In this document: positions 1-48,227 of the stretch, one piece after another
Layout: the number at the start of each line of letters is the position of its first letter
Numbering within the stretch: position 1 is the first letter of the stretch
Assembly: GCA_964493715.1 (NCBI GenBank)
Contig: CAZBPC010000017.1
Span: 1 to 48,227, forward strand
Length of the DNA stretch: 48,227 bases
Direction: 5' to 3'
Source: an uncultured archaeon
GTDB taxonomy: Archaea > Asgardarchaeota > Lokiarchaeia > Sigyniarchaeales > SOKP01
Translations under genes and position numbers: made by a program
Notes under the pieces: model-generated
Database searches by the model: none
What the model saw: the letters and a program-made list of their open reading frames with translations, nothing else
What the model was told of the DNA's origin: nothing

Positions 1-512
1 TACGTTACGATATGGAAATTGATTTAATGGACGCATTTCATGGAGGAGAAAGAAGGATATCCTATAAAAATCCTGCATCGGGGAAGCAAGAAACATTTAA
101 AGTTAAAATTCCAAGAGGAGTGCAAGATCAGCAGAAATTACGTTTAAATGGAAAAGGGATGGTCGGAACAAACGGTGGAGCTGCTGGTGATTTATATATA
201 AATATAAATATTCGTCCTGATAATAGATTTAAACTAGATGGTATTGATATATATATTGAACAAGAAATTCCTTTTACTACTGCCATGTTAGGTGGGAAGA
301 TCGAAGTTCCAGGAATAGAAAAATCGATAAGTGTAACCGTCCCTCCTTTGACTAAAGATAATACGATACTAAGATTAAAAAACAAGGGATTTTATAAAAT
401 AAATTCTGAGGAAAGAGGAAACCAACTTGTAAAAATAAATATTAAAATTCCTCAGAAATTAAGCAAGAAACAAAAGGAATTATTGGAACAATTGAAAGAA
501 ACTAATTTATAA
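1..512 (+). CDS. dnaJ: DnaJ/CbpA-type co-chaperone, C-terminal part (5' truncated by the window)
   Basis: Frame is open from the window start (RYDMEIDL...). DnaJ C-domain motifs KIPRGV, LRLNGKG, GDLYI, RGNQLV. No Zn-finger repeats between the subdomains (type II). Directly upstream of clpB. Confidence 0.85.
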
Positions 513-526
513 AAGAAGGATCTCTC

Positions 527-3124
527 ATGATGAAATTTGACAAATTTACTATAAAAGTTCAAGAGGCTTTAATGAGCGCTCGTTCATTGGCTCAAACTAA
601 CGATAATCAACAAATTGAGCCCATTCACATTATTTTATCTCTACTTGAACAACAAGAGGGAATCACAAGTCCACTTCTTCAAAAGTTAGGAATAAATCTA
701 AACCAAATTCGAGTTGATTTTGAAAAAGAATTAGCTAAACTAGCCAAAGTAACTGGTTCGGGTGCTACTGATGTTGTTCTGAGTAATAATTCAGCAAGAT
801 TATTTGATCTCGCATGGAAAGAAGCTGAAACTTTGAGAGACCAATTTTTAAGCACTGAACACTTGATTCTGGCGATGTCACAAACGCAATCGAATGAAAT
901 ATCTCAAATTTTCAAAAAATTTGGTATAACTAAAGATAGATTAATGCAAGCTTTAAAAAGTGTTCGTGGCACACAAACAATAACTGATCAAGATCCTGAA
1001 GGTAAGTACCAAGCTATCGAGAAATACAGTAGGAATCTTACTGATCTAGCTCGGCGCGGCAAGATTGATCCCGTCATTGGGAGGGATGATGAAATACGAC
1101 GAGTAATGCACATTCTTTCCCGAAGAACTAAAAATAATCCTGTCTTAATTGGTGAAGCGGGAGTAGGAAAAACAGCTATCGTTGAAGGATTAGCTCAAAG
1201 AATTGCAAATAATGATGTCCCAGACTCGTTAAAGAACAAGGATTTAATTGCAATGGATTTAGCAGCGATGATTGCAGGAGCTAAATACAGGGGAGAATTT
1301 GAAGATAGATTAAAAGCTTTTATCAAAGAAGTGGAAAAAGGCGAAGGGAAATATATTTTATTCATTGATGAACTGCACACACTAGTTGGAGCTGGAGCTG
1401 CACAAGGTGCAATTGATGCATCTAACATGTTAAAACCAGCACTTGCTCGTGGAGAATTACGTGCTATTGGAGCAACCACATTAGATGAATATCGGAAATA
1501 TATTGAAAAAGATGCGGCACTAACCAGGAGATTTCAAACCGTTTTAGTGACAGAACCATCAGTAGAAGATTCAATTGCTATCTTGAGAGGTCTTAAAGAA
1601 AAATATGAAATTCATCATGGGGTTCGCATTACTGATTCAGCAATAATAGCTGCGGTAACTTTATCACATAGATATATTGCTGATAGATTCTTACCGGACA
1701 AAGCGATTGATCTCATGGATGAAGCGGCTTCAAGATTAAGGATAGAAATTGATAGTATGCCTACTGAAATTGATGAAATTGAACGAAAAATCATCCAATT
1801 AGAGATTCAGAATGAAGCTTTGAAAAAAGAGAGCGATACAAAAATTAAAGATAAAATGGTGAAAATTCAGGAAGATTTAAATAATCTGAAAGAGGAGAGC
1901 GACAAACTTAAAATCCAGTGGAAGAACGAAAAAGAAATCATATCAAGAATCAATGAAATTAAGAAAAATATGGAGCAAACCAAAATTGAAGCAGAAAAAG
2001 CAGAAAAAAGAGGAGATTTAGGAAAAGCTGCTGAACTTACATATGGAGTGTTAAATCAATTGAAAAAAGATTTAGAAAAAAATAACAATGAATTACAGGA
2101 AATCCAAAAGAATAAAACAATGTTAAAGCAAGAAGTCGATGATGAAGATATCGCTAAAATAATCTCTCAATGGACGGGGATTCCAGTCTCACGAATGCTT
2201 GAAGGAGAAAGGGAAAAATTATTAAAAATGGAACAACGCTTAAGAGAAAGGGTTATTGGTCAAGACGAAGCACTAGTTAAGATATCAAATGCTATTCGAA
2301 GGGCTAGGGCAGGAATTCAAGATCCAAATAGACCATTAGGATCGTTTATATTTTTAGGACCTACTGGTGTGGGTAAAACTGAAACTGCTAAAGCTTTAGC
2401 AGAATTTCTCTTTGATGATGAAAATGCTATGGTTAGAATTGACATGTCTGAATTCATGGAAAGACACAGTGTAGCTAGATTAATTGGAGCACCTCCTGGA
2501 TATGTCGGATATGATGAAGGAGGATATCTCACTGAAGCAGTAAGGAGAAGACCATATTCTGTTATTTTATTTGATGAAATTGAAAAAGCTCATCAAGATG
2601 TTTTTAATGTGTTACTTCAAATTCTCGATGATGGGCGTTTGACTGACGGTCATGGTAGGACTGTTGATTTTAAAAACACGATCATAATAATGACAAGCAA
2701 TATTGGAAGTCAATTTATCATAGAATCAAGAGGGCAGGATAATCAGAAAAACCAAGAGATTATTTTTAACACATTAAAGCAATATTTCAAGCCAGAATTT
2801 CTTAATCGGATTGATGAGATAATCATATTCAATTTCTTGGAAAAATCACAAATAAAGAACATTGTTGATATTCAAATTACCAAATTAAATAAAACGCTTG
2901 CAGAACATAAGTTAAAAATAGTGTTAACGGAAAAAGCTAAGGACTTTCTAGCCGAAAAAGGATTTGATCCAGATTTTGGAGCTCGCCCCTTGAAGCGTGC
3001 TATTCAAAATTACATCCAAAATCAATTATCCTTAAAATTATTAGAAGGAGAATTTGTAGAAGGGGAATTGATTGAAGTTGATTTAAAAGATCAAAAAATT
3101 TCATTTAAGAAAGTTGGGAAGTAA
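527..3124 (+). CDS. clpB: ATP-dependent disaggregase ClpB
   Basis: 865 aa. Two AAA+ modules ([14 protein letters not shown] and [17 protein letters not shown]), a coiled-coil M domain, and the GAPPGYVG and FGARPLKR motifs. Confidence 0.97.
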
Positions 3125-3322
3125 TAGTATTTTTTTATTATCTATTACCTAAACCTATTCAAATCTTTACTTTCAAACATTTTTAAAGGTTCTAATCATC
3201 TCATTAAAATAACACTTTCATATATTCTCCTCTCAAATCTAAATAAAAAGAGAAGTGATTTATATCAAATCATATATAATCATAGAACATTATGAAAAAT
3301 AACCAAGCGAAAATTGATTTTT

Positions 3323-4309
3323 ATGACCTCGTTTAGAGAATTAGGATTGAGAAATACTAAAATAATGTTTGAAGTTGCATTAAAGAACAAATTTGCTATT
3401 CCTGGATATAATGCTAGCAATCTGGAGCAGATGCAAGCAATTATTACGGGATGTGGGGAATCATATTCTCCTGTTATTGTCCAAATCAATTCAATTTCCT
3501 TGAATTATGCTAATCCGATTATTCTGAAATATCTTACTAAGGGACTTGTCGAATTCAGCAAAAGAAATGGATGGAATATCCCTATTGCATTACATCTAGA
3601 TCACGGGAAAACCTTTGAAGAATGTAAATCATGCATAGATCGTGGATTTTCAAGCGTTATGATTGATGGTAGTCATTTAGACTATGAAAGCAACATTAAG
3701 ATAACAAGAGAAGTTGTCAAATATGCTAAAGAATTGGATGTAAATGTTGAAGCCGAATTAGGAGTAGTAGAAAGAATTGATAAAAATCAAGAAAGATCCA
3801 CTCCTAAATTCACAGATCCAGAAAAGGCGGAAGATTTTGTAAAGAGAACGGAATGCGATTCTTTAGCAATCGCAATTGGTACTTCTCATGGCGCCTATAA
3901 ATTCCTAGTGGAAAAAGAATCAGATATACCTGATTTAAGATTTGATATCCTTAAAGAAATAAGAAGACGATTGGAAAATTATCCCATCGTACTCCACGGT
4001 GCTTCCTCAGTTTTGAAAGCACATATTGACATTATAAATTCAAACGGAGGCTCAATTACCCAAGCTTTTGGAGTTCCAGAATCTCAATTACGCAAAGCTT
4101 CTCAATTAGGAGTATGCAAAATTAACATTGCTACAGATAATCGCTTATTATTCACAGCAATGGTAAGAAAATATTTGCAGGAGCATCCAGATCATTTCGA
4201 TCCAAGGCAATATTTGGGTCTGGCTCGTGAAGAAATCATAAAAATGGTAAAAAGAAAAAATAAAGAAGTATTGGGTTCTACAAATCAAGCTAAATTTATT
4301 TTGGAATAA
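3323..4309 (+). CDS. fba: Class II fructose-bisphosphate aldolase (ATG at 3323 preferred over TTG at 3314)
   Basis: LHLDHG, SSVMIDGS, VEAELG, AIGTSHGAYK, VLHGASS and KINIATD motifs. Confidence 0.92.
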   Translation: MTSFRELGLRNTKIMFEVALKNKFAIPGYNASNLEQMQAIITGCGESYSPVIVQINSISLNYANPIILKYLTKGLVEFSKRNGWNIPIALHLDHGKTFEECKSCIDRGFSSVMIDGSHLDYESNIKITREVVKYAKELDVNVEAELGVVERIDKNQERSTPKFTDPEKAEDFVKRTECDSLAIAIGTSHGAYKFLVEKESDIPDLRFDILKEIRRRLENYPIVLHGASSVLKAHIDIINSNGGSITQAFGVPESQLRKASQLGVCKINIATDNRLLFTAMVRKYLQEHPDHFDPRQYLGLAREEIIKMVKRKNKEVLGSTNQAKFILE

Positions 4310-4311
4310 TT

Positions 4312-4698
4312 TTATCGATTTTTTAATAGAAATTCCATAAATAAAATTACCATTATGAGATCAACGCTTCCAAGCAAAACTATTAATACATTTAAGTCTC
4401 CGATAAAAAAATAAATCAGGCTCATTAGGAAAAAGGATAGCTTAGCTAAACCTCCAACAAGTACTAACCCATGATTTTTTGAAATATCACGACTGACCAT
4501 AATATATCCTACACCTAACAGTGCTATTAAAATTAGAGATAATTGCAACCAAACCATGCTGGGAGGTATCGCAACTCCGAATACAGGGAAAAGATCAGTA
4601 GCAACAATAGATATCAAAATGAAAGTCACTGAATTTATGATATTATACAATGCAGCAACAATAAACAATATTTTATAATACTTTTCTTTATTCATCAA
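4312..4698 (-). CDS. Hypothetical membrane protein (about 4 TM helices)
   Basis: 128 aa with four hydrophobic stretches. Confidence 0.7.
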   Translation of the reverse strand: MMNKEKYYKILFIVAALYNIINSVTFILISIVATDLFPVFGVAIPPSMVWLQLSLILIALLGVGYIMVSRDISKNHGLVLVGGLAKLSFFLMSLIYFFIGDLNVLIVLLGSVDLIMVILFMEFLLKNR

Positions 4699-4785
4699 TT
4701 TTCATCTCATTATAATTGATTGATTTTAATTAAATGTGGTCTTATTTATTAACATTCTAAAATTCTATTTTAAACTGATTAGAAA

Positions 4786-5358
4786 ATGTCAGAAGAGAAG
4801 ATGTTTTTCATAGATCCCCACCTAATTGATCTGACCAATGTGGAATTGAATGGAAGAATATTAGACATTGGAGGTGGAGGTGAGGGAGTTATTGGTATTT
4901 ATAAAGGAACTCAGGTAATTGCAATAGATCGTAGAAAGAGTGAATTAGAAGAAGCTGTGGACGGAAATTATTTGAAAATTATCATGGATGCGAAGGATTT
5001 GAAATTTTTAGATGAAACTTTTGAGACTGTCACAGCATTTTACATGTTCATGTATGTTCCAATGGAGGATCGCCAAGAAATTTTTAAAGAGATTTACCGT
5101 ATATTGAAAAAGGGTGGACAATTGGTTATATGGGATATGGTCATCCTAAAAAAAAGAGATAGTAACAAAGAACTATATGGTGCAAAAGTAAAAGTAAGAA
5201 TAGGAGAGAGAGAAATTGATACCGTTTATGGCACGCATTGGAATAAGGAACAAAATCTTAAATATTTCATTGATCTTGGGAATAATATAGGATTCAAAGT
5301 ATCCTCCAAGGAAGAGGTTGACAAGAAAATCTTCATCAGATTTTATAAGCCATATTAA
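4786..5358 (+). CDS. Class I SAM-dependent methyltransferase
   Basis: ILDIGGGGEG motif I, DAKDLKFLDETFE and EIYRILKKGG. Confidence 0.88.
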   Translation: MSEEKMFFIDPHLIDLTNVELNGRILDIGGGGEGVIGIYKGTQVIAIDRRKSELEEAVDGNYLKIIMDAKDLKFLDETFETVTAFYMFMYVPMEDRQEIFKEIYRILKKGGQLVIWDMVILKKRDSNKELYGAKVKVRIGEREIDTVYGTHWNKEQNLKYFIDLGNNIGFKVSSKEEVDKKIFIRFYKPY

Positions 5359-5479
5359 ATAATTTTTCAAATTTATTCACTAAGTTTAGATTCTTATTAT
5401 GATATCATAGGTTGGCAAATCTTACAAGAAAACAAATAAATATGGGGAAGAAGATTAATAATTATAGGTATAAGGTTTT

Positions 5480-5944
5480 GTGATTATTACTCTATTGAAT
5501 TCTATGGTTAACTATGAACCTTTAAGCTCGTTAATTTCAATTTTAGAACAAGAAGATGATAAGTTCATCCCGGTTTTGGAGAGAATCATTAAGGCAGGAA
5601 TAAAAATAGTAAATAATGCAGAAGAACTTCGAGAAGAATTATCGGGTTATGATGACATTTATCAAACCAGTATACTCGATGTAGGTTATAATTATTGGCT
5701 TGATGTATTAGAGGGTAAATTATTCTACAAAAAAGGGTTCAATCCTGAAGCAAAATTCAAGGTAAGTTATACCAAGGAGTTAATAATTAATATTTTAAAA
5801 GGCAAAATTAGTGGAACAGATGCTTTTATGAAAGGTCAGTTAAGAGTCGAGGGAGATCTTTCTCAAGGTTTGCATTATGTTAAAATTTTTAGGCTTTTTG
5901 TTAAGTATCTCAAGAAAAAAAATGGTATGGATCGTACTAAATAG
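5480..5944 (+). CDS. SCP2 sterol/lipid-binding domain protein
   Basis: C-terminal GKISGTDAFMKGQLRVEGDL signature of the SCP2 fold. Confidence 0.8.
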   Translation: MIITLLNSMVNYEPLSSLISILEQEDDKFIPVLERIIKAGIKIVNNAEELREELSGYDDIYQTSILDVGYNYWLDVLEGKLFYKKGFNPEAKFKVSYTKELIINILKGKISGTDAFMKGQLRVEGDLSQGLHYVKIFRLFVKYLKKKNGMDRTK

Positions 5945-6048
5945 ATATTATATAACTATTTATAGTACCGAATTTTATTACGATCATAGATTTAACGCCA
6001 ATACTCCAAATTTGGTAGATTCACATTAAAAACACTTTATCAACTTCT

Positions 6049-6498
6049 ATGATAGACACGAAAGTTATTGTTTCCGTATTGGATTCACTAGAAACCTCCG
6101 AAGATAAATTTCGAAGTTCCTTAGATAAATTCATTAAAGTGGGAATCAAAATTGCAAATGATGCTGAAGAAATTACAGATGAACTACGGTTGTATAATGA
6201 TTTAATCTTTCATTTGTATATTACAGATCTCGACCTAAATATATGGATAAAAAGTGTTGATGGTTTTCTCAGTTATAATAATAATCTTTATGAAATCATT
6301 CCTGAAAATGTACATATGATTCACTCCTTTCTTTCGAAAAAAATTATCGCAAAAATCTTAAGACAAGAAATGACCGCTGCTGAAGCGTATCTCAAGGGGT
6401 TTATTCAATTAGAAGGTAAAATCTCTGATGCTATAATATCGAAAAACATATTAAATTTATTTTTCTCATATATCAATTATTTCATGAAACGCGAGTAA
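6049..6498 (+). CDS. SCP2-like protein, paralog of the upstream gene
   Basis: MTAAEAYLKGFIQLEGKI. Shares the EDKF..KxGIKIxNxAEE N-terminal motif with 5480..5944. Confidence 0.72.
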   Translation: MIDTKVIVSVLDSLETSEDKFRSSLDKFIKVGIKIANDAEEITDELRLYNDLIFHLYITDLDLNIWIKSVDGFLSYNNNLYEIIPENVHMIHSFLSKKIIAKILRQEMTAAEAYLKGFIQLEGKISDAIISKNILNLFFSYINYFMKRE

Positions 6499-6566
6499 TA
6501 AAGCTCATAATTTAACCTGTTTTACTTATATTCGATTAAGTCATTAAATTTAAAGTATATAGGATC

Positions 6567-6959
6567 ATGGTTGTAAAGTTATTTAAAAAACGCCAAGAAG
6601 AAATCATGCAAAAATTCGAAGGTCAGAATGTTCTAGGAGCTTTCGGAAGTGCTAATTTCTTCGGATTAGAGTCAAAAGGCGTTAAGCAAGTCAGAGGGAA
6701 TGGGGTCCTCGTTTTAACTGAAGATAAACTATATTATGAAATGTGGGTAAAACCCAAAACAATAATCGAAATTCCCATTAAATTGATTAAAAAAGTCGAT
6801 ATTGTGAAATCACACTTACATAAAAGCAAGTTTAAACCCTTATTGAAGGTTATTTTTATCAATAGATTAGGTGAAGTAGATTCTGTTGCTTGGATGGTAA
6901 AAAATATTACTGAATGGAAAGAGACACTCGAGAATTTAATTCAAAACCAAAAAGGATAG
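6567..6959 (+). CDS. Hypothetical protein, possible PH/GRAM-like fold
   Basis: GNGVLVLTEDKLYY...IEIPIKLIKKV pattern and a C-terminal helix with Trp (EWKETL), as in PH-like domains. Confidence 0.5.
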   Translation: MVVKLFKKRQEEIMQKFEGQNVLGAFGSANFFGLESKGVKQVRGNGVLVLTEDKLYYEMWVKPKTIIEIPIKLIKKVDIVKSHLHKSKFKPLLKVIFINRLGEVDSVAWMVKNITEWKETLENLIQNQKG

Positions 6960-7011
6960 TAAAATTTTTTAGAGGTCAACCATAAAAATAATATGACTTT
7001 ACTATTTTTTT

Positions 7012-7086
7012 GGGCCCGTAATCTAGCATGGATAGGGTACCCGCCTTCGGAGCGGGATTTCGCAGGTTCAAATCCTGCCGGGCTCA
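7012..7086 (+). tRNA. tRNA-Arg(TCG)
   Basis: Acceptor GGGCCCG/CGGGCTC. Anticodon arm CCCGC-CTTCGGA-GCGGG. T-arm GCAGG-TTCAAAT-CCTGC. No intron, no encoded CCA. Confidence 0.95.
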
Positions 7087-7498
7087 TTTACTATGATTAA
7101 ATAGATTTTAAGGCATTTTGAACAAGATTTTTTCTCTTAGAACTTGTCCGTGTGATCTAATCCCTATTTTATTAAAAAAATGTTCTAATAACTATAATTA
7201 GAAATGAAACCCCAAAAGTGATTCACATAATTGGTTTTTTATAATTTCTTTTAGTTATATTCTTTATTTCTTGTTTTTTGTTTACAAAAAATGTGAACTT
7301 TTTATCATATTTTTAATTAATAAAATGCCTATTTAGATTTTGTTATTGTTTATAAAGGGTTTTGGGAGAGAATAAGATTTTTAATCGTACAAATTATTTG
7401 TGAAAACAAAAAGCTTTAAATATGCAAAGAAATTAATAGTTTATTAGCACAAAAAAAATATTATTGACACAAACAAAACTTTTTACCACAAATTAAAA

Positions 7499-7933
7499 AT
7501 GATTGTGTTAGAAGATCCTTTTTTAAAAGTTTCACATGCTGCTATTTCAGCGTTTTTTATTGTCAGTAGTGCAGGGCATTCATTATTTTCTAAGATTAAT
7601 GCTGAGAATGATCTTTTGAAAAAAAACATCATTCAAATTGGAGGATTTATATCCGCAATATTTATCTTTTCAAGCGAATTGATTGGACTGGAATCAGGTG
7701 ATCATCTTAAAGCAATAAGTTTTAAAAATCATCAATTTCTTGTTAAAATGAAGGATGATATCATTTTCGCATGTCTCACCGAAAGAAATGATTCAAAAGA
7801 GATAAAAAAAAACATCGATCTGATTGCAGAGAAATTTTTGGATCTTTATGAAGAGCGAGTAAAGAATTTTGATGGAGATGTAAGCGCTTTTAATGAATTT
7901 GAGTGCGTGATCGATAAGTATTTCAAAATTTAA
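7499..7933 (+). CDS. Longin-like small protein (Asgard eukaryotic-signature type)
   Basis: FIVSSAGHSLFS strand-turn, IGGFISAIFIFSSEL helix and a C-terminal AEKFLDLY..FDGDVSAFNEF. This pattern is typical of Asgard longin-like proteins. Confidence 0.6.
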   Translation: MIVLEDPFLKVSHAAISAFFIVSSAGHSLFSKINAENDLLKKNIIQIGGFISAIFIFSSELIGLESGDHLKAISFKNHQFLVKMKDDIIFACLTERNDSKEIKKNIDLIAEKFLDLYEERVKNFDGDVSAFNEFECVIDKYFKI

Positions 7934-8001
7934 GGATTTGACCACGAAAAGATAATTATAGGCATATATATTTAAGACTATAATTTATATTTATCATAAT
8001 C

Positions 8002-8361
8002 ATGACGGTTCTATTTAATTCAGAATCTATTTTAAATAATTTGATTGACGAATTTGGATCGTCAGTTTATTTCATATTAATAACGTCTCTGAATGGGGTC
8101 GTGATGAAATCCTACATAAATGAGGAGGAATTTAATAAAGCGTCCATTTCTTTAAACATATCTCAACTTTATGAATTGGCAGAAGAAACTGCAGAATCAA
8201 TTGGATTACATGGTCCTGATTTTAATATTATTCATTCAGATAATTATTATATTTTAACAATTAAATTACTCGAGAGATTAATTATCCTTCTCACAGTGGA
8301 TCAAATAAAAGTTGAGGCTGTATTCAGCACTATAAATAAATCTGTGAATGTTGAATCTTGA
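8002..8361 (+). CDS. Roadblock/LAMTOR-like small protein
   Basis: 119 aa with helix-ILITSLNGVVMKS-helix-three strands-helix topology. Confidence 0.5.
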   Translation: MTVLFNSESILNNLIDEFGSSVYFILITSLNGVVMKSYINEEEFNKASISLNISQLYELAEETAESIGLHGPDFNIIHSDNYYILTIKLLERLIILLTVDQIKVEAVFSTINKSVNVES

Positions 8362-8405
8362 GAATTTTTTTAAGGAATTTCTATAAAATACATTAATTAT
8401 AGATC

Positions 8406-8439
8406 AATTTCAAATATTGGTCTATTCAACTAATAAGTA
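8406..8439 (+). promoter_or_regulatory. 34-bp upstream element, copy 1 (identical to 9737-9770)
   Basis: AATTTCAAATATTGGTCTATTCAACTAATAAGTA, at the same distance from the conserved YKRNQY codons in both paralogs. Confidence 0.7.
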
Positions 8440-8485
8440 TGTTCATGAATTTTATAAAGTAGAATTTAATATTAGGATGTGATAA

Positions 8486-8995
8486 TTGTTGACTTACAAA
8501 AGAAATCAATATTCAGAAGGTTTCAGTATATGCGGTTTGATTATCGCAGGAATTTTTCTCTATTGGGGGTTTAATTCACTTTTTGAGGGTTTTTGGTTCG
8601 GAATCGGACATCATCCAATAAATCTATGGTGGATGGGTTTCATTTGGATTTTTATTGGATTAGCGATAATTTCAGGGCAAATTCATGCACTGTCGAACAG
8701 AAATAATTTAAGAAATATTGTTAAAGGTTATTTTATTGATAATCCAAATGCTAGTGTAGAAGAAATTGCTGCTGCCTTAGGGATTACAATTAAAGATGTA
8801 CGTGCGATCATATTGGATTTAAAAGCACGTGGAGAATTGAGGGGTAAATTCTCAACGAAAACCGGTCAAATGAAAACGGTTTTAAAAGATGAGCAAACTC
8901 CTGAACCGCAAAAACATACTTTTTGTCCAAATTGTGGCACTCCTGTTAAAGAAGGAAGTGCAGTATATTGTGCTTATTGTGGATCGAGGTTATGA
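8486..8995 (+). CDS. 2-TM + winged-helix + zinc-ribbon protein (paralog 1)
   Basis: Two hydrophobic segments, HTH-like NPNASVEEIAAALGITIKDVR and C-terminal CPNCG...CAYCG. Confidence 0.75.
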   Translation: MLTYKRNQYSEGFSICGLIIAGIFLYWGFNSLFEGFWFGIGHHPINLWWMGFIWIFIGLAIISGQIHALSNRNNLRNIVKGYFIDNPNASVEEIAAALGITIKDVRAIILDLKARGELRGKFSTKTGQMKTVLKDEQTPEPQKHTFCPNCGTPVKEGSAVYCAYCGSRL

Positions 8996-9086
8996 AATTA
9001 TCTCTTTTTTTATTATTATATAAATTATATTAATCTAAATTGAAATAAAAAGAAATGAATTTATATAATAAAAAAATTTAAAAAAA

Positions 9087-9554
9087 TTATTTTGCTATTA
9101 GCACATCTACATTAACATGATTAATGATATATTCAGGAATAGTTCCTAATATGGTACGTCTTAATATTGAATGTTCTCCTTTACAGCCAAGTACAACAAG
9201 GTCAAAATTCTCTTCCTTTACTTTGTTTTCAATATAATATTGGGGACCTAAGTCGTAAATAATCCTCGCATCAACCTCAAATCCTGAATCTTTGAATTTC
9301 TTCTTTATATCCGCCAAAAGCTTTATCTCTTGTTTTGCTCTATCGTGTTGTACTTCATATGTTAAATTTCCGTCAGGTGTTGAATTAAATCCAAAACTAG
9401 GTCTCAAATCAGAAATATGATGCAAAACTGAATGGAATATAACTACTTCAGCACCACTTTCTTTTTGCATCTCTAATACTTTCTCAACTGCTTTCATTGA
9501 ATTCTCAGAATCATCAATACCTAAAAGTAATTTTTTATACATGATAATCATCAC
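9087..9554 (-). CDS. Universal stress protein (UspA family)
   Basis: YKKLLLGIDDSENS, DLVVLGCKG, ILGTIPEYI and DVLIAK. Confidence 0.9.
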   Translation of the reverse strand: MMIIMYKKLLLGIDDSENSMKAVEKVLEMQKESGAEVVIFHSVLHHISDLRPSFGFNSTPDGNLTYEVQHDRAKQEIKLLADIKKKFKDSGFEVDARIIYDLGPQYYIENKVKEENFDLVVLGCKGEHSILRRTILGTIPEYIINHVNVDVLIAK

Positions 9555-9736
9555 TTATTTATATTATAAATACAAATAGCGTGTTTAAATCTTGGTCTTA
9601 TAAATTATTGAGTTAATCAGTCCTATAAATTAGGATTAAAAAGTTGAAATGTTATTATATAAATTGAATATAAATCAGTCCCTTGTATTTTATACATTGT
9701 TTCAGAGATTTATTTGAATATAATATATTATTTATA

Positions 9737-9770
9737 AATTTCAAATATTGGTCTATTCAACTAATAAGTA
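9737..9770 (+). promoter_or_regulatory. 34-bp upstream element, copy 2
   Basis: Identical to 8406-8439. Confidence 0.7.
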
Positions 9771-9810
9771 GGATCATAAATTGTAAAGTGTAACAATAAA
9801 AATTGAAAAG

Positions 9811-10317
9811 TTGATTAAAATTAAATATAAAAGGAATCAATACTCTGAAGGCTTTTCTATCTGTTCTTTAATTATTGCAGGAATGTTTTTCTATTGGAGT
9901 TATACTTTACTCTCCAATAGTTTCATCAATTGGTGGGGATATATATTGCTAGCTATAGGCATTGCCATTGTTGGAAGCCAGATTAATGCTCTAACCAATC
10001 GTAGCAAGCTTCGAAATGTCGTTTCTCATGAATTTACAGTTAATCCCAATGTTTCTGTCGAGGAAATTAGTGCAATTACAGGAATTTCAGTAAAAGATAT
10101 AAGAGCTATTATACTGGACTTAAAAGCAGATGGCAGATTGAGAGGAAAATTCTCTACTACTACTGGAGAAGCTAAATCAATGGAAGTATTTCAATCTAAA
10201 CCAGTTCAAGCATCAGAACCTCCGGTTGAAGAGAAAAATTTATTCTGTCCAAACTGTGGTACGCCAGTATCACGGGATTCAGCAGTCTATTGCGCTTACT
10301 GTGGATCTAAACTATAA
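9811..10317 (+). CDS. 2-TM + winged-helix + zinc-ribbon protein (paralog 2)
   Basis: Shares YKRNQYSEGFSIC, RAIILDLKAxGxLRGKFST and FCPNCGTPV..SAVYCAYCGS with 8486..8995. Confidence 0.75.
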   Translation: MIKIKYKRNQYSEGFSICSLIIAGMFFYWSYTLLSNSFINWWGYILLAIGIAIVGSQINALTNRSKLRNVVSHEFTVNPNVSVEEISAITGISVKDIRAIILDLKADGRLRGKFSTTTGEAKSMEVFQSKPVQASEPPVEEKNLFCPNCGTPVSRDSAVYCAYCGSKL

Positions 10318-10413
10318 ATCAATTTTTTTTCCGTCTTTTTCTTTATTTTTAATCCTTGAGTTATTGCTCAAATTTAAAAAAGAATAAATTAATTTTTAAA
10401 ATTTCATAGGTTT

Positions 10414-11406
10414 TTATGGCGGATATCTCAATTCGTAGATGCTCTTCCCTCCATTTAATGGTCCTTTGAGGTATGGCTCAATATCTTTAGGATCACGCTG
10501 AGTGATTTCTTTAGTAGGAGGTAATTTACCAGGAGGAAATGTATTTAGAATATCTGTTACTAATTTTTCCAGGTAATTAAGAAATGCTTCCATACCTGGT
10601 TTTCCTTTTTCAAAGGTTGCTTTACTTGGACAGCCGACATGACCCTCGGGATATGCAGATACTTCAATAGGTCCAAAACCAACTTGTCCATACCAACGTA
10701 TTGGTTTCTGATATATATTTCCTGCCTTGTCAACGTGTCCTTCGGGCATCCATCCTACAACTTCATTATCTTCACATGCATCTATTTTTTTAGCCATTTC
10801 AGGAAACAAGGTCATTGAAAATGAAGTTTCTGCTTCATCAGCATGGATAAAAGGCGTTTCAAATGGACCCCCGTGTGCTGTATCTTTACAGTATTCAGGA
10901 ATGGCATGATACCAATTGACATTACAGATGACAGCAGGCAATTGATAATTCTTTGCCCATTCATGGATAGCGCTCGGGATAACATATTCTTGACCATGTC
11001 CGTTTAATAATATCATCTTGCGAAACCCCATGTTCCAACATCCCGCCATTATAGCTCTTAATAATCCCTTAAAAATATCTTCAGGCACTATAATAGTACC
11101 AGGCATTCCTACGTGATGGTATGGATGACTTCCATACCAAGTTGGTTGAGCTACAGTACATCCCGTTTTCTGAGCAACAAGTTCTGCCATCCGAGTTACT
11201 AAAAAAGTGTCTTCTCCTATACATGCGGCAGGTCCATGATTTTCTGTAGATCCAGTAGGTATAATTATGAGATCATTTTTGCTAACTCTTTCTTTGATTT
11301 CAGCAATTGACATTGTTTGAAGATATATCCCATCTGGTATATCCATATGGCCTCTACTATTACTATATTCAGGTGGTAAATTCCATTTTGTCAAGTATTC
11401 TTTCAC
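10414..11406 (-). CDS. iolN: Creatininase-family hydrolase, 3-dehydro-scyllo-inosose hydrolase (IolN-like)
   Basis: GSTENHGP, GEDTFLVTRMAE, LLNGHGQE and FIHADEAETS. Closely resembles Thermotoga IolN (TM0413) as I recall it. Confidence 0.85.
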   Translation of the reverse strand: MKEYLTKWNLPPEYSNSRGHMDIPDGIYLQTMSIAEIKERVSKNDLIIIPTGSTENHGPAACIGEDTFLVTRMAELVAQKTGCTVAQPTWYGSHPYHHVGMPGTIIVPEDIFKGLLRAIMAGCWNMGFRKMILLNGHGQEYVIPSAIHEWAKNYQLPAVICNVNWYHAIPEYCKDTAHGGPFETPFIHADEAETSFSMTLFPEMAKKIDACEDNEVVGWMPEGHVDKAGNIYQKPIRWYGQVGFGPIEVSAYPEGHVGCPSKATFEKGKPGMEAFLNYLEKLVTDILNTFPPGKLPPTKEITQRDPKDIEPYLKGPLNGGKSIYELRYPP

Positions 11407-11492
11407 CTCAAAATTTAAGATTTAAATTTGTATAATTAGAATACCTCATATCTGATAAATTTTTTAATAATAGCAGATATTAGGTACTAGAA

Positions 11493-12308
11493 ATGTTACT
11501 CAGTATTGTATCAGGGTTAAATGAATCTATAAGTAATAAAAATGAAGTTATAAAGAAGTTTTCTTCATTATGCAATTTTTTGAAACCTTTAAATTATGAT
11601 GGAATTGAATTGAGTTTGCTTGAACCCGAAAAGATTGATGTAAATAAAATCATTGAAATCAAGGATTCCTATGACATGGAAATCCCTGCATTGGGGACAG
11701 GTTTAACATTTATCCGGTTTGGTTTTTCTTTTGGGGATTTAGAAGAGTCGATTAGAAAAAAAGCAATTGAAAGAATCGAAAAATATATCGAATTTGGTCA
11801 AAAAACCCAATCAAAAGTGATCATTGGTTTGATTCGAGGGCGTTATAAATATGATAGCAATCCCATAAAGGAGAGAATAAACATAATATCCTCCTTGAAA
11901 AAATGTTGCAAGATGGCTGAAAATCAGGGAGTTCAGCTAGTATTCGAACCAATAAATCAATTCGAAATTGATTCCTATAATACTATTTCTCAATCAAAGG
12001 AATTAATTGAAGAAATTGGATCAGATCATTTAAAATTACTAATTGATTCTTTTCATACAAATTTAGAAGAAGATCCCGCATGCATGTGGGGTGAGTTAAA
12101 GTCAATTTCTCATCATATTGGACATATTCATCTTTCAGATACCACGAGAAGAGATCCAGGATCAGGACATTTTGATTTCAAAAAATTTTTATCAGTTATT
12201 AAAGAAATGGGTTATAATCAATACGTTTCACTTGAAACGATCATGAAACCTTCATTTGAAGAGGTTGCTAAAAAATCTGCTCAATACTTGAGACTAATAC
12301 TCACGTAG
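11493..12308 (+). CDS. iolO: TIM-barrel sugar epimerase, 5-keto-L-gluconate epimerase (IolO-like)
   Basis: YDGIEL, VIIGLIRG, FEPINQFE, DSFHTNLEE, HIHLSDTTRRDPGSGHFDF. Divergent from iolN. Confidence 0.75.
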   Translation: MLLSIVSGLNESISNKNEVIKKFSSLCNFLKPLNYDGIELSLLEPEKIDVNKIIEIKDSYDMEIPALGTGLTFIRFGFSFGDLEESIRKKAIERIEKYIEFGQKTQSKVIIGLIRGRYKYDSNPIKERINIISSLKKCCKMAENQGVQLVFEPINQFEIDSYNTISQSKELIEEIGSDHLKLLIDSFHTNLEEDPACMWGELKSISHHIGHIHLSDTTRRDPGSGHFDFKKFLSVIKEMGYNQYVSLETIMKPSFEEVAKKSAQYLRLILT

Positions 12309-12330
12309 GTAGTATAATGGAATATTAATG

Positions 12331-13362
12331 TTATAGGTGGGGTTTTAATATTCCATCTGCTGAAGTATCACCATAGATTTCTCTCCCTAATTTTCTCAAA
12401 CCATCCATTCCTATAGGTTCTTCCTGGAGTCTATCGGATTCCCAAATTTTTAAACTTTGGAATTCATTTCTAATATCGTAAAGATATTTTTGTTGAATAG
12501 ATGATACTTTCCTACAGAAATCGCACGTTTTTGCATGTTTCTTTGGAATCAGCATGTTTATGTGAGCTGCATCAAGTGTAATGTACTTTCGAGTCAAATC
12601 TCGAGCTCTCTTAATTTCTTCGAAACTAGGTTTCTCTGCTATTGTAACTAATCGTAATGATCCGACAGTATGTATGAGATCCGTTATCCTTTCTCCACGC
12701 TTTTCAAGTTCAACTATCATATTGAGTATTTCTTTTCCTAATTCTTTTCTCTTTTCATAATCATCAAATGGTTTAACCAATTGACGTATGACTTTAGAAA
12801 ATTTTCTTATCGCGTCTTTTATAGAATTATAGAAATTCAATGAATATTTTAACATGACCTTGGCCTGATCTTCAGGAATTTCGAAAAGAGCAACCATATT
12901 ACCAGTTGGGGGAAAATCTGCAATGATTAGATCAAATTGCTCTTCTGGAGCGTCAAGATTTTCAGCATCCAAGATTTTTTGAAAGAACATGGCATTTTTT
13001 AGAGCAAGAGGTATTGAGTCGGAAGTAAACATTTCATCAATATTCTTTTCGATTTGTGGGAGTTTTCCAATGACAGGCATTTCTTTCATCAACTGTTTCA
13101 TTTTATCTATCAAATTTTTCGTATAGCGTTCAGCATATTCATTAGGATCTGGCTCAACTGCCCATAAATTTGTTGCTAAAGGCGTGATTTCTTTTCCTAT
13201 CTCGCAAGCAAAAAGATCAGAAAGATTATGAGCAATATCAAATGACAGTATTAAAATTTTTTTGCTTGGTAAAAGATCTGACAAAACTACAGCCGTAGCC
13301 GCGCTAATAGAACTTTTTCCAACCCCTCCTTTACCCCCAAAAACCAGAATTTTCTCTATCAT
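12331..13362 (-). CDS. ArsA/Get3-family ATPase (single domain)
   Basis: GGKGGVGKS deviant P-loop, DIAHNLSD switch I, DFPPTG switch II and a C-terminal CDFC (CxxC). Confidence 0.88.
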   Translation of the reverse strand: MIEKILVFGGKGGVGKSSISAATAVVLSDLLPSKKILILSFDIAHNLSDLFACEIGKEITPLATNLWAVEPDPNEYAERYTKNLIDKMKQLMKEMPVIGKLPQIEKNIDEMFTSDSIPLALKNAMFFQKILDAENLDAPEEQFDLIIADFPPTGNMVALFEIPEDQAKVMLKYSLNFYNSIKDAIRKFSKVIRQLVKPFDDYEKRKELGKEILNMIVELEKRGERITDLIHTVGSLRLVTIAEKPSFEEIKRARDLTRKYITLDAAHINMLIPKKHAKTCDFCRKVSSIQQKYLYDIRNEFQSLKIWESDRLQEEPIGMDGLRKLGREIYGDTSADGILKPHL

Positions 13363-13420
13363 TATAAATATTAAAAGTTAATAACTATAAACTTAAATCA
13401 TATTAAATTTAAAAAAAGTT

Positions 13421-13612
13421 TTACTTATTTAATGGAAATTCCTTTTTTGGGAAGATTATTATTTTAACGGTCATTTCTGAATCTTCATTTTTACAATCTT
13501 TTATGTAATAAATGTAAATCCTTCCAAAATCTGTTGTTACCCGATATTTCTCCGTTACATTAGTCTTTTTTGAAAGCCGATCTAATATAATAGCATTCCA
13601 ATAAATACTCAT
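13421..13612 (-). CDS. Short hypothetical ORF or gene fragment
   Basis: 63-aa ATG ORF with no recognisable motif. Confidence 0.25.
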   Translation of the reverse strand: MSIYWNAIILDRLSKKTNVTEKYRVTTDFGRIYIYYIKDCKNEDSEMTVKIIIFPKKEFPLNK

Positions 13613-13822
13613 TTATTTATTATAAGAAAAATGATTAAAGAAAGGTCATTTTACGTAGGTATTATCTTTTATTCCGAGAGATCTCAAGATCTGTTTCTAA
13701 AATGAAAAAAAATAAATTATATGAACTCCTTTAATGATTATCATCATTGTAAATTTAATTAAAAGAATTAAAATTATTCAATCAATTAATTTAACAAATT
13801 ATAGATAATAACAATCAAAGAA

Positions 13823-15042
13823 GTGATCAATATAACTAATCAAGTTGATTTTACAACTAAATATATTATTGAAGCGAATTTCAAAATTATGGGAGTGGTC
13901 GAAAAATCCGATATTGTCGGTGCGATATTTGGCCAAAGATAAAAGATTTAAGCCATTTCGGCATAATCGGCTAAACCGAAGGTCTTCTTTTGGATCTTGA
14001 CTTACGAGATCTTCAAAAGTCAGGAAGAATAGGGCGTATTGAGGTTGATACTGAATCTAAGGAAGGAGTTACCGAAGGAGTTATCAAGATTCCCAGTAGC
14101 CTTACACGAAAAGAAACCGCACTATTAGCAGCGACAGTAGAGTCTGTATCGAGAGTTGGTCCTTGTGAAGCAGAAATCACTCTTATTGAAATTCGAGATG
14201 TACGTGAAAGAAAACGAAAGAAAATAATCGAAAGAGCAACAGAACTTCTGAAAGAATGGGATCAAAATTCATTAGAACCAAGTGAAATAGAAGAGAAAAT
14301 AGACACTGATATTAAATTAGGGGAAATTATCTCTTGGGGTCCAGAAAATCTTCCTGCAGGTCCAGATGTAGAATCTAATAAGGAATTAATTATTGTAGAA
14401 GGGAGAGCAGATGTTCTAAATCTTCTAAGGATTGATGTGAAAAATACTATAGCCGTCCAAGGGACTCAAATACCGAAATCAATTGTTGATCTTGCAAAAA
14501 CCAAAAGCTCAGTTATAGTATTTTTAGATGGAGATAGAGGTGGTACTATAATTCAAAAGGAATTAGCACAACTAATAAAGATCGATTACATTGCCCGCGC
14601 TCCCGAAGGTTATGAAGTAGAAGAATTAACCAGAAAGCAAATGATTAAATCTTTGCAAAATAAAAAATCTATAGATGACATAGAAGAAAAAGATTCAGAG
14701 CCAGTGGAAAAAGAATATTCTGGAAGAGATGCGAACCTTAAGAAATTTTTAAAAGGCACTAAATTAAAAAATCACGATGCAATAATTGAAGTGATTAAAA
14801 ATGTACCTTCAGGGCAAGGTTTGGGTTTTAATAAGAATATGGAAAAATTATTCGAAATTCCTGTTGGAGAACTCTTCGAAAAAATCAAAGAATATAAAAA
14901 CACTCAAGTTTTGATTTTAGACGGTATCTTAACAAAGAGATTACTATCTTCCGCTTTATCGATGAAACTAAAATTAATAGCATGTAAAAATAAGGAAGAA
15001 GACCTCACCATTCCATACAATATTGTAGTTTTCTTTTTCTGA
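13823..15042 (+). CDS. dnaG: Archaeal DnaG (TOPRIM, exosome-associated), encoded as exon 1 13823-13936 plus exon 2 13975-15042, about 393 aa if spliced
   Basis: Exon 1 reads ...TTKYIIEANFKIMGVVEKSDIVGAIFGQ. Exon 2 reads TEGLLLDLDLRDLQKSGRIGRIEV...IIVEGRADV...FLDGDRGG. Joined, they give the conserved archaeal DnaG N-terminus. The GTG start at 13823 is tentative. Confidence 0.9.
13937..13974 (+). other. Putative BHB/BHL-type mRNA intron in dnaG (38 nt)
   Basis: Central helix GGCC(13931-34)/GGCT(13969-72), 3-nt AAA bulges (13935-37, 13973-75) and inner helix GAT/ATC. Cutting after the second bulge nucleotide at each site joins CAA|ACC in frame. Confidence 0.8.
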
Positions 15043-15052
15043 TTTCCTTTTT

Positions 15053-15502
15053 TTATTTTTTTTTAAAATTAATATTTATAGGAATTCCATTTAAAATAGG
15101 TTCATAAACAGGGCAGTATTTTATGAATTCTTCAATACAATTATCAAGTTCTGACTTATTGGTATTTTCTTTTAGAACAAGGTTAAATTCAACATAAATT
15201 TGCTTCAATCTTAAATAAAGGTTTGGTTGGTCATGTTTTAAAACACCATCTATGATGGTTTCTAAATTATCTATTTCAATCTCTTTTTTATGTAAACAAT
15301 ATACAAATGTTGATGATAAGCATCCTCCTATACCAATTAGAAGATATTCAACAGGACTGGGGGCTAAATCAGTGCCATGGAATGTCTGAGGTTCATCTAT
15401 CAAAATGTTATCAAAATCACGCGTTTTTGCTTTAAAATGAAGATTATTACAGTAATTAATTGTAATTTTCATAAAAAGACCACATATCTTTGGTAAAATC
15501 AC
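15053..15502 (-). CDS. OsmC family protein (start probably ATG at 15472)
   Basis: IDEPQTFHGTDLAPSPVEYLLIGIGGC and KYCPVY. Confidence 0.88.
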   Translation of the reverse strand: MILPKICGLFMKITINYCNNLHFKAKTRDFDNILIDEPQTFHGTDLAPSPVEYLLIGIGGCLSSTFVYCLHKKEIEIDNLETIIDGVLKHDQPNLYLRLKQIYVEFNLVLKENTNKSELDNCIEEFIKYCPVYEPILNGIPININFKKK

Positions 15503-15521
15503 ACAATAATTGAGAGAATTA

Positions 15522-15776
15522 TCACAATCCTATTCCTAATGCGCTGTTTATTAGCGTGAATATCAGTTGAATAACATAAGATACCGCGCCTAATAAGACT
15601 AAACCTATTGCACATATCTTAAAAATTGTGAAGTATTCTTTTCTATCCGGTTTATTGGCAATCTTAATTATTCTTTTGGTATTTTGGAAGAAAATCCCTA
15701 TTCTATTATATAAACTTGGTTTTTTCTTTTTATCATACTCAGAATATTTATCATATTTGGGGTAAGCTTTTGACAC
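15522..15776 (-). CDS. secE: Protein translocase SecE/Sec61-gamma
   Basis: RIIKIANKPDRKEY followed by a single C-terminal TM helix. Downstream of ftsY. Confidence 0.9.
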   Translation of the reverse strand: MSKAYPKYDKYSEYDKKKKPSLYNRIGIFFQNTKRIIKIANKPDRKEYFTIFKICAIGLVLLGAVSYVIQLIFTLINSALGIGL

Positions 15777-15876
15777 AAATAAATTAAAATTGAATATTTA
15801 AAAAACTTAACTATGCATCAATTTTAGTAAGTATGTAATCTATTCGATGAAATACATTATCATTAATAGTTCTCAA

Positions 15877-16782
15877 CTATTCTTGAATCTCAAGGATGCT
15901 TGAGATAAAAAATTCTTTATTAAAAGGTATAAGATCATCATATCCTTGCCCCATTCCTATGAAAATTATTGGTTTTTTCGTTTCATAAGTTATGGATAAA
16001 GCAGCTCCCCCTTTAGCGTCTGCATCTATCTTTGTTAAAATATTGACATCAATTCCTACATGCTTATTAAATTCTTTTGCTTGATTCAATGCATCATTTC
16101 CCGCTAAACTATCACCTACAAATACTATTAAATCTGGTTGAGCTACTCTTACGATTTTTTGCATTTCTATCATCAGATTTTTGTTCGTGACTTGTCTACC
16201 AGCGGTATCTATTAAAACAACTTCTACATTTTTTGCTTTAGCGTGCTGTATTGCATCAAACGCCACACTAGCGGGATCTGATTTGTATTCATGTTTTATT
16301 ATTCTAATTCCTACCTTTTCCGCGTGATAGCTCAGTTGTTCTATTGCTGCCGCCCTGAAGGTATCTGCTGCTGCCATAACAGAACTAATGCCATTTTTCT
16401 TTAAAAAATGAGCAAATTTTGCAATTGTAGTTGTTTTTCCCGTACCATTTACTCCTAAGAAGAGAATTACATATGGCAAACCATTAGCGTTTTTTGACCT
16501 AATATCACTAATTACATCTATTTCTTTTTCAGGAGTCAATATCTCAGAAACAATATTTTTGAGATTTTCGAATAGAATCTTTCTTTTCGAGGAAAATACT
16601 CCAACAGGTAAATCTTTAAGAGAATTATTGATTTTTGAGCATATAATATCAGCTGTTTCTATTGCCACATCATTGCTGATTAATAAAAGGTTCAGTTCAG
16701 ATAATGTTGATTCAAGTTTTTCTTCAGTTAAAGTTTTTTTGATAAAATTTGAAAAAACTCCCTTTAAACCCTTTTTTTTCAC
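15877..16782 (-). CDS. ftsY: SRP receptor FtsY (NG domain)
   Basis: GVNGTGKTTTIAK, DTFRAAAIEQL, DTAGR and TKIDADAKGGAALS. Confidence 0.96.
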   Translation of the reverse strand: MKKKGLKGVFSNFIKKTLTEEKLESTLSELNLLLISNDVAIETADIICSKINNSLKDLPVGVFSSKRKILFENLKNIVSEILTPEKEIDVISDIRSKNANGLPYVILFLGVNGTGKTTTIAKFAHFLKKNGISSVMAAADTFRAAAIEQLSYHAEKVGIRIIKHEYKSDPASVAFDAIQHAKAKNVEVVLIDTAGRQVTNKNLMIEMQKIVRVAQPDLIVFVGDSLAGNDALNQAKEFNKHVGIDVNILTKIDADAKGGAALSITYETKKPIIFIGMGQGYDDLIPFNKEFFISSILEIQE

Positions 16783-16824
16783 TAATCCATCACAAGTATT
16801 TATATTTTAGAATAAGAATGAATT

Positions 16825-17253
16825 CTATTGTTTTTGATTAAGGGCCCCTTGGAGGGATTCTCCCATACCTTGAAGAGCGAATTCAATAGATTGAAGTCTT
16901 TCTATTATGTATTTCATACTTTCACTATATTTTTCTATTAATTTATCGATGAACTCAATCGATTCTCCTAAACTCTTTTCAATTGCAACATCTTGACCTA
17001 CAAATAGTAAAGCATTATTTGTATCTTTGATGGAGGCTTTAATGCTAACAATACCACCAATGGGAATTAATATTTCATCATCTTCCTTAACACCATCCAT
17101 AATGTTTTGTATTGTTTTCTTGCTATTTTGAAAATTAAGAAGGGATGCATTCATTAATTCAAACTGATTTTGATATATATCTCTTTGTTCTTGTAAATAG
17201 CGAAATTGAGTTAGTTGACGTTGAAAATCTTGAGATTGTTCCATATAAGCCAC
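16825..17253 (-). CDS. pfdA: Prefoldin alpha subunit
   Basis: Coiled coils flanking EILIPIGG...LLFVGQDVAIEKS. Conserved operon position. Confidence 0.9.
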   Translation of the reverse strand: MAYMEQSQDFQRQLTQFRYLQEQRDIYQNQFELMNASLLNFQNSKKTIQNIMDGVKEDDEILIPIGGIVSIKASIKDTNNALLFVGQDVAIEKSLGESIEFIDKLIEKYSESMKYIIERLQSIEFALQGMGESLQGALNQKQ

Positions 17254-17268
17254 CTTTAAGAAATAACT

Positions 17269-17496
17269 TTATTGCGATAATTCCCTTATAAGATAATCAG
17301 TAGATTCTTCTAATGATATCTCTCTAATTTCTTGTATTTTAATTTGTCTCCGAAAAATACCGATAGATGTAATTTGACTGAGAGCTTTTTCAAGGGCATC
17401 TTCTTCTTTCATTGCTCGAACTTCTTTTCGGAATAAATATTTTCTATAATTCTTATTGTATGTTCCTACAATTCGATAAATTTTAATCTCTGACAT
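17269..17496 (-). CDS. rpl18a: 50S ribosomal protein L18Ae/LX (eL20)
   Basis: KIYRIVG, FRKEVRA..EEDALEK and RRQIKIQEI. Lies between eIF6 and pfdA. Confidence 0.88.
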   Translation of the reverse strand: MSEIKIYRIVGTYNKNYRKYLFRKEVRAMKEEDALEKALSQITSIGIFRRQIKIQEIREISLEESTDYLIRELSQ

Positions 17497-17606
17497 AATA
17501 GTTCAGATCTTTAGTCGCAATATGTTTAACCTTGAAAATTAATCTAAAAATATTAAATTTTGCTTTTTTTATAATACTCTTTATTTTAAAGTAAAAAAGG
17601 TGAATC

Positions 17607-18287
17607 TTATAATCTTAAAACATTAGTTAATCGCATCATTTCGGGACCAGTACACGCTTGACCAAAAATACTATCACTATCATTAACTGCTGCTCCAGAG
17701 GATACGTAAGGTATGCCTCGATTAACTGTGGAAACATCTACCTCCTCAACCTTCAAAATTTCAGTTATCTGCTCTATTTCTGGATCACTAGTTAGGGGAT
17801 GTACTAAGCAACCATTATTATTGCAAACACCAATCGAACCGGGAAGGTAAAAGTTAGCAAAATCAAAAATGACGGTTTCGACATTTAAAACATCTTCAAT
17901 TTCCTTTCTAACGTCTTTTAAAAGAGTGCTGATAATCGCTCCTTTATCATTGCACAAAATCATATTTCCAAAAGCATTATCTAAGGATTTAAGTTCTCCT
18001 ATTTGATAAGATGGAGAGACTTGCTTTGTGTATAAATTCAAATTCTCTAACTCATCATCTCTAATTATGTAAGGGACTATTATACCATATTTATTGCTAG
18101 CAGTATAAATACCGACTAAATTTGAGTTATTAACTGAAAGAGGAAACATAGGGACTCTAAATGTGCTCTTTATTTTTTCTACTGGTACATTCATTAATGT
18201 AGATGGATATAGACCAAACAAGTTATTAATTGATAAATATACTCCGACCGAATTTTTACCAAATAGTTGGTATTTTAATATAGTCAT
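17607..18287 (-). CDS. eif6: Translation initiation factor 6 (aIF6), start likely ATG at 18287
   Basis: GNMILCNDKGA, CNNNGCLVHP, TVNRGIPYV and TGPEMMRL. Confidence 0.92.
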   Translation of the reverse strand: MTILKYQLFGKNSVGVYLSINNLFGLYPSTLMNVPVEKIKSTFRVPMFPLSVNNSNLVGIYTASNKYGIIVPYIIRDDELENLNLYTKQVSPSYQIGELKSLDNAFGNMILCNDKGAIISTLLKDVRKEIEDVLNVETVIFDFANFYLPGSIGVCNNNGCLVHPLTSDPEIEQITEILKVEEVDVSTVNRGIPYVSSGAAVNDSDSIFGQACTGPEMMRLTNVLRL

Positions 18288-18458
18288 TTTGAACTCAATG
18301 ATGTGTTGTACTTGATGCAAAAGGTTTAAAACCATAAATATTTTATTAAAAATGCGTAAGTTACTTAACCTTACTATTTAAACAATGTAGGTTCTTAACA
18401 AAATTCCTTCTATATTCTTAGTTAATGTTTATTAACAAAGTTAACTCAATTATAATTT

Positions 18459-20669
18459 ATGATTGATTGGATAATTGCTTTTTTTTTCTTTTTAAATAAC
18501 TTGGAAGTCTTGAATTTAGAGCAAATTTTTGCTAAAAGCTTGATTCTACTTATGATCTGCCGGGGTTTCTACATCATCACCTACTTTTTCACTTATTTTA
18601 AAAAATCAAATGGAAGCAAACAAGCATTTTCAAATAAAGAAAAAGGCTTCTTTGTTATTAAACAACTCTTGATTTTCTTATTTGGGATGTTGTTTTTTCC
18701 GATTTCTGTGTTCATCTCTATCTATTCGCTCGTAATCAGTGGATATTTTTTCAAAAAGATCTCAGAAAGTAAAAGAAATAGATGGATCAAAGTTTTGAGT
18801 AAATTAATTATAGTATTAACCCCAATTGTTGGAATTTTATGGTTTACTTTTATAGAAGTAGATTACTATTCTTTAGCTGCTGTAGGTTTTAGTTTACTAG
18901 CTTTCCTAATTTACGGTTTGAGAGTTTCAAAATTGTCGATATCGGAATTAATATCGAAATTTCCCAAAAGACGCATACTAAAACTTCCTAAAATTGCCCA
19001 ATATCTCTTTTTATTAATCCTAATAGCACTACCAACTACATTAATAATAGGTACAGCTATATATACTCCACAAAATAAATTAACTTTCATGGTTCCAATG
19101 AGGGATGATGTTAAATTAGCTACTGATGTTTATTTTGCTCCTGGATCCTTTGGTGCTCCAAGGCCAGTAATACTTATAAGAACGACCTATGGTAAAAATA
19201 GTATGGGGGATCTTTATGGCATGCTATACCTTACTCAAAATTACCATGTTGTAATGCAGGATTGTAGAGGTACTTTTGATTCTCCCGCGGGAAGTGATTT
19301 CATACTTTTTGCTAATGCTTATAAAGATGGTGTGGATACAATTAATTGGATATTGAAACAATCTTGGTGCAATGGTAAAATCGCCTCTGCAGGAGCTTCT
19401 GCACTCGGCATTAATGAATTTTTCTATGCAGGGATGAATCCTGAAGGATTGGTTGCTCAATCTATTATGATTGCTTCTCCTGATTTATATAAAACATCAA
19501 TTTATCAAGGAGGTGTTTTTAGAGAGAGTTTATCAACAGAATGGGCTAGACTTACTGCTCCCAATAATTATCTCTATCAACTTGAGCAATTAACGAAGCA
19601 TCCAATGAAAGATGTTTTTTATAATTCTACTTCGTTGTTTATGGATATTGGTCCTACTTTCGAAAACGTAAGTGTTAGTGCAATTCACATAGGAGGATGG
19701 TATGACTTATTTCAGCAAGGTACCCTTGATGGATACATGGGATATGATGATAACGGGCTTGCATCCGCCCAAGGTAAGCAATTGCTCATAATGGGTCCAT
19801 TTACTCATGGATTCCCAGCAGAGGGACAACAAGGTGAACTATTTTTCCCCACAAAATCCATTAGTGCGTCTAACTTATATCTTGATTGGGAACGAAAACT
19901 ATTTGATCATGCCTTATTAGGGACTCAATTTGATTGGACAGGTAATAGGGTAGCATATTATATGATGGGAGATTTAGATGATCCATCTTCAGATGTTAAT
20001 GATTATCGGTTAGCTAAAGATTGGCCTCTTCCTTATGAAAACGATACATGGTATTTCGATATTGGAGAAGGATTATTAAATAATACCTTACCTCTAACAA
20101 ACGCAAATTATTCATACCTGTATGATCCTCGAAATCCCGTACCAACTCTTGGAGGGACAAATTTACTCATACCATCTGGACCATATGATCAAAGATCAAT
20201 TGAAAATAGAACTGATGTTTTAATATTTGAAAGTCCTATTTTGATATCTCCTTATGAAACAATTGGTCACATGTGGGCTCATCTCTATGTAAAATCAAAC
20301 TGCACAAATACCGATTTTACTATAAAAATCAGTGATGTGTATCCAGATGGAAGGTCAATCTTAATTAGTGATAGCATAATAAATGCTGCAAGAAGAGAGG
20401 GTTTTAATTCTACGGCACCAGATTTAAAAGATGTCGAATTTGCAGAAGTGGATATTGATCTGTGGTCAACTGCATATAAATTTAACACCGGACATAGAAT
20501 TAGAATTGCTATTTCGAGTTCAAACTACCCACGTTTTGCTGCGAATCCAAACACTGGAGCACCACAAGAAATTTATTCTTATCAATATCTCCAAAAATAT
20601 ATAGCAAATAATTCTATTTTAATAGGACCTGCTTATCCTTCCCACGTCATTCTCCCAAGACAGATCTAA
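18459..20669 (+). CDS. CocE/NonD family hydrolase with N-terminal multi-TM domain (paralog 1)
   Basis: MVPMRDDVKLATDVY, RTTYGK, QSWCNGKI, GASAL nucleophile, GGWYD, GPFTHG and ISSSNYPRF. About 200 aa hydrophobic N-terminus. Confidence 0.9.
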   Translation: MIDWIIAFFFFLNNLEVLNLEQIFAKSLILLMICRGFYIITYFFTYFKKSNGSKQAFSNKEKGFFVIKQLLIFLFGMLFFPISVFISIYSLVISGYFFKKISESKRNRWIKVLSKLIIVLTPIVGILWFTFIEVDYYSLAAVGFSLLAFLIYGLRVSKLSISELISKFPKRRILKLPKIAQYLFLLILIALPTTLIIGTAIYTPQNKLTFMVPMRDDVKLATDVYFAPGSFGAPRPVILIRTTYGKNSMGDLYGMLYLTQNYHVVMQDCRGTFDSPAGSDFILFANAYKDGVDTINWILKQSWCNGKIASAGASALGINEFFYAGMNPEGLVAQSIMIASPDLYKTSIYQGGVFRESLSTEWARLTAPNNYLYQLEQLTKHPMKDVFYNSTSLFMDIGPTFENVSVSAIHIGGWYDLFQQGTLDGYMGYDDNGLASAQGKQLLIMGPFTHGFPAEGQQGELFFPTKSISASNLYLDWERKLFDHALLGTQFDWTGNRVAYYMMGDLDDPSSDVNDYRLAKDWPLPYENDTWYFDIGEGLLNNTLPLTNANYSYLYDPRNPVPTLGGTNLLIPSGPYDQRSIENRTDVLIFESPILISPYETIGHMWAHLYVKSNCTNTDFTIKISDVYPDGRSILISDSIINAARREGFNSTAPDLKDVEFAEVDIDLWSTAYKFNTGHRIRIAISSSNYPRFAANPNTGAPQEIYSYQYLQKYIANNSILIGPAYPSHVILPRQI

Positions 20670-20759
20670 AGATCCCAAACTCAAATTTATCTTATTTTTT
20701 TAGTTTTTTAATTTTACGGGCATAAATCTTTATAAGCGTGTTTAAAGCAATTATAAATT

Positions 20760-23003
20760 ATGATAAATTGGATTATTGCTATCTTTTATTTTTTAAAAGA
20801 GCTTGGCTTTTTAAGAATTGAAGACATGATTACGAAGAACCTCCCAATATTGTTAATTTCCAGAGTTTTCTATTCAATTACCTATTTTCTATATTATCAC
20901 AAGAGTTTTATTAATAAAACAGATGAAAGAAAACCTCTGTTTACTCAAAAAGAAACTACTTATTTTATTTTAAAGCAAGTAATCTTAATACTCTTCGGAA
21001 CAATCTATTTGGCTTTTGCTGTATTTATTAGCTTTTATTCCTTAATGATGGGAGGAAAATACCTTGTTAATTTTGCTGAACAAAGGAAAAATAGAATTTT
21101 GAGGATGATAGGAAACTTTATAACCTTTTTGGCTCCGCTTATAGGTATTTTATGGTACTCTCTTATCGAAGTAGATTTATATTCCATAACAGCTATTGGA
21201 GTGAGTGTATTTAGTTTCCTCCATTATGGATTAAGAATATCCTCTTTGTCTTTGGCCAAAATCTTAGAAAAATATAGTAAAAGGCGACTCGAAAAAATTC
21301 CTAAAGTCATTAAATATATTCTATTAATTTTCTTAATTGCTTTCCCTGTTACAATAATAATTGGTACAGGTGCATATAAACCGCAAGATAAAAAAACATA
21401 TATGGTTCCCATGAGAGATGCTGTTAAATTAGCTACAGATGTTTATTTTGCACCTGGATCTTTTGGTGCTCCAAAACCTGTCATATTAATACGAACTCCT
21501 TATGGTAAATCTGGATGGGCTGATGATCTCTATTTACCAATATACACCATACAAGATTATCACATAGTTATCCAGGATTTGAGAGGTACTCATGATTCTG
21601 AAGGTGATAACAAATTTTTATTATTTACTCAGTCTTATTTAGATGGGGTAGATACGATAGATTGGATGCTTACACAATCCTGGTGTAATGGAAAAATAGC
21701 TAGTGTTGGCGTCTCAGCATTATGTATTAATGAATATTATTATGCAGGAATGGGTCCTAATGGATTAAAGGCTCAACAACTTTGGTTTGGAACACCTGAA
21801 TTATTTGACCACGCGATATTTCAAGGTTCTTATCACAAATCATCTGTTGAGACATGGATAAAAGATGTGGCTCCTTCGAATTGGAGGTATCAAATTGATA
21901 CTCTATTTAAGTATATCCCTAAGAATGAAATATTGTATAATTCTACTTCTTTATCAATACCTCTAGGTCCTCACTATTCTAACGTATCGGTATATGGAAT
22001 CCACGTAGGAGGGTGGTACGATCACTTTTTACAAGGCACTCTCGATGGATACATTGGATATGACGATATTGGGGAAACTCAAGCAAGAGGACACCAAAAA
22101 TTAATAATGGGACCTTGGACGCATGGCTCGATATATGGGGGTCAACAAGGAGAATTGATATATCCTGAAAATTCCAATGGTTTTAATATGATATTAGAAT
22201 GGGATACAGAAGTACTAGATGATGCTCTTTTAGGAATCCCAGCGGATTGGGATGGTGCAAGAGTTGCATATTACTTAATGGGAGATGTTGACACTTTTTC
22301 AAGTAAGTATAATTATTGGAGATATGCTTATGATTGGCCACTTGATCACGTAGATGATATTTGGCATCTTACTGATGGAGGTGGACTCAGCAACATATCG
22401 GTTGGAATAAATAATAATTATTCGTTCCTTTATGATCCTAGATTTCCCGTACAAAATTTAGGAGGCCAAAATCAACCTTTTGATCTAAACGGTCCAATGG
22501 ATCAACGATCGATGGAAAATCGTTCCGATGTGTTACTTTTTGAAACCCCTACATTAATAGATCCAGTTGAAACTGTAGGTAGAATTTATGGACATCTGTT
22601 TATAAGCTCAAATTGCACGGATACTGATTTCACGGTCAAAATTACAGACGTGTATCCTGATGGACGTTCAATGTTAGTCACAGATGGGTCTTTAACTGTA
22701 AGATTTCGTGAAAATTACACCTCTGAATTATTTATGTCAGGAGATCAAAAGGATGTATATGAAATATGGGTAGATTGTTGGTCTACAGCGTATTATTTTG
22801 CACCAGGGCATAAAATACGAGTAGCTATATCGAGTTCAAATTACCCTCGATTTGCTGCTAATCCAAATAATGGCGCTCCATTAGCTTATGACTATCTTAC
22901 TCAAAATATTGCCAATAATACATTACTGGTCGGACCAGGATATGAATCCGCAATCATTTTACCAAGATTAGTTAATATGAGTGATACTCACATATCCTTT
23001 TAA
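20760..23003 (+). CDS. CocE/NonD family hydrolase with N-terminal multi-TM domain (paralog 2)
   Basis: Same motifs as paralog 1: RTPYGK, GVSAL, GGWYD, GPWTHG, ISSSNYPRF. Confidence 0.9.
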   Translation: MINWIIAIFYFLKELGFLRIEDMITKNLPILLISRVFYSITYFLYYHKSFINKTDERKPLFTQKETTYFILKQVILILFGTIYLAFAVFISFYSLMMGGKYLVNFAEQRKNRILRMIGNFITFLAPLIGILWYSLIEVDLYSITAIGVSVFSFLHYGLRISSLSLAKILEKYSKRRLEKIPKVIKYILLIFLIAFPVTIIIGTGAYKPQDKKTYMVPMRDAVKLATDVYFAPGSFGAPKPVILIRTPYGKSGWADDLYLPIYTIQDYHIVIQDLRGTHDSEGDNKFLLFTQSYLDGVDTIDWMLTQSWCNGKIASVGVSALCINEYYYAGMGPNGLKAQQLWFGTPELFDHAIFQGSYHKSSVETWIKDVAPSNWRYQIDTLFKYIPKNEILYNSTSLSIPLGPHYSNVSVYGIHVGGWYDHFLQGTLDGYIGYDDIGETQARGHQKLIMGPWTHGSIYGGQQGELIYPENSNGFNMILEWDTEVLDDALLGIPADWDGARVAYYLMGDVDTFSSKYNYWRYAYDWPLDHVDDIWHLTDGGGLSNISVGINNNYSFLYDPRFPVQNLGGQNQPFDLNGPMDQRSMENRSDVLLFETPTLIDPVETVGRIYGHLFISSNCTDTDFTVKITDVYPDGRSMLVTDGSLTVRFRENYTSELFMSGDQKDVYEIWVDCWSTAYYFAPGHKIRVAISSSNYPRFAANPNNGAPLAYDYLTQNIANNTLLVGPGYESAIILPRLVNMSDTHISF

Positions 23004-23046
23004 TTTTTTTTATATTTATGATAATGAAAAAATAAGGGAAAAAAGA

Positions 23047-23283
23047 TTATTCTAACATTTTAAGAAATTGTTGTTCATCCAAAAAAATAACTCCTAAATC
23101 TTTAGCTTTGTTGAAACGGGCATTGTTAGAGTTGGTTTTATTAGTAACATAATACCAAAGATCATTCGTTATATCTTCTCGGATTATACCACCGTTTTCC
23201 AAGACTTTGGATTTAGCAGTTTCGAGGTTAATAGTATCTAAATCATCAGAAATACAGAACTTAATCAATGATAAATCGGCCAT
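23047..23283 (-). CDS. Stand-alone BRCT domain protein
   Basis: VLENGG..YYVTN..RFNKAKDLGVIFLDEQQFLKML resembles ligase/RFC-type BRCT domains. Confidence 0.75.
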   Translation of the reverse strand: MADLSLIKFCISDDLDTINLETAKSKVLENGGIIREDITNDLWYYVTNKTNSNNARFNKAKDLGVIFLDEQQFLKMLE

Positions 23284-23407
23284 AATTGATCACACATCTC
23301 TCTTTATTGTTTAAAAGATACATGATAGTATTTGTTTGAACTTTTAATAATCAAAAGGCTATAAAAAATTTGTAATTTTCTCATGAGAGAGAAAATGAAG
23401 ATAAGCT

Positions 23408-23863
23408 TTATTTACTCAAATATACAACAACTAATCCTTCAATATTCTTAGTTGCTCTGATCTTAATCTTACGTGGAGGTTTCTGTATACCTCTTGCCCA
23501 TATTGCTTCATTGACTTCTTGAGAAATTACCAACGATTCTGGTTTAAAATGTTGTTCCATAAATTCTTTCAAGAAACGTACCGCTTTATTTGCTCGTTTA
23601 TTACGAGGCCCTTTTCGAGCTTTCGCCAAAGGTATCGTATAAATTCGTTCATCGATTATTTCTTCCTTGATTTCTTCTTCTTCTTCTTCTTCGAGTTCTT
23701 CTTCAAAGACTTGACTAATTCCTTCTTCAGGAGTAACCTCTTCTATGCTAAATTCATCGATTTCTTCAATATTTTCATCCATTAGAGATGAATCTTTTTC
23801 AGTTTCGGACAATTCTTCTTCTAAATCATCCAAACTAATATCTTTCGCTTTTTTTTTTGCCAT
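23408..23863 (-). CDS. rpl31e: 50S ribosomal protein L31e with acidic N-terminal extension
   Basis: ERIYTIPL, KRANKAV and NEAIWARGIQKPPRKIKI. Confidence 0.95.
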   Translation of the reverse strand: MAKKKAKDISLDDLEEELSETEKDSSLMDENIEEIDEFSIEEVTPEEGISQVFEEELEEEEEEEIKEEIIDERIYTIPLAKARKGPRNKRANKAVRFLKEFMEQHFKPESLVISQEVNEAIWARGIQKPPRKIKIRATKNIEGLVVVYLSK

Positions 23864-23938
23864 TCTTATTTCTCACTTTTTTCTAAGTATCTTATTTTTC
23901 TTGTAATACCATAATTATGTTATTGAGAGTTTATTTTC

Positions 23939-24100
23939 TTAATCTCTCTTAAGTCGTGCATTTCTCCAATTCCTTTTTGAGTATGGGCTTGTTCTAATAC
24001 GATTCCCAGTTTTTCTGGTAATCCATGTTGGTATTGATTCGCTTTGTTTCATCTTTTTTCCTCTTCTTAATTTTGAAGGTAGATCTTTATTTCGTGCCAT
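23939..24100 (-). CDS. rpl39e: 50S ribosomal protein L39e (not in the ORF track)
   Basis: Manual translation: MARNKDLPSKLRRGKKMKQSESIPTWITRKTGNRIRTSPYSKRNWRNARLKRD (53 aa). Expected operon position. Confidence 0.95.
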   Translation of the reverse strand: MARNKDLPSKLRRGKKMKQSESIPTWITRKTGNRIRTSPYSKRNWRNARLKRD

Positions 24101-24117
24101 CTTTATTATCATCTAGT

Positions 24118-24474
24118 TTATTTTTTAATTTTATATTCTTTTTTGTTTTCCATTGAGCTGAGCTGTTCTAAAATTTTTTTAAATTCATTATCTGGTAATG
24201 GTGTAGCTCCTCTTAAACGTCCAGATTGATACAATTGGATTAATTGAAGTTCTACTTGCTCAGCATATTGAGGTCTCACCAAGCGAATATTTTCTAATCT
24301 TTGTCTCCCTTCTGGGCTCAAAATTTTGCGCATTACCAAAAATTTCTTACTTTCGTAATCTTTCTGTTGATTTTCAGCATACTGTTGCTGCATTGCTTGC
24401 ATTTGTAGTTCCTCCAATTTTCTTCTTCTTATTTCGTCTAATTCGTTTTCTTCACTCACAGAAAAACTCCTCAT
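24118..24474 (-). CDS. PDCD5/TFAR19-like DNA-binding protein
   Basis: ELDEIRRRKLEEL and ILSPEGRQRLENIRLVRPQYAEQVELQLIQL. Confidence 0.92.
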   Translation of the reverse strand: MRSFSVSEENELDEIRRRKLEELQMQAMQQQYAENQQKDYESKKFLVMRKILSPEGRQRLENIRLVRPQYAEQVELQLIQLYQSGRLRGATPLPDNEFKKILEQLSSMENKKEYKIKK

Positions 24475-24493
24475 GCTTTAATTTAGTAAGTAA

Positions 24494-24916
24494 TTAATCT
24501 TTTCTCAAACTTTCATGTGCTATCCTTTCTAAAAGGCTAGTTCCTTCTGAGGAAACAATTCTCCCCTTTTTTTCGTATTTATCAAGTAAATTTGCATTCT
24601 CTAATTGTTGTATAGCTACTCGAATTATTTTACCACTTCCTTTAGCACTATGATTTAATCCTGAACCTTTCCGGCTTTTGCCACCATAAGCCTTTCTCAA
24701 GTGATTTACACCAATAGGTCCGAATTTCTTCACTTTCCTTAAAATTGAGGCGCATCGAACATACCAGAAATTTTCTGAATCAATTGGCGCCAGTTCCTTG
24801 AAGAAAGCGGTTTTCCAAAATTCGGAACCTTCGGGAGGCTTGATTTCGGGATACTCTTTTAATTTTTCAGCTAACATTTTGATGAGTTTATCGGGTTCTA
24901 CGACATAAATGGACAT
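24494..24916 (-). CDS. rps19e: 30S ribosomal protein S19e
   Basis: WYVRCASILRK, GPIGVNHLRKAYGG and GSGKIIRVAIQQLE. Confidence 0.96.
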   Translation of the reverse strand: MSIYVVEPDKLIKMLAEKLKEYPEIKPPEGSEFWKTAFFKELAPIDSENFWYVRCASILRKVKKFGPIGVNHLRKAYGGKSRKGSGLNHSAKGSGKIIRVAIQQLENANLLDKYEKKGRIVSSEGTSLLERIAHESLRKD

Positions 24917-25012
24917 GTTAATCTTTATTTTATAAGTTAAATTATTAATACAATAGATTTTAAAAGATGATTTAAATTAAAAATTTTATGGAAATTTTAC
25001 TTTTTTGGGACT

Positions 25013-25273
25013 ATGGATTATCAAGACAAATTTAAGCAAGTTTTATTAGCATCACCGCATTGCAATTTAGGTAAAAAAGGTATAACTGATGAGTTCATTG
25101 AGCACGTGTTAAAATTATTAAAACGATACAAAATAATTAAAGTTAAAGCCTTAAAAACTGTAGCAAGTAAATCTAATATTCGGGAGATGGCAAAAGAAAT
25201 CTCAGAATTGACTAATTCTCGGGTTTTAGATGTTCGTGGAAAAATGATAATACTTGGGAAATATAAAATTTGA
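25013..25273 (+). CDS. YhbY/CRM-domain RNA-binding protein
   Basis: LGKKGITDEFI, YKIIKVK and VLDVRGKMIIL. Confidence 0.88.
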   Translation: MDYQDKFKQVLLASPHCNLGKKGITDEFIEHVLKLLKRYKIIKVKALKTVASKSNIREMAKEISELTNSRVLDVRGKMIILGKYKI

Positions 25274-25308
25274 ATTAAAATAGAAGTGCGTTATAATAGT
25301 TCATTAAC

Positions 25309-25638
25309 ATGCCTAGAGCCAAAAAAAATATTAAAGAGCTAATCAAACTTATAGCACGAACAAGAATGCTTTATTTGTATGAATTAGCTCATGAAATTTT
25401 CCCAAATGACAAGCAGTTAGCCAATAGATATGCATATTTAGCTAGAAAATATTCTCATAGAGCTAGAATAAAGATTCCTAATGAGTGGAAAAAAAGAACT
25501 TGTCATCATTGTAAGAAATTTCTTTATCCCGGATTAAATTGCCGAACAAGACTTCATTCAAAAGGTAAGGGTTCCCATGTATCTATGACTTGTTTAGAAT
25601 GCAATCAGGTCACTAGATATTACATAAAAAATAAATGA
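25309..25638 (+). CDS. rnp4: RNase P protein component 4 (Rpp21)
   Basis: IARTRMLYL, LANRY, KRTCHHC..LYPG and TCLECN. Confidence 0.92.
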   Translation: MPRAKKNIKELIKLIARTRMLYLYELAHEIFPNDKQLANRYAYLARKYSHRARIKIPNEWKKRTCHHCKKFLYPGLNCRTRLHSKGKGSHVSMTCLECNQVTRYYIKNK

Positions 25639-25659
25639 TAGCAACAAGGATGATGATAT

Positions 25660-26334
25660 ATGACCCTAATTATAATTTTGGTGGAATCTGGCTTAGAAAT
25701 CATTCCAAAACAGATCAGAACTCATCCAGCGGTAAAAAAAAACCTCATCAAGAGAAATTTTTCTTCACAATTGTTGGATTCAGCTTTGCATCACGCAGCC
25801 ATGCCAAAATTGACTAATACTGAAAAAAGAGGTAGACCCGATATTGCACATAGCTGTATATTAAATGCATTAGGTTCACCTGCCAACAAGAGTGGTCATT
25901 TAAGATTTTTTCTTCATACAATACAAGATAGAACCTTCGAAATTAATCCCGAAATTAAAATCTCACGAAATTACAATAGGTTTAAAGGATTAATTACGAA
26001 ACTTCTAATTGAAGGCGATATTGTGGCTAACGATAGTCCATTAATTACTGAAATGCATCAAACTTTGCCAGAATTGATTAATTCCTTTAGAAATGCAGAA
26101 GTTTTTTTATTTTCCAGTAGAGGAAAGACAATATTAAATAAATCTAACTTATTTAGAAATCCAAAATCTCAAAATTACGTGGCTATAGTGGGAGGATTTC
26201 AAAAAGGGAGTTTTTCTGAAAAAATTTTTAATTTGACAGAAAATGTTATATCCATTTCTCAATATTCGCTAGATGCATGGATTGTTATCAGTAGGATCAT
26301 AACATATTATGAAATTATAAAGGAAATCTCTTAG
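25660..26334 (+). CDS. nep1: Nep1/Emg1 rRNA pseudouridine N1-methyltransferase
   Basis: LVESGLE, LLDSALHH, RGRPDIAH, RNYNRFKGL and VGGFQKG (SPOUT fold). Confidence 0.92.
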   Translation: MTLIIILVESGLEIIPKQIRTHPAVKKNLIKRNFSSQLLDSALHHAAMPKLTNTEKRGRPDIAHSCILNALGSPANKSGHLRFFLHTIQDRTFEINPEIKISRNYNRFKGLITKLLIEGDIVANDSPLITEMHQTLPELINSFRNAEVFLFSSRGKTILNKSNLFRNPKSQNYVAIVGGFQKGSFSEKIFNLTENVISISQYSLDAWIVISRIITYYEIIKEIS

Positions 26335-26451
26335 CATTCTATATATATCTAATAACACAAATTGACTTTTTTTACGATAACATCATGTTCCAACAATTAA
26401 TATAAGAAACTTTTTTTTTAATCATAAATATATATCAATTATCTATTTTTC

Positions 26452-26522
26452 GCGTTCTTAGTATAGTGGTAGAATCGTGGCCTTCCAAGCCATGGACGCG
26501 GGTTCAATTCCCGCAGGACGCA
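26452..26522 (+). tRNA. tRNA-Gly(TCC)
   Basis: Acceptor GCGTTCT/AGGACGC. Anticodon arm GTGGC-CTTCCAA-GCCAT. T-arm GCGGG-TTCAATT-CCCGC. Confidence 0.95.
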
Positions 26523-26639
26523 TTTTATCATTTGAACTAATTCTATTAGTAACAATCAGTTTTAGGGGCAAGCAGGACAAAGTTTACATGTAGTTTCATT
26601 ACTAAATCTTTAAATAGAAATCTGTCATTTTTTATTACG

Positions 26640-27047
26640 GTGACTGAAATGTCAAAACCGACAAAAGAAGATGCTTCTTTAATGCTCCAAATATTGAATA
26701 TGATGAAAGGAGATGAAGTATATCAAAAAGCTGAGATGTGGAGTTTTATAGAATTTAATGTAAAAGACTATGAAGATTTCAAAGCGAAATATCCAATGGG
26801 AAGTGAAGGATATAAATATTTAATGAATCTTCTTAGTTATGGCGAACTTATAGGAATTCTTATTAACAAAGAACTTCTCAGTGAGGATCTTGTTTTTGAT
26901 CTATATGGTAATATGCTATGGGATAAAGTAAAAGAGATCGTTCCAGGTTTAAGAAAAGATATGGGAAGCCCCCGTTTATATGAAAATTACGAACTTGGTG
27001 CAAGGAAATATCCCAAGTGGGCAGAAACTCATCCACCTAAACTATAA
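26640..27047 (+). CDS. Hypothetical protein (possibly DUF4760-like)
   Basis: YGELIGILINKELLSEDLVFD..W...R...PRLYENYE pattern. Confidence 0.55.
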   Translation: MTEMSKPTKEDASLMLQILNMMKGDEVYQKAEMWSFIEFNVKDYEDFKAKYPMGSEGYKYLMNLLSYGELIGILINKELLSEDLVFDLYGNMLWDKVKEIVPGLRKDMGSPRLYENYELGARKYPKWAETHPPKL

Positions 27048-27075
27048 AAATAAATTTTTTTTTTTATGTTCTTTC

Positions 27076-29178
27076 TTACTGCGAAGATTTTTTGTTCTGG
27101 TTAAAAACCAAGCTCTTTACTGTAATAGGATATGCTTGTCCCGAGTAAAGAGGTGCGCCAATATCGATAAAATCACCGGATTCCAGGATCAATTCGTCCA
27201 GACAGATAAGATTATTCTGAATTGATGTTTCACGACGGATAGCGACTCCCAGGACTTTAGCAATATCCATGCTAAAGATCAAGATGATTGGTTTTTTCTG
27301 CCCAACGGAATGAGGAAGTGAACTCTCGATTGCCTTAGCAAGTGTCGATAATATGTTATCAGAGTGATCGATAAAATCTTTGAAGTAAAGGGCAACGATA
27401 TCTTCACCTTCTTTCATGTCATAATTTTTAAAAGCACGTTTGATTTCATTCTTAATATTTTCATAATTAAACTCTTCCCTTTTTACATTTACAGGCAAAA
27501 CTGGAATATTAATGTGAGGAAGAACAACATCTTTATCAACGTAACACGTTGATCCCGATATCGAAAGTGAAAATGCCCCCGCACCTATAACAGTTGCCCT
27601 AATCTTGTTCTCTGGTTCGATTATTGATAAGTCTTGTTCTTCAACGAGAAGATTAATTTCATCTGCCAAATATTTTCCGATGTCATTATATTCTTCATAA
27701 GCATTATTTCTACCATAGATCATCTCTGCTACTCCACCAGAGAAGGAAAAATCGTCGATTGGGATGGAAAAGTCCAAATCATCGGTCATCATCAGTTCTC
27801 TGGCAATTTTACTTGTTGCTGGGCCTCTCATTACTTCGAGCAAGGCTTTAGCGTATTCCCGAGAGATGATCTTGATATCATTCTCAGGGATGATATCTCC
27901 TAATTTATAATTCATGTTCAACTCTTTCATGAGGAATGTGCTGGGTTCATCTATCCTCCAAATTTTAAATTCTTTGTCAATTCCTAATAATCTCCCTCCT
28001 ATATTGATGCAAGAAGTGCTAATTACATTTCCTTTCGAAGATATCGCAATATTACTGGTACCTCCACCAACATCAACATTTAATATAGTCCGTTGATTCT
28101 TGCGTGATTGTTCAACAATTCCACTTCCCATAGCTCCAAGAAGTGACTCGAAATTTGGTCCTGCTACTGCACTGACGAATTTTCCACCCTCGGAAGATAA
28201 TCGATTTATTATCTCCGCAGCGTTTTGTTTTTTAGCAGTCTCCCCAGTAACTATAACTGCACCCGTATCGACCATCTCGCTTGTAAGACCCGCTTTCTTG
28301 TATTCTTCTTCGCAAAATTTTATAATCGCCTCAATATCAATGGTATAACGATCAATTAAAGGTGTAAAAATAATATTCCCTTCATATATGATGTCTCGAT
28401 TAGCGAGAATAAATCGATTTGACATGTTAAAAAAACTGGTTTCCCTTTTTAAGGTTAATTTTGAGAAAACAAGATGAGATGTGGAGCTCCCAATATCAAT
28501 TCCCACGCTCGTTACATCCAAGTATTCAACATTAGCTTCTTTGGAATTTACATGAGCCATTAGTAGTTCGGCGGGATAGATTTCTATTTCAGCTTCGGGA
28601 TCTTTACCGTCAATTTCTTCGGACGGTACTTCTTCTTGAATCCTTACTATTTTAATTACCATCTCTTTATCACAGTGTTTTGGTAATTCTTCTTTTTCAT
28701 CATCAGAATCATCATTTAACAATTTTTCTTTTATTTCTGGTGGAATTTCAAAATTTTCATTACATTCCGTGCAGTGGTATGCTAAATCCATGGATTTGCT
28801 GATTCCAGGCATTATTGGTCCTTTTTTTTTTGGAGGTAATTTGTTTTCTTTAACCTGCGCTCGAATTCTATCTAAAGGAACATTGAAGATTGGTATAACA
28901 ACATCACAACACATGTCAAATTCCTTACCTGGTTTCAAGATCGTTGATAAAGCGGGTTTAAATTCCGTGATCAGCCGATAATACCGAAGGAGATCATAAA
29001 TATCTTCATTCTCGTGCTCTTGAAGCAATTTTTCGTACTGCTGCAAAAATTCATCCCCGAGCTGTTCTGCATTTGGGTTTCCACTCGATGCGAGGATTGT
29101 TTTAATATAATAAACCATCGCCCCCTTTTGAGAATCAACATTTATCTCGATATCTTGTATTCTAATTTTTTTCCCCAT
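27076..29178 (-). CDS. eutA: EutA-family reactivase ATPase with about 215-aa N-terminal extension
   Basis: SVGIDIGSSTSHLVFS, DTGAVIVTGETAKKQNA, FVSAVAGPNFES, NVDVGGGTSNIA and IRATVIGAG. Confidence 0.85.
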   Translation of the reverse strand: MGKKIRIQDIEINVDSQKGAMVYYIKTILASSGNPNAEQLGDEFLQQYEKLLQEHENEDIYDLLRYYRLITEFKPALSTILKPGKEFDMCCDVVIPIFNVPLDRIRAQVKENKLPPKKKGPIMPGISKSMDLAYHCTECNENFEIPPEIKEKLLNDDSDDEKEELPKHCDKEMVIKIVRIQEEVPSEEIDGKDPEAEIEIYPAELLMAHVNSKEANVEYLDVTSVGIDIGSSTSHLVFSKLTLKRETSFFNMSNRFILANRDIIYEGNIIFTPLIDRYTIDIEAIIKFCEEEYKKAGLTSEMVDTGAVIVTGETAKKQNAAEIINRLSSEGGKFVSAVAGPNFESLLGAMGSGIVEQSRKNQRTILNVDVGGGTSNIAISSKGNVISTSCINIGGRLLGIDKEFKIWRIDEPSTFLMKELNMNYKLGDIIPENDIKIISREYAKALLEVMRGPATSKIARELMMTDDLDFSIPIDDFSFSGGVAEMIYGRNNAYEEYNDIGKYLADEINLLVEEQDLSIIEPENKIRATVIGAGAFSLSISGSTCYVDKDVVLPHINIPVLPVNVKREEFNYENIKNEIKRAFKNYDMKEGEDIVALYFKDFIDHSDNILSTLAKAIESSLPHSVGQKKPIILIFSMDIAKVLGVAIRRETSIQNNLICLDELILESGDFIDIGAPLYSGQAYPITVKSLVFNQNKKSSQ

Positions 29179-29258
29179 TTTTTATACCACTTTTTTTTTC
29201 TCCTTTTCTTTATTCATTAGTAAGGCAATAATTGTATGTTTTATTTTTTCTTCTTTAT

Positions 29259-29402
29259 TTATTTTTTCGATAAACCTAACAAAATTCCTGCTGTGATTCC
29301 TTCAAGTAGAAGAGAAAAGACAATTTTAGGATTAAATGGATCTCTGTTCACTATATACCATATTGTAATTACAATGTTAACAAAAACTACAAAATTAATC
29401 AA
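29259..29402 (-). CDS. Possible 47-aa two-TM microprotein
   Basis: TTG start overlaps the stop of the upstream Fe-S gene: MINFVVFVNIVITIWYIVNRDPFNPKIVFSLLLEGITAGILLGLSKK. Confidence 0.35.
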   Translation of the reverse strand: MINFVVFVNIVITIWYIVNRDPFNPKIVFSLLLEGITAGILLGLSKK

Positions 29403-30459
29403 TATTTTTTCTTTTTCCCTCAAGTATCGCTAATGCCATCTCCATAACTCGATTAAAAGGTTCTTCTCCATCTTCTCTTAATTGCATAGTTATTGCTTCC
29501 TCAGGGCAAACTGTAGCACATAAACCACATCCAAGACATTTCTCTCTTGATACAACAACAGTATCATTCATTTCTATTGCTCCCACAGGACAACGTTCAA
29601 GGCAGGTTTCACACTTAATACAGATTTCTTCATCTATAATTGATTCAAACATTGCATTCATAAACTTATGTTTATCAAGTCCTTTTTTAGTAATCCCTTT
29701 CATTGATGCGCAGCAACATGGACAACAATTACAAATATTTGAGAGATGTTTAGAATTAGCTCCTGCGTGTACTAAACCAGCCTTATCGGCTTCCTCAATG
29801 ATTCCTATTGCTTCGTCAACAGATATTTTACGACCAATACCGTTTTCAATGTAATATTCGGCAGCAACTCCGAAACTTAAACAAGTTTCAATCGGATAAT
29901 CACATCCTTCCCCGTTTAATTTAGCTTCTTTGCGACAAATGCAATCTGTTACAGAAATCACTCTTGCATTTTTGATACTATCTTTCAATTTGTGATATGG
30001 ATAAAGTGTAGTGTTTACATCAATAGTTTCATCGAGGGGGATTATTTTAAATCCTGGTACATTACTAAGTCCCATTTCTTCTTGATACGCCATATCGTAA
30101 TATTCCTTGAAATACTTAGCGAGTTTTTCATCTACATTTTTAACAGAATATTCATATAAACCTATCATAAAGGGCACAGCATTGAATAAAGTTTTATTAT
30201 TTCTTCGCATACGAAAGACTAAACCTTTTTTCGCCATCAAATCTAGTTTTTCTTCCAAGTAATTAGCATCAATTCCAGTTCTTTTAGCAATTTTTTTTGC
30301 CTTTTCAGGAATAGGAGTCAACATTATTGCTATATTTGCTTCTTCTATAGTAAAAAGCCTCTTTAGAATTTTAATTTCAACACCAGATGGTGATTCGGGG
30401 TATCCTAAAGGGAATTGATCTAAGAATTCCCTTAATTTTAAAAAAACTTCCTCAGTCAT
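29395..30459 (-). CDS. 4Fe-4S binding protein (HTH-like N-terminus, Cys-rich core, 2[4Fe-4S] C-terminus)
   Basis: CICR, ETCL, ICNCCPCCC, CIKCETCLERCP and CLGCGLCATVCP. Confidence 0.9.
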   Translation of the reverse strand: MTEEVFLKLREFLDQFPLGYPESPSGVEIKILKRLFTIEEANIAIMLTPIPEKAKKIAKRTGIDANYLEEKLDLMAKKGLVFRMRRNNKTLFNAVPFMIGLYEYSVKNVDEKLAKYFKEYYDMAYQEEMGLSNVPGFKIIPLDETIDVNTTLYPYHKLKDSIKNARVISVTDCICRKEAKLNGEGCDYPIETCLSFGVAAEYYIENGIGRKISVDEAIGIIEEADKAGLVHAGANSKHLSNICNCCPCCCASMKGITKKGLDKHKFMNAMFESIIDEEICIKCETCLERCPVGAIEMNDTVVVSREKCLGCGLCATVCPEEAITMQLREDGEEPFNRVMEMALAILEGKRKNID

Positions 30460-31000
30460 TTCAATCGATTAGAAAATAAAATGTTTAATTTTTTAATAAT
30501 TATATTATAAAATTCAAATTAATCACTAATAGTTATTACTTTTTATAAAAATTTATTTTCTGTAAAATTCTAAAGATAAGTATTTGTAAAACGATGATTT
30601 CATGAATATTCTTCGTGAAAGTATTGCGATTAGCGCCTTTCAAAATAATGAAATCTACACAAACTGTCTTAGGCGTACTATTTTCATTGTTTTTTTGAAA
30701 AAAACTTACTTCCTTTTTTTTACATTCATTTATTAAAAATATATCTATTTTTTAATAAAAAATACTAACAGATGTTTAAGAATATTATACTTGGGCATTG
30801 ATTTATAATCAAGTTATGTCATATCTTTTAGTAGAAAAAATGCCCATTTTTATCATGGTTCCATTTCCAGTTTTTAATCACTTATATCATGTTGAAATAT
30901 TATTGGGCGTTTTTTCTCTTAAATTAAATTATTTTAATCTGCACTAAGCTTTTATAGAATTTGTTCCTTTAGTAGATTAAGATTCAGTATTGCAATTGCA

Positions 31001-32149
31001 ATGGCAAATAACATCAAAATAATCTATAAGGAATTTAAGACAGCCCTAAACAAATTAAAATATCCTGATTCTTGGTTTTGGGCTCGATATACTACCAATC
31101 CTTATTCAGGGTGCGAACACGCATGCTTATATTGTGACGCACGGAGTAACCGTTATTATCTGGAACAAGATTTCGAAAATGAAGTGGTAGTAAAAACCAA
31201 TTTTGACATAATTTTAGAGCAAACAATTAGGAGATCCCGAACTCTACTTCCTGATGTGGTGGGTCCTGGAGGTGTAAGTGATGCATACCAACCTATTGAA
31301 GTATTAATAAAAAACACGCAAAAATTACTGAAAATTTTTCAAAAATACAAATTCCCGGTAAACATTGCAACAAAATCAAATTTAATAACCCGAGATTTAG
31401 AAATTTTACAAAAGATTGCTAAAAAGACGTGGTGTACTATTGGATTTTCTATTACGTCCATAGATCAAGATTTAATTAATTTTTTGGAACCGTACTCTTC
31501 TCCTACTTCAGAAAGACTCAAGGCTATCAAGTTTATAAAAGAAAATGCTCCTGAGATTCAAGTAGGTACGTATTTTATGCCAATAGTCCCCTATTTAGAG
31601 GATAGTGATGAGAACCTAGAAGGTGTAATTAAAGAATCAAAGAATGCGGGAGCGGATTTCGTATTATTTTCACCAGGATTAACATTAAGAGATTCCCAAG
31701 CGATTTTTTTCATTAATAAGCTTAAAAACAGCAAACATAAAGATATCGTGGAGCCATTACTGGAATTATTTAAAGGAAAGGAATATCCTGCTTCTGAATA
31801 TGCTCGTAATATGCATTCTAAGTTATATAAATTATGTAATGATTACAAAATTCCTTGCCGTGTAAAAAGATGGATTCCAAACGACTATAGGAAATGGAAT
31901 TATAAAATCTCAGAACTCATCCTCAATAAGGAATATATTGACTCAATTATACTTGGAAAATCAAATAATAACATGAAATGGGCAGGTTTAAAATTAAATA
32001 ATTTAAAAGAATCCATTCTGGACGTCTATAAGAGAGGTGCCCTAAAATCATTAAACAACTTCAATTCTGAGATAATTAAGTTAGTGGAACCTTTTATCAA
32101 AAGTGCTAAGGATTTAACTAAAAAGAGAGGTATTGAACGTTATTTATGA
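31001..32149 (+). CDS. Radical SAM protein (SplB/Rv2578c-like)
   Basis: NPYSGCEHACLYCDA, SDAYQPIE and IATKSNLITRDL. Confidence 0.9.
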   Translation: MANNIKIIYKEFKTALNKLKYPDSWFWARYTTNPYSGCEHACLYCDARSNRYYLEQDFENEVVVKTNFDIILEQTIRRSRTLLPDVVGPGGVSDAYQPIEVLIKNTQKLLKIFQKYKFPVNIATKSNLITRDLEILQKIAKKTWCTIGFSITSIDQDLINFLEPYSSPTSERLKAIKFIKENAPEIQVGTYFMPIVPYLEDSDENLEGVIKESKNAGADFVLFSPGLTLRDSQAIFFINKLKNSKHKDIVEPLLELFKGKEYPASEYARNMHSKLYKLCNDYKIPCRVKRWIPNDYRKWNYKISELILNKEYIDSIILGKSNNNMKWAGLKLNNLKESILDVYKRGALKSLNNFNSEIIKLVEPFIKSAKDLTKKRGIERYL

Positions 32150-32213
32150 TTGAAAAGATAAATATTATTTACCATAAATTATGTGAGGAAATTTAGCATT
32201 GGCTCAGATTTAT

Positions 32214-33593
32214 TCAACTTACAAATTTATTATTATTCTTTCTATTATTATGAAAAACAAAAAATAATACTGAGCTTTCCATAATTAGAAAAGATATGAA
32301 TGAAAGAAGTTCTTGCCGGATATTAATAAAATTATAACATAAAAGAATTATAAAAAAAAAGCCTGTTAGGATCATCCCCGAAAATGGGACTATTGCATTG
32401 CTTTTTGTTTCCCTTTTAACTTTAAAATTTGTGAAGTTTATTATAAAGAAGACTTGCGCGAAAATTAACCCTGCAACGCTAGCAATTGCTAATGAACCTC
32501 CAGTTAGAATTGTAAATAGAGCGCTTATAATACTTATAAAAAGGATGGCATTATATGGAACTTTATTTTTACTTAATAATGATAATTTCTGAGGAAATAT
32601 TCTATCAATTCCCAAGATGTAAATTAAACGGGAAACTCCTAATATGGTAGCATTTAAAGCACTTGCCGTAGATAAGAGTACACCAATGATAATAATTACC
32701 ATTCCATATTTTCCCATAAAATTTAACGCTGCATTAGCAACAGCAATTTCAGCATTATGAATTCCCCCTCCAATTAAACCGGAAACACCTAAAATAGAAA
32801 TCACGGTAAAACCGACAAAGAAATATAAAACCATTGAAATTAAAACAGACCATCGCATCATCTTTAATCCACCTTTAACATCTTTCATTTCATGTGGTAC
32901 ATAAGCAATTAACTGAAAACCTTGGTATGATACAATAATTGAAGCACTTCCAATAAAAAGTCCTACAATATCTATGCTTTTTAAAGAATCAATATTTAAT
33001 CCAACGTTTAAAATCATTTTTTGAGGAGATTGAAGAGCATAGGTTATTCCTGTAATACTAAATACGATTAAGATTAAGACTTTTATAACTACTAAGAAAT
33101 TTTGAAATCGACCAGATTCTTTGACTCCTCTCAAATTTATTAGTGTAAATATCATAAAAATTGCAATGATAATAACCGAGAGAAATAGATAATTATCTTC
33201 TATATTGAATAGATGAAGAAAATATATGCTAAAAGTATACGCATATAAAGCCATTGAGGTAATATACCCAAAAATTAATAATAATCCTGCGAACGCACCT
33301 AAAATTTGTCGTTTACTATCTTTAAAAGCGCCTTGAATCACGGAATACTCACCTCCCGCACCGCTCCATTTGAGGTTGAGTTTTTGGTATGAATAAACCG
33401 TTATTAAAACTACGAATCCCGTAATTAAATAAGAAATGTAGGAGTACGGTCCCGTAAAGATTGATATTACCCCGATTACGCTAAATATTCCTCCACCTAT
33501 AAGACCACCTATCCCAATCATTAAACAACTAAATTTACTGAGATGTTTATGAAAGATTAATTGATCTCTTGGATATATTTTAGATTCGTGCAT
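32214..33593 (-). CDS. APC-family amino acid permease
   Basis: GIGGLIGGGIFS, AGGEY, YQGFQLI and SALNATILGVSRL. About 12 TM helices. Confidence 0.9.
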   Translation of the reverse strand: MHESKIYPRDQLIFHKHLSKFSCLMIGIGGLIGGGIFSVIGVISIFTGPYSYISYLITGFVVLITVYSYQKLNLKWSGAGGEYSVIQGAFKDSKRQILGAFAGLLLIFGYITSMALYAYTFSIYFLHLFNIEDNYLFLSVIIIAIFMIFTLINLRGVKESGRFQNFLVVIKVLILIVFSITGITYALQSPQKMILNVGLNIDSLKSIDIVGLFIGSASIIVSYQGFQLIAYVPHEMKDVKGGLKMMRWSVLISMVLYFFVGFTVISILGVSGLIGGGIHNAEIAVANAALNFMGKYGMVIIIIGVLLSTASALNATILGVSRLIYILGIDRIFPQKLSLLSKNKVPYNAILFISIISALFTILTGGSLAIASVAGLIFAQVFFIINFTNFKVKRETKSNAIVPFSGMILTGFFFIILLCYNFINIRQELLSFISFLIMESSVLFFVFHNNRKNNNKFVS

Positions 33594-33970
33594 AATAAAA
33601 GAATTAGGGTCTATATAACATCAATATATATTCCTAAATTAAACTTAAAAATATGCCCTAAATTAAATACTTTATCTCAATAATTGATAATCATATTAAC
33701 ATAAATAAAAGCTGTCAGTCCATCGATTTGGCAGAATTTTTTGATCAATAGGGGTTAGAAGAAGTTAAAAAATCAATTTCATTCTTAGAATGAAAGAAGA
33801 ACTTCGGAATTATGAATGAATTAGAAAATTTTACAATATCCGGAATTTTAGTTTAAAAATTTAAGCTTTTTCAGCAGTCTCTTACTTTCCCGCTTGGGAG
33901 AGTTAATGATCAATCAATAGTATTTTTAAATATTATAACAGCATTCGGTTATTTCTTTATAGTTAGGAAA

Positions 33971-34147
33971 TTAGGTATCATAATTTTCTTCATGGAAATT
34001 ATTTTTATTTTCACCTTTTTCCTCATCTTCATCGTTTATTTCATTCCACTCATCGTCCTCTCCTTTTGTTTTCCGTTCTTCACGATTTCTGCTCCTCTCA
34101 TTCCATTCATCCGTTTTCATCCGTTTTCTAATTTTAAATTTTTTCAT
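33971..34147 (-). CDS. 58-aa highly charged microprotein (not in the ORF track)
   Basis: ATG with upstream GGAG: MKKFKIRKRMKTDEWNERSRNREERKTKGEDDEWNEINDEDEEKGENKNNFHEENYDT. Confidence 0.55.
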   Translation of the reverse strand: MKKFKIRKRMKTDEWNERSRNREERKTKGEDDEWNEINDEDEEKGENKNNFHEENYDT

Positions 34148-34501
34148 TATTTTAATCTCCTACACCTTTTTTCTAAATCATAAGTTAAATCTTATTTAAT
34201 CTTCTTAAACGTTCTTGTTATAACTTATAAAATTTCTAAATAATTATTCTAATTTCTTTAATCATGTAAATCAATCTGAAAGGTAAAATCAGAGTCTGAT
34301 TTGCTCGAATTTTCAATGAAAAATCAACCTATTAAATCTGCTCGTGAAACTTTGAAAATTAATTAAAGTACATTAACTTGAAATTTCACGCTTTTTAAAG
34401 AGGAAATATCCCAAAAGTATTAACCCAGTAGCTATTAAGAGTATTAAAATTAAGGATCCTAAGGGTGAATAAAAATCATTACGAGTAAAAGAAAACGAAT
34501 C

Positions 34502-34544
34502 TCGAAATTGAAGGTGGGAGCGTGTTCCGGATTCATTTTTTTTT
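34502..34544 (+). repeat. About 43-bp direct repeat, copy 1 (copy 2 at 35108-35151)
   Basis: TCGAAATTGAAGGTGGGAGCGTGTTCCGGATTCATTTT vs TCGAGATTGAAGTGTGGGAGCGTGTTTCGGATTCTATTTT. Confidence 0.8.
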
Positions 34545-34985
34545 ATTTTCTCGAGATAACTTTATAGTAGGTGATGAAATTGCTCTCAAAGTAACAAGTG
34601 CTTTGGAAATAAGACTCTCTTTATCCTCTGAATCCACGAATATTTTAGACTCAGATATAATTATCATTTTTCCAGTACTTAACACCTTAGATTTACAAAT
34701 AAGGACTTCCCCAATTGCTGGTTTAAAGAAGTTTATTTTAAATTCGATTGTGAGAATACGTAAATTTTTAGGTACAACAGTATAAGCAGCATATCCTGCG
34801 GTATGATCAGCAAGAGTGGCGATGATCCCAGCATGTACAAAACCGTCTTGTTGTTTATATTCTGGACGTATTCTAAGTCTGGATTTAAATGCACCATCAG
34901 CTATGTTAACTGCTTGAAAGCCTAGATATGCGGGAAAACCAAGAACAAAGTCTTTTTTTAAAAAATCAATTCTTTCTTCATTCAT
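34533..34985 (-). CDS. PaaI family thioesterase
   Basis: QQDGFVHAGIIATLADHTAG and LTIEFKINFFKPA (hotdog fold). Confidence 0.92.
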   Translation of the reverse strand: MNEERIDFLKKDFVLGFPAYLGFQAVNIADGAFKSRLRIRPEYKQQDGFVHAGIIATLADHTAGYAAYTVVPKNLRILTIEFKINFFKPAIGEVLICKSKVLSTGKMIIISESKIFVDSEDKESLISKALVTLRAISSPTIKLSRENKKK

Positions 34986-35107
34986 TTTAATATAAATTAT
35001 ATAGATCCTTTATTTATAATGAGTAAATATTGAAATAAATCTTGTCTTTAAAAATTTTAGGGCAAATAGGAGTACTAAATATATCATTTCAAGTAATAAT
35101 TTTTGTT

Positions 35108-35151
35108 TCGAGATTGAAGTGTGGGAGCGTGTTTCGGATTCTATTTTTTTT
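35108..35151 (+). repeat. About 43-bp direct repeat, copy 2
   Basis: Matches 34502-34544 with two substitutions and two 1-nt insertions. Confidence 0.8.
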
Positions 35152-35274
35152 ACTTTATTATATTTTTCTAGTTCATTACTTACTTTAAACTAAGTAATGA
35201 TTATCGGAGCATTAATCGGTATTTATATAGCATCAGTCATACCTGCGGTTAATTTTCCAAATTTTTAATAGAGG

Positions 35275-35841
35275 TTAATACAATTTCATTGATTCTTTTT
35301 CGAAATTATCGATAAAATTATCCATTTCTAAGATTCTTTCTTTTGCGATTTTTTTCGCAGTATCTAATTCTACTATTTGAGCTAAATCATGACGATGTCT
35401 TTTAATTGATTGAAACGCTTTTTTAAGATCATGTGGTGCCCTTGAAAAGTCTCGAGAAATTCCAATGAACCCAAGAAAATCAAGAGCATCTGCATCTCGA
35501 AGCAATAAAGACTCAAAGAATTTTCCCGTAATCTTCTTATGATGATTTTCAATTACTTCAAGAATAGTAAGTTTATCTTCCTCCCGAAAATCGTAATCAT
35601 CTAGTAATTTTTCAACCACCTCTCGTGATCTAGTTGCGTGATCTACCCCCTCCTTTGCATATTTCTTAAAAGCACCTAAATCATGAGTATAAGCACAAAA
35701 TAAAACTACATTTTTGTTATAAGGTTTTCTAGCAGCTATTAAATCAATGAGTGCAATTAATCGCTTGCTATGGTTTAAACCATATTCTCCTCCACACTCA
35801 AATATTAAATCCTCTAACCCTTTAATTAGACCTTCTTTCAC
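35275..35841 (-). CDS. HD-domain protein
   Basis: H..R, AYTHDLG, DHA, IENHH and LRDADALD. Confidence 0.88.
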   Translation of the reverse strand: MKEGLIKGLEDLIFECGGEYGLNHSKRLIALIDLIAARKPYNKNVVLFCAYTHDLGAFKKYAKEGVDHATRSREVVEKLLDDYDFREEDKLTILEVIENHHKKITGKFFESLLLRDADALDFLGFIGISRDFSRAPHDLKKAFQSIKRHRHDLAQIVELDTAKKIAKERILEMDNFIDNFEKESMKLY

Positions 35842-36148
35842 TAAAACTACCCATTTTTTTATTAATAGGAATATTATTTGATCATTATATTAATTATTGA
35901 ATGGGTTTATTTTAATACTAATGAAGGTTAAATCTTTAGATCTTTACATGCTAGAAAATCTTGATATTACTGATGCCACATAGCTTTTTTTATCCGTGTT
36001 TTTAGTAAAATAATTTAAATTAAAATAGAATCGATACCATCGATAGGCTGGTAATTAAAAAGATTTTTATGAGATTCCATACTCTTATTTTTATCTTAAT
36101 TAGGTTTAAAGTTAATTTTTAATTCCAAGTTGAGAAAAACACTCTCTT

Positions 36149-36282
36149 GCCAAGGTGGCGTAGTAGCGATCCTATAACATGGTCCTGCGAAACCCGGGAA
36201 CGCACTAGACTGAAGATCTAGGTATCGGGGTACCCGATAGCGATTCGCATCGGATCCGAAAGTTCAAATCCCCTCCTTGGCA
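36149..36282 (+). tRNA. tRNA-Phe(GAA) with two non-canonical introns (D-loop about 36164-36192; T-stem 36231-36261)
   Basis: Removing both inserts gives GCCAAGG-TG-GCGT-AGCCCGGGA-ACGC-A-CTAGA-CTGAAGA-TCTAG-GTATC-GGGGG-TTCAAAT-CCCCT-CCTTGGC-A. Both inserts have BHB-like ends. Confidence 0.9.
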
Positions 36283-36410
36283 TGTCTTATTTCCTTTTTC
36301 ATATTAAATATAGGTATTCTTCCTTATATTCATCTTTCCTCTTAAATTATGACTTTTAAAGATTGAACTTAGTTTATTTATGTAAAGTAAGCGTTTTAAA
36401 ACAATATGCC

Positions 36411-37013
36411 TTAAAAAAAGGATTTTGATTTTCTACGGTTATCAATTTCGATAAATTGTTTAAAATCTTCGTTCTCATCATCGATAAATTCCCAGAATTC
36501 GTCATAAATCTCTTCAATAGACATAACGTGCTTATCCTTAATCGATTTAGGGTTATCATTTACATTTTTCTTTGGATTTGAGAGAATTTCTTCCTTTATG
36601 ATAAGATTCTTCTTTACGAGTTTCTTTTCAGTGACTTCCTTCTTTTTTTGAACATCATTCGGTCTAAATTCAATATAATTACCTTCGATGATAATTTCAT
36701 CATAGAAATTCTCGGGTTGGGTAATCTCATTTTTTTTTTTCTTTTTTTTGTTATAAATGTCATAGGCGACTTCGAAATCCACTTTTTGGTATCCTCGAAT
36801 TACGAAATTTTTATCAACAAAGGCTTGAAAGTGGTGTTCACATACCAATCCCTTTGGAATGGAAACGGTTGTTAATTGTCGTGCTTCATTAATTATGACT
36901 TTTGGAATTTTTAATTCTTTACGTGTTTTACAGACGGGGCAAATAAAAGTGATAGAAGAATATTCATTTAAATCATTCATCTGCACTTGAATCGTTTCTT
37001 TTATAATTGCCAC
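36411..37013 (-). CDS. Zinc-finger protein of a Lokiarchaeia-type family
   Basis: CPVC...VSIPKGLVCEHHFQAFVDKNFVIRGYQKVDF and C-terminal EIYDEFWEFIDD. Confidence 0.65.
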   Translation of the reverse strand: MAIIKETIQVQMNDLNEYSSITFICPVCKTRKELKIPKVIINEARQLTTVSIPKGLVCEHHFQAFVDKNFVIRGYQKVDFEVAYDIYNKKKKKKNEITQPENFYDEIIIEGNYIEFRPNDVQKKKEVTEKKLVKKNLIIKEEILSNPKKNVNDNPKSIKDKHVMSIEEIYDEFWEFIDDENEDFKQFIEIDNRRKSKSFF

Positions 37014-37146
37014 TTTAAATACACCCGAATATAAATTGCAAGGAATGAATATAAACTCCTTTAATATTTAGAGTAATTTGACTTATTATAGAATTAGTAA
37101 TGTATAGTAGAATAGGAATAAAAATGGAGGTAAAAATCTTTAAAGG

Positions 37147-37707
37147 TTAGAGATTCTCAGGTTTTTGAGGATCATATATACGATTTAAATTATTTTCAGA
37201 TAGTACAAAATAGAAATCTAGCTTTGGAATGAGTTCTGAATCGAAAGTGAACTTGTGCGTTCCTTCTGTAAATTTTTCTATTCCCTCTGAATCGATTTTG
37301 ATTACGATATCGATTGTATCTCCAAGAGCAATGAGTATATATGCTAGTTTTCCACGCAAAATATCATCAATTGTAAATCTAATACCATTGTGGTAAATTA
37401 GAAAATGATCCTTGATTACTTCAATATTATATTCATCCTTTGCGATGGTAATGGGTTCATCATCGAGATAAATTTTACCATAATCTGAGAGATCAAATTT
37501 CTTGATGTCAAAATTGTTGCTGTTAAGACCTCCGAGTTCTATTTCTCGAGGGACTTCAATTGGCATGATTACATTAAATGCTCGAATTAATATTGAATCA
37601 GCACTCCCATCTCCAGTTGAATCTATCGTATAAACGCTTTTTGATGGAGGAAATATTTTTTTAAACAAGACCTTTAAAGCTGATATATCATAATCAAATG
37701 GAGGCAT
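37147..37707 (-). CDS. Hypothetical protein
   Basis: 186-aa ORF with no recognised motif. Confidence 0.6.
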   Translation of the reverse strand: MPPFDYDISALKVLFKKIFPPSKSVYTIDSTGDGSADSILIRAFNVIMPIEVPREIELGGLNSNNFDIKKFDLSDYGKIYLDDEPITIAKDEYNIEVIKDHFLIYHNGIRFTIDDILRGKLAYILIALGDTIDIVIKIDSEGIEKFTEGTHKFTFDSELIPKLDFYFVLSENNLNRIYDPQKPENL

Positions 37708-37804
37708 AAAATTTCAAATTTTTCGTGATATTAATTGTATTGATTGTACTCTTAATCCTTTATTCTAGTAATGAATTGTACATTAAAAATCTTGGATATT
37801 AAAA

Positions 37805-38854
37805 TTAAGGAATAGTTATAATTTTGACACATTTCCGTTCATTCATTAACTTAAAACCAGTGGAAAGCAAATCGCTTAAAGGAATAGTAGTTGTTATTAA
37901 TTCATCAACGTCAATTACATTATTCGCAATTAACTCAATTGCATCAAGAAAATCCTCAGCATACCCAATGTATGAGCCCAAAATTTTCCTTTGATATCTT
38001 ACAATGTCATTTGGTTTAATTTTTGCCTCAGCTCTGTAGTCTTGACCAAAACATACTACTTTTGCGCCTGGGGCCCATATTGACGTTGCTATCTCAAAAG
38101 TATCAGCAATTCCCACGGCATCAATGATTACATCTGCTCCTTCACAATTGGTAATATTTTGAATTTCTTGTTTTACATCTTGTGTTTTAGGATTAATCCA
38201 ATGATCCGCTCCAAGTTTTAAGGCCTTCTGACCTCGCCATTCATCCATTTCGATGCTAATTAATCTTTTTATCGGATGTTTACGCACTACTGATTCTATT
38301 ATTAAACCCATCGGACCTGCTCCAATGATAACAACGTTATCTGATTCCTTAACATCCGCAATATTATGACAATGAACCGCACATGCTAGGGGTTCAATTA
38401 GACTCGCAGCTATCATATCAATAGAATCGGGAAGCTTGAATAGTGCGCTTCTTGGTAAAACACAATATTTAGCAAAACCTCCATTTTGAAATATACCAAA
38501 TGTAGTTCCTAAAGCCATGTATTCGCATAGATTAGAGAGCCCTCTACGACAATTAATACAATAACCACATTTTTCATTTGGATCGACGACAACATTATCC
38601 CCAATCTTAAGATCAGTAACATTTTTTCCGATTTCTTTAACGACACCTACAAATTCATGACCTAAAACAGTATTATCTGTAGCAGGATGACCTCCCTTTA
38701 AAATTTTTAAATCAGTTCCACAAATACTGGATGCTTTCACTTCTATTAGTACCTGATCATCTTTTTTAATCCTAGGAATATCGACTTGTTCTAATTTAAT
38801 CTCTCCGCCTAAACTTTCATCTTTATGAAACACAGCAGCAAGCATTTTATTCAT
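37805..38854 (-). CDS. Zn-dependent medium-chain (sugar/polyol) dehydrogenase
   Basis: SICGTD, GHEFVG, CGYCINCRRGLSNLC and GAGPMG. Confidence 0.9.
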   Translation of the reverse strand: MNKMLAAVFHKDESLGGEIKLEQVDIPRIKKDDQVLIEVKASSICGTDLKILKGGHPATDNTVLGHEFVGVVKEIGKNVTDLKIGDNVVVDPNEKCGYCINCRRGLSNLCEYMALGTTFGIFQNGGFAKYCVLPRSALFKLPDSIDMIAASLIEPLACAVHCHNIADVKESDNVVIIGAGPMGLIIESVVRKHPIKRLISIEMDEWRGQKALKLGADHWINPKTQDVKQEIQNITNCEGADVIIDAVGIADTFEIATSIWAPGAKVVCFGQDYRAEAKIKPNDIVRYQRKILGSYIGYAEDFLDAIELIANNVIDVDELITTTIPLSDLLSTGFKLMNERKCVKIITIP

Positions 38855-39016
38855 GGGAGTGCTCCTTCTAATTTACCTTTTTTTTATAATTAGATCATAT
38901 TTTTTTTAGTTAATAATTGAAAAATCTTAATTTGTAATAGAAGATTTAAATTAAATCAGATCTATTTTGAATAGATAATTTATTTATTAAAAATTTTCTA
39001 AAAAATGTGAGAAAAT

Positions 39017-40231
39017 ATGACTGAAGAAAAAGTGCAAGTATATGGTTATCGTTGGGTCGTTTTATTATTATTTATGCTAGTAAATATAATGACACAAATA
39101 CTATGGATAACTTTTGCTGCTGTTACAAATGAATCAATAATTTTTTTTGGTGTTGATGACGAGTTATACATCTTTCTGTTATCAGCGATTTTTATGATTA
39201 TTTACATTCCAGATAATTTTTTAGCATCATGGTTAATTGATAAATATGATTTTAAAATTGGATGTGGTACAGGAGCGGTACTGATTGCTGTTTTTGGATT
39301 TTTACGTTTTTTTGCGGGTACTGATTACATGTTGATGTTAATTTTCAGTATAGGCATAGCAATCGGTCAACCATTTATCATGAATAGCATAACTAAATTA
39401 TCAGGGAATTGGTTTCCTGAAACTGAGCGAACAAGCGCAACAGGGTTTGGAACGATTTCGATGTTTATTGGAATTTTACTCGGCATGCTTTTAACACCGT
39501 TTCTTATTGTAGGTAACGATCTTAGCCCGATGTTACTCATATATGGAATTTTAAGTTTAGTAGTTGGAGCTCTATTTATAGCATTTGTAAAAAGCAGACC
39601 ACCTACACCGCCTTCAATAAAACCTTATAATGAAAAAGTTCTAATGTTTGAAGGTGTGAAGAAATTATTCAAGGATAAATCTTTTCTGATTTTGGTTATT
39701 ACATTTTTCTTAGGATTGGGGATTTTTAACATGATTACAACCTATATTCAAGTTATTTTGACTCCAAAAAATCCTGCATTTGATGCTACTTTTGCGGGAA
39801 TCGTCGGTGGAATAATGTTATTGGGTGGAATAATTGGCGCTATAATTATTTCTGCTTTATCTGATAAATTTCAAAAGAAAGTAATTTTAATAATTATTTC
39901 AATTACAATTGCGACTATATCCTTGTATGTCTTTTCATTTGTAACTGATGCGACTCTAATAATGGTTTTCGCTTTCTTATTCGGTTTTGGATTACTTAGT
40001 GCTGCTCCCGTGGCATTAGAATATGCGGTAGATATTACCAAACCGGTTCCAGAAGCGAGTTCAAATGGGATGCTGATGATGGTGGGGCAAATTGGAGGGA
40101 TTGTTTTTATTCTAGGTCTAGCAGGTTTTACACTACCGGGCGGAGATTATTTACCAGCACTACTTTTAGAAGCTATATTAATGACAATTGCTCTAGTTTT
40201 ATCCTTTTTTCTTAAAAAAGTAAAAAAGTAA
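39017..40231 (+). CDS. MFS transporter (FLVCR-like)
   Basis: YGYRWVVL, GQPF and NWFPETER. 12 TM helices. Confidence 0.9.
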   Translation: MTEEKVQVYGYRWVVLLLFMLVNIMTQILWITFAAVTNESIIFFGVDDELYIFLLSAIFMIIYIPDNFLASWLIDKYDFKIGCGTGAVLIAVFGFLRFFAGTDYMLMLIFSIGIAIGQPFIMNSITKLSGNWFPETERTSATGFGTISMFIGILLGMLLTPFLIVGNDLSPMLLIYGILSLVVGALFIAFVKSRPPTPPSIKPYNEKVLMFEGVKKLFKDKSFLILVITFFLGLGIFNMITTYIQVILTPKNPAFDATFAGIVGGIMLLGGIIGAIIISALSDKFQKKVILIIISITIATISLYVFSFVTDATLIMVFAFLFGFGLLSAAPVALEYAVDITKPVPEASSNGMLMMVGQIGGIVFILGLAGFTLPGGDYLPALLLEAILMTIALVLSFFLKKVKK

Positions 40232-40353
40232 CTTAAAACTCTCTTTTTTTTTCATTTTTATTGAAAAATATATCTCAATTTCAAATAACATCTTAATTTA
40301 TATTTTTTTTTGAATATAATAACTCAAGTTCATTTACTAAATAACTTATAAAT

Positions 40354-41529
40354 ATGAAAGCTGTAGAATTAAGTGCAAAATGGGATCCTAAGCCAGATTT
40401 CAAGCTTGGTTCAAAAGATATTGATGGTAAGCTTACTTATCTCGGATCTCAAGTTTGGAGAGATCCAAAAGTACGAATTGTGGATAAGGAAAAACCAAAA
40501 ATTCTTTCTAATGAAGTGCTTATCAGAGTAAAACGCTGTGGAATATGCGGTTCAGATGTACATATGAATCAAACATACGAAGATGGTTATATTTACTATC
40601 CAGGTTTGACAGCATTCCCAGTTACTCTAGGCCATGAATTTTCTGGAGAAATTGTTGAAGCTGGAGCTCAAGCTATTAATAAAAGAACAGGGAAACGCTA
40701 CGAAATTGGAGAACCAGTAACTGTCGAAGAAATGGTTTGGTGTGGTGAATGTAAGCCATGTTGTGATGGTTACCCTAATCATTGCGAGCGTTTACAGGAG
40801 ATAGGATTTTCAATAGACGGAGCATTTGCTGAATATATTACCGTTCCCTCAAAATTATGTTGGAGTTTGAAAAAGCTTCAAAATCGCTATGATGATACCT
40901 ATAAAATTGGGAGTCTTATAGAACCAACATCTGTAGCATACAATGCCGTGATCGAAAGGGGAGGAGGTATAAGACCTGGGGAAAACGTAATTATTTTAGG
41001 AGCAGGTCCAATAGGTTTGGCAGCGGTGAAAATTTTAAAAACCGCTGGTGCTGCTGTTTGTATTGTATCAGAACCCGAGCAACATCGCGCTAATTTAGCT
41101 CAAAAAATGGGGGCTGATTATGTTATAAATCCTATTAAAGAAGATTTTGTAGAAAAGGTCAAAGAATATACTGATCGTGAAGGAGCAGCCATCTATCTTG
41201 AAGCAACGGGATTACCTCAATTAGTAACTCCAAATATTCAAGATGCAATTTGGCAATGTAAAGCAGTTAATAGTACTGTTGTAATAGTGGCGAGAGCGGA
41301 ACAAAACATGCCAGTGTGTGGGGAATATTTTCAAGTCAGAAGAGCTCGTATAATTGGTTCTCAAGGTCATTCAGGTCATGGAACATTTTCAAATGTGATT
41401 AGTTGCATGGCTGCAGGAATGGATGTTTCTCCAATGATAACAAAGGAGATATCGATCGAGCAAGTGCCGGAAAATTTAACTCTTTTACAAACAGACAGAG
41501 AAAACTGCAAAATATCAGTGAAATTTTGA
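40354..41529 (+). CDS. iolM: scyllo-Inosose 3-dehydrogenase (IolM-like Zn-MDR)
   Basis: Distinctive N-terminus AKWDPKPDFKLGSKDIDGKLTYLGSQVWR resembles Thermotoga IolM (TM0412) as I recall it. GICGSD, GHEFSG and GSQGHSGHG motifs. Confidence 0.85.
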   Translation: MKAVELSAKWDPKPDFKLGSKDIDGKLTYLGSQVWRDPKVRIVDKEKPKILSNEVLIRVKRCGICGSDVHMNQTYEDGYIYYPGLTAFPVTLGHEFSGEIVEAGAQAINKRTGKRYEIGEPVTVEEMVWCGECKPCCDGYPNHCERLQEIGFSIDGAFAEYITVPSKLCWSLKKLQNRYDDTYKIGSLIEPTSVAYNAVIERGGGIRPGENVIILGAGPIGLAAVKILKTAGAAVCIVSEPEQHRANLAQKMGADYVINPIKEDFVEKVKEYTDREGAAIYLEATGLPQLVTPNIQDAIWQCKAVNSTVVIVARAEQNMPVCGEYFQVRRARIIGSQGHSGHGTFSNVISCMAAGMDVSPMITKEISIEQVPENLTLLQTDRENCKISVKF

Positions 41530-41617
41530 ATTCCATTTTCCAAGAATATATGTATTGGTCTTAGGTCAGTTTGTTAATCTCAAAAATAAAATCAAACCTT
41601 TAATAAAATAAAATTAA

Positions 41618-42133
41618 TTAAGCATAATGATTCTTTAAAAATCCTATAACACTCATATTGACAACCGATATAACATTTATACCAATTATTAAAATCCAAA
41701 TTATTAGATTTTTTGAAGCAATTGAAAATTCTATTGATATAATCGACTCTACAGTTATAGGAATTGAAAATCCAGCTATTATCCAACAAACAACAGTTAT
41801 AATTTGCGCATACCAAAAATTTCTTTTATATCTAGACATTTTTATTGATTGATCTGCTTTTGTGAGAGGAAATAAAGCAGCTTTTCCAATATCAGAAAAG
41901 GCGTATTTGGATTTTTTTTGAATAAGAAATTAGTTCATGCTTTTAAGATGATAGGAATGTGTTGGACTATCAATTTCTAAATTCCGTTTGATTTGTGAGA
42001 ATGTTAGATCGCGTTCTCCCAATACTTTTATTATGTTTCGACGTGTTTGATGTGTTAACAATTTAAATATTTCATCCTCCTTGGAAGTGGGAATTTCTTC
42101 TGGTTGAGTTTTATTTTTTCTCATTATCCTCAT
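41618..42133 (-). pseudogene. Membrane-anchored ArsR-type regulator, copy with an in-frame TAA at 41930-41932
   Basis: ORFs 41930..42133 and 41618..41839 are in one frame. TAA replaces the Gln (CAA) of the intact paralog (KSMKQF vs KSMN*F). Confidence 0.85.
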
Positions 42134-42249
42134 CTAAATAAATCGAATATTTAATAAATTATATGAGTACAAGTTTTTAAAGAAAGGGTATGTTAAAGAT
42201 ATGAGGGAATTTTTAAAATTAAATCATAAAAGACATTTCTGTTTGATAG

Positions 42250-42750
42250 TTAAGTGTATCGATTTCTTAGGAATCCAAGTGTAATCAAATTGATTGTACA
42301 AATTACGTTTATTGTAACTTGTATTATTATATTAGAAAGATCTTTAGGTGAAATAAACCAAAAAGCAAGAGGGGTTAATATTTCTGCGGTTACCCAACAT
42401 AACAGTGTTATCACGTAAGCATAAACGAAATTTCTCTTATATCGAGACATTTTTATTGATTGGTCCGTTTTTGTAAGTAGAAATAATGCAGCTCGTCCAA
42501 TATCAGAGAAAGAATATTTCGAGTTTTTTTGGATAATAAATTGCTTCATACTTTTGAGATGATAGGAAAGGGTGGGACTATCAATTGGTTCTAATCCTCT
42601 TTTTATTTCAGAGAAAGTCAAATCCTTATCACTGAGTACCTTTATAATATTCCGACGTGTATCATGTGTTAATATTTTAAAAATTTCATCTTCCTTGGAG
42701 GTAGGAATTTCTTCAATTTTGGTTTTATTTTTATTCATCTTGATTATCAA
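42250..42750 (-). CDS. ArsR-type wHTH regulator with two C-terminal TM helices
   Basis: IFKILTHDTRRNII, LTFSEI and SPTLSYHLKSM, followed by two hydrophobic segments. Confidence 0.85.
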   Translation of the reverse strand: MIIKMNKNKTKIEEIPTSKEDEIFKILTHDTRRNIIKVLSDKDLTFSEIKRGLEPIDSPTLSYHLKSMKQFIIQKNSKYSFSDIGRAALFLLTKTDQSIKMSRYKRNFVYAYVITLLCWVTAEILTPLAFWFISPKDLSNIIIQVTINVICTINLITLGFLRNRYT

Positions 42751-43095
42751 TTAGGTTTTATTATATAATATTTATTTTATTTACTATGATTCAAAAAAGT
42801 TAATGATAATTCATCACATAAATTCAAGATATTAACTCAAATAATTCAAAGTAAGCTCTACTTCTTAAAATCCAAATTATCATATTAAATTTTTCTATAA
42901 TCAGAATCTTGCTTGATTTTGTAAATCAAATTTTTTGATAGTCAAGACTTCTATACTATATTTGAAATAGTCAAACTCCCCATACTTAACGGTTCTACAC
43001 TCACTAGGTTAAATATTCTGTAAATCTTAATTTAATTAGTAAAATTATGAACCAAATTAAAAAAAAAATAATGAAATGAAAAGAGGTGGTTATGA

Positions 43096-43914
43096 ATGAT
43101 AAATAATAAAAATACAAAATCATCTAACAGTGAATTAATCCATGTTTCGGATGATTCAATTGCAATTGAAGTCATTTATTTGAAGAAAGTATTTAATGAT
43201 AAGAAAGGAATTGAAGAAGTTAATGCTGTTGATGGAATATCGTTTTCAATAAAGAAAGGTGAGATTTTTGGTCTATTAGGGCCAAATGGAGCAGGAAAAA
43301 CTACTATAATAAATATTTTGTGTGGTTTAATAAAGCAAACCGAAGGAGAAGCTTTTGTTGGAGGTTATTGTGTAAAGGAGGACCTTCAAGATATTAAAGA
43401 AATAATTGGTGTTTGTCCTCAACAAGCTGCAATTTATCCATATCTTAATGCTAAGGAAAATATTGAGTTTTTCGGGAAATTACATCTTATGGATAAAGAA
43501 GAAATAAACAGAAGGTCTGATAGATTCTTGGATTTATTAGGTTTATCTAAAGCAAAGGGTAAAAAAGCTAAGAACTATAGTGGGGGAATGATGAGACAAT
43601 TAAATCTTATTATAGCATTAATAAGTGATCCTCCTATTTTATTTCTAGATGAGCCAACGGTTGGAATGGATCCACGAGCCAGACGTAAAACTTGGGAATT
43701 CATCAATTCTTTAAAGAAAACAAATAAGACGGTTATATTGACAACCCATTACATTGAAGAAGCAGAAGCACTTTGTGATAGAGTTGCTATAATAGAATAT
43801 GGTAAGTTAATTGCGATAGGATCACCGAGAGAACTAATCGCGAAATATAAGGCTGAAGACTTGGAGGATGTATTTATGAAAATTACAGGAAGAAGAATCT
43901 TGGAGGGGATCTAA
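43096..43914 (+). CDS. ABC-2 transporter ATP-binding protein
   Basis: GPNGAGKT, YSGGM, LFLDEPT and TTHY. Confidence 0.95.
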   Translation: MINNKNTKSSNSELIHVSDDSIAIEVIYLKKVFNDKKGIEEVNAVDGISFSIKKGEIFGLLGPNGAGKTTIINILCGLIKQTEGEAFVGGYCVKEDLQDIKEIIGVCPQQAAIYPYLNAKENIEFFGKLHLMDKEEINRRSDRFLDLLGLSKAKGKKAKNYSGGMMRQLNLIIALISDPPILFLDEPTVGMDPRARRKTWEFINSLKKTNKTVILTTHYIEEAEALCDRVAIIEYGKLIAIGSPRELIAKYKAEDLEDVFMKITGRRILEGI

Positions 43915-43916
43915 AA

Positions 43917-44666
43917 ATGAAACTTAAAAGAATTTTGGCTATTGTGAAAATTGAATATAAAAGTCTTATAAGGTCACCAGCACCATTATATATGATACTG
44001 TTATTACCAGTTGCATTAGTATTATTGTTTAGTCTAATGTTTAGATCTATAATTATAGAAGATGTGGGAACGAGTGTATTTGAATTTCTAGTTCCTGGTC
44101 TATATGCTTTTAGTGGTCTTTTCATGGCAGTACCAGTTTCTTTATCATTTTCAGAAGAGCGAGAACAAGGTTTACTAAAAAGAATTAACACGACGCCAAT
44201 GACTGGATCAGAATTTATAGGAAGTCATCTTATATCAAATATGAGCATGGCAATCATTCAAGTAGCAATAATTGCTGTTCTGACTTTTTTAATGGGATTT
44301 CGTGGAGCAACTGAGGGAATAGTCTTTGCATTTGTCCTCATGGTTATTTTCTCCATATCAACTATTGGTTTCGGATTAATAACAGCGACTATCTCAAAAA
44401 GTGCTAAAGCAGCAGGAGGAATTATTCAGATTTTTGTTTTACCGCAACAATTTCTTGCCTCGGGTTTATATCCCTTACCTACTGAAGCAAAAGTGGTTAG
44501 TCAGTTCATGCCATTACATTATGCGTCTGACGCTTTAACTCTTCTCTTTAATGGTGTTGCTTTAAGTGATATAAATATTTGGGTGGATTTGATAATCCTA
44601 TCTCTATTTAGTATTGGAATCATCATAGTAGGAATCTTTTTGTTCAAGAAGTACGGTAAAACTTAA
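43917..44666 (+). CDS. ABC-2 transporter permease
   Basis: EREQGLLKRINTTP and FMPLHYASDAL. 6 TM helices. Confidence 0.92.
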   Translation: MKLKRILAIVKIEYKSLIRSPAPLYMILLLPVALVLLFSLMFRSIIIEDVGTSVFEFLVPGLYAFSGLFMAVPVSLSFSEEREQGLLKRINTTPMTGSEFIGSHLISNMSMAIIQVAIIAVLTFLMGFRGATEGIVFAFVLMVIFSISTIGFGLITATISKSAKAAGGIIQIFVLPQQFLASGLYPLPTEAKVVSQFMPLHYASDALTLLFNGVALSDINIWVDLIILSLFSIGIIIVGIFLFKKYGKT

Positions 44667-45198
44667 TTTTTTTTTTCATTTTATTTTTTTATGAAAGTAT
44701 TAATGTGATTGGATTTGTATCGCTATCTAATCAATAACATCCAGAAATGCCAAGTTTTATGAGATATGTAATATTTGCTTTAATATCAATATTGTGAAGG
44801 ATTAATTTTATCATATTCAAGTGAAATGTCAATTAGAGCATGGAAAATTAGAGAAGAAGAGAAAAAGAAAAAGCTATGAAGCTAAAAAATTAAATAAAAA
44901 TACATTATGTTCCTTCATTGTAGCCGAGTATATAATTATATTGTTCTTTTGTTACAGTATCTATCTCAAAGCCCATTGCTATACTTATTAGATATTATTT
45001 AATGTTTTATATATTAAATTGGAATAGATTTAATTAATCAAAAAAATATTTTAAAGTTTAAACTAAATCCCAATGTAATGAATTCAGAAGATTTCAGTAA
45101 AGAGGGAGAAAATGTTCAAATTTTTAAAAATTTGGGAAAGAATTTTGCTTACTTACATGAAAACTTTAAATTATAAATCTAATTTGAGGCGATATTAA

Positions 45199-46137
45199 AT
45201 GAATAACGATATATGGTTTGGTTATCATGTCCCTTCTGAGGGGCTTAATTTCGAAAAGATGAAAAAAATCTGCTTAATGGCTGAAGATGTCGGTATTGAT
45301 CTTTTTACAACGACCGATCATTTTATGAATATGATGAATCCGATGGGCAAGGAAAATCATCCTCTTGAATGTTGGACCTTGCTAGCTGGTCTTGCGGCTG
45401 TTACTAAAAAAATTCGGTTAGGACCACTAGTATCATGTTATGGGTATAGAGCACCGACTCTTCTTGCAAAAATTGCAACAAGTGTTGATATTATCAGTAA
45501 TGGAAGACTAGTAATGGGACTTGGAGCAGGATGGCACCAAGCTGAATTTAGAGGATTTTATGGAGATTTCCCTCCAGCAAGGGAACGAATACAAGGTTTT
45601 GAAGATACGTTAGCTATTGTCCAATCTATGTTCCGCAATGAGCACACTTCATATAAAGGAAAAATTTTTTCAGTCGAAAATACTTTAAACAGCCCGCTTC
45701 CAATTCAGAAAGAAGTACCGATGATGGCGGGAGTTTTTGGGAATTTAACGATCCAGATTGCTACACGATATGCTGATATTATACATAGTCTTTTTGATCC
45801 TGTGCCAGATGTCTTAGAAAAACGGAAACTCCAAATAGTTGAAAAATGTAAAGAGATAGGGAGAGATCCTAATGAAATACGAATTGCGGCAGGATATACG
45901 CTCTGGTTAAATCCAACAGAAGAAGATATTTCTAGACGCGTTATGAGTTTAAAAATGAGGGGCCAAATATCCGCAAAAGAAGCAAAAGAGATCGTTAAAA
46001 GTACTCCATCAACGCCAGATGCTCACATTGAAGTAATACAAGAGTTAATCAATCGTGGATTGAAAGTCTTTACTTTTATGGGATCTACTGACAACTTAAA
46101 GATATTTGGAGAGAAAGTTATTTCAAAATTAAAATAA
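45199..46137 (+). CDS. LLM-class (probably F420-dependent) oxidoreductase
   Basis: DHF, ECWTLLAGLAAVT, YRAPTLLAK and SNGRLVMGLGAGW. Confidence 0.9.
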   Translation: MNNDIWFGYHVPSEGLNFEKMKKICLMAEDVGIDLFTTTDHFMNMMNPMGKENHPLECWTLLAGLAAVTKKIRLGPLVSCYGYRAPTLLAKIATSVDIISNGRLVMGLGAGWHQAEFRGFYGDFPPARERIQGFEDTLAIVQSMFRNEHTSYKGKIFSVENTLNSPLPIQKEVPMMAGVFGNLTIQIATRYADIIHSLFDPVPDVLEKRKLQIVEKCKEIGRDPNEIRIAAGYTLWLNPTEEDISRRVMSLKMRGQISAKEAKEIVKSTPSTPDAHIEVIQELINRGLKVFTFMGSTDNLKIFGEKVISKLK

Positions 46138-46383
46138 TAAAAATAAAAAACAAAAATTTTTTTTATTTCCTACTTATTGTGGATTCCTTTCTTCTTATAA
46201 TTTTAGCTTCATCTGGTTTTAGTATTTTTGAATCATACGGTTTACAATCTATTGTTAAATAGTTAAATATGACAACAGATTACATTAAGATGTGGTGTAA
46301 TAAATGGAATATCTCAAGACTAGATCCTTCATATTGGCCAAATCGAACAGCATATCAAAAAAATAAATTTAAAAAAGATCGGG

Positions 46384-46421
46384 AATTTAAGTTCCTTCTT
46401 CGTAACCGTGGATGTAATTAT
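46384..46421 (-). repeat. 38-bp copy of the ahcY 3' end (direct repeat with 47751-47788)
   Basis: 34/38 identity to 47751-47788. The minus strand reads NYIHGYEEGT*. Confidence 0.85.
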
Positions 46422-46514
46422 TAAATTATACTCCTTACAATCTCCTTGTTAATGAGTTTGATTAACACATGTTAGAAGTATTGAAACCATCATTACAATC
46501 TATAAATTATAATA

Positions 46515-46568
46515 ATTATTTTTATTATTTTTATTATTTTTATTATTTTTATTATTTTTACTATTTTT
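46515..46568. repeat. Tandem repeat (ATTATTTTT) x6
   Basis: Five perfect 9-bp units plus ACTATTTTT, ending 22 bp upstream of the nitroreductase ATG. Confidence 0.85.
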
Positions 46569-46590
46569 AAACAAGATTATACAAAGAATT

Positions 46591-47742
46591 ATGGTAAAAT
46601 CCTTTTTAAAACGCATTAAAGTCCGTCTGCAATTCACCGGTTGGCTTCAATACATTCCAACAACAATGATTTCACTTTTGCTTTTGCTTATAACCGTTAT
46701 CTCATGGTTATTTGGTGCCCAAGTAATAGCATATGTTATATTTTCTATAGGATTGCTTCTATTTGCGAGAGTTCTATTTGAAATATTAACCATAAAACTC
46801 AAACTACACCCTCGTGAGCATCTTCTTAGTAAACGCAACGATAACTTAGACCTTTTTGATTTAATGCGATTGAGACGCTCTTGTCGGTCATTCCAAAATC
46901 GAAAATTAACACCTGAACATTATAGTGAACTAATACAATACGTAAAATCAACTAGTGAACCTAGCAACTATCTTTTAATAGGGAAACATCCAATTCGTTT
47001 CGAATATGTTGCGGCACCTCTCACAGTTTGGCCAACGGTTGGCGCACAAGAATTTCTTGTGGCAATAGCTCCTAGTGAGTACAGTCGTCTTTCTGTTATC
47101 GATGTGGGTCGATGCTTACAGAAGATTGTAATGTATGCAACACGCATGGGATTGAGCACTTGTTGGATTGGACCTGGTGCAGATCACAAGAGTATCATCT
47201 CTTACCTAGGAGAACGCTATAACCCAACAGAGGATCATATCATCTGTGTTTGTGCTCTGGGTTATAAATCCAAGTATATCCCATTATTTATCCGTTTAAT
47301 CAATTTTATTTTTCATCATCGATTACCACTAAGTTCCCTTTTCTTCGCTGATTCTCAATTTAAGAAACCATTGAATGTTAACGTAGAACCTTTCAAGCAA
47401 TTTGGACGATGTTTCGAAATATGTCAGTGGGCTCCTTCCTCATTCAATTCCCAAACGACACGTTGTGTATGTGTTCTCTATCGAACCGGTGAAATACAAG
47501 ATAACAATAATAATTTCGTTTCTAATATAGAGAGATTTGACTTCTATCAATCGACTGCGTCTCATTTTTACGCACCAGTAGCACTGGGTATTTGGTGCGC
47601 GAATTGGGAAATGGGATGTGAAGCGCTGGGTATTAAAGGGCATTTTTCTGTGTTAACAACAAAAGAAAGAGGAGAGAACGAGGAGATTGATGAGAATACT
47701 CCACCCAAGTTGCCTAGATATGATGTAAGTTGGATTTTTTAA
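46591..47742 (+). CDS. Nitroreductase-family protein (two domains) with N-terminal TM anchor
   Basis: RRSCRSF, GLSTCWIG and WAPSSFNSQ. Two N-terminal hydrophobic helices. Confidence 0.85.
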   Translation: MVKSFLKRIKVRLQFTGWLQYIPTTMISLLLLLITVISWLFGAQVIAYVIFSIGLLLFARVLFEILTIKLKLHPREHLLSKRNDNLDLFDLMRLRRSCRSFQNRKLTPEHYSELIQYVKSTSEPSNYLLIGKHPIRFEYVAAPLTVWPTVGAQEFLVAIAPSEYSRLSVIDVGRCLQKIVMYATRMGLSTCWIGPGADHKSIISYLGERYNPTEDHIICVCALGYKSKYIPLFIRLINFIFHHRLPLSSLFFADSQFKKPLNVNVEPFKQFGRCFEICQWAPSSFNSQTTRCVCVLYRTGEIQDNNNNFVSNIERFDFYQSTASHFYAPVALGIWCANWEMGCEALGIKGHFSVLTTKERGENEEIDENTPPKLPRYDVSWIF

Positions 47743-47753
47743 ATTCTTTAAAT

Positions 47754-47978
47754 TTATGTTCCCTCTTCGCAACCATGGATGTAATTATATTGTTCTTTCG
47801 TTAAAGTATCAATCTTTACACCCATAGCATTTAATTTAAGCAAGCCTACTTGATTATCTATTTCAACTGGCACATCTACCATTCCCGCTTTTTAAGAATC
47901 CTTATTTTTGACTATATACTCAGACATTAAAGCTTGAAGTCCAAATGATATATCTATTCCCTCACTTGGATGCTCTCC
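47754..47978 (-). pseudogene. ahcY: 3' remnant of adenosylhomocysteinase
   Basis: Manual translation GEHPSEGIDISFGLQALMSEYIVKNKDS*KAGMVDVPVEIDNQVGLLKLNAMGVKIDTLTKEQYNYIHGCEEGT* matches the archaeal AhcY C-terminus. Internal stop at 47892-47894 and no 5' part. Confidence 0.85.
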
Positions 47979-48158
47979 TAAAAAAATTTGTTTGAAAATT
48001 GTTAATAAAAATTTGTAATTTTGTTGTAAATAATAAATTCATCTTAAGGAAAATAATCATAAAGTATATAAAATAATTTTATTTTTATTAAATTAGTTCG
48101 ATATTTATCGAATTGGTTTGAAAAAAAGTTAATAAAAAAAATAGATGGTTATAAAAAA

Positions 48159-48227
48159 ATGATTAATCCACGTGAATATCTTGAAATGGGTTTTAAATTT
48201 CATGGTCATAAATGTCCTGCTATGCCA
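48159..48227 (+). CDS. FmdE-family protein, N-terminus (runs off the window)
   Basis: MINPREYLEMGFKFHGHKCPAMP contains the FHGHxCP signature. Confidence 0.75.
   Translation, partial: MINPREYLEMGFKFHGHKCPAMP

What the first reader, a model, noticed from the sequence alone, without database searches (positions are those of the whole stretch)
13823..15042. Candidate tRNA-type (BHB/BHL) intron in the protein-coding gene dnaG of a probable Asgard archaeon
Seen: the ORF track starts DnaG at a TTG in mid-motif (13990). The missing N-terminus (TTKYIIEANF..GVVEKSDIVGAIFGQ) is intact upstream in another frame. Between GGC-CAA and ACC-GAA-GGT lies a 38-nt insert (13937-13974, AGATAAAAGATTTAAGCCATTTCGGCATAATCGGCTAA). 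It shifts the frame, puts TAA at its second codon and is not a duplication of the flanks. Its ends fold as a 4-bp helix GGCC/GGCT, two AAA 3-nt bulges and an inner GAT/ATC helix. The outer helix is absent, so the motif is the relaxed BHL form. Established: the archaeal splicing endonuclease EndA cuts after the second nucleotide of each bulge and RtcB ligates; here that gives exactly FGQ|TEG. The well-documented archaeal mRNA intron is the one in crenarchaeal cbf5. Archaeal DnaG is an exosome subunit whose N-terminal domain binds RNA. Inference: full-length DnaG needs EndA/RtcB splicing, which would link RNA decay to splicing capacity, much like HAC1/XBP1 non-spliceosomal splicing. I know of no described dnaG intron but cannot check the literature.
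Basis: partly seen in the sequence, partly recalled or inferred. Interest (0 to 1): 0.95.

Follow-up and report, generated by a model that had tools for sequence, protein, structure and literature searches.

The report
Spliced tRNA-type intron inside dnaG
The dnaG gene of this Asgard archaeon is cut in two by a 38-base insert that looks like the introns archaea remove from tRNAs, and the same genome carries similar inserts in several other essential protein genes, a situation so far described for only one archaeal gene.

Summary
A 38-nt insert (13937-13974) splits dnaG between Q and T of the conserved FGQ|TEG motif. The two pieces match the DnaG profile at positions 1-26 and 27-276, so the junction is exact. 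The insert is real DNA: an independent DNA run holds it with no differences. The genome has a single dnaG.

Comparative data carry the case. Of 115 distinct relatives' dnaG sequences, 52 have an insert at this site (29-43 nt). All 52 keep the 4-bp central helix, in 7 compensating combinations. All 52 have an in-frame stop, and none has an outer helix, which is the relaxed HBh' form.

Exon 1 stays under purifying selection. One metatranscriptome contig from a close relative skips exactly these 38 nt. The genome encodes a two-subunit EndA with the broad-specificity loop, plus RtcB.

Other Asgard lineages have inserts 18 nt upstream and 13 nt downstream in dnaG. In this genome rtcB, leuS, aEF-2 and nadE carry 29-30-nt inserts of the same build at exact profile junctions.

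Verdict: a genuine EndA/RtcB-type mRNA intron, and a new member of the kind known from crenarchaeal cbf5. Splicing in this organism and any regulatory role remain unproven.

The parts
13823..13936 (+). dnaG exon 1 (N-terminal 38 codons as read from GTG 13823; the true start codon is uncertain)
   Evidence: Residues 13-38 match DnaG profile NF003108 at positions 1-26. In 51 intron-bearing relatives the last 27 codons are 89.5% identical in protein but 76% in DNA to an intronless reference, with no stops.
13931..13934 (+). 5' strand of central 4-bp helix H (GGCC; part of the Gly and Gln codons)
   Evidence: Pairs with 13969-13972. All four pairs are kept in 52 of 52 distinct same-site introns, in 7 H1/H2 combinations.
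13935..13937 (+). bulge 1 (AAA); predicted 5' cut after 13936
   Evidence: Geometry of the motif. Bulge 1 is AAA in 33, AGA in 9, AAU in 8 and AAG in 2 of 52.
13937..13974 (+). 38-nt intron
   Evidence: Lies between profile positions 26 and 27. Present in an independent DNA run with 0 differences, and skipped exactly in one RNA contig of run X17. No Rfam match. No second copy in the genome.
13938..13940 (+). inner helix h', 5' strand (GAU), pairing with 13966-13968 (AUC)
   Evidence: 100% of cells paired across 16 distinct sequences, including a compensatory UA to CG change. h' is 3 bp or more in 44 of 52.
13952..13962 (+). interior hairpin of the intron (GCC, loop AUUUC, GGC)
   Evidence: All three pairs kept in 15 of 15 alignable distinct sequences.
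13966..13968 (+). inner helix h', 3' strand (AUC)
13969..13972 (+). 3' strand of central helix H (GGCU)
13973..13975 (+). bulge 2 (AAA); predicted 3' cut after 13974; 13975 is the first base of exon 2
   Evidence: Bulge 2 is AAA in 49 of 52. No outer helix follows it in any of the 52.
13975..15042 (+). dnaG exon 2 (355 codons plus stop)
   Evidence: Residues 1-249 match the DnaG profile at positions 27-276, 353.6 bits. It is the only dnaG match in the 100%-complete genome.

Best explanation
The 38 nt at 13937-13974 are an archaeal bulge-helix-bulge intron of the relaxed HBh' type inside the protein-coding gene dnaG.

Proposed mechanism. In the pre-mRNA, the last exon bases GGCC pair with GGCU near the intron's 3' end to form a 4-bp helix. 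Each strand is followed by a 3-nt AAA bulge. The 5' bulge is closed on its inner side by GAU/AUC and a small hairpin. The genome's two-subunit (alpha-beta)2 splicing endonuclease carries the Lys/Arg loop that in Aeropyrum pernix allows cleavage of relaxed motifs. It cuts after the second base of each bulge. RtcB, whose gene lies next to an archease gene, joins the exons and may circularise the intron. The spliced mRNA encodes full-length DnaG with an intact N-terminal domain. Unspliced mRNA stops two codons into the insert.

Shown here: the insert is real DNA; excision is exact with respect to the protein family profile; the helix is maintained by compensatory evolution; exon 1 is under purifying selection; the enzymes are encoded; an RNA contig from a close relative lacks exactly these 38 nt.

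Inferred: that EndA and RtcB are the agents, the cut positions, and that splicing occurs in this very strain.

Origin and role. On the gene tree the intron is most simply ancestral to the family and lost precisely many times. I take it to be a tolerated, largely constitutive intron. A regulatory role is possible but unshown.
For: (1) Exact junction: exon-1 peptide = DnaG profile 1-26, exon-2 peptide = profile 27-276.
(2) There is one dnaG in a 100%-complete genome.
(3) DNA run X2 holds the insert with 0 differences.
(4) Of 115 distinct dnaG sequences, collapsed from 150 loci, 52 carry an insert at this site. Lengths are 29-43 nt and 48 of the 52 are not multiples of 3. All 52 have a stop inside in the exon-1 frame.
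(5) H is fully paired in 52 of 52, with the partner following the Gly codon: GGCC or GGUC with GGCU; GGGC with GCCU or GUCU; GGAC with GUCU, GUUC or GUUU. On a 19-sequence alignment 157 of 157 cells pair, 1 of 500 shuffles reaches the score, and slid controls pair in only 2.5-50%.
(6) Exon 1 in 51 intron-bearing genes is 89.5% identical in protein and 76% in DNA to an intronless reference, with no stops.
(7) RNA run X17 has one 151-nt contig lying on 13877-13934 and 13973-14062. It skips 38 nt, and the 3-nt ambiguity includes the predicted junction.
(8) EndA has two paralogues. One is 1e-36 to the A. pernix chain 3p1z_B with the KPR of the specificity loop aligned. The other lacks the catalytic His in its alignment to 1a79. 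That loop confers cleavage of relaxed motifs (PMC3241643, abstract and passages). Asgard EndAs are reported as (alpha-beta)2 with this loop (PMC5829648, passages).
(9) The same cut rule gives exact profile junctions in four other genes of this genome: rtcB 47|48, leuS 76|77, aEF-2 60|61 and nadE 143|144.
(10) dnaG of other Asgard families has inserts at this site (G266, G267, G396) and at a third site (G251, G260), with H paired 4/4 in four of the five and 3/4 in G266.
Against: No direct proof of splicing exists for this strain.
- The single bridging RNA contig differs from the window at 10 of 148 positions, so it comes from a relative whose DNA state is unknown. Intronless dnaG alleles exist in the genus, though those seen are only 70-81% identical in protein. 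The two nearest sequenced relatives (88-89%) carry the intron.
- The minimum-free-energy fold is not exceptional (z = -1.16). It pairs UUUGGCC with GGCUAAA, absorbing bulge 2. However, 7 of the 19 aligned sequences have C instead of the U next to the helix.
- The outer helix is missing in all 52, so the 3' cut site is a helix followed by an unclosed bulge. Whether the Asgard enzyme cuts such a site is untested.
- h' is only 1-2 bp in 8 of 52.
- BHB-like motifs that join two open frames are no more frequent than in slid controls: 2300 against 2236-2331.
- RtcB, the presumed ligase, is itself interrupted.
Confidence: 0.9

Rival explanations
1. The insert is an inactivating insertion and dnaG is a pseudogene, or its 5' part is dead.
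For: The frame is broken and TAA follows two codons into the insert. ORF callers start the gene at TTG 13990.
Against: This is the only dnaG in a 100%-complete genome. The same-site insert occurs in 52 distinct sequences across many genera. Exon 1 is kept at 89.5% protein identity against 76% DNA identity, with no stops. The helix shows compensatory changes.
Confidence: 0.02
2. There is no RNA splicing. The cell makes an N-terminally truncated DnaG from an internal start such as TTG 13990, with or without a separate 38-aa peptide, and the conserved structure serves something else, such as translational control.
For: An internal TTG lies 5 codons after the insert. No junction read from this strain is available.
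Against: The reading frames run conserved right up to both borders, and together they rebuild the invariant FGQ|TEG motif with no residue missing. The codons between 13975 and 13989 are conserved as protein in all relatives. The pairing geometry (4 bp flanked by 3-nt bulges) and the cut rule are those of EndA substrates, and they also give exact junctions in rtcB, leuS, aEF-2 and nadE. One RNA contig lacks exactly the insert.
Confidence: 0.05
3. The ribosome bypasses the 38 nt by translational hopping, as in phage T4 gene 60.
For: A stop codon lies just after the take-off region, and a hairpin sits in the gap.
Against: Hopping needs matching take-off and landing codons. Here the two 4-nt elements covary as complements, not as copies: GGAC goes with GUCU, and GGGC with GCCU. 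Landing on them would not give FGQ|TEG. The RNA contig lacks the insert.
Confidence: 0.01
4. The intron is real and spliced, and it is also regulatory. Production of the exosome cap protein DnaG, and of RtcB itself, is gated by EndA/RtcB capacity.
For: The gene of the ligase carries its own BHB intron beside the active-site motif. dnaG has been hit at three sites within about 40 nt in different lineages. The rtcB intron differs by only 1-4 nt among three genera, while flanking synonymous sites differ.
Against: About half of the relatives do without the dnaG intron (63 of 115 lack it at this site). 136 of 141 genomes with an RtcB match show no rtcB insert at this site. Housekeeping genes of unrelated function are also interrupted (leuS, aEF-2, nadE). 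This fits tolerated or selfish introns better than a dedicated circuit. There are no expression data.
Confidence: 0.25

Closest known systems
BHB intron in the cbf5 (pseudouridine synthase) pre-mRNA of Crenarchaeota (Watanabe 2002; Yoshinari 2006; Yokobori 2009, PMC2738675: abstract and passages seen)
   Same: It is a short intron in an archaeal protein-coding gene, bounded by a (often relaxed) bulge-helix-bulge motif. It occurs in lineages with a hetero-oligomeric EndA of broad specificity. It shows gain and loss among relatives, and the host gene acts in RNA metabolism.
   Different: The gene differs (dnaG here; cbf5 of this genome is uninterrupted). The phylum differs (Asgard/Promethearchaeota rather than Crenarchaeota). 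dnaG has three alternative insertion sites. Several other protein genes in the same genome are interrupted, including the ligase gene rtcB. Splicing has been shown experimentally for cbf5 but not here.
Non-canonical (HBh' / BHL) introns of archaeal pre-tRNAs, cut by (alpha-beta)2 or epsilon2 EndA (PMC6379350 passages; PMC5829648 abstract and passages)
   Same: It has a 4-bp central helix, 3-nt bulges and an inner helix h', with the outer helix missing. An enzyme with the L1/CSL loop is present. Intron length (29-43 nt) lies in the tRNA-intron range. The genome also has intron-bearing tRNA genes (12 of 27 ARAGORN calls).
   Different: The host RNA is an mRNA with no tRNA body. The exon half of the motif is made of codons, so it constrains the synonymous choice of the Gly codon.
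HAC1 / XBP1 unconventional mRNA splicing in eukaryotes (IRE1 cuts, tRNA ligase or RtcB joins); recalled, apart from mentions in the abstracts of PMC8718801 and PMC3400036
   Same: It is spliceosome-independent removal of a short frame-shifting intron from an mRNA, by an endonuclease that recognises local RNA structure, followed by RtcB-type ligation.
   Different: The nuclease here would be the tRNA-splicing endonuclease, not IRE1. No stress sensor is implied and regulation is unshown.
Translational bypass of the 50-nt gap in phage T4 gene 60 (recalled)
   Same: A short untranslated gap sits inside a coding sequence, with a stop codon at its start and a hairpin.
   Different: The flanking elements covary as complements rather than as identical codons. 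An RNA contig lacks the gap.

Membership tests
Archaeal BHB (EndA-dependent) intron | [quoted passage not shown] | tested here: met
   GGCC/GGCU with AAA after each strand. H is paired 4/4 in 52 of 52 same-site introns, in 7 compensating combinations. 157 of 157 cells pair, against 2.5-50% in slid controls.
Archaeal BHB (EndA-dependent) intron | Canonical form: flanking helices h (exon-exon) and h' (intron-intron) of at least 2 bp | tested here: not met
   h' is 2 bp or more in 50 of 52 (3 bp in the window). The outer helix h is 0 bp in 52 of 52. The motif is therefore the relaxed HBh' form, not the canonical hBHBh'.
Archaeal BHB (EndA-dependent) intron | Cutting after the second base of each bulge and joining restores the functional sequence exactly (the cut rule is recalled, not read in a paper here) | tested here: met
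   Profile positions 26|27 of DnaG. The same rule gives exact junctions in rtcB, leuS, aEF-2 and nadE.
Archaeal BHB (EndA-dependent) intron | The host encodes a splicing endonuclease able to cut relaxed motifs ((alpha-beta)2 with CSL/L1 loop, or epsilon2) and an RtcB ligase | tested here: met
   Two EndA paralogues are present. The alpha subunit has KPR aligned to K44/R46 of A. pernix, and the second lacks the catalytic His. RtcB is present, though itself interrupted, and archease lies adjacent.
Archaeal BHB (EndA-dependent) intron | Spliced RNA (and a free or circular intron) exists in the cell | tested here: inconclusive
   One 151-nt contig of RNA run X17 skips exactly the 38 nt, but it stems from a relative (10 of 148 letters differ) whose DNA is unknown. 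Runs X15 and X16 have no contig across the site.
Archaeal BHB (EndA-dependent) intron | Cleavage by purified EndA at the predicted sites | not testable with these tools
   Needs an in vitro assay.
Crenarchaeal cbf5 intron (orthologous intron) | Located in cbf5 | tested here: not met
   cbf5 of this genome matches TIGR00425 at positions 5-319 in one open frame without stops. The intron studied here is in dnaG.
Group I / group II self-splicing introns | Ribozyme core of hundreds of nucleotides; Rfam models | tested here: not met
   The insert is 38 nt. No Rfam match at E <= 1 in 13700-14200.
Programmed translational bypass (T4 gene 60 type) | Identical take-off and landing codons flanking the gap | tested here: not met
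   The flanking 4-mers are complementary and covary as pairs, for example GGAC with GUCU.
HAC1/XBP1-type regulated splicing | IRE1-family sensor nuclease and condition-dependent splicing | not tested
   No search for IRE1 was made and no expression data exist. The resemblance is functional only.

The most novel reading that the evidence does not exclude
Asgard (Promethearchaeota) archaea carry an evolutionarily dynamic population of EndA/RtcB-spliced introns in essential protein-coding genes. In this genome these include dnaG, rtcB, leuS, aEF-2 and nadE, and across the phylum dnaG is hit at three different sites. The introns are gained with flanking exon sequence by recombination and lost precisely. 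The intron in rtcB makes synthesis of the ligase depend on ligase activity. This would create a splicing-capacity feedback that also gates the exosome cap protein DnaG, a protein-enzyme-based mRNA splicing economy in the closest prokaryotic relatives of eukaryotes.
Probability: 0.3. Interest if true: 0.92.

Novelty: new member of a known kind. Interest (0 to 1): 0.85.

Why it matters
Since 2002 the only well-documented EndA-type intron in an archaeal protein gene has been the one in crenarchaeal cbf5. That statement is recalled, and it is consistent with the references cited in PMC5829648 and PMC6379350.

Here the same mechanism appears in Asgard archaea, the lineage nearest to eukaryotes. It is found in a different gene and with unusually rich comparative support: presence/absence polymorphism within one genus, three insertion sites in one 40-nt stretch, and compensatory evolution between a codon and an intron.

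It is not an isolated case. At least four more genes of the same genome are interrupted in the same way, including the RNA ligase needed for the reaction.

Practical consequences:
- Standard gene callers truncate or split these genes. The ORF list here starts DnaG at an internal TTG.
- Marker-gene and proteome analyses of Asgard MAGs are therefore affected.
- Intron gain and loss in prokaryotic mRNAs becomes testable with existing metagenome and metatranscriptome pairs.

Tried and rejected
Thermodynamic folding of 13915-13995. The MFE of -19.3 kcal/mol is not distinctive (z = -1.16), and the fold extends the helix over bulge 2. It is of no use as evidence either way.

Genome-wide motif scan for further mRNA introns.
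- The numpy version gave 34,811 raw candidates.
- A codon-usage filter left 6,449.
- For inserts of 16-65 nt the true geometry gave 2,300 candidates, against 2,236-2,331 in six slid-partner controls.
- Stricter structure or ORF filters also gave no excess.
- The scan recovers dnaG and rtcB, and its best-structured hits led to leuS, aEF-2, nadE and two probable cases. It cannot count introns.
- Candidates I checked and do not support: C6:8018, C70:6031 and C73:3909 (no family continuity); C11:31019 (SMC), C38:28074 and C129:2151 (by eye).

First exon of aEF-2 (32 aa). It gave no NCBIfam hit at E <= 1 and only a meaningless PDB hit. The second aEF-2 insert therefore rests on the recalled AHxDHGKT motif and on geometry, and its central helix pairs only 3/4 by eye.

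Other negative searches.
- Rfam on 13700-14200: nothing.
- BLAST of both inserts against the genome: only self-hits, so they are not a repeated element.

RNA runs X15 and X16.
- No contig covers 13920-13977. That is no evidence of absence.
- Contigs of both runs begin at 13978, where the DNA run goes on. By the tool's own wording this is at most a weak hint of a branch point.

Phylum-wide search. Its match table was cut (311 rows not listed). Outside the order I therefore examined only 5 genomes. The statement that all 18 genomes of family f19 gave two matches is a count of matches, not of verified introns.

Tools and files I could not use.
- Supplements of the cited papers were not opened. 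The Asgard tRNA-intron preprint's supplementary tables could mention protein genes. Its main text has 0 occurrences of 'mRNA', 'dnaG' or 'cbf5'.

Rows dropped before counts.
- 150 loci showed the motifs and were collapsed to 115 distinct exon-2 peptides.
- L022 and other loci whose N-terminus is off the contig were left out.
- One intron-bearing row with under 81 nt upstream was dropped.
- L040 and L041 gave empty slices and are ignored.
Full report
**What is in the window.**
A frame opening at GTG 13823 encodes a 38-residue N-terminus ending in ...GAIFGQ, then runs into AGA TAA. A second frame is open from 13975 to the stop at 15042 and begins TEGLLLDLDLR. The ORF lister can only offer TTG 13990 as a start for it. 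Between the two lie 38 nt (13937-13974). NCBIfam NF003108 (DnaG) aligns the upstream peptide (residues 13-38) to profile positions 1-26. It aligns the downstream peptide (residues 1-249) to positions 27-276, at 353.6 bits. Removing exactly these 38 nt therefore rebuilds the family's N-terminus with nothing missing or added. The whole genome is 3.68 Mb in 160 contigs, 100% complete and 3.85% contaminated. It has no other dnaG. Its relatives' public records are titled Promethearchaeota or Promethearchaeia archaeon, the former Lokiarchaeota, so 'probable Asgard archaeon' is right.

**The insert is real DNA.**
A 1071-nt contig of DNA run X2 comes from a different sample than the likely source. It covers 13650-14283 with no differences and no gaps. 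Same-site inserts stand in many independently assembled genomes (see below).

**Structure.**
GGCC (13931-13934) can pair with GGCU (13969-13972). Each strand is followed by AAA. GAU (13938-13940) pairs with AUC (13966-13968), and a GCC/GGC hairpin sits inside. Nothing can pair outside the central helix. This is the geometry of a bulge-helix-bulge motif lacking the outer helix, the HBh' form as defined in PMC6379350 (passages). Taken alone it would prove little, for three reasons:
- The MFE fold is unexceptional (z = -1.16).
- That fold prefers a 7-bp helix that swallows bulge 2.
- In a genome-wide scan, BHB-like motifs that would join two open, coding-like frames are as frequent as in slid-partner controls: 2,300 against 2,236-2,331.

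**Comparative evidence.**
The genus holds 41 species genomes, and 38 have a dnaG match.
- 18 carry an insert at exactly this site.
- 18 have the uninterrupted FGQTEG. One of these has a different insert (see below).
- In 2 the N-terminus is off the contig.
- One genome, G022, has a second, uninterrupted copy on another contig.

Across the order (152 genomes) the insert also occurs in seven other genera of the same family and in one genome of another family, G026. It was not found in the 12 and 4 genomes with a match in families f2 and f4.

Pooling all loci fetched (150 with the motifs, 115 distinct), 52 have the site-A insert, 3 have another insert and 60 have none. For the 52:
- Lengths are 29-43 nt, and 48 of 52 are not multiples of three.
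- All 52 contain a stop in the exon-1 frame.
- The central helix is fully paired in 52 of 52.
- The intron strand follows the synonymous choice of the Gly codon. GGCC (28) and GGUC (9) pair with GGCU. GGGC pairs with GCCU (5) or GUCU (2). GGAC pairs with GUCU (5), GUUU (2) or GUUC (1).
- The outer helix is 0 bp in all 52, and h' is 3 bp or more in 44.

On a 19-sequence alignment, 157 of 157 cells of H, h' and the inner hairpin are paired. There are two double-sided changes, 1 of 500 shuffles reaches the score, and slid controls pair in 2.5-50%. The U next to the helix, which the MFE fold pairs with bulge 2, is C in 7 of the 19 aligned sequences. That extension is therefore not maintained.

Exon 1 is not decaying. 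In 51 intron-bearing genes its last 27 codons are 89.5% identical in protein and 76% in DNA to an intronless reference, with no stops.

These results exclude a pseudogene. The two elements covary as complements, not as copies, so they also exclude ribosomal hopping.

**RNA evidence.**
Of three metatranscriptome runs laid, X17 has one 151-nt contig lying on 13877-13934 and 13973-14062. It 'skips 38', and its 3-nt ambiguity includes the predicted 13936|13975 junction. It differs from the window at 10 of 148 letters, so it comes from a close relative. It shares two variant letters with the X15 and X16 contigs. Its DNA state is unknown. The two nearest sequenced relatives (88-89% protein identity) both carry the intron, and the intronless alleles seen are far more distant. 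I count this as suggestive, not decisive.

**Machinery.**
The genome has two EndA paralogues.
- The first (207 aa) is closest to crenarchaeal catalytic subunits: 3p1z_B of Aeropyrum pernix at 1e-36. It aligns KPR with the K44/R46 segment of the 'Crenarchaea-specific loop'. In A. pernix that loop, and Lys44 in it, confer cleavage of relaxed BHL substrates (PMC3241643, abstract and passages).
- The second (205 aa) lacks the catalytic His in its alignment to the M. jannaschii enzyme. It looks like a structural beta subunit.

Kaneta et al. report that Asgard EndAs are (alpha-beta)2 with this L1 loop (PMC5829648, passages). RtcB is present, with archease next to it.

**History.**
A FastTree of exon-2 proteins (115 rows; root drawn at the midpoint, which separates families f2, f3 and f4 from f1) needs at least 11 changes of the site-A state. 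At least 6 of these are forced by well-supported branches, against a shuffled mean of 38. The earliest-branching clades of family f1 are all intron-bearing, with intronless clades nested inside. The simplest reading is an intron ancestral to the family followed by repeated precise loss. This is a gene tree, and lateral gain cannot be excluded.

**Beyond the finding: other sites in dnaG.**
- *Site B.* Three genomes that lack the site-A intron (G042, G114, G088, in three genera) have a 30-nt in-frame insert with a stop 18 nt upstream, between SDI and VGA. H pairs 3-4 of 4 and the bulges are AUA and AAA. On the tree these are three separate events. In G042, exon 1 is 17-20% diverged from its closest relatives, against 3% in exon 2. 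It resembles the exon 1 of G114, which suggests arrival by recombination together with flanking exon sequence.
- *Other Asgard families.* G266, G267 and G396 have 34-, 31- and 32-nt inserts at site A. H pairs 3/4, 4/4 and 4/4.
- *Site C.* G251 and G260 have 28- and 31-nt inserts at a third site 13 nt downstream (TEGL|LGED). H is GCCU/GGGU and h' is 8-9 bp.

**Beyond the finding: other interrupted genes in the same genome.**
- *rtcB.* A 29-nt insert lies between GVGY and DINCG (Pfam profile 47|48). It has a canonical motif: H UUGG/CCAA, a 9-bp h' and a 2-bp outer helix. The same insert, differing at 1-4 positions, stands in 4 more of the 141 order genomes with an RtcB match, in three genera.
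- *leuS.* 30 nt, TIGR00396 76|77.
- *aEF-2.* 30 nt, TIGR00490 60|61.
- *nadE.* 30 nt, PF02540 143|144.
- *Probable cases.* A 2-oxoacid:ferredoxin oxidoreductase beta subunit, a molybdopterin oxidoreductase, and a second insert in aEF-2.
- *cbf5.* The classical host is uninterrupted.

**Literature.**
Six full-text searches found no paper on a dnaG or rtcB intron, or on BHB introns in Asgard protein genes. The Asgard tRNA-intron preprint does not contain 'mRNA', 'dnaG' or 'cbf5'. Archaeal DnaG as an exosome subunit with an RNA-binding N-terminal domain is documented in PMC4227792 and PMC3672285 (titles and abstract beginnings in the listing). About 1.7 million PMC articles and subscription-only papers are outside the search.

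**Verdict.**
This is a genuine EndA/RtcB-type intron in dnaG. It is a new member of the kind represented by crenarchaeal cbf5, and the visible tip of a set of mRNA introns in this Asgard family. Confidence is 0.9 for the intron reading. Splicing in this strain, the cut sites and any regulatory meaning remain to be shown.

Noticed in passing
G000:C2:12134-12162 (minus strand; L086 about 2668-2696): rtcB, the presumed splicing ligase, is itself split by a 29-nt insert between GVGY and DINCG (Pfam RtcB profile 47|48). The motif is canonical: H UUGG/CCAA, bulges AUA/AGA, 9-bp inner helix, 2-bp outer helix. The same insert, differing at 1-4 nt, occurs in G001, G080, G087 and G089 (three genera). 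That makes 5 of the 141 order genomes with an RtcB match. Four further truncated matches end at contig ends.
   Followed up: partly
G000:C44:26027-26056 (+); G000:C76:5211-5240 (-); G000:C39:8748-8777 (+): 30-nt inserts with BHB geometry interrupt leuS, aEF-2 and nadE at exact profile junctions (TIGR00396 76|77, TIGR00490 60|61, PF02540 143|144).
   Followed up: partly
G000:C53:2033-2062 (-); G000:C15:41248-41286 (+); L179 2235-2265 (-): Three probable further inserts. One (30 nt) is in a 2-oxoacid:ferredoxin oxidoreductase beta subunit. One (39 nt) lies between the two domains of a molybdopterin oxidoreductase. One (31 nt) is a second insert in aEF-2, between AHID and HGKTT, with its central helix only 3/4 paired. 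Junctions could not be proven by profile.
   Followed up: partly
L039 192-221 (+), L047 and L051 (minus strands): A second intron site in dnaG (site B). It is a 30-nt in-frame insert with a stop between SDI and VGA, 18 nt upstream of site A, in G042, G114 and G088. All three lack the site-A intron, and on the gene tree these are three separate events.
   Followed up: partly
L173, L174 (G251, G260); L170-L172 (G266, G267, G396): Other Asgard families also have interrupted dnaG. Site A is hit in three genomes of two families. A third site, C (TEGL|LGED, 28-31 nt, phase 1), is hit in two genomes of family f19. All 18 f19 genomes searched gave two matches, which I did not check one by one.
   Followed up: partly
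L039 exon 1 versus L005, L006, L007, L021 and L047: In G042 the roughly 105 nt of exon 1 around the site-B intron are 17-20% diverged from its nearest relatives, while exon 2 is 3% diverged. They are about as close to the distant intron-bearing G114. This suggests the intron came in with flanking exon sequence by recombination. Likewise, the RNA contigs of X15 and X17 are more diverged from the window in exon 1 (8-14%) than in exon 2 (about 2%).
   Followed up: partly
L009, L016, L036-L038 introns; window 13957-13974: The intron interior nearly repeats the 3' splice-site element (…UCGGCUAA then AUCGGCUAA in several relatives; UCGGCAUA then AUCGGCUAA in the window). This could offer a decoy 3' site that would give a stop. 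Not examined.
   Followed up: no
whole genome G000: ARAGORN finds only 27 tRNA genes in a 100%-complete genome, 12 of them with introns. This fits reports that many Asgard tRNA genes are hidden by non-canonical introns.
   Followed up: no
G022:C91 and G022:C40: One relative's bin holds two dnaG genes that are 70-76% identical to each other's relatives. One has the site-A intron and one does not. With 6% contamination this is probably two strains or species in one bin.
   Followed up: no
window 13790-13895: The start of dnaG exon 1 is uncertain. GTG 13823 is conserved in several relatives, but two relatives (L021, L048) have a stop at the third codon of that frame. A TATA-like AT-rich box lies at about 13799-13809, so the real start may be elsewhere.
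   Followed up: no
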